From Parcubacteria group bacterium Gr01-1014_38 (GTDB lineage: Bacteria; Patescibacteriota; Andersenbacteria; UBA10190; CAIZMI01), in assembly GCA_007376145.1 (NCBI GenBank), contig VMFP01000001.1, positions 122,835-186,834 of the forward strand: DNA of 64,000 nt, given 5' to 3'. The notes beneath the pieces are model-generated. The model saw only the letters and a list, made by a program, of their open reading frames with translations. It had not been told where the DNA came from and searched no databases. This document shows positions 1-64,000 of the stretch, in pieces. The position numbers and the translations under genes were made by a program. Positions within the stretch are counted from its first letter, which is position 1, and each line of letters opens with the position of its first letter.

Positions 1-1133
1 TCTGTCCCGCGGACGCCAAACCCCCCGGGGACGGCAATGCCGGCGGCATGCTGGAGTTCTTCCACGGGGAATTTCCCAGACTCAATCTGCTCCGCGTCTA
101 CCCACCAGAGGTCGAGACTGCGGCCATGCGCCCACGCAGCAGCTTTCAGCGCTTCGATGAGGCTCATGTACGTGTCCTTCATGTTGAGGTACTTCCCGAC
201 CATCGCGATGCGCACCGGCGGCTTGCGCCGCTTGATGGTGGCGACGAGGCGGTGCCAGATTCGATCATTGCGCGGGCGGAAGCCCAGCCCAAGTTTTTGC
301 GCGATGATGCGGTCAAGTCCGTGTGCTTCCATGTGGAGCGGGACTTCGTACATGCTCCCGACCGTTGGGACGGGAATCACCGACGCCACGTCCACATTGG
401 CGTAGAGGCTCAACTTTTCCAGTTGGGACTTTGAAATCGGATGGTCCGCACGGGCAATGATGACATCGGGTTGGATGCCGATGGCGCGAAGGTCCCGGAC
501 CGAATTCTGCGCTGGCTTTGTCTTAATTTCATCGCTGGCGGCGAGGTACGGCAGGAATGCGACGTGGACGTAGAGGACATTCTCCTTGCCGTCGTCGGCG
601 GCGAGTTGGCGTACGGCTTCCAGGAAGTGCGCGCCTTCGTAGTCGCCGACGGTTCCGCCCACTTCCACCAGGTGGATTTCTGCGTGACTCCGCCGGGCCG
701 CGGCCCACATGCGCCGCTTCACTGCATCGGTGACGTGCGGGATCATCTGCACAGTTTTTCCTAAGTACTTTCCTTCCCGCTCGGCCTGCGTCACCTCAAG
801 GTAAATTTGACCGGTCATCACCGAGCAATCTTTCGTCAGCGACTGATCGAGGAAACGTTCGTAGTGGCCGAGGTCGAGGTCGGTTTCCGCTCCGTCGTCC
901 GTCACGAACACTTCCCCGTGCTCACCGGGGTTCAACGTTCCCGCGTCCACATTGAGGTACTGATCAAATTTCTGCGTGTTCACGCGGAACCCGCGCGCCT
1001 TCAAGATGTTCCCGATGCTTGCGGTCGTTACACCCTTCCCAAGTCCAGAGAGCACCCCGCCGGTGACGATGATGAGCTTCGGGATTTTCCCGCGAGTGCG
1101 TTCGCGCCGCGCTGGTTTATGCTTTGCCACCAT
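1..1133 (-). CDS. pyrG: CTP synthase, N-terminal ~377 codons; gene runs off the window start
   Basis: Reverse-strand translation from ATG (1131-1133) gives MVAKHKPARRERTRGKIPKLIIVTGGVLSGLGKGVTTASIGNILKARGFRVNTQKFDQ, a PyrG synthetase N-terminus. Near position 1-60 the frame reads ELQHAAGIAVPGGFGVRG, the glutamine-amidotransferase motif. The frame stays open to the window edge. It is absent from the ORF track only because no stop lies in the window. Confidence 0.85.
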   Translation of the reverse strand, partial: MVAKHKPARRERTRGKIPKLIIVTGGVLSGLGKGVTTASIGNILKARGFRVNTQKFDQYLNVDAGTLNPGEHGEVFVTDDGAETDLDLGHYERFLDQSLTKDCSVMTGQIYLEVTQAEREGKYLGKTVQMIPHVTDAVKRRMWAAARRSHAEIHLVEVGGTVGDYEGAHFLEAVRQLAADDGKENVLYVHVAFLPYLAASDEIKTKPAQNSVRDLRAIGIQPDVIIARADHPISKSQLEKLSLYANVDVASVIPVPTVGSMYEVPLHMEAHGLDRIIAQKLGLGFRPRNDRIWHRLVATIKRRKPPVRIAMVGKYLNMKDTYMSLIEALKAAAWAHGRSLDLWWVDAEQIESGKFPVEELQHAAGIAVPGGFGVRGT

Positions 1134-1614
1134 CCGTCTTCTCCTTTCTGCTCCGGGGGGCGTCCTGCAGTTTTCCTCCGACGACGACCGTTACCTCCGC
1201 CTCGAGCCCGTGTGGGAATTCCAACGTGACCGTATGTTGGCCAGGTTCATGGATCGGCAGTGGGAGGCGGACCACATCCGCAGGCAGCGAGATGTGCAGC
1301 GCGTTCTCGATGGCAGCGACAACCTCCTTGGCCGTGACGGCTCCGTGAAGTTTCTCCTGCGGGCCAAGTGGTCGCTCCAGGCGAATGGTTTTTTGGTCCG
1401 TGAGCTCCGCGAGTCTCTGCATCGTCGCGAGTTCTTCTTCCGAGGCCCGTGTGGCCCGTGCCTTCTGTGCTTCGGCTGTTCGGGCGTGGCTTCCGGTTGC
1501 GACGGCGGCCAGTTCGCGGGGGAAGAGGAAATTCCGTGCGTAGCCATCGGCGACTTCGACCACCTCGCCGGCCTGGCCGAGGTTCTTGACATTCTCGAGG
1601 AGTACCACCTTCAT
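1117..1614 (-). CDS. rplI: 50S ribosomal protein L9
   Basis: 165 aa starting MKVVLLENVKNLGQAGEVVEVADGYARNFLFP, a typical L9 N-terminus. TAA stop. Overlaps the pyrG start by 17 nt. Confidence 0.85.
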   Translation of the reverse strand: MKVVLLENVKNLGQAGEVVEVADGYARNFLFPRELAAVATGSHARTAEAQKARATRASEEELATMQRLAELTDQKTIRLERPLGPQEKLHGAVTAKEVVAAIENALHISLPADVVRLPLPIHEPGQHTVTLEFPHGLEAEVTVVVGGKLQDAPRSRKEKTDGGKA

Positions 1615-1632
1615 CGCCTGGGGTGAGGAACT

Positions 1633-1911
1633 CTACCGTGAGCGGATTTCGAAATGAGTAAACTCGCCGGTGGCGAGTTCTTCTGCGACGTCCACCCCCG
1701 TGACCTTTGCACCATCGGGCCCACGGTAACAGAAAGCGCGGAGCACCTCTAGGGTCTCTTCTGCTCCCTCAGCGACCACGTGTACGCCGCCATCCTCACT
1801 GTTACGCACGTAGCCGGTCACGCCGAGCTTCGCGGCGAGTTCCCGGACGCTCCACCGAAACCCAATGCCCTGTACGCGACCGTGAATCGTACAGATCAGG
1901 CGCTTCTGCAT
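1633..1911 (-). CDS. acyP: acylphosphatase
   Basis: The internal start MQKRLICTIHGRVQGIGFRWSVRELAAKLGVTGYVRNSEDGGVHVVAEGAEE matches acylphosphatase (VQGVGFR motif, ~92 aa). The longer 137-aa ORF upstream is Arg-rich and is probably not translated. Confidence 0.7.
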   Translation of the reverse strand: MQKRLICTIHGRVQGIGFRWSVRELAAKLGVTGYVRNSEDGGVHVVAEGAEETLEVLRAFCYRGPDGAKVTGVDVAEELATGEFTHFEIRSR

Positions 1912-1969
1912 CGTCGGTCCCTCGTATTCCCCCTGTCCTGTGCTCTCTTCCGTCAACCTCCTGCGTGCC

Positions 1970-3190
1970 CTATGGCCGCACGCGCTGGCGGAGCACTTCG
2001 AATCCCTTTTCCAGGATCTCGTCCGGGTCTTCCGTGGGGTTCTCATCCTTCACTTCGATCGATGGTGCAATGCCCTGCTCATCAATCTCGCGCCCGCGTG
2101 GTGTGTGCCAGCGCGCCACCGTGACACGAACCGTCGCGCCATCCGAGAGTTTCACGAGCTCCTGCACGGAACCTTTCCCAAAGGTCCGTTCGCCGATCAC
2201 GGAGATGTCGCGTTGCTCCTGAAACGCGGCGGCAAGAATTTCCGAAGCTGAGGCCGATCCGCCGTTCACGAGGACGACGAGTGGGAGTGAAACAAGATCT
2301 CCTGGACCGTCCGTGCGGTTTTCGGTTCGCGGGAGGCCCTGTCGTGGGACTTCTTCAACGACGAGCGTTCCTCGCGGAAGGAAATGCCCGGCGACGGCCA
2401 CTCCTACGTCGAGGAGGCCGCCGGGGTTATTGCGAAGGTCGAGCACGATTCCCCGCGCCCGTGTCGCGAGCAGTTCCCGCGCGGCCTGATCCACACGGCG
2501 CGGGGTATCTTCATTGAAGGCGCTGATCATCAGGAGCGCAAGCCCATCCCGCAGCTCGAGCTTCACGCTCTCAATGGCAATGCGCTCGCGGCGAACGGTG
2601 AAATCGAGGAGTTCCTCCCCTCCTTCGCGGGCAATGGTCAGGCGCACCGTGGTCCCCGGCTTCCCGCGAATCTTGGACACGATGTCGGCGAGCGTTATCC
2701 GTTGATCGACGGACTGTCCGTCGATTTTCACAATTACGTCGCGCGCGCGAATACCCACACGTTCCGCCGGTGAGCCGCGCAGGGGCGCAATGACCGTCAC
2801 GAGGCTGCGCCGGAGACCGATCTCGATGCCGATCCCTGAGAACGCGCCATCGAGATCCTCCTCGAACTGTTTGCTTTCCTCTGGATCGGCGTAGGCGCTG
2901 TACGGATCGCCGGTACCGGCGACGATCCCCCGGAGCGCACCGCGGGCCAGACGCTCGTCCTCCAAGGGTCCCGAAAACTTGTCGTGGAGGACATCCCACA
3001 CCTCGCGCATCTGGTCCGTATCCAGCGGGGCCGGAAGCTCGCCTGGCGCCGTGAGTCGTGGACTCGAGCTGGCGGTCGTGCGGAGAGCCGGTTTCAGCGT
3101 TTGGACGTCGAGTCGCCCGACGGCCACGCCGCCGAGGAAGGCCGCGATGATGACGGTCGCCGTGGAGAAGCGCTTGATGGGCAGGTTCAT
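1970..3190 (-). CDS. ctpA: S41 family carboxyl-terminal processing protease with PDZ domain
   Basis: 406 aa with an N-terminal TM helix, a PDZ-like segment, the S41 core ([14 protein letters not shown] ... [11 protein letters not shown]) and the typical tail. Start ATG (3188-3190) overlaps the aspS stop (ATGA). Confidence 0.8.
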
Positions 3191-4575
3191 CGGGTCAGTT
3201 GCATATGGAGCTCCTGGAGCTGCTCCCGTTCTAGGGGGGATGGAGCGCCGAGGAGTACTTCTTCCCCGTTCTGGTTCTTCGGGAACGCAATCACTTCTCG
3301 AATGCTCGGCTCGCGGAGCATGACCATGAGCAGGCGATCCACCCCAGGGGCAATGCCGCCGTGTGGAGGAACACCGAATTCAAAGGCCTCTAAGAGGTGC
3401 CGGAATTGCTGCTTCGCCTTCTCCATATCAAGGCCGATAAGCCCAAAGATCTTCTCCTGGAGCGCGCGGTCGTGAATGCGGATGCTTCCGCCGCCCACCT
3501 CGACGCCGTTGCAGACGAGGTCGTACTGTGTGCTCCGCACGCGGTGCGGATCCTGGTCGAGCACGAGGATGTCCTCCGGGAGGGGAGACGTGAACATATG
3601 GTGGGAAGGAGCGTAGTGCCCCTCTTCGAGTTCCGACTCGAAGAGGGGGAAATCCATCACCCAGGCGAACGCGAGCGCTCCCGACGCTTTCTCGGTGTCG
3701 GTGCGAAGGTCCGGGCGATCCGTCCCGTACTTCTCCATCGCTTCCGTGTAGGAGAGCCGCGGAAAAGGCTGCCGCGCAATCGGCGCGCCGAGGCTGGCCA
3801 CGACCGTCGTGAAGAGGTGTTCAGTCAGGTTCAGGACATCCTCGCGGCCGACGAAACTCATCTCGAGGTCGAGTTGGGTGAACTCGGGTTGCCGGTCTCC
3901 TCGCTGATCTTCATCGCGGAAACACCGGGCGATTTGAAAATACCGGTCGAACCCGGCCACCATGAGAAGCTGCTTGTACTGCTGCGGTGACTGCGGGAGA
4001 GCGTAGAACATCCCGGGATAGAGGCGGGAGGGAACCACGTAATCACGAGCGCCTTCTGGCGTACTCTTCGTGAGGATCGGGGTCTCAATTTCCAGGAACC
4101 CCTCCGCGTGAAGAAAGGCGCGAATTTCCGTGATGAACCGATCGCGCAGCGCGAGATTCCGCTGGAGGCGAGTCCGCCGGAGATCCAGGAAGCGGTACCG
4201 GAGGCGCACGTCCTCGCCGACCGGTGTTTCCTGTGCAATCTCAAATGGCGGAGTCTTTGCGACCGCGAAGGTCTCCACGGTCGCGACGTGCACTTCAATA
4301 TCCCCCGTCGGGATTTTCGGGTTCTTGAGGCGCTCCGGACGTAGAGCGACGGTGCCACTGACGCGGATCACGTCTTCGTCGTGAAGTTCGACCGGTGGTG
4401 CTTCTGCTTTGAATACGAGTTGTGTCACGCCGTACCGGTCGCGGAGATCGACGAATCGTACGCCGCCGTGGTCACGGCGGGCATGGACCCATCCGCAGAG
4501 CGTCACCGTCTGGCCGGCGTGTTCAGCGCGGAGCGCTCCGCAGGTGTGCGTCCGGTAGGTTGTCGCGTCCGTCAT
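3187..4575 (-). CDS. aspS: aspartate--tRNA ligase, short form lacking the GAD insertion domain
   Basis: 462 aa. N-terminal OB anticodon-binding region. Class II motif 2 [23 protein letters not shown] is bacterial-type AspRS. Motif 3 GGGSIRIH...GLDRLLMVM. Length is ~130 aa shorter than canonical bacterial AspRS. Confidence 0.8.
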
Positions 4576-4614
4576 GTGTGGTCAGCGTAGCCGAGAACAG
4601 CGCCACGAGACAAG

Positions 4615-4648
4615 AAAAAAGACCCGTTCCTCCGGAACGAGTCTTTTT
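4615..4648 (-). terminator. intrinsic terminator hairpin (A6-stem10-loop3-stem10-T5), bidirectional in shape
   Basis: AAAAAAGACCCGTTCCtccGGAACGAGTCTTTTT: a 10-bp stem with one mismatch flanked by A and T runs, sitting between the end of the 4670..5323 gene and the aspS start. Confidence 0.55.
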
Positions 4649-4669
4649 GGTAGGCTCTTCTTCCTCCTT

Positions 4670-5323
4670 TCAGACGGCCGTCGCTTGCGGAGCTGGGTGC
4701 ACCTGAATTTGGTCTCCGGTGAAGCGAAGAAGGTAGTCGGGCTGAATCGGCGTGGCCGCGTCACCGAGGCGATTCCCGTCTGCGTCCTTCCGCCACACCT
4801 TCACGGGGTTACCGAGGTTGTCAAGCAAAGGCTTGCGAGCCGTGAGGCAGATGTCCACCGCGTGTTCCCCGCAGACCTCTTGGCCGCCCACGATGAGGGG
4901 GTTGAGGAACGCTCGCACCTGCCACATTGCTTCTACGCACATCGTGTGGAGTGCCTGCTGAACAAGAGGGCGAGTATTGACGAACTGATTGGTCGGTTGG
5001 GCGTACTCACACCGTGCGAACACGAAGCGCACCACGGAGAATCCCTTGTTGTCCTGATTGCGCCGCTGCGAGAAGGCGTCCACCATTGCATAGCCACCCC
5101 GCTCCAACTCGCCGAGGAACTCGACGAGCCCGACGTTCTCGACGGGCGCGATGGCGGGTTCACGGCTTGGAGGGCGCGCACGCTTGCGCGTCTCGTCCGG
5201 TGTCTCGTCCTCGCGTTGATGTATACAGCGAGGGACGACCTTGGGGTTGGAGAAGCTGAACTGCAAAGCGATCAGCCTCACCGCTCTGCTCACGTTGATC
5301 AGACCTTGCGTTGTAGCGTCCAC
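4670..5323 (-). CDS. hypothetical protein (GTG start)
   Basis: 217 aa with balanced composition, in contrast to the Arg-rich plus-strand shadow ORF. GTG start preceded by AAAGGAG with 6-nt spacing. No recognised domain. Confidence 0.5.
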   Translation of the reverse strand: MDATTQGLINVSRAVRLIALQFSFSNPKVVPRCIHQREDETPDETRKRARPPSREPAIAPVENVGLVEFLGELERGGYAMVDAFSQRRNQDNKGFSVVRFVFARCEYAQPTNQFVNTRPLVQQALHTMCVEAMWQVRAFLNPLIVGGQEVCGEHAVDICLTARKPLLDNLGNPVKVWRKDADGNRLGDAATPIQPDYLLRFTGDQIQVHPAPQATAV

Positions 5324-5639
5324 TACCGGCTCCTTTCAAAAAGAGAAACGAACTCGTTGACAACGAGCGAAAGCTTTGAAAGAACGAAGCTCCGTACTCT
5401 ACCAGCGTCCTACACGCGCGCACCTTCACTGCGTAGTCGCTGGCCGGAGTAATGCCCCTGGGACCAGGGAGTCGGGAACGCCCGCGTTGTTCCTTAGATC
5501 CCTCCAGGAGTGGCGGCGCTGTGGAGGGACAGCACCGCCGCTCCCGGAGACGTCTCTGTGGATACAAGCTTGTACCGGTGGGTATCGCTTGAAACCCCAG
5601 GGAGAACCCCCATGACGAACATCGCACTATACCGCGGGC

Positions 5640-5668
5640 TTGTCTGTCTGTCAAGAGGCCGCTAGACT
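5640..5668 (+). promoter_or_regulatory. putative sigma70-type promoter for tRNA-Lys (TTGTCT-N17-TAGACT)
   Basis: -35 TTGTCT at 5640-5645, 17-nt spacer, -10 TAGACT at 5663-5668, 6 nt before the tRNA 5' end. Palindromes GAGACGTCTC (5546-5555) and TACAAGCTTGTA (5563-5574) lie upstream. Confidence 0.35.
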
Positions 5669-5674
5669 GCGCCT

Positions 5675-5749
5675 GCCCCCGTGGCGTAATGGCAGCGCAC
5701 GCGCCTTTTAAGCGCTGAGGTCCCAGTTCGAATCTGGGCGGGGGCACCA
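5675..5749 (+). tRNA. tRNA-Lys (anticodon UUU), CCA encoded
   Basis: Cloverleaf read by eye: acceptor GCCCCCG/CGGGGGC, anticodon stem CGCGC/GCGCT with loop CTTTTAA (UUU), T-arm CCCAG-TTCGAATC-CTGGG, discriminator A, CCA. Confidence 0.85.
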
Positions 5750-5961
5750 CACTTCGCCCTCGGCCCGGCTCGGGCTTCGCGTGTCAGGCCATGCCGCTTC
5801 ATCTCGGGGGCCTTCGAGTACTTCCCGCGAAGTGTGCCCCGCGAAGCGAAGTAGCGAAGTGGGGCACCCTATGCTATGCTTGTGGATAAGGGGATCTCAG
5901 CTTTCAGCAGGATTTTCCGGACGTCCTCCACTCGTACCAGCACAAAACACCACATCGTGAC

Positions 5962-6597
5962 ATGAAGCGTGCCTTTCTCTTCTCCAGCGGGATCACCGCG
6001 ATCATCGTCGGAGTGTTTGCCCTTGCCTACCTCACGTCGGCGGGCACCAGTCAATTCGCTTTCACGGGCCAGGCGACCGTCCGTGGGCACGACGTGAGCG
6101 GGAAAACCATGGACGTGTACTTTACGAAGCTCTCGGAGCGCGCGCAGGCGCTGGGGTTGGGGAACAGCATCACGGTCAGCGTCGGCAGCGCGACATTCCA
6201 TAAGCGCGCGGCGGACGGAACGCTCCGGCGGGTGAAACAGGGGAACATCGCTGTCGGGGATCGAGCGACCGTCCGGGGGTCGGTGAAGAACAACGACCGC
6301 TTCGTCGCGTCCCGGGTCGAGGTTGTGGATACGGGTTTCGTCATGACCGGGAAGCTCCGAACATTTAATCGGACTCTCCGCCGGATGACGGTTGACGTCA
6401 CCACCTCGACGTACAAGCCCACTCGGTACCAAGACAAGACTGTGGAGTTCATCTTCTCCGAAGCGACGAAGTTTTATACGCAGGGCGTGGGCAAATCAAT
6501 TGAGGACGTGACCGCGAGCGATCAGAAGGTCCGCGTGCAAGGAAAGGAAGTGGGTACAGACCTCGAGGTCACGTCCATGAATGAAAATGTTCCCTAA
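5962..6597 (+). CDS. hypothetical membrane-anchored/secreted beta-rich protein
   Basis: 211 aa with an N-terminal TM/signal helix (ITAIIVGVFALAYL) and an ATG start. Same architecture as the next gene: hydrophobic N-terminus, then repeated V/T-rich strands. Confidence 0.55.
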   Translation: MKRAFLFSSGITAIIVGVFALAYLTSAGTSQFAFTGQATVRGHDVSGKTMDVYFTKLSERAQALGLGNSITVSVGSATFHKRAADGTLRRVKQGNIAVGDRATVRGSVKNNDRFVASRVEVVDTGFVMTGKLRTFNRTLRRMTVDVTTSTYKPTRYQDKTVEFIFSEATKFYTQGVGKSIEDVTASDQKVRVQGKEVGTDLEVTSMNENVP

Positions 6598-6619
6598 TTC
6601 TTAACACACCAAACGACAC

Positions 6620-6994
6620 ATGAAGAAACGCGCTTTTCTGCTCTTGGTGGGCATCGCCGCAGCTTTCGTGGTGGTCGCGAGCATCGCCGCCGTGACCCTC
6701 GCACAGACGCCGCCCTACGCGGTCAAGATCCGCGTGGTGGATAAAATCGAGTCGGCGAAGATCTTCGAGGGATTTGTGCTCGAACAGACCCGAGGGAAGA
6801 CCTCGATTCTCGGGGATCAGATAAACTTCCGGGTCCTGAGCACGACCACCGCGTTTACGAAGGGAAGCAAGGGGCGGTCAACCAAAGACTGGCTCAGCGG
6901 TCTCAAGAACGAGGACGTTGTGACGGCCACCGGGTGGTATCGGTCGTCCGACAAGACATTCGAGCTGGCGAAGGTCGTCAATCGCTCACGGTAG
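6620..6994 (+). CDS. hypothetical small secreted/membrane-anchored protein, likely distant paralog of the preceding gene
   Basis: 124 aa with an N-terminal hydrophobic helix (LLLVGIAAAFVVVASIAAV), a 22-nt gap from the upstream gene, and a TAG stop. Confidence 0.55.
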   Translation: MKKRAFLLLVGIAAAFVVVASIAAVTLAQTPPYAVKIRVVDKIESAKIFEGFVLEQTRGKTSILGDQINFRVLSTTTAFTKGSKGRSTKDWLSGLKNEDVVTATGWYRSSDKTFELAKVVNRSR

Positions 6995-7083
6995 TCGGAG
7001 CCTCTCAAACGCGGGCGCGCCAAACCGACCGGGCAATGCCCGGCGGGGCGTTGCGCCCGTCCGGCAGGTAGGCGAGACGCCTC

Positions 7084-8178
7084 TTATCTCCGCAGTGTTC
7101 CGGCTTCCACAAACCGGCGGAGAAGTTCTTCTTGTTCGCGATTCACTCGCTTGGGGACGTCAATCACGGTCGTGATGACGTGATCGCCTCGTTTCCCCGT
7201 CTCTCCGCGTCTCCCGATCACGATGCCGCGTCCACGCAAGCGGAATTCCGATCCCGACGGCGTGCCTCGAGGGATCTCCAGGGTCGTTTTCCCATCGAGC
7301 GTCTCTACTTCGACGGTTCCTCCTAAGACTGCGGTGGTGAACGGCACGGCAATGGTTGAGCGGACGTCCTGTTCGTCTCGGGAGAAGGCGGGATGCCGCT
7401 TCACGCGCACGGTCACATACAAGTCTCCCGCTGGTCCCCTGCGCGGCCCGACTTCTCCCTCACCGGTGATGCGGATGCGTGTGCCGTCATCGAGCCCCGC
7501 CGGAATTTTCACGCGCAGCGTCTCGCGCTGATGGGCACGGCCGGTCCCACTGCACGCCGAGCAAAGCGTCTGCGGTCGCTTCCCTTCCCCACCGCAGTCG
7601 GGACACACCGACCGGTGCAGCATGGCGCCGAAGAACGTTCGGACCTGGCGCTCGACAACACCGGAGCCGGCACAGGTTGCGCAGGTGGCAATGGGCGTGC
7701 CGGGTTTCGCTCCGCTCCCCCCGCAGGTGGGGCACGTGCGGAGACGCTCAAGGATCAGGTCGCGCGTCGTCCCGCGTGCCATCTCTTCGAACGAGATTGT
7801 CACGTCGGTTGCACGGTCATCGCCACGCTCCGCCACGCGCGTTCGGCGACGCCCAAAGGCGCCGCCGAAGAGATCTCCGAAGAGGTCCTCGAACCCCGTA
7901 AATTCCCGCTGGAACACCTCGAACGGGTCGAAGCCGAAGCCCTGTGCGCCGCCGGGAGACCCGCCACTCTCGAACGTAGCCCCAAACCGGTCGTACTGCG
8001 CGCGTTTCTCCGAGTCGCCGAGAACCTGGTACGCCTCGTTGATTTCCTTGAATTTCTCTTCGTTCCCCGTCGGCTTGTCGGGGTGATACTGAAGTGCGAG
8101 TTTCCGGTAGGCACGCTTCACCTCGTCCGCGGAAGCGGAGCGTTCAACGCCGAGGGTGTGGTAGTAGTCTTTGGGCAT
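7084..8178 (-). CDS. dnaJ: molecular chaperone DnaJ
   Basis: J domain ([31 protein letters not shown]), G/F-rich linker, four CxxCxGxG zinc-finger repeats, and a C-terminal substrate-binding region. Confidence 0.95.
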
Positions 8179-8195
8179 CGGGCTTTTGAGTTCTG

Positions 8196-8456
8196 TTACC
8201 GCTCGTACACGTCTTTGCGGTGCCCAATCGTGGCGAATAACGCGGTATCGGTTTCCGTGAAGAGGAAGAGCACGCGATAGACCTGCGTCACCCGGAAGGA
8301 GAACGTCAACGACTCCCCGTGGAGTTTCTTGACGTGGAGTCGTGGGTCACGCCAGTTCTTCCGAAAGATCCCTTCCTGCCTGCGGTACAGGACCTGAATG
8401 TCTCGTGGGAGTTTCCGGAACTGTTTAGAAAATTCGTCAGTGTAGAGAATCTTCAT
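8196..8456 (-). CDS. RelE/ParE-family type II toxin
   Basis: 86 aa. The pattern ...[44 protein letters not shown] fits the RelE/ParE fold signature (G..YR..Y...IGHR.D.Y). Its start overlaps the upstream antitoxin stop (ATGA). Lower GC than neighbours. Confidence 0.7.
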
Positions 8457-8686
8457 ACGCGCCGGCGGACACGCCCTGCACGCCAGTCACGGACTGCACG
8501 ACGCAGGGAGGCGCGGAGCCGCGCGGCATCTTTGTAGTCATTGAACGATTCCTCTGGGATCTCCGAGCTTAGCTCCTCGAAGACTCGCCGGGAGAGCTCC
8601 GAGAGGGAAAATCCATAGCGAAGCGCCAAGCGAGCGAGACGATCTTTCGTCTGCTTCGGGAGGTCAATCGTGAGTCTAGTGCTCAT
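8453..8686 (-). CDS. ribbon-helix-helix (ParD/CopG-like) antitoxin
   Basis: MSTRLTIDLPKQTKDRLARLALRYGFSLSELSRRVFEEL... has an RHH beta-strand plus helices. 4-nt overlap with the toxin. The longer 131-aa ORF extension upstream is Arg/Cys-rich and is not used. Confidence 0.6.
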   Translation of the reverse strand: MSTRLTIDLPKQTKDRLARLALRYGFSLSELSRRVFEELSSEIPEESFNDYKDAARLRASLRRAVRDWRAGRVRRRV

Positions 8687-8836
8687 TGGAGAGGAGTGTA
8701 CCTTGGCTAAACATTCGGAGTCAAAGAGCGCGAGCTTCCGGAGCCGGAAGGCGAAGTGGGGCCTGCACCGCGAAGTCCCGCCGCAGGCGGGACGAAGTGG
8801 GGTACGCGCGCTTGATATCGTCGGAAGGGGCACCTC

Positions 8837-8865
8837 TTGACACCCCAAGGACAGAATAGTAATCT
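8837..8865 (+). promoter_or_regulatory. sigma70-like promoter TTGACA-N17-TAATCT
   Basis: TTGACA at 8837-8842 and TAATCT at 8860-8865. An AAAGAGGTGAGG ribosome-binding site follows just before the ATG at 8910. Confidence 0.5.
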
Positions 8866-8909
8866 TGAGATGGCATTGGTTCCTTCTTTTAAAGAGGTGA
8901 GGTGCGCTG

Positions 8910-9200
8910 ATGTTGAATCAGGAGGGTATGTCGGAGGTTGGCTCACACATCCAGAAGGCTGTTGGTCTACGGCTCCGCATTAGGCAGCTTTCCTCTCAAG
9001 AATTTGCGGAGTTCCATGATTTGATTCGGCGCATGAGCGTTGATGACCTCTGGCAATTCGTACTTCTTGTGGAGAAGTACTCAGGTGGGCCGCCTCCCGA
9101 GAGCGAGCTCGAAGCAATGAGGACCAGGGTGTGGGAAAAGCTTCGGCAACACCTAATCCAGAGTCGGCTCGAGCGCAGCGAAGAATCAGAGACTTTGTAG
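8910..9200 (+). CDS. hypothetical small protein (96 aa) with its own promoter and RBS, inside the low-GC insert
   Basis: Strong SD (AAAGAGGTGAGG), canonical upstream promoter, non-shadow composition. Opposite strand to the chaperone operon. No recognised domain. Confidence 0.5.
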   Translation: MLNQEGMSEVGSHIQKAVGLRLRIRQLSSQEFAEFHDLIRRMSVDDLWQFVLLVEKYSGGPPPESELEAMRTRVWEKLRQHLIQSRLERSEESETL

Positions 9201-9236
9201 TTCCTGCTATTCGTGACCCAGAAGGGATCATCTGGG

Positions 9237-11108
9237 TCACTTTTTCTCTGCCTCTCCCTCGACGGTCTTTCCGCCAGCGGGTTCTTGAACTGGCTGTTGC
9301 GCAGCCTGCTGCTGATACATCGCAGCTCCGATCTTCATGACCGTCTGGTTTAGGTCTTCGATGGCTTTCTTGAGCGCGGGGGTGTCTTCGCCTTTCTGCG
9401 AGGACTGCACAGCCTCGAGCTTTCCTTCAATCTCCTTCTTCACGTCGGCCGGCACTTTGTCGCCCATTTCCCGGAGAGTCTTTTCCGTCTGGTACACCAT
9501 CGCTTCCGCTTGATTACGGGTTTCGATCGCTTCCTTCTTCTTCTGGTCTTCCTCCGCATGCGCGGCCGCATCCCGCGTCAGACGCTCGACTTCGTCCTTC
9601 GAAAGGCCGGAAGACCCTTGGACGGTAATTTTCTGCTCCCGGCTCGTGGCCTTGTCCTTTGCGGAGACGGTCAGGATCCCGTTCGCGTCAATGTCAAAGG
9701 AGACCTCGATCTGGGGGACGCCGCGCGGCGCGGGCGGAATGCCGTCGAGGATGAATCGCCCCAGACTCTTGTTATCGGCAGCCATCTCGCGCTCTCCCTG
9801 GAGGACGTTGATTTCCACCTGCGGCTGGCTGTCGGACGCCGTCGAGAAGACTTGTGACTTCCGCGTCGGCACCGTCGTGTTCTTCGCAATGAGCGGGGTG
9901 CGAACGCTCCCGAGCGTTTCGAGGCCCAGCGTGAGTGGTGTCACGTCGAGGAGGAGGACGTCCTTCACGTCGCCCTGGAGAATCCCGCCCTGGATCGCGG
10001 CGCCGACCGCGACGACTTCATCCGGGTTTACGTCCTTATGCGCCTTTTTTCCAAACAAGCCTTCGACGGCCTCGATCACCTTCGGCATGCGGATTTGGCC
10101 GCCGACGAGGACCACTTCGTCGATATCCTTCGGCTCCAGTTTGGCTTCCGCCAGTGCTTCTTTCGTGAGCGCGATGGTGCGGTCCACGTATTCGCCGACG
10201 AGCTCTTCGAGCTTCGCGCGGGTGAGCTTTAGGAGGAGGTGCTTCGGGCCGGAGGCATCGGTGGTGATGAATGGCTGGTTGATCTCCGTTTCCGACACTG
10301 TGGAGAGCTCGATCTTCGCCTTCTCCGCGGCTTCCTTGAGGCGCTGGAGCGCGATGGGATCCTTGCTCAAGTCGATGCCGTACTGCTTCAGGAACTCACC
10401 TGTCATCCAGTCAATAATCTTCTGGTCAAAGTCGTCTCCGCCGAGGTGCGTATCCCCGTGCGTGGCTTTCACTTCGATGGTTTCCGGAGCGACCTCCAGG
10501 ATGGAGAGGTCGAACGTTCCGCCGCCCAGGTCGTATACGACGATCCGTTCTTCTTTCTTCTTCTCGAGCCCATAGGCCAAGGCAGCCGCCGTCGGTTCGT
10601 TCAGGATGCGGCGGACGTTGAACCCGGCAATCGTGCCGGCATCTTTCGTCGCCTTACGCTGGGAGTCGTCGAAGTACGCGGGGACGGTGATGACGGCATC
10701 GGTGATGTTCTCGCCAAGTTTCTCCTCTGCATCGGCCTTGAGCTTCTGCAAGACCATGGCGGAGATTTCCGCCGGCTTATACCACTGGTCCCCCATATTC
10801 ACCTCGACGCCGCCCTCCGCACTCTCGCGGATATCAAACGGCAGGAGGTCTTGGTCGCGCTGGATTTCGGGGTCGGAGAACCGCCGGCCGATGAGTCGCT
10901 TAATGGAGTAAAGTGTGTGTTCGGGGTTCGTCACCGCTTGGCGTTTCGCCGTAATGCCGACGTGACGATCGCCGGTCTTCGCGATTGCAACGACGGACGG
11001 AGTTGTCCGCGCTCCCTCGCGATTTTCGAGAACGCGCGGCTTGCCACCTTCGATGATGGCCATACAGGAGTTCGTCGTTCCGAGGTCGATTCCAAGAATC
11101 TTGGGCAT
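9237..11108 (-). CDS. dnaK: molecular chaperone DnaK (Hsp70)
   Basis: 623 aa. Begins [18 protein letters not shown], with DLGGGTFD and the full nucleotide-binding and substrate-binding domains. Confidence 0.97.
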
Positions 11109-11158
11109 GAGTGTGAAGCGTAGGAGTGAGAGGATGAGTGCTCAGACGCGAGCTGGTC

Positions 11159-11671
11159 TCACGTCTCAGAACTCTTTGAAACCTTTACGCGCGCTGCCCG
11201 CAAGACCTGACCATTCCGCAGATACCCGGCCGCAAGCACTTCCGTAATCGTGCCAGCGGAAAGATGGGATGGCTCTTCCGCGACTGCCTCGTGAAGCTTC
11301 GGATCGAACGGCGACCCGACCTCACCAGTGGCAGTCACTCCGGCCTCTTGGAGGAACGAACGAAAGGCTTGGTAGATCTGGACGATACCCGTGGTCCACG
11401 GATGGGATTTGAGTTCCTCCGGGGTGTGGCGCATTGCTGCCTCAAAGTAGTCCAGAAGAGAAATCAAGTCCTTGAGGACGCTATCTTGCGCTGCATCGGA
11501 GGCATGTGCAAGACGGTCTTCCAGATCCTTCCGCAGGTTCTCGTAGTCCGCGAGTGCCCGCTGCCAGCCGGCAAGATGCTCGGAGGCGGCAGCTTCTGCC
11601 GCTGCCAGTCGGGGATCCGTGTTCGTTCGGTGGACGGTTCCCGCTGGGAGACCGCGGAGCGGAGCCGGCAT
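11159..11671 (-). CDS. grpE: nucleotide exchange factor GrpE
   Basis: 170 aa with a coiled-coil N-terminus (ALADYENLRKDLEDRLAHA) and a C-terminal beta-domain. 1-nt overlap with the hrcA stop. Confidence 0.8.
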   Translation of the reverse strand: MPAPLRGLPAGTVHRTNTDPRLAAAEAAASEHLAGWQRALADYENLRKDLEDRLAHASDAAQDSVLKDLISLLDYFEAAMRHTPEELKSHPWTTGIVQIYQAFRSFLQEAGVTATGEVGSPFDPKLHEAVAEEPSHLSAGTITEVLAAGYLRNGQVLRAARVKVSKSSET

Positions 11672-12387
11672 CAGAGAGACCGGAGGGTATGGACTGCGCG
11701 GAGAATCCGCATGTTTCTCGTGTACGGCATGCGGAGGGGCCCGATGAGTGCCGCAAGCAGCTGGAGTCCGGTGGGCAGCATCGGCGCTGTCACGAGCATG
11801 CTGACATGCTCCGCCCGTGCGACTGGATTCTCTCCATCGATAAAGACGGTCGGTTGCCCATCGGCCACGTGGGCCATCAATGTCTCACTGTGTTCCTCGA
11901 ATGCCTGGAGGACACGCTCCAGATCGTGGGCCGTCTCCCCGTCGGTGAGTTCACGCATGCGGAAGAGATTGGCCAACCCGGCTGGCTCCCGGACCACTGC
12001 CTCCGGAAGTATCGCCACCACCGCCAACGTCCCCGAGAGACGCGCGAGCAGCTGCGCCAGTTCGCGGGCGAGTGCGGCTTCCTGACTCGGATCAACGGCC
12101 GGTGCGAACCGGCGAAGCGCGGCAACGGCGGCTGGCGACGGAGCGCGGGCTCCCGCGTGATCCACGTAGTAGCGATACCCCAAGCGCGTTGGGACGCGTC
12201 CAGAAGACCGATGCGGATGTTCCAGAAACCCTTCGTCTTCGAGTTGAGCAAATTCGGCGCGGACGGTCGCGGAACTCCAGGGAAGGCGTACCCGTTCCAG
12301 CAGAGCTTCTGACCCAACCGGAATCCCCGTCCGGATGTACTCCCGAACGGCGGTGCAGAGAAGCGTGGATTGTCGGTCCGTGAGCAT
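11671..12387 (-). CDS. hrcA: heat-inducible transcription repressor HrcA
   Basis: The internal start MLTDRQSTLLCTAVREYIRTGIPVGSEAL is the HrcA winged-HTH N-terminus. The longer ORF start at 12477 would read through the CIRCE operator and is rejected. Confidence 0.85.
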   Translation of the reverse strand: MLTDRQSTLLCTAVREYIRTGIPVGSEALLERVRLPWSSATVRAEFAQLEDEGFLEHPHRSSGRVPTRLGYRYYVDHAGARAPSPAAVAALRRFAPAVDPSQEAALARELAQLLARLSGTLAVVAILPEAVVREPAGLANLFRMRELTDGETAHDLERVLQAFEEHSETLMAHVADGQPTVFIDGENPVARAEHVSMLVTAPMLPTGLQLLAALIGPLRMPYTRNMRILRAVHTLRSL

Positions 12388-12389
12388 GT

Positions 12390-12416
12390 TTAGCACTCTC
12401 GCGCTTTGAGTGCTAA
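12390..12416. promoter_or_regulatory. CIRCE operator (HrcA binding site), perfect consensus
   Basis: TTAGCACTC-tcgcgcttt-GAGTGCTAA: a 9-bp inverted repeat with a 9-nt spacer, immediately upstream of the hrcA start codon. Confidence 0.9.
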
Positions 12417-12475
12417 AAGTATGCGCCCCCGCTCTTGCCGTTGTCAAGGGTTGTTTGCTACGGTGAAGGGCTTCC

Positions 12476-13027
12476 ATGAATCAAACACGTCTCACAATCA
12501 TCCTCTCCGGCCTTGCGATCGTCGTGGTCGCAGCCGCTGCCGGGTACGGACTCGGAATGCTGGCGGAAAAGCGGGTCGCTCCAGAAGCGCCGCGCACCCC
12601 GGAAGCTACCGCATTGCCGTCTCCCAGTCCTTCCCTTCCCTTACCCAGTCTGACTCCGACCGCGTCGCCCCTCCCCGCTTCTCCGCGGGTTCCCGCCGCC
12701 GCCCCCACCGGGCCGGACCAAGGACCCCCAGAGCCGGTATTCCGCGTGGTGATCGAACCCTTCCCCACGGTCGTGCGGGCCGGAACCCCGCTGCGTGTCC
12801 GCTGGCAGATTCACGGACCCGCCGGGCTCCAAGGCGCCGCCACGAGACTCGTCGTGGTTCCGGAACAAGGGTCACCGGTGGTCAGTGCAGTCGCGCCCTC
12901 CGCTCTCTTCCCCGCGCGCTTCGAGGCGACGGTGACGGCCCCGGATCGCGGTCGCATGCTGCTCGTCGCCGAAGCCACGGCAAATGGTCAAACGGTGCAC
13001 GCCAAGCAGCGCGTCGTGGTTGAATAA
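12476..13027 (+). CDS. hypothetical membrane-anchored protein with Pro/Ala/Ser-rich linker
   Basis: 183 aa. ATG preceded by GGTGAAGGG. N-terminal TM (LTIILSGLAIVVVAAAAGYGLGML), a Pro-rich low-complexity linker, and a C-terminal beta-rich domain. Divergent from hrcA. Confidence 0.55.
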   Translation: MNQTRLTIILSGLAIVVVAAAAGYGLGMLAEKRVAPEAPRTPEATALPSPSPSLPLPSLTPTASPLPASPRVPAAAPTGPDQGPPEPVFRVVIEPFPTVVRAGTPLRVRWQIHGPAGLQGAATRLVVVPEQGSPVVSAVAPSALFPARFEATVTAPDRGRMLLVAEATANGQTVHAKQRVVVE

Positions 13028-13153
13028 GTAACCCCCACAACGCGTAAGCGGCACGAGGGCGCTCCTCGCTTTCCTCGCTCGCCCCACCATGATGGACCCT
13101 CTGCGGTGGACGTGCCGGTGACTGGCATGGTAGTGTGATCGCGCGTCCACCGT

Positions 13154-14452
13154 ATGGGGTCCATCACACGCTCAATGCAGACGCCGCCAATACAGCCGGT
13201 CCCTCCACAGGAAGGAGGAGGAAAGAAGAAAAATCTTTTGATGCTCGTGGTTGTGGCCACGATGGTGGGGGTGGCTTCTGTGTTGTTTCTTCTCACCATT
13301 CGCATACAACAAGGGGATGGAGGACTTCCGGAGAGAACTTCCGAGGAAGTTGGGCAGCCATCAACGATGATGCCGCAGTCTCAAGTAATCCCCCCGCAGG
13401 CGACCGGACAGAGGACAAGAGTTATCTACGCAACGTACGAGGACCCAAACGTGAATATTTACTCTGCCCTGCCAGACGGCTCTGACCGGAAGATCGTAGT
13501 TTCCGAAAAGCCGCCGGCGTTCCAGTCCGGTCTCGAGGCCATGCTCCGGTTGAGGGTTTCGCCACGACGCGATCTCCTTGCCTACGCACTCTATCCCAGA
13601 GACACCATTTCAATTGTCAACACTACTGGTGAGCGCCTCCGTACCGTACGCGGCGATTTCCAGTCCTTTGGGTGGTCGCCTGATGGGGAAAACTTTCTGT
13701 ATAATCTACAGCTTCCGTCGTCTTCATCGGATACGGGGGGCGTATCTCTGCAAGGGCCTGCTCGAGAATGGTATCTTCTCAATGCGGGAACCGGAGAGGA
13801 AAGTCTCCTTGCTTCACGCGATGTTCACCGCGACGAGCTTATCGCATGGGCGGAACGCGAAAAAGTTTTGTTCGCCGATCACGTCCTGGGAAGTAAAAGC
13901 TATTACCTCTTTGACGTGAACAAGAAAGAATCATCTCCGCTGCCCAATGTTGAACAGTGGATGGACATGAGGAAAGTTTCTGTAAGCCCATCAGGTAGAC
14001 GGCGAGTACTATTTGCAGTACCCAGTCCCATCGGTCGTAGCGGCGGGTTGTGTGAATTTCTTGAGTTTGGAGAGGAATGGCAGTTCAAGCAACTCCTGTT
14101 TTCAGAGAGGTGCCAGTCGGGGAGCCTCTACGGCGATCTCGGGTGGAACGGAGACGACGAGTTGTTTTATACGGAAGCAACGACGGAGCCACCACAGGGG
14201 TTAAGTCTTGTCAACGACTCGATCAATAAATATGATTTTCGGACGAGACAGCGAAAGCCAGTTCTCTCGCGTGCAGGACGAGAAAGGTATCAGCTAGCGG
14301 GAGTGCTGGAAGGACAAGGGCTCCTCGTTTTGAAGAGGGTCATCGGGAACCCGGAGTACGTATTAGAGGTTCGCAGTTTTGATGGTCGTGAGCCCGTGAC
14401 TATTCATTCGAGTAATCAGGAGGGTATGATTGTTGATTGGGTGCGAGAATAG
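13154..14452 (+). CDS. TolB-like beta-propeller (PD40/WD40-like repeats) membrane-anchored protein
   Basis: 432 aa with an N-terminal TM (LLMLVVVATMVGVASVLFLL) and repeated SPDG/WSPDGE-type motifs (FGWSPDGENFLY, VSVSPSGRR). The gene is noticeably AT-richer than its surroundings. Confidence 0.5.
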   Translation: MGSITRSMQTPPIQPVPPQEGGGKKKNLLMLVVVATMVGVASVLFLLTIRIQQGDGGLPERTSEEVGQPSTMMPQSQVIPPQATGQRTRVIYATYEDPNVNIYSALPDGSDRKIVVSEKPPAFQSGLEAMLRLRVSPRRDLLAYALYPRDTISIVNTTGERLRTVRGDFQSFGWSPDGENFLYNLQLPSSSSDTGGVSLQGPAREWYLLNAGTGEESLLASRDVHRDELIAWAEREKVLFADHVLGSKSYYLFDVNKKESSPLPNVEQWMDMRKVSVSPSGRRRVLFAVPSPIGRSGGLCEFLEFGEEWQFKQLLFSERCQSGSLYGDLGWNGDDELFYTEATTEPPQGLSLVNDSINKYDFRTRQRKPVLSRAGRERYQLAGVLEGQGLLVLKRVIGNPEYVLEVRSFDGREPVTIHSSNQEGMIVDWVRE

Positions 14453-14538
14453 AACGAGCGATTTCAACGTGACACATCCCCGACTTGGGGTTACGTTGAA
14501 TAGTTGGGGGCGTTCCGCGTTGGTCGGCGGAGGGAACG

Positions 14539-15699
14539 TCAGCGTCTGAAGACCAGATAGAGACGGTTTGCGTGAACCGGATCTGCCACGACGAAGCGGA
14601 GGGAGGCGCGGAGCGGCGTGTCGAGCGCGCGCCAGGTGTTGCCGTCATCGGTTGAGGAGAACAGTACGGAGCCGGACGCCGCCCAGAGTGTCCCGTTCGG
14701 ACTCTGGGCGATGCTGACGACTGGCGTCCGGACCGTTCCGGATGATGGAAGCTTCAGCTTCGTCCATGTGTCGCCGTCATCATCGGAACGGTAGAGCGCG
14801 GATTGCGTTCCGACGAGCATTGGCGTTCGCCCTTCGACGGGTTTCAGAAAGAGCACCGCATGCGCCGGATCCCGCGGCTCGCCGAACCCAACCGGGAGGA
14901 GTCCAGGGTCATCGCGTTCTCTCTGGTCTCGTGTTCGGCCCAGCCGCACGAGATCCCCACTCGTCCCGCCATCGGATGAACGCACCAAGCTTCCGTCCGT
15001 CAAGCGGATGAGGAGCAGCGCTCCGGCGGCGGGGGACACTTTCAAGCCCGTAATGCCCTGTTGGAAGGAGCGGCGTGTCTGCCAGTGAATGCCTCCGTCG
15101 GTCGAGACGAGGAGTGCGCCCGTGCTCGTTCCCGCGTACACGACTTCCGGAGAGCGAGCATCGTGTGCCACCACCGTGACCATGGCACGTACCTCGCGTC
15201 GCCGTCGGACGAGTGCTCCCACCTCCACCGTGGCCGTTGGGGCGGTGAACACTTCCGCCCAGGTTTCCCCTGCGTCGAGCGACTTCCAGATTTTTCCGCG
15301 CTGATTCGGAGCAGGTGCCGCGCCGGCCGCGAGGAGAATGCGGGGATTCCGGGGGTGGACGCTCACGCCGTGGACTTCTCCCGCGGGAATCGCGAGACGC
15401 TCCCAGCGGTCCCCCGCCGATGTCGTGCGGAACAAACCTTCGTCTGCCGCGAGATAGAGCGTGTCTGGAGCGACGCGAGCCGATTCTACGTGGCGCGGCC
15501 GAACGGCGGAGAGGTTTCCGCCGTCAGCGAGGAGGACCTTCTGAAAAAAGGTGATGCCCCCGTCGTCCGACCGATAGATGCCGCCGGGAGGAAGGGGGGA
15601 TGCTTGTGGGCCGGATTCCCGCACGCATCCTGCGCCGACGAACGGAAATGCTCCAAGGAGCACTATCAGACGGATCAATCCTTGACGGGTCGTCCACAT
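14539..15699 (-). CDS. BNR/Asp-box repeat lipoprotein (sialidase-like / Ycf48-like beta-propeller)
   Basis: Internal start MWTTRQGLIRLIVLLGAFPFVGAGC (lipobox-like). Five SxDxGxTW Asp-box motifs: SDDGGITF, SLDAGETW, STDGGIHW, SDDDGDTW, STDDGNTW. The 165-aa upstream ORF extension overlaps corA and is rejected. Confidence 0.7.
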   Translation of the reverse strand: MWTTRQGLIRLIVLLGAFPFVGAGCVRESGPQASPLPPGGIYRSDDGGITFFQKVLLADGGNLSAVRPRHVESARVAPDTLYLAADEGLFRTTSAGDRWERLAIPAGEVHGVSVHPRNPRILLAAGAAPAPNQRGKIWKSLDAGETWAEVFTAPTATVEVGALVRRRREVRAMVTVVAHDARSPEVVYAGTSTGALLVSTDGGIHWQTRRSFQQGITGLKVSPAAGALLLIRLTDGSLVRSSDGGTSGDLVRLGRTRDQRERDDPGLLPVGFGEPRDPAHAVLFLKPVEGRTPMLVGTQSALYRSDDDGDTWTKLKLPSSGTVRTPVVSIAQSPNGTLWAASGSVLFSSTDDGNTWRALDTPLRASLRFVVADPVHANRLYLVFRR

Positions 15700-15762
15700 G
15701 CCACCATCCAGCTTCTCGCAAACTGGCTCTCTTGAAAACCCATGGAACGAGGAGGTCTTTTT

Positions 15763-16815
15763 ATGCGACGTTCTGAAGGGTTGCGCCCGCTCTTTGCCGT
15801 CGTCGCGGATTTTCATCTCCGGACGCCGGCCGAAGAAGCGTACGAGCGCTTTCGAGGGCATGTTCTTTCTTTTGCCATGGTTCCTGAAAGATTCTATGCT
15901 GACGATATGCGGAGGGAAATTTCCACCGGAGAGCTCCGCTGGATTCATATCACGGATCCGAAGGAAGGCGATCTCCAGTTCCTTCGCGAGGAACTCGGCT
16001 TTCATGCGCTGGACGTTGAGGAATGCCGCCGTCCCAGCCTCCGCCCAAAAGTGGAATCGCACCCCGAGTACCTGTTTCTCGTCGTCCATGCCCCGACGCA
16101 CCTGCGCGAGGAACGTGCCACCCTCCCTGCCGAGTTCGATGTCTTCGTTACCCCAAACACCCTCGTCACGGTTCACGCCGCTTCTGCGTCGCACCTGGAT
16201 GGGTTCTTCCGCGACGTCTCAACAAACGACGACCTGAAAACGCGCGTCGTCGGACGCGATACGGCGTACCTTCTTTACCGCATCCTCGACCACCTGTTCG
16301 AGACGGCCTTTCCCATGCTCGACCACATCACGGAGCACCTGACAGAGGTGGAGAAAAAGATTTTCACCGGCCACGAGCGGCAGATGGTTTCCGAGCTTTC
16401 GCTGATTCAGAGGGATCTCACAGGATTTCGGAGTATTGTGCGTCCCCAGCGGCACCTGTACGAAGCTGGGACGCTCCACGGCAGTTGGAATTCCCCCGCC
16501 GTCGCGGTCGTCTTCCGAAGCGTGCACGGAAAACTGACGCGCTTGTGGGACCACCTGGAAACTTTGTGGGAGCGCGCTGAAGCGCTCGCGGAGACCAACG
16601 CCGTGCTCGTGAACTACAAGCTCAATGAGTTTGTAAAAATCCTCACGGTCCTCGGCGCCTTCTTTATCCCGCTCGGTCTCATTGGACAGACGGCGGTCTT
16701 CATCCACGGCGGAATTCCCTTGCTGAATCGCCTTGTGTTCTTGGGCATCATCTGCGTCATGCTGCTCGTGGTCTACGTGGTGTTGTGGAACGCCAAGAAA
16801 CGGAAAATTCTCTAG
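15763..16815 (+). CDS. corA: CorA-family divalent cation transporter-like protein with non-canonical pore motif
   Basis: Cytoplasmic N-domain plus two C-terminal TM helices (KILTVLGAFFIPLGLIGQTAVF...). The start is chosen at the ATG preceded by GGAGG with 8-nt spacing. The canonical G-M-N signature is replaced by G-Q-T. Confidence 0.65.
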   Translation: MRRSEGLRPLFAVVADFHLRTPAEEAYERFRGHVLSFAMVPERFYADDMRREISTGELRWIHITDPKEGDLQFLREELGFHALDVEECRRPSLRPKVESHPEYLFLVVHAPTHLREERATLPAEFDVFVTPNTLVTVHAASASHLDGFFRDVSTNDDLKTRVVGRDTAYLLYRILDHLFETAFPMLDHITEHLTEVEKKIFTGHERQMVSELSLIQRDLTGFRSIVRPQRHLYEAGTLHGSWNSPAVAVVFRSVHGKLTRLWDHLETLWERAEALAETNAVLVNYKLNEFVKILTVLGAFFIPLGLIGQTAVFIHGGIPLLNRLVFLGIICVMLLVVYVVLWNAKKRKIL

Positions 16816-17462
16816 CCGCTCGCGCCGAGGTTGCCGCATGGGTCTCCCGCGCGCTCGGCGGCGTGGTGGAGTGGAGTCGTCGCTGCGCGGTACGGCCGGT
16901 CGTCCGCGTCTTACCGACTAAGGTGACGCCGAACCGGCTTTCCGGGTTGCGGCTGGTACTTGCGGGGATGCTTGCTGGGCTGCTCTGGCGCGGAGAGTTT
17001 CTTTTCGCCGCCTGGACGTATGCAGGAGCGCTGTATACCGACGCGCTCGATGGAGAGGTCGCGCGGCTCCGAGATGCGCGCACCCGGTTTGGCGCACGTC
17101 TTGATCCCTCTGTGGACAAAGTCCTCCACGGCGTCCTGTTTCTGTATTTTTGGAGCGAGGCTCCGGTATTGCTCGGTCTGCTCTTGCTTCTCGACCTCGG
17201 TCTCTTTCTCATCGGTTTGACACTGGTCTTGAGGTCAAGAGCACCATCGCGGGATCTGTCGGCTTCCGTCTTCGGCCGCTGGAAAATGATCTTCCAGGCC
17301 CTTGCCTGCGCGGCCTTGTTGTGGAACGTGCTCATCCCTTCCCTCCCCTTCCCGCGTCCGACGGTCGTCGCGCTCTTGTCGCTTGCGCTCGCTTTTGCCT
17401 TCTTGTCCGTGGTGGGGTACATCCGGAGATTTCGCGTAAGAGAAAAGAGCCCCTCGCTTTGA
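16785..17462 (+). CDS. CDP-alcohol phosphatidyltransferase family protein
   Basis: Motif DALDGEVARLRDARTRFGARLDPSVDKV (D-G-x2-AR...G...D-x3-D) plus 4-5 TM helices. The true start is uncertain and may be a GTG near 16926 (KVTPNRL). The listed ATG overlaps the corA 3' end. Confidence 0.6.
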   Translation: MERQETENSLAARAEVAAWVSRALGGVVEWSRRCAVRPVVRVLPTKVTPNRLSGLRLVLAGMLAGLLWRGEFLFAAWTYAGALYTDALDGEVARLRDARTRFGARLDPSVDKVLHGVLFLYFWSEAPVLLGLLLLLDLGLFLIGLTLVLRSRAPSRDLSASVFGRWKMIFQALACAALLWNVLIPSLPFPRPTVVALLSLALAFAFLSVVGYIRRFRVREKSPSL

Positions 17463-17492
17463 ACGAGAGGCTCGTTGAAAAAACGGAACACG

Positions 17493-18410
17493 TTACGGTG
17501 CGGCCTGCAGCTCCTCGTACACCTGCCTGGCGATGTTGTCGAGGTAGGTGGCGAGTGGCAGGGTGAGTGAAGAGATGAGTCCACAGGCGCACATGACGAA
17601 ACCTTCACCGCCGAACGAATGCTGAAAGACTGACTGCACCGGAGCACCGCACTCGCGAAGAGCGCGCTCGACCACGAGATTTTGATACTCCACGAAGGGC
17701 TGGTTCGAGAGTACCAAGTAGAACCCAGGTCGCGGCTTGTGCTTGGTAAACCACTCCTTGGCGGTGTCACCAGTGTTCGGTGGTCGCGTTCCGCCGTCAG
17801 TCTTCGGTTGGAGCGGTGTGTTCACCAGTTCGTACTTCCACTCTGGGGGAAGCTGCGACTGCTGCCAGGTGAACTCCATCATCTCGGCCTCGGTCGTCGG
17901 CATCCGCTCTGGCGCAGTCCACCCCTCCTTGAAGGGAAGTTCGGCCGGAGTACAGAGCACCTCACGACTCTCTTTCACGGGATCGAGCGGGCGAGCGCCA
18001 CCGAAGAGGTAGGCTTTCCAGTCGCGCTGGAAATCAACGCGCGGTGCGAACGTGGTGAAGTCCTGCAGGCGGCTGACGACACGAGGTCGCAGTGCGCCGA
18101 GGAGGACCATGCCTTCGTAGATGACGGGTCGCGGCTCAGACGGCGGGTACTCCGGTGGGAACTCCAGGAAAGGTGGAACTTCATCGATGCAGTCCAGCTC
18201 ACGCAACAGAGCGAGATCGTCATCCTTCGGCGGCTCCCCCTTGATCTGGAATCGAAGGTAGCCCTCCTTGAACCACTTTTGCTGGAGACGGTCGTTGAGG
18301 TCCTTGGGCGACACGTCGTCGGGCACGTCAATGCCGTACTTGCGGCAGAGGACGAGCAGCTTCGGAACCGGTCGGCTATTCTGAAGTGGGCCATTCTGAA
18401 TCAAGCGCAC
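17493..18410 (-). CDS. hypothetical protein (305 aa)
   Basis: Long ORF with balanced composition and no recognised motifs. Abuts the IS element. Confidence 0.45.
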   Translation of the reverse strand: MRLIQNGPLQNSRPVPKLLVLCRKYGIDVPDDVSPKDLNDRLQQKWFKEGYLRFQIKGEPPKDDDLALLRELDCIDEVPPFLEFPPEYPPSEPRPVIYEGMVLLGALRPRVVSRLQDFTTFAPRVDFQRDWKAYLFGGARPLDPVKESREVLCTPAELPFKEGWTAPERMPTTEAEMMEFTWQQSQLPPEWKYELVNTPLQPKTDGGTRPPNTGDTAKEWFTKHKPRPGFYLVLSNQPFVEYQNLVVERALRECGAPVQSVFQHSFGGEGFVMCACGLISSLTLPLATYLDNIARQVYEELQAAP

Positions 18411-18502
18411 GGTATGCCCTCCGCATACGAGGAAATAGGTTGTGAGAGTTCAGATCCCAGAACGTCTGGGGACCAAAACCATAGCATGTCTCATCCCCCA
18501 TG

Positions 18503-19558
18503 TCAAGGAAATGTATTGTGCCACCACATTTTGCACTGCTCCGGGTACTTTTCCCCAAGGAACTGAACCGGTGATTTGAGCCCGAGGGCGTGGTGCGGCC
18601 GCTCGGTGTTGTGCCAGAGGAGATGCTCGACGAGCCGGACGTTGAACCGTCGAACGTCAAGGAGGAGTCCCGCGTGATAGTTCACGAACTCCTCCTGAAG
18701 GGTGCGGTTGAACCGCTCGTCGTGCGGGTTCATGCGCGGGCACTGCGGGTACGTCTTCCAGTGGGTGAGGTGCTGGTTCCGGACCTCGGCGGCAAAGCGC
18801 TTCTTGAACTCACTCCCGTTATCGGAGAGGACGTAGACCCAGGGAACCGGGAAGACCCGACGGACAAGGCGGAAGAACTCCGCCGCAGCCTGGGAGGCAT
18901 GACTCCGTGTCGCCCACGCGAAGGAGAACCGGGAGTGCGTATCGGTGAACGTGAGGAGGTACCGCCGCGTCCCGTGGAGGAACCGTTCAATGGTATCAAG
19001 GGTCACGAGATGGCCGGGATAGTCCGCGTGGAAGCCCTTCGGCTTCCGGAGGACATGTTCTCGCTTCCTCGGAACGATCCGCCCGTCGTGCCGGACCTTC
19101 TCCGGGAACAGGCGGAGGCCGCCGAGGTCGTGAATGAGACGAGCGACCGTGCGCGCAGAGGGAACGGAGAGCCTCCGTGCGATGCAGAACGGTCGGAGGA
19201 GCACGGCACACTTCGCGGGGCCGAGGTTCGGGTGTTCCTCACGGAGACGCCGGATCTCCGCGAGGACCTCCGGGGGCCACTCCGCGGTTCTCCGCCGGAG
19301 CGTGTGCGGCTTCGTACTCTTCGGGTTCAGGGCTTCCGGCATCCCACCACCCTCACGGAGCTGCTGCTTCCAGAGGAAAAGGGTTCTCCGAGACACACGG
19401 AAGGCCTCCTGGGTGGCCGCGAGGCCGTGCCGCTCCCAGAAGGCGAGGATGCGGGCGCGGTCTGTCGCTGAGCGGGTGATCATATGGGACCAGCGGAGCG
19501 CATAGTCCGACAGGCGCACAAACCCCCGGACACCGTACGAGAGACGGAGCACCCGCAT
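18503..19558 (-). CDS. DDE transposase (rve integrase core), IS481-like single ORF
   Basis: 351 aa with an N-terminal HTH region and a DDE triad context (LVTLDT ... SDNGSEF ... ERFNRTLQEE). The C-terminal codons ...WWHNTFP* run 7-9 nt past the IS terminus into flanking DNA to reach the TGA. Confidence 0.8.
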   Translation of the reverse strand: MRVLRLSYGVRGFVRLSDYALRWSHMITRSATDRARILAFWERHGLAATQEAFRVSRRTLFLWKQQLREGGGMPEALNPKSTKPHTLRRRTAEWPPEVLAEIRRLREEHPNLGPAKCAVLLRPFCIARRLSVPSARTVARLIHDLGGLRLFPEKVRHDGRIVPRKREHVLRKPKGFHADYPGHLVTLDTIERFLHGTRRYLLTFTDTHSRFSFAWATRSHASQAAAEFFRLVRRVFPVPWVYVLSDNGSEFKKRFAAEVRNQHLTHWKTYPQCPRMNPHDERFNRTLQEEFVNYHAGLLLDVRRFNVRLVEHLLWHNTERPHHALGLKSPVQFLGEKYPEQCKMWWHNTFP

Positions 19559-19613
19559 CAGCGCTTCCGTGAACCACGCTCCAGGGAGTGCAAAATGTTT
19601 CTGGCACTATGCA
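18512..19613 (-). mobile_element. IS481-family-like insertion sequence (~1.1 kb) with imperfect ~30-bp terminal inverted repeats and AGGAAA target-site duplication
   Basis: Left end TGTATTGTGCCACCACATTTTGCACTGCTCC. Right end (revcomp) TGCATAGTGCCAGAAACATTTTGCACTCC. Flanking direct repeat AGGAAA at 18506-18511 and 19613/4-19618. A single transposase ORF lies inside. Confidence 0.7.
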
Positions 19614-19668
19614 GGAAAAACCGCCTAACGCGAGCGCGCTAGGCGGTGCTTTGGAGAACGAGGAGCGG

Positions 19669-20466
19669 TTACTGCTGTTCCAACCACGCGATGCTGAAGT
19701 TGCGTCCGTCTACGTCTTGCTTTCCAGATTTGAAACGCGTGTACGACCAGTACGGCGGCTCTCCATTCTCCATCGCGCAGCAGGTGCACGTCGTGTCCCA
19801 GCTGATATTCTCTTCCGGGACGCCGACCTGCAGGAGGAGTCCACGCGCCAACGCGTAGAGGTCCACGGAGACGTGACCAGGCCCTGCGGGACTTTGCGTC
19901 GTTCTCCCGAGACACTGGGCAAGAAGTTCGGGACGGCGACTGCGTTTCGGCTCCAGAATCTCTGGCTTGTCGTCGTACTCTGGCAGCCAACAGCACGGAC
20001 CGACGCCGCCCTGAATCCACGCGTGCGTCTGTTTTGGATCGAAATACTCGATCGCCGACTCGATGACGTTCTTTCCATCTTGGTCAGCGCGAATCAGACA
20101 GCGATACCCGGCGTGGAGCACGGCCAATTGATCATTCTGCTGCAGGAAGACGAGCGGGCAGTCGCCGTTGAAAATGGCGATACCCGTGAGTGGGCCGGTC
20201 ACGATGCCGCCGTCCGCCGGGCTGCGCGTGCGGACAAACCCCGTCGGCCACGAGTCTCCTGTGGTCCAACTATCGTCGTCTTCGTGGAGGTGGGCAACGC
20301 GGTTGCTGAATTGCACCCATGGTCCAAAGATCCATGGCATGTGCGGAGGGAGATGCTTCTCCTTTGCCCGCATCAGCGTCTTGAGGAATTCTTCCCGGGG
20401 CTGGCTTGTCGGATGAAAGTTTCCGTCTTTGACACCAATCATTATTCGTCGCATGATCAGCGCCAT
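19669..20466 (-). CDS. pgeF: PgeF/YfiH-family (DUF152) purine-nucleoside phosphorylase / polyphenol-oxidase-like protein
   Basis: Conserved blocks FNGDCPLVFL, LHAGYRCL, GPCCW, DTTCTCC...YWSYTRF match the PgeF Cys/His signature. Confidence 0.65.
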   Translation of the reverse strand: MALIMRRIMIGVKDGNFHPTSQPREEFLKTLMRAKEKHLPPHMPWIFGPWVQFSNRVAHLHEDDDSWTTGDSWPTGFVRTRSPADGGIVTGPLTGIAIFNGDCPLVFLQQNDQLAVLHAGYRCLIRADQDGKNVIESAIEYFDPKQTHAWIQGGVGPCCWLPEYDDKPEILEPKRSRRPELLAQCLGRTTQSPAGPGHVSVDLYALARGLLLQVGVPEENISWDTTCTCCAMENGEPPYWSYTRFKSGKQDVDGRNFSIAWLEQQ

Positions 20467-20542
20467 CAGTTGTTCTCCTTTCGTTTGAAAAGAACCGGGC
20501 GATGCATGCCAAAGGCGAGTCTATACGATCCCCGGCGCTTTG

Positions 20543-20566
20543 TCCAGAATCTGTATTGTGCCACCA
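20543..20566. repeat. solo copy of the IS left terminus (TGTATTGTGCCACCACATTT, 20/20 identical), same orientation as the intact IS end
   Basis: Exact 20-nt match to 18512-18531. Identity begins precisely at the IS boundary and is lost after ~22 nt. Confidence 0.6.
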
Positions 20567-20648
20567 CATTTGGGACTCCGCGCGGGAGTGCTCCACATCA
20601 CGCGCTTCTTCACGCAGTGGTGAGTGCAGGGTAGGCTGAAGAAAGTCC

Positions 20649-22157
20649 ATGGTCTTGCACCTCTCGAATACGTTGACGAAAACGAAAGCAGAGATCACGC
20701 CAAGCAATCCCGACGGGATTCTGCGTCTGTACCACTGCGGGCCGACGGTGTACGGCACGCCGCACTTGGGAAACATCCGGCGATTCTTGGTCGCGGATCT
20801 CCTCGTACGGACCGCGCGGTTTCTCGGATACCGCGTGCGGAGCGTGATGAACATTACGGATGTCGGGCATCTCTTGGACGCTGACCACAATGCTGCGGGC
20901 ACTGACCGCATGCTCGTTGCCGCCCAGCGAGAGGGGAAAACGCCGCAGCAGATTGCGGCAAAGTACACAGCGGAGTTTTTCGAAGCACTCGCCGCAATAC
21001 GCGCGGAACCCGCGGACTACTACCCCCGCGCAACGATGCACATTCCGCAGATGCAGGCGATCATCCAACGCTTGATCGAGAAAGGATTGGCGTATGAGAC
21101 AAGCTCTGGCGTGTACTTCGATGTCACGAAGTGGCCGAGCTACGGGAAGCTCTCCGGGAATACGCTCGACGCTATCCGTGCCGGTGCGCGGGTGGATGTC
21201 CGCGAGGAGAAACATCATCCCGCGGACTTCGCACTCTGGGTCAAAGCGCCCAAAGAGCATCTCATGCAGTGGGACTCTCCGTGGGGCCGTGGCTATCCCG
21301 GTTGGCACATTGAATGTTCTGCGATGAGCATGCAGCTCCTCGGAGAGACCATTGATGTGCACACCGGCGGTAAAGACAATGTCTTTCCGCACCACGAGAA
21401 TGAAATCGCCCAAAGCGAAGGAGCGACGGGAATCCCCTTCGTCCACACCTGGCTCCATAACGAATTCCTCGAGCTGCAGGACCCTTCGACGGGCTCTGGG
21501 CAAGAGGAGAAGATGTCTAAGAGTGAGGGAGACATTCTGACCATCAACGATGTAAAAGCTCGCGGCTATGATCCGCTCGCTTTTCGGCTGCTCTGTCTCC
21601 AAACGCATTACCGCTCGAAACTCCACTTCTCGTGGGAGAGCATGGATGCGGCGGCATCTGCGCTGAAGAGTCTCCGTGATTTTGTCCGGAGGCTGGGAGA
21701 AGTGCGGGATGCGGCAACGGACAACAGGCAGCCGGTAGCAGGGAACGGACTTGCGGCGTTGGAGCAGCGATTTACCGACGCGCTGGCTGACGATCTGGGC
21801 TCCCCGCAAGCACTTGCGGCGGTGTTTGACTTTCTTCGTGAAGTGAATCCAAAACTCCAGTCAGGCGAGTTGGGCGCGGATGACGCAGAGGCGATTCGCG
21901 TGACGTTCCGGAAGCTCGATACCGTGCTCGCGCTCCTGGATGTGGACGTGCCACTTCCCTCCCCCGACGTTCCCGCCGAGGTTCAAAAACTTGTGGCCGA
22001 TCGCGAAGACGCCCGCCGCCGCCGGGATTTCGCTGCCGCCGATCGTCTCCGGAGCGACATCCGCGCTCATGGCTATACTGTCGATGACACGCCTCAAGGT
22101 CCGCGCGTTACGCAAAGTTCTACTGCTGGCGGAAATCGTACAGCGCGGACTTCTTGA
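20649..22157 (+). CDS. cysS: cysteine--tRNA ligase
   Basis: 502 aa with a HIGH-type motif (CGPTVYGTPHLGN), KMSKS, and a C-terminal anticodon-binding helical domain. Confidence 0.95.
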   Translation: MVLHLSNTLTKTKAEITPSNPDGILRLYHCGPTVYGTPHLGNIRRFLVADLLVRTARFLGYRVRSVMNITDVGHLLDADHNAAGTDRMLVAAQREGKTPQQIAAKYTAEFFEALAAIRAEPADYYPRATMHIPQMQAIIQRLIEKGLAYETSSGVYFDVTKWPSYGKLSGNTLDAIRAGARVDVREEKHHPADFALWVKAPKEHLMQWDSPWGRGYPGWHIECSAMSMQLLGETIDVHTGGKDNVFPHHENEIAQSEGATGIPFVHTWLHNEFLELQDPSTGSGQEEKMSKSEGDILTINDVKARGYDPLAFRLLCLQTHYRSKLHFSWESMDAAASALKSLRDFVRRLGEVRDAATDNRQPVAGNGLAALEQRFTDALADDLGSPQALAAVFDFLREVNPKLQSGELGADDAEAIRVTFRKLDTVLALLDVDVPLPSPDVPAEVQKLVADREDARRRRDFAAADRLRSDIRAHGYTVDDTPQGPRVTQSSTAGGNRTARTS

Positions 22158-22183
22158 CACGTGCCCGGCGCCCATGATAATTT
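22154..22183 (+). promoter_or_regulatory. sigma70-like promoter TTGACA-N18-TAATTT overlapping the cysS stop
   Basis: TTGACA at 22154-22159 and TAATTT at 22178-22183. Followed by TGGAGG and the ATG at 22259 of the FGE gene. Confidence 0.45.
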
Positions 22184-22258
22184 CGTTTGCTGCTTCGTGT
22201 TGCTACTTCAGGGAAGTAGCGGGTGTCCTTTCACAATCTGAATCTGGAGGAACAAGCG

Positions 22259-23173
22259 ATGAGAAGATCCTTTCTAGAAAAGCTTGCTCGGTATTCCGAC
22301 GATTACTCTGCGGAGTGCCTCGTTCCCACCGGCAGCTTTTCGCAAGGCTGCTCAGTGGCCGATCACCGAAAAATGTGTGAGGAGTTTGATTACCACGTGT
22401 ATCCTCTTTCTTGGTTTGATGATGAGACTCCACAGCGACGGGTGTTCCTCTCCGCCTACTACATTGATCGCTACCCCATTACTAACGCGCAGTTTGCCCT
22501 TTTCGTTCTTGAGACTGGTTACGAGACAGTGGCTGAACAGTCGGAAGGTGGACTGGTGTTCACTCGGCGCGGGTGGGAGTGGGTAAGAGGTGCGTGCTGG
22601 TACAGACCGACGGGTCCGCGAAGTTCCGTCGGCAGGCGTCAGTATCACCCCGTTTGTCAGATTTCTTGGCGTGACGCTCATTCCTACGCCGCTTGGAGAA
22701 GTAAAAGGCTTCCAACGGAGTCTGAATGGGAAAAGGCCTGCCGAGGCACTGATGGAAGAAGATGGCCGTGGTCTAATGAGTGGAAACCAGGTGTTTGTGG
22801 CTCAGTAGAATATCACGCAAAAGCCAACTTTAACACTCGAGAGGAGTGGCGCAACTGGTGGGAATCAGTCTATCGGCCCCACCTTACTTTCACCAAGCCG
22901 GTTGGATCTTACCCTAGGTCAGTGTCTGTGTATGGCATCCACGACATGGTGGGCTGTTTGTACCAATGGGTAGAAGACTGGTATGGCCCCTACAGCAGGA
23001 AAGCTACGTATAGAGGAGAATACGGTTACTTTCTAGGAAGAAACACGCTGAAGGTTGTGCGTGGCGGATGCTGGATGAATTTTAAGTTCCAAGTCAGAAC
23101 GTGTGAACGCATGGCGTCAGCCCCGCTTGTCTCTACATTCGTGCACGGTTTCCGATGCGCTCGCACCGCGTAG
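22259..23173 (+). CDS. formylglycine-generating-enzyme (FGE-sulfatase/SUMF1) domain protein
   Basis: Motifs YPITNAQFALFV..GY.T.AE, HPVCQISWRDAHSYAAWRSKRLPTESEWEKACRG, and VVRGGCW. The start is moved from the listed GTG (22223) to the ATG with a GGAGG SD. Lower GC. Confidence 0.7.
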   Translation: MRRSFLEKLARYSDDYSAECLVPTGSFSQGCSVADHRKMCEEFDYHVYPLSWFDDETPQRRVFLSAYYIDRYPITNAQFALFVLETGYETVAEQSEGGLVFTRRGWEWVRGACWYRPTGPRSSVGRRQYHPVCQISWRDAHSYAAWRSKRLPTESEWEKACRGTDGRRWPWSNEWKPGVCGSVEYHAKANFNTREEWRNWWESVYRPHLTFTKPVGSYPRSVSVYGIHDMVGCLYQWVEDWYGPYSRKATYRGEYGYFLGRNTLKVVRGGCWMNFKFQVRTCERMASAPLVSTFVHGFRCARTA

Positions 23174-23281
23174 GACGGTTTGTGTTCGGTTTTACCGAGT
23201 CTCAGATTTATACACAATCGAGTCAGAAATCAGGCTGAGTCTTGGTGGCTCGGCGTAATGACAAAGAAAGAGAGGCATCCT

Positions 23282-24034
23282 ATGGACAGACCTAATGTAG
23301 GACTCGTTGTTACAGGTGGAAGTACCGGTATCGGTCGCAGCATTGCTCTCGAATATGCTGCAGCCTATCCAAAGTCGAGCGTTGTCCTTGTTGCACGGGA
23401 GAAAGGTAGGCTCACAAAGGTTAAAGGAGAGATTGAGAGGCGCGGATCAAGGTGTATTGTATATGCAGGCGACCTGCGTGACCCAGCATTCATTCAGGGT
23501 TTCATTAGGGACATAAGGCTTCGAGGTCTCTCGATAACCCATCTGGTGAATAATGTGGGGTCGTCGCGCGAAGGCTCAGGAATTCTGAGCGTCACCGGGG
23601 AGGAGTGGTACGCTTCACTTCAGCTGAACCTAAACGCCGCATTTTTCTGCGCTAAAGGCGTGGTCGAACTGATGCTAAGCAAGGGTTGGGAGGGGGCGAT
23701 TGTGAATGTAAGCGCAATTGCTGCCCGTATCGGAATGCCTAAAGTTGCATTCACAACAGCGAAAGCTGGGCTGATTGGAATGACACGGTCACTCGCTCGT
23801 GTATTAGCCGCTCATGGAATTCGAGTGAACGCAGTTCTCCCTGGAGCTATCGATACTCCCGCAACTCGACATTGGACAGAAAGACAACGCAAGGACATCT
23901 GCCGGAAGATTCCTCTCGCCCGCATCGGCAAGCCCGAGGAAGTGGCTTCGGTCGTGGTATTCCTGCTTTCAGAGAAAGCCTCGTACGTTACCGGCCAGAC
24001 CATTGACGTTAATGGTGGCTGGCACATGAAATGA
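23282..24034 (+). CDS. short-chain dehydrogenase/reductase (SDR, FabG-like)
   Basis: TGGSTGIGRS Rossmann motif, NNVG, and a catalytic S...Y...K context (SAIAARIGMPKVAFTTAKAG). The start is chosen at the ATG preceded by AGAGAGG. Confidence 0.75.
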   Translation: MDRPNVGLVVTGGSTGIGRSIALEYAAAYPKSSVVLVAREKGRLTKVKGEIERRGSRCIVYAGDLRDPAFIQGFIRDIRLRGLSITHLVNNVGSSREGSGILSVTGEEWYASLQLNLNAAFFCAKGVVELMLSKGWEGAIVNVSAIAARIGMPKVAFTTAKAGLIGMTRSLARVLAAHGIRVNAVLPGAIDTPATRHWTERQRKDICRKIPLARIGKPEEVASVVVFLLSEKASYVTGQTIDVNGGWHMK

Positions 24035-24050
24035 GGTTACTGATTATTCC

Positions 24051-24083
24051 GAGCGTATTCACGCGGTGGGTACGCTCTTTTCT
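24051..24083 (+). terminator. intrinsic terminator (7-bp stem GAGCGTA/TACGCTC, 13-nt loop, TTTTCT)
   Basis: Located 17 nt downstream of the SDR stop. Confidence 0.5.
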
Positions 24084-24267
24084 GTGTCTGTACAAAGATG
24101 GATGATGTGGAATATGCTTTCGTGGCTTCGAAGAGATTCTGAGGCAACGGACCTAGTACCGCTTTCGTATCAGTAGTGCAAAAAAGTGCTTGAAAGACAG
24201 ATTCGTGACCTTTCACTGAAGCTTATGATTCAATGCCAACCACGAGATTCAAAAAGTCAACCAAGTA

Positions 24268-24765
24268 ATGTTTATCGTCTCTATGGGGAATAACGCGTTG
24301 GTAGAGTGTACAACTCTCTACGGGGATCGGAAGTTAGTGAAAGCAAGTGCACTGACGTTCCGCCCAGCGGCTTACGCACTTGTTTTGCGTGAAGGCAAGT
24401 TGTTGCTCGTAAATACGCGGAGTACAGGAAAGTGGTTCTTCCCGGGCGGCGCAATCGAGCGGGGGGAGACGATGAGAGATGGTATCCTGCGAGAGGTCCG
24501 GGAGGAAACCGGAGTCGAAATTGAAGTCAGGGAATTGTTTCAGTGTAAAGAGAGCTTTTTTTACTATGATCCTTGGGACGCCGCATACCATAGTTTCTCC
24601 TTCTTCTACACCGCCGTTCCAAAGACCTTTGAATTGACGGAAGCGTATAACGCAGAGGATAAGGAGGCGAAAAGTCCCGCGTGGGTAGACGTGAAACAAC
24701 TTAAAGCAAGCGATTTCCAGTTACTCGCGGGAGAAATATTTGAGGCATTCATTCGCACAACATAA
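24268..24765 (+). CDS. NUDIX hydrolase
   Basis: Nudix box GGAIERGETMRDGILREVREETGV (GX5EX7REUXEEXGU). Lower GC. An AT-rich intergenic region lies upstream. Confidence 0.8.
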   Translation: MFIVSMGNNALVECTTLYGDRKLVKASALTFRPAAYALVLREGKLLLVNTRSTGKWFFPGGAIERGETMRDGILREVREETGVEIEVRELFQCKESFFYYDPWDAAYHSFSFFYTAVPKTFELTEAYNAEDKEAKSPAWVDVKQLKASDFQLLAGEIFEAFIRTT

Positions 24766-24826
24766 AATCTGTGGGGGTATGTCTCGGAAGTGGACGCACG
24801 TTTTACCGTCGCGTTTCGTTTTTCAC

Positions 24827-25546
24827 TCAATCGGTGGGCGTCACGTGACTTTCCGGCGGATACTTTTGCGCCCACAGTTGAAGCCAGGTGGCTTGTCTCG
24901 CGTTTACCCCGCCGCGGAACGCGCGGGATTCCTGAATGGCAAGGTCCATCGGCCATCCTTGTACGGCGTACCGGTAGAGCGCGGTCATGGTCCCCGTGCG
25001 GCCGATGCCGCCACGGCAGTGGATGTGGACCGGCTGGTTCTCCGGATTCGTGACAAACCACAGGAACTGCTCGGCTTGATCTTCGGTCGGCGGCTGTCCG
25101 TCTGTGAGCGGGATGTGGAGATACGTCAGCCCGAGATTGGTAAAGCCTTGGAGTTTCGCATCGTCGCCAATTTCTCCGCGTTCCCCATCCGTTCGGAGAT
25201 TGACGACCGATTTCCACCCACGCTCTTTCAGCCAGGTAAACTCTGAAACGAGAGGCTGGCCGGAGCGCGAGAATACCCCCGACACCGGTATAGCAAAGGA
25301 CCAGAATCCGTAGGCCGACGGCGCATCGTCCGGAATCTGTTCACGCGGTCCGACGAAGGAGACTCGCTCGGCGACTGGCGCCGCCGAAGATCCGGGGCTG
25401 ACCAACGATGCGGCTGGCGTGGATAACGCCTCTGGCGCGTTTCCCCCGGTGCGCATCCGCCATCCGGGGAGGCGCACCAGGGCAACGACACCCGTGACGA
25501 ACGCGAGGAGGGTGACCACCGCGATGCTCAAGCGCAGCGGCCTCAT
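24827..25546 (-). CDS. membrane-anchored protein tyrosine / dual-specificity phosphatase
   Basis: CX5R P-loop HCRGGIGRTGT, an N-terminal TM/signal, and an Ala/Ser-rich linker. Confidence 0.75.
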   Translation of the reverse strand: MRPLRLSIAVVTLLAFVTGVVALVRLPGWRMRTGGNAPEALSTPAASLVSPGSSAAPVAERVSFVGPREQIPDDAPSAYGFWSFAIPVSGVFSRSGQPLVSEFTWLKERGWKSVVNLRTDGERGEIGDDAKLQGFTNLGLTYLHIPLTDGQPPTEDQAEQFLWFVTNPENQPVHIHCRGGIGRTGTMTALYRYAVQGWPMDLAIQESRAFRGGVNARQATWLQLWAQKYPPESHVTPTD

Positions 25547-26637
25547 GACTCACGGTGATCAAGAGCAAGTGAGGACGGAAATCCGGCCGACGCACCTTGT
25601 CTCGGCGTTCCTGCTCCATACTGCCAGACGATCTCGCGGGTGCGGGGGTTCACTTCAATGATACGGTTGCGGCCCGCCTCGGCAATGAGGACATTCCCGT
25701 TTCCCAGCTTCGCGGCATCTGCCGGGTACTGAAGGCGCGATCCATCCGCGAGCTCGTGGAGCGTCCAAAGAATCTCTCCGCGGTGATTGATTTCAAAGAC
25801 CTCGTTCTTCTGACGGTCCTCGAGCACAAACGTGCTTTCCACGGTCGGGAATACGTGCTGGAGCCATTTCGCGTCCGGTTTCGTCCACTCCCAGAGGATC
25901 TCCTGCGTGGCGCGGTCAACGAGAATCAGTTTCTTTTCCAGGGTGTCAGTGATGAGAATCTGCTGCCCGTTCTCGAGAGGGATTGCGTGGGTATTGCCAC
26001 GGAGGAGACCGGGGCCTGTTCCCATGGTCAGCGTTTTTCCATACTGCCAGACGACGTCATTCGTCCTCTGGTCCACAACAATCACTCGTCGGTTGTTTCC
26101 GTCGTTGATGAGCACTTCATGGTCGTTGAGCTTGAAGGCTTTGTCTGGCTGGTGGAGGTAGCCCTTCCCATGTCCCTGGACGCCGCGGACGCCGTACTGC
26201 CAGACCAGCGCGTGGGTCTTCCGATCAAGTTCTTGCACCATCATGCCTTCCCCATCCGCGATGATGAGATTCCCGTTCGGCGCAGCGGTGACGTACTCGA
26301 TGTGGACACTGTAACTCCGCAGGGGGATCGGCGGGCTCGCCATGTGCTACTCCCAGACGCGTTCTCCCGCGCGGTTCACCGCGTATACGGTGTTGCCGGT
26401 AAAGTTCGAGATCCAGAGGGTGGTGAACCCTGCTTGGGGAAAGAACGGAGGTTGGCGGGTTGCGAGCGGAAGAGCGATGCGGTCGCGCGCGATCCAGAAC
26501 CCGATGCCCAGCGCGGCAATCGCCAGCACGACGAGGAGAAGACGGGGCACCCACGGCATGAGTATTGCTGTGCTGTTCTTAAGCATAGCGGACGTTGCGC
26601 AGCAGCACATTTCGCGAATGAAAAGAACCCGCGGCAA
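25543..26637 (-). pseudogene. membrane-anchored beta-propeller protein (repeated VWQYG blades, PQQ/ASST-like) interrupted by an in-frame TAG
   Basis: ORFs 26347..26637 and 25543..26343 are in the same frame, separated only by TAG at 26347-26349. The stop replaces the aromatic residue of a recurring ..VW(Q/E)Y.. blade motif (ERVWE*HMAS vs LVWQYG, VVWQYG, IVWQYG). TAG is a genuine stop elsewhere (corA; the 6620..6994 gene). Confidence 0.6.
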
Positions 26638-26664
26638 CCAGTGGCTGTCGCGGGAGTGTTGGAA

Positions 26665-26997
26665 CTACCCTGCGGGGGAGACGACGCTCTGCCTCAGGAC
26701 ACGGGACACAAACCCTGCGAGATCCTCGACCGTTACCAGTGAGGGGATCGTCGCGATGATGTTCGCCAGGCACTGTCTCCGTTTCTCGAGCGAAGGGCCA
26801 GGGAGACCTCGGATGGTGGCGATCAGGTCCTCGGCAGTGTGCACCTTTTGCTTTCCGAGCTCTCCTGCAGCCTGGGCGAGTGCAGCGGTACCCCTCGGGA
26901 CAATTTCCGTCAGCTGCGTACAGAACCCGGTGATGTGCGATTCTTCCCACCCACGGATGTCTTCCGGTGTCGGCCACGCGCTTGGGGACTCTTCCAC
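26665..26997 (-). CDS. hypothetical protein (110 aa)
   Basis: Balanced composition. Same strand and directly upstream of the propeller gene. No recognised domain. Confidence 0.4.
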   Translation of the reverse strand: MEESPSAWPTPEDIRGWEESHITGFCTQLTEIVPRGTAALAQAAGELGKQKVHTAEDLIATIRGLPGPSLEKRRQCLANIIATIPSLVTVEDLAGFVSRVLRQSVVSPAG

Positions 26998-27105
26998 GGC
27001 GCACTCCTTTCTCTCCGGTGCCGTGTGAACGAACGTTCTTGAAGGAGAGGGTCGAGAAACCGCTTCTCGGTCTCCTCAAGAGAGGCATGATATACTCGTT
27101 CTGCC

Positions 27106-28509
27106 ATGCCTGTAAAGTCTGGAGTCTCCGGCGACCATCTCCCCCCGCATAACCTCGAAGCGGAGGCATCCGTGCTCGGAGCGCTTCTCCTCGACCACGA
27201 AGCGGTCGTGAAAATCGCCGATTTTCTCCGGCCACAGGACTTTTACTCCCCAAGCCACGCGACGATCTACGCCGCGATGGTTGAACTCTTCGAGCGCCGG
27301 GATCCGATCGATGTCCTCTCCGTCACGAACCGCTTGGCGGAAAAGAAAGAGTTGGAGATCGTCGGTGGCGAAGCCGCTCTCGCTTCTCTCGCCGCGTCTG
27401 TTCCAACGGCAGGTCACGTTGTCCACTACGCGCGGATCGTCCAGAAGAAAGCCACGCTCCGCCGCCTCATCAGCGCCGCGGCAGACATCCACGATCTCGG
27501 GTTCACCGAGGAAGAGGAAGTGGATCGCGTGCTCGACGACGCCGAGCAGAAGCTCTTTGCCGTGTCCCAGCAGCACCTGCGCCAGACCTTTGTGCCGGTC
27601 CGTGAGGTGCTCGCCGACGCGTTCCAGCGCATTGATGCGCTCCACAAGGGCGGCGCGGCCTACCGAGGCATTCCGTCTGGATTGAAACCGCTCGACGATA
27701 TTCTCTCCGGACTCCAGAAGTCCGATCTCGTGATTCTCGCGGCGCGCCCAAGTGTCGGGAAAACGTCCCTCGCCCTGGACATTGGCCGGCATATCGCCGT
27801 TCGGGAGAAGGTTCCCGTGGGGATCTTCTCTCTCGAGATGAGCAAGGAGCAGCTCGCCGACCGTTTGATCTGCGCGGAAGCCGCCGTGGACTTATGGAAA
27901 ATGCGCACCGGGCGTCTCTCCAGCGAGGGGTTCCCCCACGACGATTTCTCGAAGATCAACCATGCGATGGCGATCCTTGCGGAAGCGCCGATCTACATTG
28001 ACGATTCCGCCACGAGCAACGTCTTGGAAATTCGCACGCTCGCGCGCCGTCTTCAGGCGGAGCACGGCATCGGGTTTCTCGTGCTCGACTACTTGCAGCT
28101 CATGGAGGGCCCGCGGGCCCGCGAAGGTCGCGTGCAGGAAGTGAGCGAGATTTCGCGCGCGCTCAAAGGACTCGCGCGAGAGCTGAATATCCCCGTGCTT
28201 GCCGTTTCCCAACTGTCGCGGGCGGTAGAAGGACGGAGTCCTCCCGTGCCGAAGCTCTCTGACCTCCGTGAGTCTGGCTCCATCGAGCAAGATGCGGACG
28301 TCGTCCTCTTCCTCTACCCGAGCGGCCGACACGAAAAGACCGTGGAGCACCCGAACATCGTCGACGTCATCATCGCCAAGCACCGGAATGGTCCCATCGG
28401 AACGGTGTCGCTCTTCTTCCGTTCCGAGAGTGCGTCCTTCTCGGTGCTGGATGTTCGACACGCGGAGACTCCCGCGACCGCTCCGGCGGCTGCGGTGGTG
28501 AGCCGCTGA
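27106..28509 (+). CDS. dnaB: replicative DNA helicase DnaB
   Basis: 467 aa. N-terminal domain HNLEAEASVLGALLLD, Walker A ARPSVGKTSLALD, Walker B LVLDYLQLM, and the arginine-finger region. Confidence 0.95.
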   Translation: MPVKSGVSGDHLPPHNLEAEASVLGALLLDHEAVVKIADFLRPQDFYSPSHATIYAAMVELFERRDPIDVLSVTNRLAEKKELEIVGGEAALASLAASVPTAGHVVHYARIVQKKATLRRLISAAADIHDLGFTEEEEVDRVLDDAEQKLFAVSQQHLRQTFVPVREVLADAFQRIDALHKGGAAYRGIPSGLKPLDDILSGLQKSDLVILAARPSVGKTSLALDIGRHIAVREKVPVGIFSLEMSKEQLADRLICAEAAVDLWKMRTGRLSSEGFPHDDFSKINHAMAILAEAPIYIDDSATSNVLEIRTLARRLQAEHGIGFLVLDYLQLMEGPRAREGRVQEVSEISRALKGLARELNIPVLAVSQLSRAVEGRSPPVPKLSDLRESGSIEQDADVVLFLYPSGRHEKTVEHPNIVDVIIAKHRNGPIGTVSLFFRSESASFSVLDVRHAETPATAPAAAVVSR

Positions 28510-28545
28510 CGCTTTTGAGCGGGTTGACGCCGTCAGTCGCGCGGT

Positions 28546-29169
28546 ATGGCGATTCCTCTCCTCCCCGCGTCGCTCCGAAACCTGATGAGAGATTTGGAGC
28601 GACTCCCCGGGGTTGGCCCGAAGAGCGCCCAGCGGATGGTCTTCGCCCTCCTCCGGCGACCCGCGGAAGAACTGGAGCGCTTTGCGTCTGACCTCCTCGC
28701 ACTGCGCGCCGCGAAGACCTGTCGGACCTGCGGCATGCTCGCCGAACAAGAGCAGTGCACGATCTGCCGCGATCAAACACGTGTGTCCGCGATCCTCTGC
28801 GTGGTGGAAACCCCACTCGACGTCATTGCCATTGAACGGACGGGCGAATACCGGGGGCGCTACCACGTGCTCGGAGGTGTCCTCTCTCCGCTTGAACACA
28901 TTGGTCCCGAACAGCTTTCGATTCCCCAACTCCTTCAGCGCGTGAAAGACGAGTCTCCGCAAGAAATCATCCTCGCGTTGAATCCGAGTACCGAAGGCGA
29001 AACCACCGTGCTCTACCTCCAGGACTTACTGAAAGAATTTTCCGGGACAATCACCCGCCTCGCCCGCGGGCTGCCGACGGGCGCAGCGCTAGAATTCGCT
29101 GATGATTTGACCATCGCGCGAGCCATTGCAGAACGACGAGAAGTACAGCGGCAGCCAGCCGCCGCATGA
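28546..29169 (+). CDS. recR: recombination protein RecR
   Basis: HhH N-terminus (RDLERLPGVGPKSAQRM), C4 zinc finger CRTCGMLAEQEQCTICRD, and a Toprim domain. Confidence 0.9.
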   Translation: MAIPLLPASLRNLMRDLERLPGVGPKSAQRMVFALLRRPAEELERFASDLLALRAAKTCRTCGMLAEQEQCTICRDQTRVSAILCVVETPLDVIAIERTGEYRGRYHVLGGVLSPLEHIGPEQLSIPQLLQRVKDESPQEIILALNPSTEGETTVLYLQDLLKEFSGTITRLARGLPTGAALEFADDLTIARAIAERREVQRQPAAA

Positions 29170-29231
29170 GGAATAGAAAAGCGCTGCTGGCAATGACCAG
29201 CAGCGCGTGTTGAAGCAGTAAATCTCCAACC

Positions 29232-30503
29232 TTACTCAACCTGCCCCGTGCCTAGGAAAATGATCGTCCGGGCCCGGTCGGGTGTAAGAGCATCGAGGAG
29301 CTCCACCACTTCTTGGTGCGGCGTTCCCGTGAGCAAGTGCACGTACGTCTCATCGTCGAGCTCTTCGCCCGCAGCCGTAAGACGTCGGTCAGCGATCTTC
29401 GTGTACGCATGTGGGTCAACGACCCGCATGCCGGGGGTGGAGCGAATTGCATCCTGACTATACTCGTACCAGCTTGGATCCCTGGGCTGGGCGTCTTGCA
29501 GGACATCCCGGAATGCCTCACGAAGGGCATCGGTCTTGTCTATCTCTGTTCCTGCGAGGAATCCCCAGAACCCGCCGTCTGGACCGAGTACACTAAAGAT
29601 CTCTGCACCATAAACAAGCTGTCGCTCTTCTCGGGTGATCCGGAGGAGCGGAGCGGTCGTATCACCGTCAGTGAGGAGGTGCTCGAGTCGTGTCCAGCGG
29701 CGGAACTGTGCCGGATCATCGCCCCGGGAGGCTACCGGGAACAAGAGGAAGACGACGGATGTCTGAAAGGGCGTCTCAATCTCGGTCGTGTTCCCACACT
29801 CCCAAGAAGGAAGTTCACCATACGACGCAGGGGCTCGTCGCTCCGTAAGAGGGAGATTAGAAAGCGCTGACGCGCTTTCCGCCACCACCTCACGGAGTTC
29901 GTCGGGAGAGCAATCTCCGGCAACGAAGAGGACTGTCCGTGACCGTGCATACCCCCGCGCGTGGGATCGCCGGAGCAGTTCAGGAGTCATGCCGCTGACG
30001 GCTGCCTCCGAACCAATCGGGAGATGGCCAAGAGGGTGATCGCCCCAGAGAAGAGGAAAGAGGTGGTAGAGAGCCGATGCAAATGCGTCGGAGAGGCGGT
30101 CACGGCGTTCTTTCACGATGATTTCCCGTTCGGCCGTAATGGCGGCGTCTGTCATCATCGGTTCCGCGACGAGGTTAGCAGTCACGTCGAGTGCTTCGCG
30201 CCAGAACCGTTTCGGCACGTGTGCCCAGAAGGTGGTTGAGACCAAGCCAGTCTCCGCAGTCACAAGACCGCCGTACCGTGCATACCGATCCGCAGTTTCG
30301 GCTGGACCATTCGGATATTTCTTGGTCCCGCGGAACGGAACATGCTCGAACCAGTGGTAGATCCCGTCGTCGCCAACCGTACGATCATCGGCACTCCCCG
30401 TGAACATGATCCACCGGATGCTAAAGGGATTCACTGCCTCGGGGAGTTGCTGGAAAAAGACAGGAATCCCATACGCGCCATCAATTCGCCTGAACTGAAT
30501 CAC
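29232..30503 (-). CDS. M16 family zinc metallopeptidase (pitrilysin-like)
   Basis: Inverted zinc motif HWFEH (HxxEH) near the N-terminus. 423 aa, bilobal. Confidence 0.7.
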   Translation of the reverse strand: MIQFRRIDGAYGIPVFFQQLPEAVNPFSIRWIMFTGSADDRTVGDDGIYHWFEHVPFRGTKKYPNGPAETADRYARYGGLVTAETGLVSTTFWAHVPKRFWREALDVTANLVAEPMMTDAAITAEREIIVKERRDRLSDAFASALYHLFPLLWGDHPLGHLPIGSEAAVSGMTPELLRRSHARGYARSRTVLFVAGDCSPDELREVVAESASALSNLPLTERRAPASYGELPSWECGNTTEIETPFQTSVVFLLFPVASRGDDPAQFRRWTRLEHLLTDGDTTAPLLRITREERQLVYGAEIFSVLGPDGGFWGFLAGTEIDKTDALREAFRDVLQDAQPRDPSWYEYSQDAIRSTPGMRVVDPHAYTKIADRRLTAAGEELDDETYVHLLTGTPHQEVVELLDALTPDRARTIIFLGTGQVE

Positions 30504-30558
30504 GAGTGTCCTCCCGTGGAACTTCGCGCTCCACTCAAAACTCTACTGACATTCAAAT

Positions 30559-30577
30559 GAACAGCACCGTGCTGTTC
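30559..30577 (-). terminator. perfect 19-nt palindrome GAACAGCACcGTGCTGTTC (possible rplU terminator hairpin)
   Basis: Located 67 nt downstream of the rplU stop on the minus strand. Only a weak U tract follows. Confidence 0.3.
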
Positions 30578-30643
30578 ACGGTGCCCAGCAGCTTATATCA
30601 CCATGATATTTTCGTCAAGGCAAACTGTTCCCTCCAAAAATCG

Positions 30644-30964
30644 CTAGAAGTTAATCTCCCCTATTTTCACTTCCGTATAGTGTTGCCGATGGCCGAACTT
30701 TTTGCGGTAGCGCTTTTTGGCCTTGAATTTGATGCCGATGACTTTGTCGTGGCGGCCGTGTTTCGCGATCGTGCCAGTGACGACAGCGCCGGGCACCGTC
30801 GGGTGGCCCACGCGGACCTCTTCCCCACGCGCGAGGAGGAGGACTTCGGGAAACGTCACCGCTGCCGACGGCTCACCATCGAGTTTCTCCACGCGCATCG
30901 TGTCGCCCGGCCGGACGAGCACTTGTTTTCCACCGGTGGCGATCACCGCGAGCACGTCACTCAT
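30644..30964 (-). CDS. rplU: 50S ribosomal protein L21
   Basis: MSDVLAVIATGGKQVLVRPGDTMRVEKL is the L21 N-terminal signature. No rpmA (L27) follows. Confidence 0.85.
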   Translation of the reverse strand: MSDVLAVIATGGKQVLVRPGDTMRVEKLDGEPSAAVTFPEVLLLARGEEVRVGHPTVPGAVVTGTIAKHGRHDKVIGIKFKAKKRYRKKFGHRQHYTEVKIGEINF

Positions 30965-30983
30965 ACCCCGTTAGAAACTACGT

Positions 30984-31008
30984 AAAAAGCGCGCCCCGAG
31001 CGCTTTTT
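30984..31008. terminator. bidirectional hairpin AAAAAGCGC-gccccga-GCGCTTTTT
   Basis: A 9-bp palindromic stem with A/T runs on both sides, between the wecA-like stop and the rplU start. Confidence 0.45.
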
Positions 31009-31096
31009 CGCGAAGAGAATAGTGAAACGGAAGACGGAGTATCTCATGTGGAAGTGGAGGCTGCTAGATGTTTCTAACGGGGCATACCGCGACATG

Positions 31097-32101
31097 CTAG
31101 GGATTCTTCCCTTTCCCGTCAACCAAGAAGGTCGGCCGGCGCGTAAGGGTGAAGAAAATCACCGCAGCGCCGCTCGCCGCGAGGAGGAGCACTTTCCAGG
31201 GCGTGGGAAGCGTCACAGCGGCCACGGCGAGTCCGGCAGAGACCACGGTGTACAACGCGAGGATGGACCGAGGAGACCAGGCCTTGGCGAGCAGACGGTG
31301 ATGGAAATGCGTGCGGTCGCCTCGGAACGGTGAACTGCCCCGGCGAATCCGCGCGGTCACCACAGAGACCGCGTCGAGGAGCGGGATGGCTCCGACGACC
31401 GACAGCGTGGCGATCTTGCTCGATCCTTGGACGGAGAGGACCGCCAGGAGGAACCCCAGGAACCACGCGCCGGGTGTCCCCAACACAAGGCGGGCCGGCG
31501 GGAAATTCCAGAAAAGGAAGCCGGCGGTCGCCGCCGCAGCGAGGAACGCTGGCAGGGCGACCACTGGTTCATTCACCTGCGGGAGCAGACTCGTTACCCC
31601 GATGGCGAGAAAACCAATGGTGCTGACGGTTGCCGCGAGACCATCCATGCCGTCGAGGAAATTCACGGCGTTCATGAGAACGAGAATCCAGAGCACCGTG
31701 AGTGCCGCGCCGGGGAACGGAAACCCCCCGATCTGCCAGTGGTCTAAGGTGATGAGCCCGCCGGTTGGATTGGTCACGTACTCCACAGCGATGCCCCCGA
31801 CGAAGACAGCACCGATGCTCGCCAGGAGCTGCCCGAGGAGCTGCGGGAGTGGACCGAGCCCCCGCCACAGATCCCAAAGCCCGACCGCCACGATCGTGAT
31901 CGTCGCCAGGCCCATGCCCAGCGCACTCCGTGGCGAGAGACTTCCGGTGAGCCCGCTCAAGATCCACCAGGCCAGCAGTGTGCTGATGCCTCCGGTTGCC
32001 GCGACGCCGCGCGCCGCGGTGAGTCGGATCCGTTCACCGCCCCAGCGTGCCGCGCTTCCCAGTGCCAGACTGAGAGTAAACGCACCAAAGAACGGAATCA
32101 T
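31097..32101 (-). CDS. wecA: polyprenyl-phosphate N-acetylhexosamine-1-phosphate transferase (WecA/MraY GT4-fold family)
   Basis: Motif NAVNFLDGMDGLA (DDxxD region), ~10 TM helices, 334 aa. Confidence 0.75.
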   Translation of the reverse strand: MIPFFGAFTLSLALGSAARWGGERIRLTAARGVAATGGISTLLAWWILSGLTGSLSPRSALGMGLATITIVAVGLWDLWRGLGPLPQLLGQLLASIGAVFVGGIAVEYVTNPTGGLITLDHWQIGGFPFPGAALTVLWILVLMNAVNFLDGMDGLAATVSTIGFLAIGVTSLLPQVNEPVVALPAFLAAAATAGFLFWNFPPARLVLGTPGAWFLGFLLAVLSVQGSSKIATLSVVGAIPLLDAVSVVTARIRRGSSPFRGDRTHFHHRLLAKAWSPRSILALYTVVSAGLAVAAVTLPTPWKVLLLAASGAAVIFFTLTRRPTFLVDGKGKNP

Positions 32102-32126
32102 TCCGTTGGCTGGAGACGCGCGTTGG

Positions 32127-33866
32127 TCACCGCCGACTCACCGCCGTCGTGAGGAGCGGTGCGCGCACTCGCATCGGTTCCACGCGCACTTTCGGTGTCA
32201 CCCAGAACCCGAGGTACGTTCCCAGGAGCAGGCGGGTCTGCGCATCCACGGCCGGAAGTGCACCGAGGACGGAAGTAATGATCGGCGTCAGCACCCACTG
32301 GAACACCATCCAGAGGTACCGCCGACGCGGCGTTCCTGGTGGAGCCGGAGGGAGCAGGAGCAGCGAGAGCGTCGCGTTGAGGATCAGACCCACCATACCG
32401 ATGGTGAGGAGCGTGCGCGTGACGCGGGGGAGGTTGAACGCCAGCACGGTTCGCTGGAATTCGACGTTGCCGAACAGCACGGGGATCCAGCCGAGGAACG
32501 CGAGGATGAGCGCGGCGGTGGCCCACGAGTGCCAAGCCTCGAGCATCGCCCCGGCGCGCAGGAATCGTTCACGAACCGGAATTGCAGAACGTTGCAGAAA
32601 TGCCTTCGCAATGAACGGAAAGTTCTCAATGCCCCACGCCCAGCGTCGCTTTTGTTTGTACTGATTGATGAACGTCTGCACGAGCGTCGGCGCGCAGGTC
32701 ACGTCCATGGAGACCGTCGCGTCCATGGGCACGGTGCGGTACGCGCCTTGGTAGTGAACATACGCCTGCCAGAAGATGCGCGAGTCCTCCGACACGACCG
32801 TCGGGTCCCAGAATCCTGCGTCGACGAGGGCGCGGAAGGGCATAGCGTGGGAGGAGTACGTCACCATCCGCTCGGACCGCGCGAACTGAATTAAGATCCA
32901 GAATGTTGAGTTTGTGGAGATTACTCGCGTGAACGCCGGTGCTTCCCAGATATTATTGTGGTAGAGCGGGAGTGGCTGATAGCTGCAGCGGAGGCGGTCT
33001 GCAGTCACGAGGTACGTATACGTTAGCACGCCAAAGTACTCGGGCGACGGGACGGTGTCGGCGTCGAAGTTGGAGATGAGCACCTGTTCGTACGGAATTC
33101 CCCCGGCATCAAGGAGTTGTTGAACGACGCGCGCCGCGTAGCTCGCGTTTGCCGACTTTACCTGCCGCTCGCCGGGAATCCCGTCAGGGTGCACGGTGGT
33201 CAGGAAGCGACCGAAGGTGTTTTTGTACCGCGCTTCCAGTGCTCGCTGTACGACCGCGGCGTGCTCGCCAGCCCGTTCTTCCAGCGCCACGATCACCCAG
33301 AGGCGCTCTTTGGGATAGATCGCCGCCGCCAGAGCGTCGAGGCTCTGCGTGAGGAGCAGCAGCGGCTCTTTGTAGGTTGGGAGAATCACGACGTGGAGAA
33401 TGTCGGTCCACCGAGGAACATCCGTTGGCCACTGATCATCCGGCCGCCGCAGCCGCAAGAGATCGTTCCGGAACAGGAGTTCCTGCCGGAGAGTTTTTCC
33501 CGATCTCTGACGCTCACTGCCCGAGGTTTCCGCAACCTGTCGTTCAACATCGCGGATGCGGGCGTCCACCACCTCCAGCGCGCGGCGCGGATCGTCCAGC
33601 AGCTGAAGGCGGGCGATCCAGTCCGTTCCCCGCATGCGCCGGAGCGTCCGGTAGCTGGCAATGAGGTTCGTGGCGACGTGGAGCGCACGCACGAGCCAGT
33701 AGAAGTCGTAGAAGATGAGGAATACCGCCACCAGGAGCGGTTGCGTGAAGGCCAGAACCGTCAATCCGACGAGCGTGCCCCAGACGAGGAGCCCGGGAAT
33801 GCTCTCCAGGGTGCGCCGGAGCAGGAGTTCGCTATCGAACGTGAGGAGAGGAGTCGCGTGACGCAT
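32127..33866 (-). CDS. membrane-embedded processive family-2 glycosyltransferase (cellulose/hyaluronan-synthase-like polysaccharide synthase)
   Basis: ILPTYKEP, DxD-like NFDADT, and Q-x-x-R-W (QKRRWAWG), flanked by N- and C-terminal TM bundles. 579 aa. Confidence 0.7.
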   Translation of the reverse strand: MRHATPLLTFDSELLLRRTLESIPGLLVWGTLVGLTVLAFTQPLLVAVFLIFYDFYWLVRALHVATNLIASYRTLRRMRGTDWIARLQLLDDPRRALEVVDARIRDVERQVAETSGSERQRSGKTLRQELLFRNDLLRLRRPDDQWPTDVPRWTDILHVVILPTYKEPLLLLTQSLDALAAAIYPKERLWVIVALEERAGEHAAVVQRALEARYKNTFGRFLTTVHPDGIPGERQVKSANASYAARVVQQLLDAGGIPYEQVLISNFDADTVPSPEYFGVLTYTYLVTADRLRCSYQPLPLYHNNIWEAPAFTRVISTNSTFWILIQFARSERMVTYSSHAMPFRALVDAGFWDPTVVSEDSRIFWQAYVHYQGAYRTVPMDATVSMDVTCAPTLVQTFINQYKQKRRWAWGIENFPFIAKAFLQRSAIPVRERFLRAGAMLEAWHSWATAALILAFLGWIPVLFGNVEFQRTVLAFNLPRVTRTLLTIGMVGLILNATLSLLLLPPAPPGTPRRRYLWMVFQWVLTPIITSVLGALPAVDAQTRLLLGTYLGFWVTPKVRVEPMRVRAPLLTTAVSRR

Positions 33867-33881
33867 GGGTCGGCCCGACGT

Positions 33882-34319
33882 TTACGGCGTGAGTCGGAAA
33901 TTCAGTCTCGCGATGAAGAGCAGGACGCCGAGGAACCCGATGAGAATGGGGATGGTTGCCGCCAGGAACATAACCGCAGCCGCCGGCTGCGAGGAGCGGA
34001 GTCTGACAGCCAGAAGGGTGTTGCCGGTGACCATCGTCGCCGCAATGCCGGCCAGCCACTGAAATTCGGCACGGGTTCCGAGAAGATCCACGCCCGTGTC
34101 GATGTTGGCGTGAAGCTTCACTCCCTCTAGGGGGAGAGTACGCCAGAGTGCGAAAAACCCTGCGCCGAACAGCACGAAGAGGAGCACGTCGCAGAGCGCG
34201 AGGAGCCGAATGGGTTTCGGGACACTCTGCAGCGTGAGGAGACGCATGAAGGGAGAGAGCATAGGCCATTCCGGCGCCTGCGGCAAGCGGAGTCGAAAGA
34301 CGTTAGGGAAGCTCGGCAT
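33882..34319 (-). CDS. small polytopic membrane protein, first gene of the polysaccharide-synthase operon
   Basis: Start taken at MPSFPNVF (alternative MLSPFMRLL at 34262). Four predicted TM helices. The upstream extension is Arg-rich. Confidence 0.45.
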   Translation of the reverse strand: MPSFPNVFRLRLPQAPEWPMLSPFMRLLTLQSVPKPIRLLALCDVLLFVLFGAGFFALWRTLPLEGVKLHANIDTGVDLLGTRAEFQWLAGIAATMVTGNTLLAVRLRSSQPAAAVMFLAATIPILIGFLGVLLFIARLNFRLTP

Positions 34320-37218
34320 AGTCGCAAATCTTCCGGAAATCGCAAAAACGGCAGTGGTGTCCTGGCGTGGGACGGAAATCTCCACTCCGAATCCGCGCCG
34401 CGATGTCCTCAACCCGCTTCACCGTTTCCGCATCCTGTTCCGGCGTGCGGGTGGTTTCCTTCTCTTCCCCCGTTTCCACATACGCGAAGCGTAACCGCGC
34501 TGGTTCGAGCCCGAGCGCTTTCCGTGCCGCGAGGGCATAGATGGAGAGCTGCGTATCGCTCCTCGCGTCTTTTCCCTTCCCCTCCCCGGTTTTGAAATCG
34601 GTAATCAGGACTTTGCCGTGGTCTTTGGTCCGGTCAATCCGGTCAATGCGGCCGGTGACCCGCGTCGTTTCGAGGAGAAACGAAAACGGAATTTCCGCTG
34701 CCAGCGGCGGAACCATCAGGAGTTCCGGGTGTGCAGAGAGGTATGTCTGGAGTGCCGCGCGCCCTGCCTCTTTCCGCGCCGCTTCGTGCTCCGGACTTTC
34801 ATAGCCCTCGGAGATCCAGTGTTGTTCGAACCACGTGAGCACCTCGAGGAGAGAAGGCTTGTGCCCTGAAGCAATCGCCGTTCCGACGCGGTGCAACACC
34901 GCGTGGATCGTGTTGCCAAACGCAAGCGTGTGTTGCGGCCTGGTTGGGACGCGGAGCACGTAATGGAACTCGTACTTTAAGGGACAGGTTTCGTACTCGG
35001 CAATTTTTGAGGCGCTCAAACTGAGCGCACCATCCACGATCCGCTCCGGCGGGGTTGCCACGCGCAGCGGAAGGGAGAGCTGTTCGCTCGGCGACTTTGG
35101 TTCGCCGGTCACGGTGACAGAGGGAATCTGCGCTTCCGCGATGAAGGGCGAGGGTTTCCGGTGCGTCTTGGATCCCGCTGCCATCGTCGACGACGTGACG
35201 ATGAAGCGCTCTTGCGCGCGCGTCATCGCGACGTAGAAAAGGCGGCGCTCTTCGAGGACGTGCATGGTCCGTTCATCCAGGGTCCCCTGGAGCGCGCTGG
35301 CCGGGACAAGCTCCGACGGAAGCTCGAGCAGCCGCCGCCTCCCGCGCGCCGGGTAGCGATCGGCGGTCGCACCAATGACGAAGACAATCGGAAATTCCAA
35401 TCCTTTCGCCGCGTGGACGGTCAGGAGATGCACGGCGTCGGCCTCTGGCGGGAGGTCGGCGGCCGGCGGGCCCTGACCGCTGTCGGAAGCCGCGTCGAGG
35501 AGTTCAAGGAACTCGAGAAAATTCCCGTCAGGCATACCTTGTTCCAGCGCTCGGATGTAGGCGAGAAACGCCTGGAGGTTCGGCAGCACTTCTGGGTGTC
35601 CTTCGCTCTCCTGAATCGCGTGCTTCAAGATGCCGCTGTGTTCGAGAAATTCCAGGTAAACGGTGGACGGGCGGAGCGTCCGGAACGCCGTGAGGTGCCG
35701 CTCGAGGAGTGCGACGAGGCGCGCGAGTCCGTCCCTGCTTGACGTCGCCAGGGTTGCCGACGTCGTCGGCCGCTTCAAGAACGGAAGGACGGCGTCGGGG
35801 TTCTGCCGGAGCTCGCTCAAGAGGCGTGCCCGGTCGGAAGTGCTCACTCCGAGCGCTGGATGCGTGATGAGACGAAACAGCGCGCTGGCGTCGCGCGGAT
35901 CCCCGAGGAGGCGCAGGTATGCCAGAGCATCCTTAACTTCCGGTCGGGCGAGGAGACCGCGCGCTTCGGACACCGTGTGGGGGATGTCACGTCGGAGAAG
36001 CGAGGAAGCGAGATCGCCCGCTTGCGCATTCGTGCGGGCGAGCACCGCCATCTCGCGGTAGGCTTTCCCCTCGTCCACGAGGCGGAGAATCTCCTCCGCC
36101 ACCCACGCGAACTCTTCCTCTTCGGTGGCGAAGTGCCGGTGCTCCACGAGCACTCCCGGCGGTGCAGAGCCTTGACGAACCAAGCGCTTGCTGATGTCTG
36201 CGGTCGCCTCCAGACGGTACGGGTTATTCTGCTGGATGAGTCGGTAGGCGGCGTCTAAGAGTACTTGCGGCGAACGGAAGTTGTCCGTGAGGACCATGAG
36301 TGATGTCTTGGGAAACCGCTCGCGGAACTGGAGGACATTCCCGACGTTAGAGCCGCGGAAGGCAAAGATCGCCTGGTCGTCGTCCGAAGCGACGAAGAGG
36401 TTTCCGGCGGGCCCGGCCAGCAATTCCAGAAGGTGCAACTGCGTCGCATTCGTGTCTTGGAATTCGTCGACGAGGATCTCCGTGAATCGTCCGCGGTACT
36501 TCTGCGCAATCGCCGGGCGCTCCTGGAAGACGCGGATGGTTTCGAGGAGGAGATCGCCGAAGTCGAAGACGCCCTTCTCGCGCTGCAGGGCGACATACGC
36601 GTGGTACACGGCGGCGAGTTCCCGCCAGTGCGCGGAATCTTCCGCGTCCACGCTCGCAACGGTTTCCGCGTGGCGTTCCAGCATCTCGGGCGTGGTCCCC
36701 TGGTCTTTGGCTTGGTTGAAGAATTCGACGAGCGCTTGGACGAATTTGGTCGGGTTGCCTAAGGGGCGGTACCGCGACAGCGGCAAGGAGAAGAGGTTTC
36801 GCTTGAGGAGAAGCCAGGCCTCGGGGGAAGAGAGGATGCGGAATCGAGGGTCGAGACCGATCGCGAATGCTTCTTCGCGCAGGACATATTCCCCGAACCC
36901 GTGGAAGGTTCCGACCCACGGGCGGAAGGCGCTGATGGGGAGCGCGAGGTCGGTTCTCGCCTCGAGTTCGGCAGAGGCCTTTTCGGTGAACGTGAGCGCG
37001 AGGATATTCTGCGGGGGGACGCTTTGGTGGTTCGTGAGCCAGGCGATCCGCTCCACGAGGACCCGTGTTTTGCCGGTTCCCGCTCCGGCGAGCACGAGCG
37101 CTGGTCCCTCGCCGTGCGTGACTGCCGCGCGCTGGGCATCCGTGAGATGCGAGAATTCGCTTGCCTCGGTGCGTTCCTGCGTCCGTGTTCGTGCACGTTG
37201 CTTCCTCGCCATATCCAC
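34303..37218 (-). CDS. UvrD/PcrA-type SF1 helicase fused to a C-terminal PD-(D/E)XK RecB/Cas4-like nuclease domain (AddA-like single polypeptide)
   Basis: 971 aa. Walker A AGAGTGKT, helicase motifs through QDTN/VDEFQD. The C-terminal ~250 aa carry a nuclease core and the Cas4-type cysteine cluster HHCRFCDFRKICD. Confidence 0.75.
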   Translation of the reverse strand: MDMARKQRARTRTQERTEASEFSHLTDAQRAAVTHGEGPALVLAGAGTGKTRVLVERIAWLTNHQSVPPQNILALTFTEKASAELEARTDLALPISAFRPWVGTFHGFGEYVLREEAFAIGLDPRFRILSSPEAWLLLKRNLFSLPLSRYRPLGNPTKFVQALVEFFNQAKDQGTTPEMLERHAETVASVDAEDSAHWRELAAVYHAYVALQREKGVFDFGDLLLETIRVFQERPAIAQKYRGRFTEILVDEFQDTNATQLHLLELLAGPAGNLFVASDDDQAIFAFRGSNVGNVLQFRERFPKTSLMVLTDNFRSPQVLLDAAYRLIQQNNPYRLEATADISKRLVRQGSAPPGVLVEHRHFATEEEEFAWVAEEILRLVDEGKAYREMAVLARTNAQAGDLASSLLRRDIPHTVSEARGLLARPEVKDALAYLRLLGDPRDASALFRLITHPALGVSTSDRARLLSELRQNPDAVLPFLKRPTTSATLATSSRDGLARLVALLERHLTAFRTLRPSTVYLEFLEHSGILKHAIQESEGHPEVLPNLQAFLAYIRALEQGMPDGNFLEFLELLDAASDSGQGPPAADLPPEADAVHLLTVHAAKGLEFPIVFVIGATADRYPARGRRRLLELPSELVPASALQGTLDERTMHVLEERRLFYVAMTRAQERFIVTSSTMAAGSKTHRKPSPFIAEAQIPSVTVTGEPKSPSEQLSLPLRVATPPERIVDGALSLSASKIAEYETCPLKYEFHYVLRVPTRPQHTLAFGNTIHAVLHRVGTAIASGHKPSLLEVLTWFEQHWISEGYESPEHEAARKEAGRAALQTYLSAHPELLMVPPLAAEIPFSFLLETTRVTGRIDRIDRTKDHGKVLITDFKTGEGKGKDARSDTQLSIYALAARKALGLEPARLRFAYVETGEEKETTRTPEQDAETVKRVEDIAARIRSGDFRPTPGHHCRFCDFRKICDYAELP

Positions 37219-37412
37219 TAGCCAGTATACGGCGTTTCCCTACCTTTCTTGACAAGGTGCCAGCGGCATGCGACACTCTCCCTTACGAGGGAAACGTTCC
37301 TCATCAGCAGACGTGCATAGACTATTCGCGTATACCAATCGTGAGGGGTCGAGCGTCAGCGAGAGCGAAAGCCAACCTCGGTCTCTTCACGAAAGGCGGT
37401 GACTACTTCTTT

Positions 37413-46382: not shown

Positions 46383-47531
46383 CTACCGTAGAAATCCCGA
46401 CTGGGAAACTATCCGCACCTCGCGTCGTTGCCAGGTGTTCCAGGCGTCCGCCACGAATGCGCGGATCCCCTGACGGAAGCGCTCCGCCGCGAATCGTGCG
46501 GCGTGGGCGCGAATGGTCTCTCGGTCGTACGAACCTTCGTTCTCCAAGAAGCGCCGGACGCAGTCCGCCAGCAGTTCTTCGATGGGCGCGTCAAAGAATT
46601 CGCCGGTGATTCCCTCGACGACAGTTTCGGTGGCTCCGCCGCGGCGCAGTGCGAGCACCGGCGTTCCCTGCGCCATCGCTTCAATGGGAACCAGTCCAAA
46701 GTCATCATCGCTTGGGAACAGTACCGCCCGCGCTCCGGCGTACAGCGCCACGAGTTCTTCATCAGGGACGAACCCGCGGAACGATATCGTCGGGCCCTGC
46801 AGGCGTCGCACCGTCGTCGCCTCCCGTCCCTCGCCGACCACGACGAGGGGAAGTTCGAGCTTATTGAAGGTATCGAGGACGACACGCACGCCTTTGTACG
46901 GCGACAGGCGGCTCACGAAGAGAAAGTACCGCCGAGGGTCGGATTCGCCTTGGGCGGCACGCGGGGTAAGCGGCTGGCTGAGCGGTGGCGGGAGCACTGC
47001 GGCTTCGCGCCGGTAGTACTTTTGAATCCCCGCCCTGGTGGTTTCGGAATTCGCGAGGAAGAGATCCACGCGGCGCGCCGCTGCCCGGTCCCACAGGCGC
47101 AGTCCGTGCATGAGCGTCTGGAAGAGTCCGCGACGGATCGTCCCCGAAGGGAATTCCTCCAGCAGCTCGTGGTACGCATCCCAGAGGAAGCGCGTCGGCG
47201 AGTGGCAGTAGCAAATGTGGAGCGTTCCGGGACGGGTGACGATCCCCTTCGCGAATCCTGACGCGCTGCTCACCACGACGTCGTACGCGGAGAGATCGAA
47301 CGTTTCCGCCGCGATCGGGAAGAGCGGAAGGTGCGCCCTGGACCGCCGGAGGACGCGCGGGAGTCCCTGGAGGAACGAGGTGGTGAGTTTCTCTGGTGGG
47401 AGGAACGGGGCGCGGAGCCGCGTTTCAAGAGTGTAGACCGGTGCGCCCGGAAATGCCGCGATGAGTTCCACGAGGACGCGCTCCGCACCCCCGAGCGTGG
47501 TGAGAGACTCGTGGACGAGCGCCAGCTGCAT
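46383..47531 (-). CDS. GT4 family glycosyltransferase
   Basis: GT-B fold with the C-terminal E-x7-E region (FGLVPIEAMAQGTPVL). Directly downstream of mreB and upstream of secA. Confidence 0.7.
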   Translation of the reverse strand: MQLALVHESLTTLGGAERVLVELIAAFPGAPVYTLETRLRAPFLPPEKLTTSFLQGLPRVLRRSRAHLPLFPIAAETFDLSAYDVVVSSASGFAKGIVTRPGTLHICYCHSPTRFLWDAYHELLEEFPSGTIRRGLFQTLMHGLRLWDRAAARRVDLFLANSETTRAGIQKYYRREAAVLPPPLSQPLTPRAAQGESDPRRYFLFVSRLSPYKGVRVVLDTFNKLELPLVVVGEGREATTVRRLQGPTISFRGFVPDEELVALYAGARAVLFPSDDDFGLVPIEAMAQGTPVLALRRGGATETVVEGITGEFFDAPIEELLADCVRRFLENEGSYDRETIRAHAARFAAERFRQGIRAFVADAWNTWQRREVRIVSQSGFLR

Positions 47532-47537
47532 GTGCGC

Positions 47538-48548
47538 TCACCGCGCCACGACGAGACTCCGCCGGTACGCGGGGAGATTTTCCAGGGCCATGCCGATTCC
47601 CTGGATCACGCAGCGCAGGGGGTCGTCTGCCACCGTGCAGGGGACCATCGTGATCTTCGCGATGAGCTTGTCCATGTTGCTCAAGAGGGCGGTCCCTCCG
47701 GTGAGGACAATCCCCTTGTCAATGATGTCGGCGGCGAGTTCCGGCGGGGTTTCTTGGAGCACCTGGCGTGCCGTGTGCGTAATCGTTTCGAGTTCTTCCT
47801 GCATGGCCTCGGTGACTTTGTTCGAGGTGATGGTCACTTCCTTCGGAAGACCCGTTGCGACGTCCCGGCCGCGGATCTCGTGCGGACGATCTTCCTCGGT
47901 TGGGGTCGCAGAGCCGATCGCGATCTTGATCTCCTCCGCGGTGCGTTCGCCAATCGCCAAGCCGTACTTTTTTCGCACGTATTCAGCGATTGCAGCATCG
48001 AGCCGGACGCCGCCGACGCGCGCCGAGGCGGTCGCGACCAAGCCGCCGAGCGAGATCATCGCCGCTTCCGTGACCCCGCCACCCATGTGGACGATCATGT
48101 GGCCGGACGACTCCGCAATCGGCAGACCCGCGCCGATCGCCGCCGCCACCGGTTGCTTGACCAGGTAGACGCGTCGCGCGCCTGCGCGCATGGCGACTTC
48201 GAAGACCGCGCGGCGCTCGGTCGAGGTGATCCCTGCCGGGACCGACACCATGACTTCGGGACGGAACACGCGGAAGGTGACGCCACCGACGCGCTCCAGG
48301 AAGAGTTCCAGCATTGCTTCGGTAACGCGGAAGTCAGCGATGGCCCCTTCGCGCAATGGCTGGGAGGCCTGAATGTTCTCTGGTGTGCGCCCGAGCATCT
48401 CCTTTGCCGCTTGACCGATGGCGAGGACCCGATGGTCATCAAGGGCGAGCGCGACGACCGACGGCTCGTGGATGACGATCCCGCGACGAGGCAAGTACAC
48501 GATGGTCTTCGTGGTGCCAAGGTCAATCCCGACGCGGCGCGTCAGCAT
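47538..48548 (-). CDS. mreB: rod shape-determining protein MreB
   Basis: MLTRRVGIDLGTTKTIVYL..., the actin-like ATPase motifs, and DIIDKGIVLTGGTALL. The start is taken at MLTRR; an in-frame ATG 16 codons upstream is possible. Confidence 0.9.
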   Translation of the reverse strand: MLTRRVGIDLGTTKTIVYLPRRGIVIHEPSVVALALDDHRVLAIGQAAKEMLGRTPENIQASQPLREGAIADFRVTEAMLELFLERVGGVTFRVFRPEVMVSVPAGITSTERRAVFEVAMRAGARRVYLVKQPVAAAIGAGLPIAESSGHMIVHMGGGVTEAAMISLGGLVATASARVGGVRLDAAIAEYVRKKYGLAIGERTAEEIKIAIGSATPTEEDRPHEIRGRDVATGLPKEVTITSNKVTEAMQEELETITHTARQVLQETPPELAADIIDKGIVLTGGTALLSNMDKLIAKITMVPCTVADDPLRCVIQGIGMALENLPAYRRSLVVAR

Positions 48549-48623
48549 AGTTGCAGGGTACCAAGGTATTCTGCTAGAAGGAAAGTGCTCGTGCATCCAA
48601 CAACGCGACGCGCCTTCCGCACG

Positions 48624-50045
48624 ATGGCGTGGGTGATCTTCCTTGTGGGGTCACCCCTTCTCTTGGCCTATGCCTGGGGGTACCGCGTGTCGCTGTCGCA
48701 CCCCCGTGCATCGCTCGTTCCTGCCGGACCGACGGTTGGCGCGATGGTCATCCGCTCCATCCCGCGCGGCGCGCGTGTGCTCCTTGATGGGCGTGTGGTC
48801 GACGAGCGCACTCCCGCCGGCATCAGCAGGATTCCTGTCGGGGTGCACCTGGTACGGATTGAGAAGCAGGGGTATCGGCCGTACGAGAAGCGACTCGAGG
48901 TGTTCGGCGGACAGGTGGCCGATCTCCTTCACGTGCGGTTGATTCCCCAGACCATCGAGGAGGAAATTGTCCGCACCGGAGTATCCGGCGTGTGGATCTC
49001 GCCCGATGAACGCTGGGTGATTCTCCGGGAAGAGCCGCTGCTCACCATTCTCCCCCGGCGCGTGCTCACCACCCTCTCGCCCGAGAGAACGGTGCGCGAG
49101 GCTGATGGTCTCCAGGTCCGCCTGCCCCGCCACCGGACCGGCGAGATCGCGTTCTTCTGGGCGCCGAGTGGGGAGAGCGTGGCGGTTGGTCTGCACCGGG
49201 CGGAAGAGACCGAGCAGATGACGTTCTTCCCAGACAGTCTCGCGCTGATCGATCTCGCCGATGGCCGACTCCGGCCGATGCCGCCGCGGACCAAGCTGGT
49301 GGGATGGAGTCCCGTCGGGCCAGAGCGCGTCCTCCTCCTCACGGCGGAGGGAGACCTGCTGGGGCTTCCCGCGCAGGCCACGACGCCAGAGAAACTCGCC
49401 TCCGGCATTCTCGCAGCGGCGATTCATCCTCGCGGCATCCTCGTCCAGCGCGCGACGCAAGGTGCGAGCGAACCACCCTTTGGTTTCGTGCGCGACGGAG
49501 GAGAATTTCAACCCTTCACACCACCGTTTCCTGAACCGGCCGGGGCGCTGCAGGTTTCTCCGGAGGGAACTCTCGCGGGGGTATCGAAGGACGGAACGCT
49601 GTTCCTCTTCACTGCGGAGGATCAGGCCTGGCGAGCCGTCGCGCAGGGCGTGCGCCGCTTCGCCTGGTCTCCCGACGGTCAGAAGCTGCTCATCCAGGAA
49701 TCCGCGTTCGATGTCTCGGTGCTGAACGTGTCGGAGGATCGCAGCGTCTTAAAAAGGCTTCAGCCGGAATTTCTCCTGCGGATGTCACTCCCTCTCCGGA
49801 ATCTCCAATGGTTCCCGGACAGTCAACATCTCCTCTATTTCGATCAGGATATTCTTCGTCTCCTCGACATCGATCCCCGTGGCGGGCATCGAACCGAGGA
49901 CCTCATCTCCGTTGATCGTGGTGGTGCCCTCGCCGTCGTTTTCGAGGGCGGTGCGCTCGTCACCGTGACGGCACGCCGTTCCGTCTCCGACCGCTCAGCG
50001 GATGTCCTCCTTCGTCTCTTCCTCCGGACGCCGGACGACCGCTAA
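48624..50045 (+). CDS. PEGA-domain membrane protein with C-terminal beta-propeller-like region
   Basis: This is the 3' part of the listed 904-aa ORF; the 5' part is antisense shadow of mreB/GT4. Starts MAWVIFLVGSPLLLAY (TM). PEGA signature SIPRGARVLLDGRVVDERTPAGISRIPVGVHLVRIEKQGYRPYEKRL. Confidence 0.6.
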   Translation: MAWVIFLVGSPLLLAYAWGYRVSLSHPRASLVPAGPTVGAMVIRSIPRGARVLLDGRVVDERTPAGISRIPVGVHLVRIEKQGYRPYEKRLEVFGGQVADLLHVRLIPQTIEEEIVRTGVSGVWISPDERWVILREEPLLTILPRRVLTTLSPERTVREADGLQVRLPRHRTGEIAFFWAPSGESVAVGLHRAEETEQMTFFPDSLALIDLADGRLRPMPPRTKLVGWSPVGPERVLLLTAEGDLLGLPAQATTPEKLASGILAAAIHPRGILVQRATQGASEPPFGFVRDGGEFQPFTPPFPEPAGALQVSPEGTLAGVSKDGTLFLFTAEDQAWRAVAQGVRRFAWSPDGQKLLIQESAFDVSVLNVSEDRSVLKRLQPEFLLRMSLPLRNLQWFPDSQHLLYFDQDILRLLDIDPRGGHRTEDLISVDRGGALAVVFEGGALVTVTARRSVSDRSADVLLRLFLRTPDDR

Positions 50046-51298
50046 GGTTCACCGCGTTCCCGCACACCGTCGCGGGCACAGCGGTCGTAGTATTGGAGAA
50101 GCTGGTTGGCGATGGATTGCGGAGCAAACCGCTCCTTGACGTACGCGCGCGCAGCGTCGCCCATCGCCGTGGCGTCGTCCCGATTCCGGAGAAGACGAAT
50201 CAGTGCTCCCGCGAGTGCTGACGGATCGTTGGGCGGTACGAGTGCTGCCGTCTGCGACGTCGTCGTTTCTAAAACGCCGCCGAGATCCGACGCGACGAGA
50301 GGCCGAGCACGGGCTCCGGCCTCCAATGCTGCGCGCCCGAACGGTTCTTCCCAGAGGTGAGCGGACACGACGATGGCCGAACGGTCCATGAGGTCGGAAA
50401 CCTCGGCTGGTGGGACGGCGCCGTGGAACGTGACGGCATCACGGAGGCCTAAGCGATCAGCGAGCGCGCGGTACCGCGGGAGTTCTCCACTGCCGGCGAG
50501 GTGGAGGCGGAGATCAGGAAATGTCTTTTGCGCCTCCGCGACGGCCTGGAGAAGAATGTCCGTTCCCTTCGTCGTTTCCAGGCGGCCCGCCGCACAGAGG
50601 ACATTTTCCTCCGGACGGGGGACGAGCGGCGTCGTCAGCCAACGTGGATCCACGGGGTTTTGGAGGATCATGGTCTGCACCGTCGGGGGAGGACGGAGGC
50701 GCGCCTCCACGCGCCTCCGGAGGCACTGACTCGTGTAGAGGTGGTGAGGAATGCGGCGGAAGGCGCGGGTACGAAAGCCGAGATTTCCTTTGTACTGCGC
50801 CACGCGGAATGGCTTCCGCGGGAGGGAGGCTTCCACGACGCGGTGGCACCGAAAGAGGACGTTCGTCCAGAAGCAGCCGTCGCAGGAGGAGCCGTCCCAC
50901 CACATGTTGTTCGTGGTCCCGCAGATCGGTGCGTAGTCGCGGATCGTGACGATGCGGTGCGGATGGGGGAGGAACGAGAGCGACAAGGCGCTGCGGAACT
51001 CTTGCGCATGGATGACGTCGGGCTGCAGCGCGTGTCTTGGAAGCAGCGCGGCGACGGTCTGTGCCGCTGCGCGACTCACCAAGACTTCCCGAAGCGGCTT
51101 TGACCACCAGGAGAGGAGCGGGCGCGTGCGGATCACCCGGACGCCGTGGAGAACGTCGTCCCCTTCCCCCGCCGCTCCGCAGACGACGGTGACGCTCGCG
51201 CCGGTCGCCGCCAGTGCTTCCGCGATCAGCTGCGTGGAGATTTCCCCGCCGCCGAGGACATCCGGCGGGTAGCGGGCGGAGAGGAAGAGCACCCGCAT
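50042..51298 (-). CDS. GT4 family glycosyltransferase
   Basis: Internal start MRVLFLSARYPPDVLGGGEIS. C-terminal EPFGRAALEAGARARPLV. The upstream 83-aa extension is Arg-rich and overlaps the next gene. Confidence 0.7.
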   Translation of the reverse strand: MRVLFLSARYPPDVLGGGEISTQLIAEALAATGASVTVVCGAAGEGDDVLHGVRVIRTRPLLSWWSKPLREVLVSRAAAQTVAALLPRHALQPDVIHAQEFRSALSLSFLPHPHRIVTIRDYAPICGTTNNMWWDGSSCDGCFWTNVLFRCHRVVEASLPRKPFRVAQYKGNLGFRTRAFRRIPHHLYTSQCLRRRVEARLRPPPTVQTMILQNPVDPRWLTTPLVPRPEENVLCAAGRLETTKGTDILLQAVAEAQKTFPDLRLHLAGSGELPRYRALADRLGLRDAVTFHGAVPPAEVSDLMDRSAIVVSAHLWEEPFGRAALEAGARARPLVASDLGGVLETTTSQTAALVPPNDPSALAGALIRLLRNRDDATAMGDAARAYVKERFAPQSIANQLLQYYDRCARDGVRERGEP

Positions 51299-52425
51299 CA
51301 GCCGCTCCGCGGGCTCAAGACCTTCGCGTAGACCGCCAGGGTCGCGGCGAGCATGTTCTCTCGCGTGAACTGCGCGGCACGGGCGAGTCCGCGCCGCCGG
51401 AGTTCTGCGCGGAGCGGCGCGTCGGTCAGGACCAAGGCGAGGCCTTCCGCGATTGCTTCGGTGTCTTCCGGGTTCACGAGGATCGCCGCATCGCCTACGA
51501 CTTCCGGAAGGCTGGAACGGTTCGACGTCACCACCGGCGTCCCGCACGCCATGGCTTCAAGCGGCGGGAACCCGAATCCTTCGTCGAGCGACGGGAATGC
51601 CAGCACCGTCGCTGCGTGGTACCAGAGGCGGAGCGCCGCATCGTTTGATTCCTCCACGAGACGGACGGTGCGGTCGAGGTGAAGTCGCGCAATCGTCTCA
51701 CGGAGTTCACGGCGACCGGACGCCACGCCCGCATCGCCAATCTTCACGAAGCGAACGTTCGGAACCCGTTGCCGGACGAGCGCGAGTGCTTCCAAAAGGC
51801 GACGGAGGTTCTTCCGCCGGTGCTCACTTCCTACGTAGAGAACCAGGGGAGGGTGATCGCAGAGATCTGCATCCGCAAGGAACCGCTTCCCTTCCTCGGT
51901 CTGCCAGAGCGCTCCTTGGAAGCGCAGGGATTCCGAACCCGAGGGGGGAATGACGGAGAGCCGCGCGTCCGGCACTTTATACTGTGCCCGAACATCCCGC
52001 GCGGTCGCCTCTGAATAGGTGAGAAGGTGCGCCGCATTTCTGATCCCGCGGTAGAGGATGCGCGCTACCGTTCCCCCAAAGAGCACCTGCGGGTCGCGGA
52101 GCTCGATGAGGTCCCAGACCGTGACGACGGATCGTTCAGGGGCTCTCCGTGCAAGAAACGCGAGCGTTTGGTTGGTGAAGTGCAGGATGCCCTCTGGCGG
52201 CGTGCGCAGGAGGCTTCCGGCAACGAGCCAGAACGCCGGCTTCCCGCCCGGCAGGCGCGGAACGATCCGAACGATCCTCCCGTTCTGCTCAATCGCCGAC
52301 ATCCGATGATCCAGCGTCAGGATCGTGACATCCTGTCCAGCGGCACGTAAGGCCTCCCGAAGCATTCCCACCGGCTTTCCGACGCCGGACGTTGCAGACG
52401 CGTTGGTGATGAGTGTGATCTTCAT
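51298..52425 (-). CDS. GT4 family glycosyltransferase
   Basis: Internal start MKITLITNASATSGVGKPV. EGFGFPPLEAMACGTPVV. 1-nt stop/start overlap with the downstream gene. Confidence 0.7.
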   Translation of the reverse strand: MKITLITNASATSGVGKPVGMLREALRAAGQDVTILTLDHRMSAIEQNGRIVRIVPRLPGGKPAFWLVAGSLLRTPPEGILHFTNQTLAFLARRAPERSVVTVWDLIELRDPQVLFGGTVARILYRGIRNAAHLLTYSEATARDVRAQYKVPDARLSVIPPSGSESLRFQGALWQTEEGKRFLADADLCDHPPLVLYVGSEHRRKNLRRLLEALALVRQRVPNVRFVKIGDAGVASGRRELRETIARLHLDRTVRLVEESNDAALRLWYHAATVLAFPSLDEGFGFPPLEAMACGTPVVTSNRSSLPEVVGDAAILVNPEDTEAIAEGLALVLTDAPLRAELRRRGLARAAQFTRENMLAATLAVYAKVLSPRSG

Positions 52426-53579
52426 GGTGCCGGCCGCTCGGGCTCTCCGGTGTGTTCGAGCACCCGTGCGTAGACCTCCAAGGTCTGGCGCGCGGTTCGC
52501 TCCCATGTGAATTGCTGAATCCAGGCTCGGCCCTGCTCGACGAGGCGCGTCCGTACGCCTTGGTCCGCGAGGAGGAGACGAAGCGCGGACGTGATTTCTT
52601 CTTCGTCCTCCGGATCCACGAGCAGCGCCGCAGGGCCGACGACCTCCGGGAGGCTCCCGCGCGCACTCACGAGGACCGGCGTCCCGCACGCCATGGCTTC
52701 AAGCGGCGGGAACCCGAATCCTTCATCCTGGCTCAAGAACGCAAAGGCATCGGCACTGCCGTACAGCGTTGGAAGATCCGCGCTCTCCACCCGACCCAGA
52801 AAGCACACGCGATCCTTCAGTCGTGGGTCACGGGCGGCAGCGACGACGCGCTCGGTTTTCCAACCCCACCGACCTGCAATGACGAGGGTATGCGGGAACT
52901 CGCCGACCACGCGTGCAAAGGCTCGGAGCAACCGGTCGACGTTCTTCCGTGGCTCAATGGTTCCGACGGTGAGCACATACGGTGTCGCACCGAGACCGAG
53001 CCGCGCCAAAAGCGCCGCGCGAGCGTCTGGTGCCGCCGGGGCAAAGGTCGGTTCGATGCCGGGGGTGGTCACGGTAATGCGGTCTGCTGGCACACCGAGC
53101 GTATCCACGATGGCCCGTTTCGATGCTTCGGAAATCGTCACGATCGCCGTGGCGTGACGTGCGGCGGCAGGCAGTTCCAGGCGCCAGTAGGTCCGCTGGG
53201 CGACCGTCTGCGTTCTTGGATGCGTGAGGGAGATCACGTCGTAGATCGTCGTGACGACCGGTGGGAACCCGCGGCGGAATGGAGTGCCGCTTGGCTTCGT
53301 CAGGTGCACGAGGCGAGGGCGCAATCTACGAATCGCGCGCGGGAGCGCCACAAGGTTCCAGTAGGGGCGCAGCCACGGCGTGGCCGGCGGTACCGCCAGA
53401 CTCGGGAAATTTCTGACGGCGGTCTGGCCCCGCTGGTGGTCACAGATAACCGTGAGCGTAAGCGGTGGGTCCAGCTGCGTAAAGCCGTCCAGCAAGCCGC
53501 GGATGTACCGAACGACTCCCCCCGCTGGCCCGGACAGTGCGCGGGCCTCGAGAGCCACCAGCGGTGGCGATGCCGTCAT
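52422..53579 (-). CDS. GT4 family glycosyltransferase
   Basis: EGFGFPPLEAMACGTPVLVS. 4-nt overlaps on both sides. Confidence 0.7.
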   Translation of the reverse strand: MTASPPLVALEARALSGPAGGVVRYIRGLLDGFTQLDPPLTLTVICDHQRGQTAVRNFPSLAVPPATPWLRPYWNLVALPRAIRRLRPRLVHLTKPSGTPFRRGFPPVVTTIYDVISLTHPRTQTVAQRTYWRLELPAAARHATAIVTISEASKRAIVDTLGVPADRITVTTPGIEPTFAPAAPDARAALLARLGLGATPYVLTVGTIEPRKNVDRLLRAFARVVGEFPHTLVIAGRWGWKTERVVAAARDPRLKDRVCFLGRVESADLPTLYGSADAFAFLSQDEGFGFPPLEAMACGTPVLVSARGSLPEVVGPAALLVDPEDEEEITSALRLLLADQGVRTRLVEQGRAWIQQFTWERTARQTLEVYARVLEHTGEPERPAP

Positions 53580-54766
53580 GGGCGCTCCTGCAATTGCCCG
53601 ACGAGAATGCGGGTGGAGCGGACCGTCTTCGTGAGTCGGGCAAACAGAGCCTCATAGCGATCAGCGATGTCCCGGATGAGGAACGACTGCATGGCGTGGC
53701 GGTTCGTCTCCGCGAAACGCTTCCGAAGGTCCGCATCCGCGAGGAGCACGCGGAGCGCTGACGCGAGTTGGTCCGATCGCTGCGGAGGAGTGAACAGCGC
53801 GTTCTCCCCGGCGCGGAGGATGTCTGTCTGGCCGCCTTGGTCCGTACAGACAATGGGAAGCCCCGCGTACATCGCTTCGAGGAACACGATGCCGAATCCT
53901 TCATGGAGCGAAGCGGAAACAAAGAGGTCGGCGGCTCGAAGGAGCTGCCATTTCCGGTCTTCCGTCACTGCGCCTTCGAACGTGACCTGCGGCCGCACGC
54001 CAAGGCGCTCCGCCGTACCTTCGAGTGGGTGCAGAAGCGGACCATCCCCCATGACATGCAGGTGCACATCCTTTCTTTTCAGGAGCGCGAGAGCCTCGAG
54101 AAGGTCCTTGTGGGCCTTTCGGGGTATGAGACGCCCAACCGTGACGAGGCGCCACGGTGCACCGTGACTCGCGGTGACGGGAGGGAGCACAGCCGGCGGA
54201 ACCAAACCGAGGGGGATGACGGCGAGGTTGTTCGGCGCGCGGTGGTACAAGATTGCGCGCCGTTTCGTATCCTCCGAAATCGCCGTGACCGCGTCCGCGT
54301 GACGGATCACCCACCGTACCACGGCCCGAACCACCGGATTCCGGTGGGCAGCGATTCCCGCCGTGGGATTGGGATCAAAGATATCCGCACCGATGAGCGT
54401 GAGGACCACCGGAATTCGGCGCAGGCGCCCGAGGAGGACTGCGGGGAGTCCCGAAGGAACGGCGAAAAGGGCGTGAATGAGGTCCGGGCGAGTCTTGTTG
54501 GTCGCACGCAGGCCAGCGAGGAGCGCGGACGGAACGAACGTCGCCATGGAACGGAGCGTCGCCACCGGCATCTGACATCGCCCCCACACCGGAACGCGAA
54601 TGATCCGGACGCCGTTGACGACTTCCGCCTTGGGGAGGCCACGGAAGTGCGTCGTGAGGATCGTGACCTCGTTCCGCGCGGCGAATGCCTCCGCGAGATC
54701 CCGATGGGCCACTCCTCCTCCGCCCCCGAGAGGCGGGTATTCGTAATTGATGAGCAGCAGCCTCAT
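53576..54766 (-). CDS. GT4 family glycosyltransferase
   Basis: MRLLLINYEYPPLGGGGGVA, HEGFGIVFLEAMYAGLPIV. 4-nt overlaps on both sides. Confidence 0.7.
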   Translation of the reverse strand: MRLLLINYEYPPLGGGGGVAHRDLAEAFAARNEVTILTTHFRGLPKAEVVNGVRIIRVPVWGRCQMPVATLRSMATFVPSALLAGLRATNKTRPDLIHALFAVPSGLPAVLLGRLRRIPVVLTLIGADIFDPNPTAGIAAHRNPVVRAVVRWVIRHADAVTAISEDTKRRAILYHRAPNNLAVIPLGLVPPAVLPPVTASHGAPWRLVTVGRLIPRKAHKDLLEALALLKRKDVHLHVMGDGPLLHPLEGTAERLGVRPQVTFEGAVTEDRKWQLLRAADLFVSASLHEGFGIVFLEAMYAGLPIVCTDQGGQTDILRAGENALFTPPQRSDQLASALRVLLADADLRKRFAETNRHAMQSFLIRDIADRYEALFARLTKTVRSTRILVGQLQERP

Positions 54767-56823
54767 CGCGGGCCTTTTCTCACCGAAGGATTTTCCACAA
54801 AAAGTTCCGAGCCGTCAATGGAGAAGGAGAAGGCATGCGATCCCGGCGCAAGGGTGCCGAGAGGAATGAAGGCGGTTCCATCGGACGACACGGTGACCGG
54901 TGCCGGTCCGGTCGGGGTTTGGAGCTGAATCTTCCGCGTCCTTGGGTCGAGGACGCGGAAGGAGAGCGTGGCGGGAACCGCGTCTCCGCCAAGTACCCGG
55001 ATGGAAAACGTCGCACGGGGTTGAATCTTGACGCGTCGCCGATCTCCAGAACTCGAGGGCACGGCGTCCCACCCTGACCCAGGGACTCCCACCAATGCGG
55101 ACGTTGTTTCGGGCCATGGCGGCACGCGGTAGAGCGTCGTCCCCTCGCCGACGTTCTCTGCATGCAGACCCGCGCCACGGAGCAGCCGGTGGAGGACGTG
55201 GAATTCTGCTGGCGTCACCGCGACCAATCCTTTTGGACTGGAACGGAGTGTCGGCATCCCCATCACGTATTCGTGAATGATCACCGCGATGACTCTCTCG
55301 CTGGCAAGTGCGGCATGGACCATTTCGGCGGGCATCTGGCCGAAGAGCGTCGAACGCTCGAAGTCGTCGGGACGAACGGCGAGGAGCGCACCGACGACAG
55401 GGACGCGGAGCGGAGCTTCGCGCGCTGCCCGATCTTGCACGCGCTCGAAGACGTTGCTGGCGAGAATACGGCGGCGGTGGACCGTGGACGCGTACTGGGC
55501 GCGTGAGGCAACGAGGTAGTCGGTGGCGGCAGGAATTTCGAGGAGGAGTCCTGCTGGTCCAGCGGTGAGCGTGGTGGAGAATTGGGAGATCGTCGCTTCC
55601 TGCACCGGGAAGGTGCTTGGAAGAATTTCCAGCACGAGCGCTCCCGCGAGAAGAAACGCGGCGGCCCGCGGGAGCCTGCTGACGCCGATGCTCGCCAGCA
55701 GCGGGAGAGCCAACGCCGGCAAGACGAGAAATCGGTTTACCGTTCGAACCGCGGAGAACACAGGGAACTCGTCATAGAGCTGTGCGCCAAGCGAGGTGCG
55801 CGGCGCAAACGCAAGGAGGAGCCCGGCGACGACCAGCGAGCCGAGGAGCGCGAGGTGCTGCCAGCGACCTTCCCGCCAGAGTCTCCGCACACCCACGACC
55901 GCGACCACCGGCGCGAGGAGGCCGAGAGTATGGACGTAGTCGGCCACGGCCTGGCGCGGAGTCCCATACCGATTCGGAGAGTGGCGAAAGAGATGGAAGG
56001 TCGGAGGGGAGAGTATCGTTTCGACCGTTGGTGCAAACCGCCGTCGCTGTTCCGAACCGAGGTTGAAGGCGGAGTCGGCGCGCGATGCTTTCTTCAGCTC
56101 TTCTCGGAAGGGGAACATTCCAAGCGCGCCGACGAGGAAAAGGAAGGTGAGGGCGAGGATGATTCCTTGGCGAGTCCGAAGCGTCTGCACAGCCTGGTGC
56201 CAGAAGATGGCTATCGTCAGTGCGGCGGCAAGGAGTGTCGCAAGAAACAGCATATGCTCGGTCCACGACGTCCCGACGAACGCCGCAGCAGCGACGAGCG
56301 TTCGTGGGAGTGACGGACGCTGGAGCAGCCACAGGAGCGCTGCCATGCTGAGTGGAATCCAGAAGAGTTGCATGGCGCCGAAATGCCCGAGGCTCTGCGC
56401 GATGCGGTACGGCGCGAACGCCGTGAGGAACCCGGCGACCGCCGCTGGTCCACGCGCGATTCCCAAGCGTCGAGCGAGTCCATACGTGGCGAGTGCCGTC
56501 AGCGGGAATTGGAGAATCCACACGAGGTTGTATCCCAGAGGATCGCCGAAGACTCCGTGGAGCGGGATCCACGGCAGCGGGCCAAAGTTCCTCACGGGGT
56601 CGTCGGCAATGGTGAGCGTCCGGCGGGACAGCGCTTCGGTGAAGGCGGAGGAACGCCAGAGCGTCTGATACGGATCGCCGCCGAGCCCGAGCACCGACGT
56701 CCGGAGATTCGGCAGGTGCGTGCCGATGAGGAGCAATGCCCCGATGAGCGCCAGCGCGCACAGCGCGAGCGGAACCAGGACACGACGTCGGGCCTCTGCT
56801 TGGAAAAGCGGGAGCGCCTGCAC
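54763..56823 (-). CDS. large polytopic membrane protein with C-terminal extracytoplasmic domain (possible GT-C/YfhO-like glycosyltransferase)
   Basis: 686 aa with ~12 TM helices in the N-terminal two-thirds and a soluble beta-rich C-terminus. Translationally coupled (4-nt overlap) to the GT4 array. Confidence 0.5.
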   Translation of the reverse strand: MQALPLFQAEARRRVLVPLALCALALIGALLLIGTHLPNLRTSVLGLGGDPYQTLWRSSAFTEALSRRTLTIADDPVRNFGPLPWIPLHGVFGDPLGYNLVWILQFPLTALATYGLARRLGIARGPAAVAGFLTAFAPYRIAQSLGHFGAMQLFWIPLSMAALLWLLQRPSLPRTLVAAAAFVGTSWTEHMLFLATLLAAALTIAIFWHQAVQTLRTRQGIILALTFLFLVGALGMFPFREELKKASRADSAFNLGSEQRRRFAPTVETILSPPTFHLFRHSPNRYGTPRQAVADYVHTLGLLAPVVAVVGVRRLWREGRWQHLALLGSLVVAGLLLAFAPRTSLGAQLYDEFPVFSAVRTVNRFLVLPALALPLLASIGVSRLPRAAAFLLAGALVLEILPSTFPVQEATISQFSTTLTAGPAGLLLEIPAATDYLVASRAQYASTVHRRRILASNVFERVQDRAAREAPLRVPVVGALLAVRPDDFERSTLFGQMPAEMVHAALASERVIAVIIHEYVMGMPTLRSSPKGLVAVTPAEFHVLHRLLRGAGLHAENVGEGTTLYRVPPWPETTSALVGVPGSGWDAVPSSSGDRRRVKIQPRATFSIRVLGGDAVPATLSFRVLDPRTRKIQLQTPTGPAPVTVSSDGTAFIPLGTLAPGSHAFSFSIDGSELFVENPSVRKGPR

Positions 56824-56825
56824 GG

Positions 56826-64000: not shown

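Follow-up and report, generated by a model that had tools for sequence, protein, structure and literature searches.

Why does a toxin-antitoxin pair sit between dnaK and dnaJ in the heat-shock operon of a bacterium with little DNA to spare? Toxin-antitoxin pairs are usually patchy, mobile passengers, and the original prediction, made from the letters of the DNA, had read the pair together with a small neighbouring gene as a low-GC insert splitting the operon. The DNA analysed here, a stretch of 64,000 nucleotides called the window throughout, comes from a metagenome-assembled genome, and all of the relatives with which it was compared are metagenome contigs. The host group consists of ultra-small groundwater bacteria with very small genomes.

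Results

Layout of the locus

The gene order agrees with the original prediction. On the minus strand, hrcA, grpE and dnaK are followed by a gap and then by dnaJ, as supported by the open reading frames and their Pfam domains (Table 1). A perfect CIRCE operator had also been claimed and was confirmed as TTAGCACTC-N9-GAGTGCTAA with no mismatch; it is the sole match in the window at up to three mismatches, with 0.02 expected by chance. As in HrcA/CIRCE heat-shock operons, the operator lies between a promoter-like site and the first gene, and the order is hrcA-grpE-dnaK-dnaJ, with dnaJ parted from dnaK by a convergent gene, a dnaJ stub and the toxin-antitoxin pair. Together the parts in Table 1 explain the whole of the 1,058-nt gap, in which there is no integrase. 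The pair and the 96-aa plus-strand ORF had been listed correctly, whereas the stub, the promoter-like site of the antitoxin and the terminator behind the 96-aa ORF had been missed. The spacer between the toxin stop and dnaJ measures 17 nt rather than the 18 nt given before. An Rfam search of positions 5600-9300 returned a tRNA-Lys alone.

Table 1. Features of the hrcA-dnaJ region, in window positions.
Feature	Position	Strand	Basis or remark
Promoter-like TTGACA-18-CATACT ahead of CIRCE/hrcA	12418..12447	-	promoter scan, 10/12 positions match
CIRCE operator, perfect inverted repeat	12390..12416		2 nt upstream of hrcA ATG
hrcA	12387-11671	-	ORF list; Pfam HrcA on identical locus L081
grpE	11671-11159	-	ORF list; Pfam GrpE on identical locus L081
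dnaK	11108-9237	-	ORF list; Pfam HSP70 on identical locus L081
10-bp hairpin over dnaK stop codon, then TTTTTCTCTG on plus strand only	9213..9240	+	predicted intrinsic terminator for the 96-aa ORF
96-aa gene, NCBI locus tag G01um101438_155	8910..9200	+	convergent with dnaK; predicted small four-helix protein
AAAGAGGTGAGG ahead of 96-aa ORF	8891-8902	+	
Originally proposed promoter: TTGACA 8837-8842, 17-nt spacer, TAATCT 8860-8865	8837..8865	+	inside antisense of stub (LGVS, DYY codons)
dnaJ 5' pseudogene stub, codons 1-25 (MPSQDYYSVLGVSRGAPSDDIKRAY)	8802..8876	-	tblastn; open frame on to 8721
Repeat block, stub to toxin-antitoxin promoter	8727..8802	-	hairpin 8777-8791, palindrome 8735-8750
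Promoter-like TTGACT-18-TACACT	8695..8724	-	promoter scan; ends 8 nt before antitoxin ATG
Antitoxin, 77 aa (from ATG shared by homologues)	8453..8686	-	N-terminal part RHH-like, basic C-terminal tail
RelE-type toxin, 86 aa, NCBI locus tag G01um101438_153	8196..8456	-	PDB profile, AlphaFold/Foldseek, conserved residues
Spacer, toxin stop to dnaJ ATG, 17 nt	8179..8195	-	no promoter-like or terminator-like site in scan
dnaJ, functional, 364 aa, full domain set	7084..8178	-	ORF; Pfam DnaJ, DnaJ_CXXCXGXG, DnaJ_C

A RelE-type toxin with an RHH-like antitoxin

The claim of a type II toxin-antitoxin pair between dnaK and dnaJ, on the strand of the chaperone genes, proved correct. The two genes are small, adjacent and co-directional, the antitoxin comes first, and the reading frames are translationally coupled through an ATGA overlap, as is the rule for RelBE-type gene pairs. 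Most of the homologous loci also have a homologue of this antitoxin ahead of the toxin gene.

We found 92 homologues of the toxin. The family profile matched M. jannaschii RelE3 (3bpq_B) over its full length with an E value of 7e-8 and also matched Mycobacterium RelE2 and E. coli RelE; no ParE was among the PDB profile matches. The AlphaFold model of the toxin (pLDDT 92.4) found RelE 3bpq, YafQ and YoeB as its best PDB matches in Foldseek, with a probability of 1.00 and a TM score of ~0.77, and ParE2 did not rise above rank 34. Both model and profile thus place the toxin in the RelE/ParE (BECR) fold. Among 38 sequences, R55 and R80 never vary, and conservation of R61, H79 and Y84 is at least 90%; these residues align with the R, HR and Y of RelE3 and would be the catalytic ones. 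The basic sheet residues and the C-terminal H/R...Y are those of a nuclease-type RelBE toxin. Taken singly, the toxin sequence stays under the cut-off of Pfam ParE_toxin PF05016 (17.4 vs 23 bits) and has no match in NCBIfam, and 21-22 of the 38 family members match ParE_toxin or ParE_like at E < 0.01.

The proteins resemble the RelBE modules of M. jannaschii (RelBE3, 3bpq), E. coli and M. tuberculosis (RelBE2) in the antitoxin-toxin order with overlapping stop and start, in a RelE-fold toxin of ~85 aa with a conserved basic, H-R-x3-Y C-terminus, and in a small antitoxin whose N-terminal part putatively binds DNA and is followed by a C-terminal tail. They differ in that the toxin is only 15-28% identical to solved RelE proteins and falls below the Pfam and NCBIfam cut-offs, and in that the RHH-like character of the antitoxin is weakly supported. 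ParDE systems belong to the same superfamily, with ParE_toxin and ParE_like as the best-responding Pfam models and with an RHH antitoxin being typical of ParD. In contrast with a gyrase-poisoning ParE, the toxin keeps the C-terminal nuclease-type residues, and the searches rank the RelE, YafQ and YoeB nucleases first; membership in ParDE was rejected on these grounds and on the rank of ParE2 and the profile matches given above. Of the original label "RelE/ParE toxin", the RelE half therefore holds and the ParE half does not. The toxin has the RelE fold and is presumably a ribosome-dependent mRNA endonuclease.

For the antitoxin, Pfam gave RHH_1 (E 0.008) and RHH_5 (E 0.01), both below cut-off, and the family profile matched the RHH antitoxins MazE6 (E 0.033), MazE7 and CopG (0.68) weakly. 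The earlier name "ParD" is not borne out. As judged from sequence and predicted structure, the pair is probably a functional relBE-type type II module, in which the RHH-like antitoxin would neutralise a toxic RelE-fold partner and the pair would regulate its own expression.

The pair is an old resident of the locus

The low GC content on which the idea of an insert had rested is not distinctive. The GC content is 56.2% at positions 8196-9200 and averages 61.2% over the window (sd 3.4%, 1-kb windows), which gives a z score of -1.45; 8.9% of the 1-kb windows reach so low a value, and six regions elsewhere match or undercut it. The GC3 of the toxin gene is 0.74, and host genes have 0.69 +/- 0.07. 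What lowers the GC content of the toxin gene is a GC2 of 0.33, which reflects amino-acid composition. Truly aberrant composition occurs elsewhere in the window, at 22.2-24.8 kb, where GC3 is ~0.5.

The pair also stands immediately ahead of dnaJ in five further related lineages (L083, L088, L089, L182 and L183). The toxin ends 5-19 nt before dnaJ in L083, L088, L182 and L183, and the short spacing is kept in five of the six lineages, with a later insertion of 450 nt between toxin and dnaJ in L089. A transposase-like gene lies just upstream of the pair in L090. The pair is absent before dnaJ in the outgroup L099 and in 80 of 80 GTDB Patescibacteria dnaJ loci, and to this extent it is, by comparison of gene orders, an insertion in a deep sense, an addition to the ancestral layout. 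Distant members of the toxin family sit in unrelated housekeeping contexts, away from dnaJ; none of the JGI metagenome relatives, which reach 71% identity, adjoins dnaJ or dnaK, and no member was found on viral contigs.

The synonymous sites of the pair are saturated, as much as those of dnaJ, with pS values of 0.48-0.81 for the pair and 0.61-0.78 for dnaJ. Both genes are under purifying selection, the dN/dS being 0.05-0.12 for the toxin and 0.05-0.13 for the antitoxin, as compared with 0.09-0.18 for dnaJ. The original prediction had named relatives sharing these genes at this position, or an indistinct GC content, as signs against an insert, and such signs were largely what we found. The comparisons thus argue that the pair is an old, inherited and intact resident rather than a recent foreign insert.

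One lineage inside the clade, L001, is without the pair (window and L001 group with a bootstrap of 98%). It keeps GTACACTCCTCCCC-ATG, which matches the antitoxin -10 and leader of the window and runs straight into a former dnaJ start with 74% nucleotide identity to the functional dnaJ 5' end of the window. L001 has apparently lost the pair. Since the gene trees are in mild conflict, DnaJ and DnaK against the 211-aa neighbour, this claim leans on the promoter remnant.

The antisense gene predates the pair

The 96-aa ORF has a sole homologue among 1.8 billion proteins searched with HMMER, P0094, of 107 aa and 38% identity (E 4e-7), which is syntenic, being encoded antisense between dnaK and dnaJ in L099. 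A tblastx comparison of the two genes favoured the sense frame (57 vs 33 bits), and the identities at the three codon positions were.52/.58/.44, with no blastn similarity. By codon usage 12% of shadow ORFs score as high as this one, and a spurious ORF was considered; the syntenic homologue and the sense-frame signal led us to reject it. A profile search gave no further members, a word-indexed search returned the ORF itself alone, and no homology was detected to the antisense ORFs of L001, L083 and L182 or to the sense ORF of L088.

Because its only homologue stands in the pair-less L099, the 96-aa ORF is best read as a genuine gene, present at this position before the pair, and the operon was already split before the pair arrived. 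The notion of an insert splitting dnaK from dnaJ thus survives for the pair, as an addition to the ancestral layout, but not for the small gene, which had been counted as part of the insert and had divided the operon earlier. The gene has no recognisable function, as stated originally: no match was obtained in Pfam, NCBIfam or PADLOC, and the AlphaFold model, of moderate confidence (pLDDT 75), has no PDB fold match. The promoter proposed for it is present where claimed but is not canonical, as its -10 matches TATAAT at three of six positions and the promoter scan does not report it. Antisense terminators equivalent to that predicted behind the gene abut the dnaK stop in L083 and L099.

Remnants of displaced dnaJ starts

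Between the antisense gene and the pair lies a remnant of a second dnaJ start. The stub is 60% identical to DnaJ residues 1-24 (tblastn, E 1e-5) and 69% identical in nucleotides to the dnaJ 5' end of L099, including the upstream AGGAAC..ATG. The starts of the stub and the 96-aa gene are 33 nt apart, and the real dnaJ of L099 starts 31 nt from its antisense neighbour. The stub marks the ancestral position of the dnaJ start, as in L099, and so the pair apparently came with a replacement dnaJ start. Recent copying from the window's own dnaJ start was ruled out, the two being without nucleotide similarity. A continuation of the stub as "RKLAL" after a 61-nt insertion was also dropped, as CCGGAAGCTCGCGC is part of a repeat unit and the toxin gene contains a similar 14-mer by chance.

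L083 and L182 have homologous stubs, the one in L182 without its ATG, and L001 and L089 have independent ones, so that a displaced fragment of the target gene lies beside the restored gene in the window and in these four lineages; none was found in ~75 other Patescibacteria loci. The three independent stubs all end at codons ~21-25, each abutted by a GC-rich palindrome.

The repeat block that follows the stub consists of two units of [CCCCACTTCG][short variable hairpin][CTTCGCGG..]. It is 76% identical to L083 over 8723-8820. Between L083 and L182, which has one unit only, identity is ~98% in the central hairpin stretch and complete in the promoter-proximal CCGGAAGCTCGCGCGTTGACG. Folding of the units was not clearly better than that of shuffled sequence, with L118 as the exception. 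An integron attC reading of the L001 palindrome was rejected because the order of the motifs is wrong. Repeat units of the same type occur upstream of the 211-aa gene, around 5800-5865.

The promoter of the pair and dnaJ expression

The promoter-like site ahead of the antitoxin is the only one found by the scan between hrcA and dnaJ on that strand. It is conserved as TTGAC(T/G)-N17/18-TA(C/G/T)(A/G)(C/A)T in the window, L083, L088, L089/L090, L182 and L183; no promoter-like site was found ahead of dnaJ in L099. With the site ending so close to the antitoxin start, the mRNA would be nearly leaderless. These data support the earlier suggestion that the pair may supply a promoter for dnaJ, and the pair probably provides the nearest one. 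On the dnaK strand, the hairpin after dnaK has no U-tract, so that transcripts running on from the HrcA/CIRCE promoter could account for most of the dnaJ mRNA. We consider such read-through across the antisense gene possible but secondary.

Discussion

How did the pair come to its place, and what keeps it there? The reading that we favour, and hold to be probable, is that a relBE-type module became fixed upstream of dnaJ, has been inherited vertically and forms the promoter-proximal part of a relB-relE-dnaJ unit. The ancestral order would have been dnaK, the small antisense gene and dnaJ. The pair may then have come by recombination with the right-hand crossover inside dnaJ, on incoming DNA that comprised a promoter of its own, both toxin-antitoxin genes and a new 5' end for dnaJ, leaving the first 25 codons of the original dnaJ as a dead stub. 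The arrival could have been one-sided homologous plus illegitimate recombination, or the work of a site-specific element. Fixation directly upstream of dnaJ would date to the common ancestor of this Parcubacteria clade and would have been followed by vertical inheritance under strong purifying selection, so that today the conserved sigma-70-like promoter of the pair would be the proximal promoter of a co-transcribed relB-relE-dnaJ unit.

A recently acquired low-GC islet, as first proposed, could draw on a GC content 5 points under the window mean and on the scatter of the toxin family over unrelated contexts in other Patescibacteria. We regard it as very improbable, since the composition is within the ordinary range with a host-like GC3 in the toxin, the position is common to six lineages with synonymous sites as saturated as those of dnaJ, viral contigs hold no copies, and the real outlier at 22.2-24.8 kb looks different. 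An error of assembly or binning that joined unrelated DNA between dnaK and dnaJ might be suspected in a metagenome-assembled genome, but its probability is close to nil, as the identical locus was recovered in independent ENA and Logan assemblies and the same architecture in five diverged lineages from other samples.

The pair might be a selfish remnant, the last addictive cargo of a larger integrative element targeting the dnaJ 5' end, without a role in dnaJ expression and persisting because its loss is lethal. A displaced start beside a restored gene is the footprint of elements that integrate into gene ends; the recurrent end points and palindromes of the three independent stubs suggest a preferred site, and the transposase-like gene of L090 fits as well. 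Against this, neither an integrase nor element ends were found in any of the six lineages, and the window does not show the flanking att direct repeats of an integrative element either, the sole 14-nt repeat shared with dnaJ having a chance copy inside the toxin gene as well; L001 survived the loss of the pair and kept its promoter ahead of the dnaJ start, and the close spacing to dnaJ is conserved. We think this explanation unlikely, and its account of the origin is compatible with a fixed dnaJ-linked module, the difference lying in present function only. Alternatively, the pair could be a domesticated regulator, a non-arresting autoregulated module of RHH repressor and co-repressor through which DnaJ levels would be set without HrcA. 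In its favour are the purifying selection on the two genes, at least as strong as that on dnaJ, the conserved promoter and tight linkage, and the differential expression of dnaK and dnaJ in other bacteria (PMC12077118); the conserved putative RelE-type catalytic positions, which argue for retained nuclease activity, and the occurrence of the same toxin family away from dnaJ speak against it, and we find it rather improbable. A further and speculative idea, which we also rate as unlikely, is that incoming DNA in this clade lands repeatedly, with a preference for the site, within the first 20-25 codons of dnaJ, bringing a replacement dnaJ start of its own and leaving stubs that are each abutted by a GC-rich hairpin, that one such arrival, relBE, was recruited to serve dnaJ as promoter and regulatory module, and that the adjoining slot holds unrelated small antisense genes swapped between sister lineages. 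If that were so, DnaJ supply would be tied to antitoxin turnover and not to HrcA/CIRCE.

Several known systems share parts of this arrangement. In the toxin-antitoxin-chaperone (TAC) systems of Mycobacterium, HigBA and a SecB-like chaperone gene form one transcription unit, and the antitoxin bears a chaperone-addiction extension. The present locus likewise has a type II pair co-directional with and immediately before a chaperone-system gene, but the downstream gene is the full-length housekeeping co-chaperone dnaJ rather than a dedicated SecB-like chaperone, and the toxin-antitoxin family also occurs without a chaperone neighbour, which sets it apart from TAC. Certain islands integrate into gene 5' ends and restore the gene, for example those of dusA-specific integrases. 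As there, an old start is left as a stub, the inserted DNA gives a new start and promoter, and the same short target region is used repeatedly; unlike there, an integrase, clear att repeats and island-sized cargo are missing, the cargo being a pair of ~0.5 kb only. In the orphan arrays of Rhs, CDI and T6SS effectors, homology-facilitated illegitimate recombination leaves displaced fragments (PMC5361080). The likeness is that homology-anchored DNA displaces part of a gene, that the old fragment stays by the new module and that repeated events leave several remnants, whereas here the 5' end of a housekeeping gene is displaced, the remnants lie upstream and the junctions cluster at codons 21-25. 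Our literature search turned up no paper in which a dnaK-dnaJ locus is described as containing a toxin-antitoxin pair.

At its core the locus has a relBE-type module of the ordinary kind, whose functional coupling to dnaJ is our inference. Unlike patchy and mobile RelBE systems, this module is vertically stable and welded to dnaJ; it has stayed fixed in a core heat-shock locus under selection as tight as that on dnaJ itself. The dnaJ stubs beside it are an unusually readable record of foreign DNA entering a compact genome with the target gene spared. Should the promoter of the pair indeed drive dnaJ, nature would here have turned a toxin-antitoxin module into the control element for a housekeeping gene that is essential.

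Results

Gene order in the heat-shock locus and the position of the toxin-antitoxin pair between dnaK and dnaJ were re-derived on the contig, which belongs to a metagenome-assembled genome (NCBI name Parcubacteria group bacterium Gr01-1014_38); the window DNA was also found in independent ENA and Logan assemblies. The coordinates and most details of the original prediction stand, with the spacer from the end of the toxin gene to the dnaJ ATG being 17 nt rather than 18. The antitoxin and toxin genes share an ATGA overlap. The dnaK-dnaJ gap is 1,058 nt; since such gaps range from 51 to 4,450 nt across Patescibacteria, a split dnaK-dnaJ junction alone is not unusual.

Coordinates of features in the window and in related contigs or loci (L numbers; L099 is the outgroup)
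Feature	Location	Strand	Remarks
Promoter-like TTGACA-18-CATACT	window 12447-12418	minus	promoter scan
CIRCE, perfect	window 12390-12416		after promoter-like site in minus-strand order; 0 mismatches, 0.02 expected
hrcA	window 12387-11671	minus	
grpE	window 11671-11159	minus	
dnaK	window 11108-9237	minus	
96-aa ORF	window 8910-9200	plus	in dnaK-dnaJ gap; slot after dnaK
Other slot ORFs	L083 4107-4397; L182 969-1250; L001 3455-3835; L088 742-1089		
dnaJ stub	window 8876-8802		upstream of pair; encodes MPSQDYYSVLGVSRGAPSDDIKRAY
Palindromes at stubs	window 8777-8791; L001 3956-3989; L089 750-775		stems 6-7 bp; 15 bp; 9 bp
Repeat unit	window 8727-8802, ~5800-5865	minus	
Repeat unit	L083 4600-4700, 7466; L182 4226-4300; L118 4279-4320		
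Promoter-like TTGACT-18-TACACT	window 8724-8695	minus	ends 8 nt before antitoxin ATG
Antitoxin gene, 77 aa	window 8686-8453	minus	in dnaK-dnaJ gap
Toxin gene, 86 aa	window 8456-8196	minus	in dnaK-dnaJ gap
dnaJ	window 8178-7084	minus	
DnaA box TTATCCACA	window 5881-5889	minus	perfect; only copy in 64 kb
Composition outlier	window 22223-24765		lowest-GC stretch of window; GC 49-53%, GC3 0.49-0.55 vs host ~0.69

The pair is RelE-type. As single sequences, both proteins scored below the Pfam cut-offs (toxin against ParE_toxin, 17.4 bits, cut-off 23; antitoxin against RHH_1, 16.6 bits, cut-off 20.5), and the toxin query gave no NCBIfam match. A profile built from 38 of its 92 homologues, each about 85 aa, matches M. 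jannaschii RelE3 over the full length (E 7e-8), followed by Mycobacterium RelE2 and E. coli RelE. The structures nearest to the AlphaFold model of the toxin (pLDDT 92.4) are RelE, YafQ and YoeB (TM ~0.77), and ParE2 ranks no higher than 34. Profile and structure thus point to RelE where a RelE/ParE-like toxin with a ParD partner had been proposed; the antitoxin appears RHH-like, on weak evidence. R55 and R80 of the toxin are invariant and R61, H79 and Y84 almost invariant. Read from family membership, it would follow that the toxin is a ribosome-dependent mRNase. Among relBE-type modules the pair forms a divergent subfamily that is new.

The pair is shared and old. The closest relatives of the toxin (70-82% identity) are all encoded immediately before dnaJ on syntenic contigs (L083-L087, L088, L089/L090, L182 and L183), where two small reverse-strand genes, the same in each case, come after dnaJ. 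Synonymous sites are saturated between lineages for toxin, antitoxin and dnaJ alike (pS 0.48-0.81) and dN/dS is low (0.05-0.13 for the pair, 0.09-0.18 for dnaJ), indicating that pair and operon diverged together while purifying selection was strong. The pair is nonetheless an insertion. It is missing in the outgroup L099 (DnaK 78%, DnaJ 54-55% identity) and present in 0 of 80 GTDB Patescibacteria dnaJ loci, so the insert first proposed holds as an addition and, with the same pair in related lineages, not as a recent one. Farther family members (54-67% identity) occupy unrelated housekeeping contexts, e.g. mreB-TA-dus and fpg-TA-inositol phosphatase. L001 has lost the pair; it nests in the clade (clade support 100%, window plus L001 98%), a placement with which DnaK agrees weakly and the 211-aa neighbour disagrees.

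A recent low-GC insert is contradicted by base composition together with the saturated synonymous sites. The supposedly AT-richer segment at 8196-9200 has a GC content of 56.2% against 61.2% for the window (z = -1.45), a value as low being found in 8.9% of 1-kb windows. The toxin GC3 of 0.74 is inside the host range (0.69 +/- 0.07), and its low GC arises at codon position 2. A better candidate for foreign DNA is the stretch at 22223-24765, encoding an FGE-sulfatase-like protein, a short-chain dehydrogenase and a NUDIX hydrolase. The window carries other mobile or toxin-antitoxin-like genes, namely an IS-type transposase with rve integrase core and HTH_32 (18503-19558, minus) and a PIN_3-domain protein (39150-39617, minus; E 7e-22), a possible VapC-like toxin.

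The 96-aa ORF, previously placed within the insert, is a real gene older than the pair. When 1.8 billion representatives were scanned in full with HMMER, a single homologue emerged: P0094 (107 aa, 38% identity, E 4e-7), which sits antisense between dnaK and dnaJ in the pair-free L099. The sense frame scored 57 bits and the other frames at most 33, and identity by codon position was.52/.58/.44; blastn found nothing, so the likeness is confined to the protein level. In each of the three loci scanned (window, L083, L099) a hairpin overlapping the dnaK stop codon lies at the end of the antisense gene, and the T-tract of this hairpin is formed by the DnaK C-terminal EKK/DKK codons. The protein matched no family in Pfam, NCBIfam or PADLOC, and its four-helix model (pLDDT 75) matched no fold. 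Its gene has a strong Shine-Dalgarno sequence (GAGGTGA); most window genes (dnaK, dnaJ, aspS, 124-aa, 211-aa) have none. The canonical promoter claimed for it was not called by the scan, the -10 TAATCT matching the consensus at only 3 of 6 positions. Slot ORFs of the clade's lineages are mostly antisense and of 93-126 aa; those of L083 (96 aa), L182 (93 aa) and L001 (126 aa) are unrelated. The sister lineages L083 and L182 have a 99% identical dnaK-side flank, unrelated slot content, and a stub-side repeat block ~98-100% identical in conserved stretches.

The promoter scan of 13000-7000 found only two sites on the operon strand, the CIRCE promoter and TTGACT-18-TACACT. A site of the latter type is kept in all six lineages, and with so little room before the antitoxin ATG the mRNA would probably be nearly leaderless. 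In five lineages 5-19 nt separate the toxin gene from dnaJ, with no terminator found there. L001 keeps GTACACTCCTCCCC-ATG, the counterpart of the window's -10 and leader, fused to a former dnaJ start that shares 74% identity with the 5' end of the functional dnaJ in the window. This remnant, seen in sequence, is the strongest evidence so far that the promoter may serve dnaJ, and with the conservation in six lineages it makes the original proposal that the pair supplies the dnaJ promoter plausible. No promoter-like site was found before dnaJ in L099; the ancestral dnaJ probably relied on read-through across the antisense gene. The post-dnaK hairpin in the window has no U-tract on the operon strand, so read-through may still occur there. 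Co-transcription, autoregulation and any heat-shock coupling are inferred. In L090, a 411-aa transposase-like gene (26-1261, minus; HTH_28/23/32 matches, rve-like C-terminal motif spotted by eye) lies immediately upstream of the toxin-antitoxin promoter. The L089 pair is identical to that of L090, and the two sequences diverge right upstream of the -35 box; the L089 contig covers only 185 nt upstream of the antitoxin.

A dispersed repeat unit consists of CCCCACT(T/C)CG, a short hairpin of variable sequence and CTTCGCGG(G/T)GCAGG. The window has just three copies of the 10-mer (8802, 8761 and 5864), each on the minus strand; they flank the segment with the pair, dnaJ and the small reverse-strand genes of 124 and 211 aa. 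Clusters of ACTTCG are confined to three places in the 64 kb. L083 and L182 agree at ~98% of positions in the central hairpin stretch and at every position in the promoter-proximal one, nearby coding DNA having diverged. Rfam gave no match, and folding was clearly better than shuffled only in L118 (z -3.2). An operator array, a REP-like element and a recombination site are candidates. We also observed that L099 2303-2325, coding for the DnaK C-terminal tail, has 90-96% identity over 23-30 nt to the second of the repeat units that precede the toxin-antitoxin promoter; the repeat block could derive partly from a dnaK 3' end. The DnaA box adjoins tRNA-Lys (5675-5749) and the repeat unit that precedes the 211-aa gene, and is conserved in L083 (~7443) and L182 (~4205). 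It could be a chance match or a hint of an origin or a DnaA-regulated site.

Discussion

Then, how did the pair arrive? The stub upstream of it shares 60% identity with DnaJ residues 1-24 (E 1e-5). At the nucleotide level it shows no similarity to the dnaJ of the window itself and 69% identity to the L099 dnaJ 5' end, pre-ATG sequence included; its start lies 33 nt from that of the antisense gene, and the real dnaJ of L099 starts 31 nt from the antisense gene there. Homologous stubs occur in L083 and, without the ATG, in L182. The simplest reading of the stub is that the pair would have come on DNA also bearing a dnaJ 5' end; the right-hand crossover would have fallen within dnaJ and left the resident start behind. 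Two precedents are known, and either may apply: homology-facilitated illegitimate recombination, proposed for orphan arrays (T6SS/Rhs loci; PMC5361080), and integrative elements that replace gene ends. No integrase is present at the locus, and the pair is not demonstrably an integrative element.

The stub-forming process has recurred. L089 has a second stub right after the toxin, with a 16-nt spacer as in L083 and ~430 nt of extra DNA before the real dnaJ, and L001 has a stub 115 nt ahead of dnaJ; comparable stubs number 0 in ~75 other Patescibacteria loci. All three independent junctions fall at codons ~21-25, each abutting or interrupted by a GC-rich palindrome, a pattern suggestive of either a preferred junction or some process that depends on hairpins.

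The original observation was largely right and its reading as a recent low-GC insert wrong. Variable dnaK-dnaJ spacing and differential expression of both genes are recognised (PMC12077118); no description of a toxin-antitoxin pair in a dnaK-dnaJ locus was found in the literature searched. The pair is not a TAC system: it has no SecB-like chaperone, and members of its family are found with no chaperone gene beside them. As a module it is of an ordinary kind; what is unusual is how stable and informative its position is.

Follow-up and report, generated by a model that had tools for sequence, protein, structure and literature searches.

Organization of the locus

The window, by which we mean the whole 64-kb stretch of DNA that was analyzed, contains one segment in which an intact insertion sequence (IS) of the IS481 family and a solitary copy of one of its ends lie among three genes (Table 1). 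These are a hypothetical gene of 305 amino acids, a gene of the PgeF/YfiH family (Cu-oxidase_4; referred to below as pgeF), and cysS, predicted to encode a cysteinyl-tRNA synthetase. No Pfam or NCBIfam model matched the 305-amino-acid product. The pgeF product matched Pfam PF02578 (E = 9.5e-15; 55.1 bits against a cutoff of 22.9) over profile positions 75 to 237 only and scored 43 bits with the NCBIfam PgeF model (TIGR00726; cutoff, 141 bits); it appears to be a divergent member of the PgeF/YfiH family, and its function is a prediction. The region upstream of cysS was searched for leader RNAs, including a T-box, with a negative outcome, and no Rfam family matched in the leader. If the promoter-like site pointing toward cysS is used, the solitary IS end falls within the cysS 5′ leader.

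Table 1. Features of the locus, with coordinates in the window
Feature	Position	Strand	Evidence or remark
Hypothetical 305-aa gene downstream of the IS	17493..18410	-	Same orientation as transposase
Promoter-like site TTGACA-17-TATGGT	18478..18506	-	Scan 10/12, TG before -10; directly outside the target-site duplication, points to 305-aa gene
Transposase ORF, 351 aa	18503..19558	-	Last two codons and TGA stop outside the IS
Target-site duplication, left copy GGAAA, 5 bp	18507..18511	.	Sequence
Intact IS481-family insertion sequence, ISKpn28-like clade	18512..19613	-	1102 bp; IR alignment, boundaries, relatives
IR-C (inverted repeat at transposase C-terminal end)	18512..18539	+	Encodes ..CKMWWHNT
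IR-N (inverted repeat upstream of transposase start)	19587..19613	-	TGCATAGTGCCAGAAACATTTTGCACT on minus strand
Target-site duplication, right copy GGAAA, 5 bp	19614..19618	.	Sequence
Intrinsic terminator hairpin of pgeF (predicted)	19620..19647	-	Scan: 12-bp stem, 8 GC pairs
PgeF/YfiH-family (Cu-oxidase_4) gene	19669..20466	-	Gene caller start 20442
Promoter-like site TTGACA-17-CATGAT	20429..20457	+	Scan 10/12; points toward cysS
Promoter-like site TGGACA-17-TAGACT	20518..20546	-	Scan 9/12; 5 nt from orphan end, points to pgeF
5-nt spacer GAATC in place of a duplication copy	20547..20551	.	Orphan end to -35 box
Orphan IR-C end	20552..20581	+	20/20 identical to IS tip, same orientation as IS
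cysS, cysteinyl-tRNA synthetase	20649..22157	+	Pfam tRNA-synt_1e (E = 8.8e-91), DALR_2, CysS_C

The intact element belongs to an ISKpn28-like clade of the IS481 family

The terminal inverted repeats (IRs) of the IS can be aligned, imperfectly and with one 1-nt indel, along 27 nt (TGTATTGTGCCA-CCACATTTTGCACT versus TGCATAGTGCCAGAAACATTTTGCACT), and the tips (TGT../TGC..) are of the TG..CA type. The earlier note had set the same outer boundaries, with imperfect repeats of ~30 bp, and the similarity between the ends was indeed present on alignment, over 27 nt. Its flanking repeat AGGAAA has to be shortened: the target-site duplication (TSD) is 5 bp (GGAAA), as in relatives, and the extra A on the right is the conserved final base of the IS (..TATGCA). 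Duplications of 5 bp were also found in six relatives (GAAGG, GTGAG, AATAA, CTGTG, TGTCC, and AGCAC), and three relatives shared the same IS architecture. These dimensions fall within the ranges given for the IS481 family, namely, a length of ~1 to 1.3 kb, IRs starting with TG(T), and TSDs of 2 to 15 bp, mostly 6 bp (PMC10045372). The IS is inserted in the T-tail of the pgeF terminator (GGCGGT TTTTCC|TGCA); it would have landed in the 11-bp gap that separates this terminator from the promoter -35 box of the next gene, duplicating GGAAA.

The transposase is encoded by a single, uninterrupted open reading frame (ORF) without a programmed frameshift. Its Pfam domains were rve (39.6 bits), rve_3, and N-terminal HTH domains, and its best NCBIfam model was IS481 (NF033577; E = 7.5e-50; 170 bits), followed by IS3 at 93 bits. 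Since 170 bits lies below the curated NF033577 cutoff of 224 bits, we regard the element as a divergent branch of the IS481 family. Close CPR relatives scored 150 to 166 bits, an E. coli relative 221.6, and ISKpn28, which passes, 234.8. The assignment to the family, already suspected from the sequence, rests on the rank of the best match and on full-length similarity to ISKpn28; the TG..CA termini, the single DDE ORF, and the TSD agree with it. All positions that were invariant in an alignment of 30 sequences are preserved in the transposase, among them D188, D246, and E281, which presumably form the catalytic triad. The window holds one intact copy, which is probably active. The nearest relatives were all metagenome sequences (83 to 55% identity), and the clade that includes ISKpn28 is abundant in CPR/groundwater metagenomes.

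Like the window IS, ISKpn28 and its E. coli relatives are ~1.1 kb long and carry a single DDE ORF without a frameshift, and their transposases are 39 to 40% identical to that of the window IS from end to end, with 39% for ISKpn28 itself. They also share TG..CA termini, ~27-bp IRs with the same 1-nt indel, a 5-bp TSD, an ORF that runs out of the element, and an IR-C placed 5 bp from TTG-type hexamers. The IR-encoded C terminus (..C[NK]MWWxxT) is likewise shared, in the version CNMWWPHT in ISKpn28. Unlike ISKpn28, the window IS resides in a CPR Parcubacteria MAG with ~60% GC.

The transposase borrows its stop codon from a promoter-like site

As had been observed before, and as the ORF and the sequence bear out, the transposase frame crosses the IS tip and takes its stop codon, a TGA (TCA on the plus strand, 18503 to 18505), from flanking DNA. 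This TGA sits inside the TTGACA -35 box of the neighboring promoter-like site. Translation would therefore run through IR-C and the 5-bp duplication and terminate within TTGACA. The C-terminal motif M[WY][WL]xxT was conserved in 109 of 120 homologues, and in 71 of these 109 the tail after the conserved T was exactly two residues long. The second tail residue was never K, E, Q, M, or W (0/71), compared with 14/71 for the first, and the sixth flanking base is thus always compatible with T. Borrowing of the stop codon is the design of the whole clade. The elements of the clade go in with a single polarity, IR-C lying 5 bp upstream of a -35-like TTG(AC); this leaves a two-residue tail on the transposase and spares both neighboring genes. 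Because the stop codon falls outside the element, PGAP gives several E. coli copies that are in fact intact the label "incomplete, missing C-terminus"; annotation pipelines mislabel the ISKpn28-like clade.

Target-supplied stop codons are already known for IS481-family elements (PMC2516522). IS481, IS1002, ISLxc2, and ISLxx4 resemble the window IS in that the insertion site supplies the transposase stop, as well as in their TGT termini and single ORF. In those elements, the stop is a TAG inside a palindromic 6-bp TSD (NCTAGN), and, since NCTAGN is palindromic, orientation is free. In contrast, the window IS has five variable TSD bases, and its TGA lies beyond the TSD in an asymmetric TTGAC, which fixes orientation and coincides with promoter -35 boxes.

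Insertion sites share a register relative to promoter-like sequences

We assembled 17 independent target sites from CPR metagenomes, E. coli, and Nitrosophilus. Outward from IR-C, the order at these sites was five variable bases followed by a -35-like hexamer. TTG occupied positions +6 to +8 in 13/17 sites (background, 0.013), a -10-like TAnnnT followed 16 to 18 nt past the hexamer in 15/17 (background, 0.019), and 9/17 satisfied full sigma-70 criteria at that fixed position (background, 3.4e-4 per position). In the window, the intact IS and the solitary end both lie exactly 5 bp upstream of a promoter -35 box.

The -35-like hexamers are target DNA and not IS sequence. We considered a longer element that includes TTGAC and rejected it: the right end shows nothing comparable, the TSD separates the IR from the hexamer, spacers are wholly different among close copies, and the hexamer is present already in the empty site of E. 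coli. This empty site, rebuilt from the two flanks and one TSD copy, was matched at 100% over 320 nt in many genomes, confirming a 5-bp TSD. The E. coli sites are the promoters of the AgrB and RdlD sRNAs, whose 5′ ends in Rfam lie 41 to 42 nt from the IS end and 6 to 7 nt past the predicted -10 box.

A solitary IR-C end lies between pgeF and cysS

The 64 kb contain exactly two copies of the 20-mer at the tip of IR-C, TGTATTGTGCCACCACATTT, each on the plus strand. The earlier note had reported an exact 20-nt copy at 20543 in the same orientation as the IS; the copy and its orientation stand, while its position is 20552 to 20571, so that the note's end coordinate (20566) falls within it. Also as described there, the copy is just upstream of cysS, which starts 77 nt downstream of the 20-mer. 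Relative to the IS end, identity is 20/20 over the tip, ~6/10 over the next positions, and 26/30 in all, dropping to chance level beyond. In all, ~30 nt of the orphan resemble the IS end, and nothing further of the IS is recognizable there. Searches on both sides of the orphan with the whole IS in either orientation gave no further significant similarity, and no inverted partner end was found in the 64-kb window at up to 6 errors per 27 to 28 nt. A minus-strand peptide near the orphan (..LHSPL..SQMWWHNT) was set aside, its likeness to the family C terminus being a 4-residue motif with the wrong spacing.

The contig comes from a metagenome assembly, and the recurrence could in principle reflect chance, a common host motif, or an assembly artifact; we give this scarcely any credence. 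None of 100 shuffles of the window contained a match to the 20-mer, even with 3 mismatches, an assembly at k = 139 is not misled by a 20-nt repeat, and the flanking register fits the target rule of the clade. In addition, we searched 185,579 species genomes (596 Gb) and JGI metagenomes, the source genome lying outside both, with the degenerate pattern TGYATWGTGCCACCACATTT. The 4 matches in species genomes and 5 in JGI metagenomes are at about chance level and lie mostly in unrelated genes, which speaks against the common genomic motif that had been raised as an objection. On these grounds, we take the second 20-mer to be a genuine orphan IS end.

Seven of the pattern matches were dismissed as unrelated genes or chance. 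Another, L009, was rejected as a second orphan, since it is an IS end cut by another IS, with an IS3-like OrfA at the contig start. A second orphan was found at L002, in an unrelated MAG upstream of nusA-infB, where only ~20 to 26 nt are retained. L002 and the window orphan share two bases that differ from the resident IS, a likeness more suggestive of a particular short unit, or of another parent element, than of erosion at random.

The orphan stands in the same register to its -35 box as 15 intact copies do; the background rate of a site of the pgeF-promoter type at one fixed position is 3.4e-4. To the right of the orphan, a second GAATC adjoining an IR-N-like end was not found.

Origin of the orphan end

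A scar of a second IS copy, one of the possibilities proposed earlier, is the best reading of the orphan, given the shared promoter register and the lack of both a partner end and a TSD partner. The orphan would be the terminal ~30 bp of IR-C from the same or a very close element. An earlier insertion would have placed it upstream of the pgeF promoter, the body and the other end would later have been lost by deletion, and erosion would have halted at the promoter adjoining the orphan. No empty-site or relic-free relative of the source genome was found (the closest PgeF orthologues, at 68% and 61% identity, were not syntenic), and so we infer the history of the locus, including the order of events and the deletion mechanism, rather than observe it. 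For a random deletion to spare only ~30 bp would be coincidental, unless selection or stepwise erosion is assumed. Solo ends of a related element in E. coli (36 to 61 bp) are orphan ends like that in the window. However, truncation in E. coli and at L009 is explained by an IS in or beside the element (IS1, IS100, or IS3; the IS3-like OrfA at L009), whereas no second IS adjoins the window orphan.

It is also conceivable, although unlikely, that the orphan is a MITE-like, internally deleted, nonautonomous derivative of the IS (~20552 to 20640/20660), which either transposed to the pgeF promoter itself or was deleted in place and has since lost its recognizable outer IR-N. The reverse complement of 20572 to 20630 is weakly collinear with IS positions 21 to 86 (inner IR-N, leader, ATG, and first codons). 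The alignment score of 14, against a shuffle mean of 8.5 to 9.0, was reached by 8 to 13 of 1,000 dinucleotide shuffles (P ~0.01 in this restricted search). Such a match with the 5′ leader of the IS may point to a derivative with an internal deletion and not to a bare end, and the -35-box register is that of a true insertion. Nevertheless, the match was not significant against the whole IS (233/1,000 shuffles), MAFFT with relatives gave no stable alignment, and the outer 20 nt of IR-N and the TSD partner are absent. A string of the GCTGATGCGGGTGCTC type also occurs by chance at 51287 to 51302, at a glycosyltransferase gene junction, indicating that GC-rich start regions match easily; the 16-nt exact match between that position and IS sequence at 19547 to 19562 was discarded as chance, falling at the stop/start overlap of the two glycosyltransferase genes. 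By the usual marks of a MITE, the orphan has one recognizable IR, no TSD partner, and no further copy in the window.

More doubtful still is retention of the orphan IR-C for host or IS use, as a putative upstream promoter element or as an operator bound by the transposase, placed in the cysS leader and at -41 to -70 of the pgeF promoter. In two unrelated genomes, the orphan keeps only its terminal 20 to 30 nt and lies 5 nt upstream of a good promoter-like site (TGGACA-17-TAGACT in the window and TTGACA-16-TATAAT at L002), and the first 20 nt of the window orphan are unmutated, with 4 changes in the next 10. Yet these are only two cases, a tip that looks conserved is forced by the requirement for an exact 20-mer, no Rfam or other motif is present at the orphan, and the orphan ends of the related E. 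coli IS are plain debris beside other IS elements.

pgeF lies outside both copies of the IS end

The segment between the IS and the orphan contains only the PgeF-like gene, as noted earlier, together with its terminator and promoter. A single gene bracketed by two copies of the same end had prompted the suggestion that pgeF could be moved as part of a composite or one-ended transposon, an idea that we judge highly improbable. The two copies are direct repeats rather than inverted ones; pgeF is located beyond the outer tips of IR-N (19613|19614) and of the orphan (20551|20552), where cleavage would exclude it; and an inverted partner is absent from the 64 kb. pgeF is therefore not mobilizable, no cargo being enclosed by inverted ends as in a composite transposon. 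PgeF orthologues elsewhere occur without IS association. One-ended transposition is not known for DDE elements of the IS3/IS481 type.

Taken together, the locus comprises an intact and probably active IS481-family element with a borrowed stop codon and an orphan end that is most likely a relic left in place, with no transposable unit around pgeF. The question of whether a mobile unit carries pgeF is thus settled in the negative for this locus, and one intact IS plus a 30-bp relic belong in the annotation.

Implications of the insertion preference

The element and the relic are ordinary; the insertion preference shared by the whole clade is striking. We tentatively raise the possibility that the ISKpn28-like IS481 clade, from CPR to E. 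coli, is a promoter-targeting transposon. Such elements would recognize active sigma-70 promoters through the -35 box or the bound RNA polymerase, insert in one orientation at about -41, and use the TGA of the -35 box as a stop codon. They would thereby find safety in the space that separates a terminator from the promoter that follows, and orphan IR-C ends such as 20552 to 20581 would be kept as part of the upstream region of the promoter. Target choice may depend on the DNA sequence or on promoter-bound RNA polymerase. The enrichment of -10 boxes could also stem from survivorship, insertions within genes having been purged, instead of from recognition of promoters. An insertion of ISKpn28 within the mgrB ORF has been reported (PMC6101004).

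In the literature searched, we found no description of clade-wide promoter-adjacent insertion. Sublineages that target particular sites have a precedent in the IS1202 subclass, placed within IS481 (PMC10045372), which abuts XerCD sites (bioRxiv 10.1101/2022.12.17.520857). The IS1202 subclass differs from the window IS in its target, a recombination site instead of a promoter -35 region, and in the length of its TSDs.

If N5-TTG(AC) is a true target choice, it would represent bacterial safe-site insertion immediately upstream of core promoters, a particular advantage to the element in CPR genomes, which are tightly packed. Copies of the clade would then serve as natural markers of promoter position in unculturable organisms. 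By the same rule, copies of the IS in E. coli come to lie at promoters of sRNAs that act as type I antitoxins (AgrB and RdlD), where they may affect toxin-antitoxin regulation.

Results

A divergent IS481-family element between two genes

The top NCBIfam model for the transposase of the resident insertion sequence (IS; see table) was IS481 (E = 7.5e-50; 170 bits, below the curated cutoff of 224), with IS3 second at 93 bits. The protein retained all residues invariant across an alignment of 30 relatives, among them D188, D246, and E281, which probably form the DDE triad, judging by the 58- and 35-residue intervals between them and by where the Pfam rve match falls. Relatives numbered in the thousands; the closest (83 to 55% identity) were metagenome proteins, mostly carried on IS-sized contigs of 1.1 to 1.4 kb, and the nearest in cultured bacteria were an element on a Nitrosophilus plasmid (43%) and a group from E. 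coli and Klebsiella (40%). To the latter belongs ISKpn28, an active IS481-family element of 1100 bp (PMC6101004). Its transposase is 39% identical to the resident one over the full length and has the same C-terminal motif but, unlike the resident protein, exceeds the NCBIfam IS481 cutoff. The resident IS (GC 0.62 to 0.67, against ∼0.57 to 0.60 around the locus) is a divergent addition to a known family.

On the plus strand, the element is bounded by ..CATGTCAAGGAAA/TGTATTGTGCCACCACATTTTGCACTGC.. on the left and ..AGTGCAAAATGTTTCTGGCACTATGCA/GGAAAAACCGCC.. on the right. Its two ends form inverted repeats of 27 nt, aligned with a single 1-nt indel; this confirms the imperfect terminal repeats of an earlier note. 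The flanking duplication in that note is also real, but it is 5 bp (GGAAA) rather than AGGAAA, because relatives (L013, L014/15, L016, and L030 to L035) have the same ends and 5-bp target-site duplications (TSDs; GAAGG, GTGAG, and TTCCT); the additional A on the right belongs to the IS, as its conserved final base. In these relatives, the repeat upstream of the transposase start (IR-N) reads TGCATA.GGCCAGA.ACAT.. and that at the C-terminal end (IR-C) reads ..ATGTGGTGGC..AATACA. Some otherwise intact relatives lacked a matching 5-bp TSD (L013, Ga0213870_1006928, with GAACG versus ATGCA; L032; L034), and L034 had the IR-C flank of L033 but a different IR-N flank, consistent with recombination between copies or adjacent deletions.

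The resident IS lies between the pgeF terminator and a promoter-like site facing a 305-aa gene. Before insertion, the order would have been terminator-TTTTTCC-TTGACA, so that the IS would have taken an 11-bp gap, with neither gene damaged.

Positions of features in the window and at comparison loci
Feature	Position	Strand	Detail
Resident IS	18512-19613		1102 bp
Transposase ORF	19558..18503	minus	351 aa; HTH, rve, rve_3
20-mer TGTATTGTGCCACCACATTT	18512; 20552		exactly two occurrences in window
Orphan IR-C	20552-20581	+	between pgeF and cysS
IR-N tip	19613/19614		
Orphan tip	20551/20552		
pgeF terminator	19647..19620	minus	12-bp stem, tail TTTTTCC
Promoter-like site	18506..18478	minus	TTGACA-17-TATGGT, facing 305-aa gene
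Promoter-like site	20546..20518	minus	TGGACA-17-TAGACT, facing pgeF; orphan end 5 nt away
Promoter-like site	20429-20457	+	TTGACA-17-CATGAT, strong; inside pgeF start region, facing cysS
Stretch weakly matching IS 5′ leader	20572-20630		
31-nt similarity	51279-51309; 19539-19569		16 nt exact
Direct repeats	39519-39642; 42533-42656		124 nt, 87% identity
Direct repeats	51533-51585; 52675-52727		53 nt, 98% identity; region of adjacent glycosyltransferase genes
Second orphan IR-C-like 20-mer	L002:212-231		CAYQLH010000042.1; 19/20
Truncated IS copy	L009:1-266		Ga0213870_1018580
AgrB and RdlD sites (type I antitoxin/antisense sRNAs)	L025:1396-1521; L023:1397-1502		E. coli chromosomes NZ_CP039404.1, NZ_CP027219.1
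Group II intron domain (Rfam)	L018:1212-1289		E. coli plasmid CP148300.1

The window also holds two pairs of direct repeats (see table). A further similarity pairs the region around the transposase start with the site where two glycosyltransferase genes overlap stop to start (..TGATGCGGGTGCTC = MRVL); we judged it coincidental.

The target supplies the transposase stop codon

Across the IS tip the transposase frame reads ..ATG TGG TGG CAC AAT ACA/TTT CCT TGA, so that the frame does leave the element and stop in the flank, as had been noted earlier. Among 109 homologues with a C-terminal M[WY][WL]xxT motif, 71 terminated exactly two residues past it. The first tail residue was unconstrained (K, E, Q, M, or W in 14/71), whereas the second was never one of these (0/71); the sixth base past the IS tip is therefore always T compatible. 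Wherever DNA was available, a −35-like hexamer stood past the tip, separated from it by the five variable bases of the TSD: TTGACA at the resident IS and L032; TTGACG at L013, L014, L009, and L018; TTGACT at L019; TTGACC at L031; TTGAAA at L030; TTGTAA at L023; TTGCAA at L025; TTGCTC at L026; and TTTTCA at L033. TTG opened the hexamer at 13 of 17 independent sites (background, 0.013), TAnnnT lay 16 to 18 nt past it at 15 of 17 (background, 0.019), and full sigma-70 criteria were satisfied at one fixed position at 9 of 17 (versus 3.4 × 10−4 per random position).

The TSD separates the IR from the hexamer, close copies have unrelated spacers, and many E. coli genomes carry, with 100% identity and no interruption, the 320-nt empty site rebuilt from the two flanks of an E. 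coli copy and one TSD. By these sequence comparisons, the hexamer is target DNA, not IS sequence. As a clade, ISKpn28-like elements appear to share a single orientation of insertion, which puts IR-C 5 bp upstream of the −35-like sequence. At two E. coli sites, Rfam matches to the AgrB and RdlD sRNAs have their 5′ ends 41 to 42 nt from the IS tip and 6 to 7 nt past the predicted −10, indicating that the hexamers at both are real promoters.

A third E. coli copy (L026) adjoins a hok/gef gene. On plasmid locus L018, the intron match lies between IS1 and the IS481-family copy, ∼150 nt upstream of the latter, a further sign of stacked mobile elements. In PGAP annotation, the apparently intact E. 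coli copies L023, L024, L026, and L027 count as pseudogenes ("incomplete; missing C-terminus"), since their stop codon sits outside the element; these calls are a systematic annotation artifact for the clade.

The solo end near cysS is read as a relic

The earlier note had reported an exact 20-nt recurrence of the left terminus; the copy is exact, but it starts at 20552, not 20543. Shuffles of the window gave no match to the 20-mer, even at 3 mismatches. A degenerate pattern, TGYATWGTGCCACCACATTT, had 4 matches among 185,579 species genomes and another 5 among JGI metagenomes, about the chance level and mostly in unrelated genes, which rules out a common genomic motif. The orphan matched the IS end at 20/20 positions, then ∼6/10, and then not at all, and its flanks resembled no part of the IS above chance. 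Allowing ≤6 errors per 27 to 28 nt, the window's only IR-type sequences were IR-C, IR-N, and the orphan.

Orientation and register of the orphan are those of a genuine insertion of the ISKpn28-like clade, and mainly for this reason we take it for a relic left in place and not for a transferred fragment. This favors the suspected scar of a second IS copy. An earlier copy would have inserted at the pgeF promoter and later lost its body and IR-N; because a deletion could not have passed that promoter, at a distance of 5 nt, stepwise erosion would have left a short stump on the promoter side. If this copy had also hopped locally, to the promoter next along at 2 kb, the identical tip would be accounted for. 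Within 2.5 kb, three promoter-like sites were found (0.6 expected), two of which abut the two IR-C copies.

A relic origin leaves three points unexplained. The stump is very short. The orphan at L002 is similarly short and shares with it two bases that differ from the resident IS; a perfect TTGACA-16-TATAAT promoter stands 5 nt from it, upstream of nusA-infB, and its contig carries no transposase. Finally, the stretch at 20572-20630 matches the IS 5′ leader weakly and collinearly (P ∼ 0.01 when the search was restricted, without significance overall). On these points, a MITE-like derivative and a co-opted site stay in play as improbable readings, and we retain that of a relic. The L002 contig is labeled an uncultured Pseudomonadales MAG, although its low GC and small IF-2 suggest that it may not be Pseudomonadales. 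In E. coli, the related IS has left orphan ends that are ordinary debris, truncated by IS1, IS100, or IS3. The metagenomic L009 copy, nearly identical to the resident IS at the C-terminal end, is interrupted 42 to 66 nt from its tip by another IS, whose IS3-like OrfA runs on the opposite strand; outside the tip, the L009 copy is flanked by GGAAA-TTGACG-17-TACGTT, before a RelE/ParE-like toxin-antitoxin pair.

The proposal that a composite or one-ended unit could mobilize pgeF fails on orientation, since both IR-C copies are direct. The IR-N and orphan tips both turn their outer faces toward pgeF, which therefore lies outside each element, and at ≤6 errors per 27 to 28 nt the window held no inverted partner right of the orphan, as a composite would require. 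PgeF orthologues of the nearest relatives occur in unrelated, IS-free contexts.

Discussion

Target-supplied stop codons are already known in IS481-family elements with an NCTAGN target (PMC2516522). Here, in contrast, the stop is placed past the TSD, within an asymmetric, orientation-fixing motif that coincides with the −35 box. In the literature searched, which was incomplete in coverage, we found no description of −35-adjacent insertion with such a stop.

If the plus-strand promoter-like site within the pgeF start region is used, the cysS leader would be ∼185 nt and include the orphan IS end; an Rfam search of this leader matched no family. The locus itself is ordinary. What deserves follow-up is the habit, shared by the clade, of inserting 5 bp ahead of −35 boxes, from whose hexamer the transposase gains its stop codon. 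The presence of the related IS at the AgrB and RdlD promoters may matter to toxin-antitoxin regulation.
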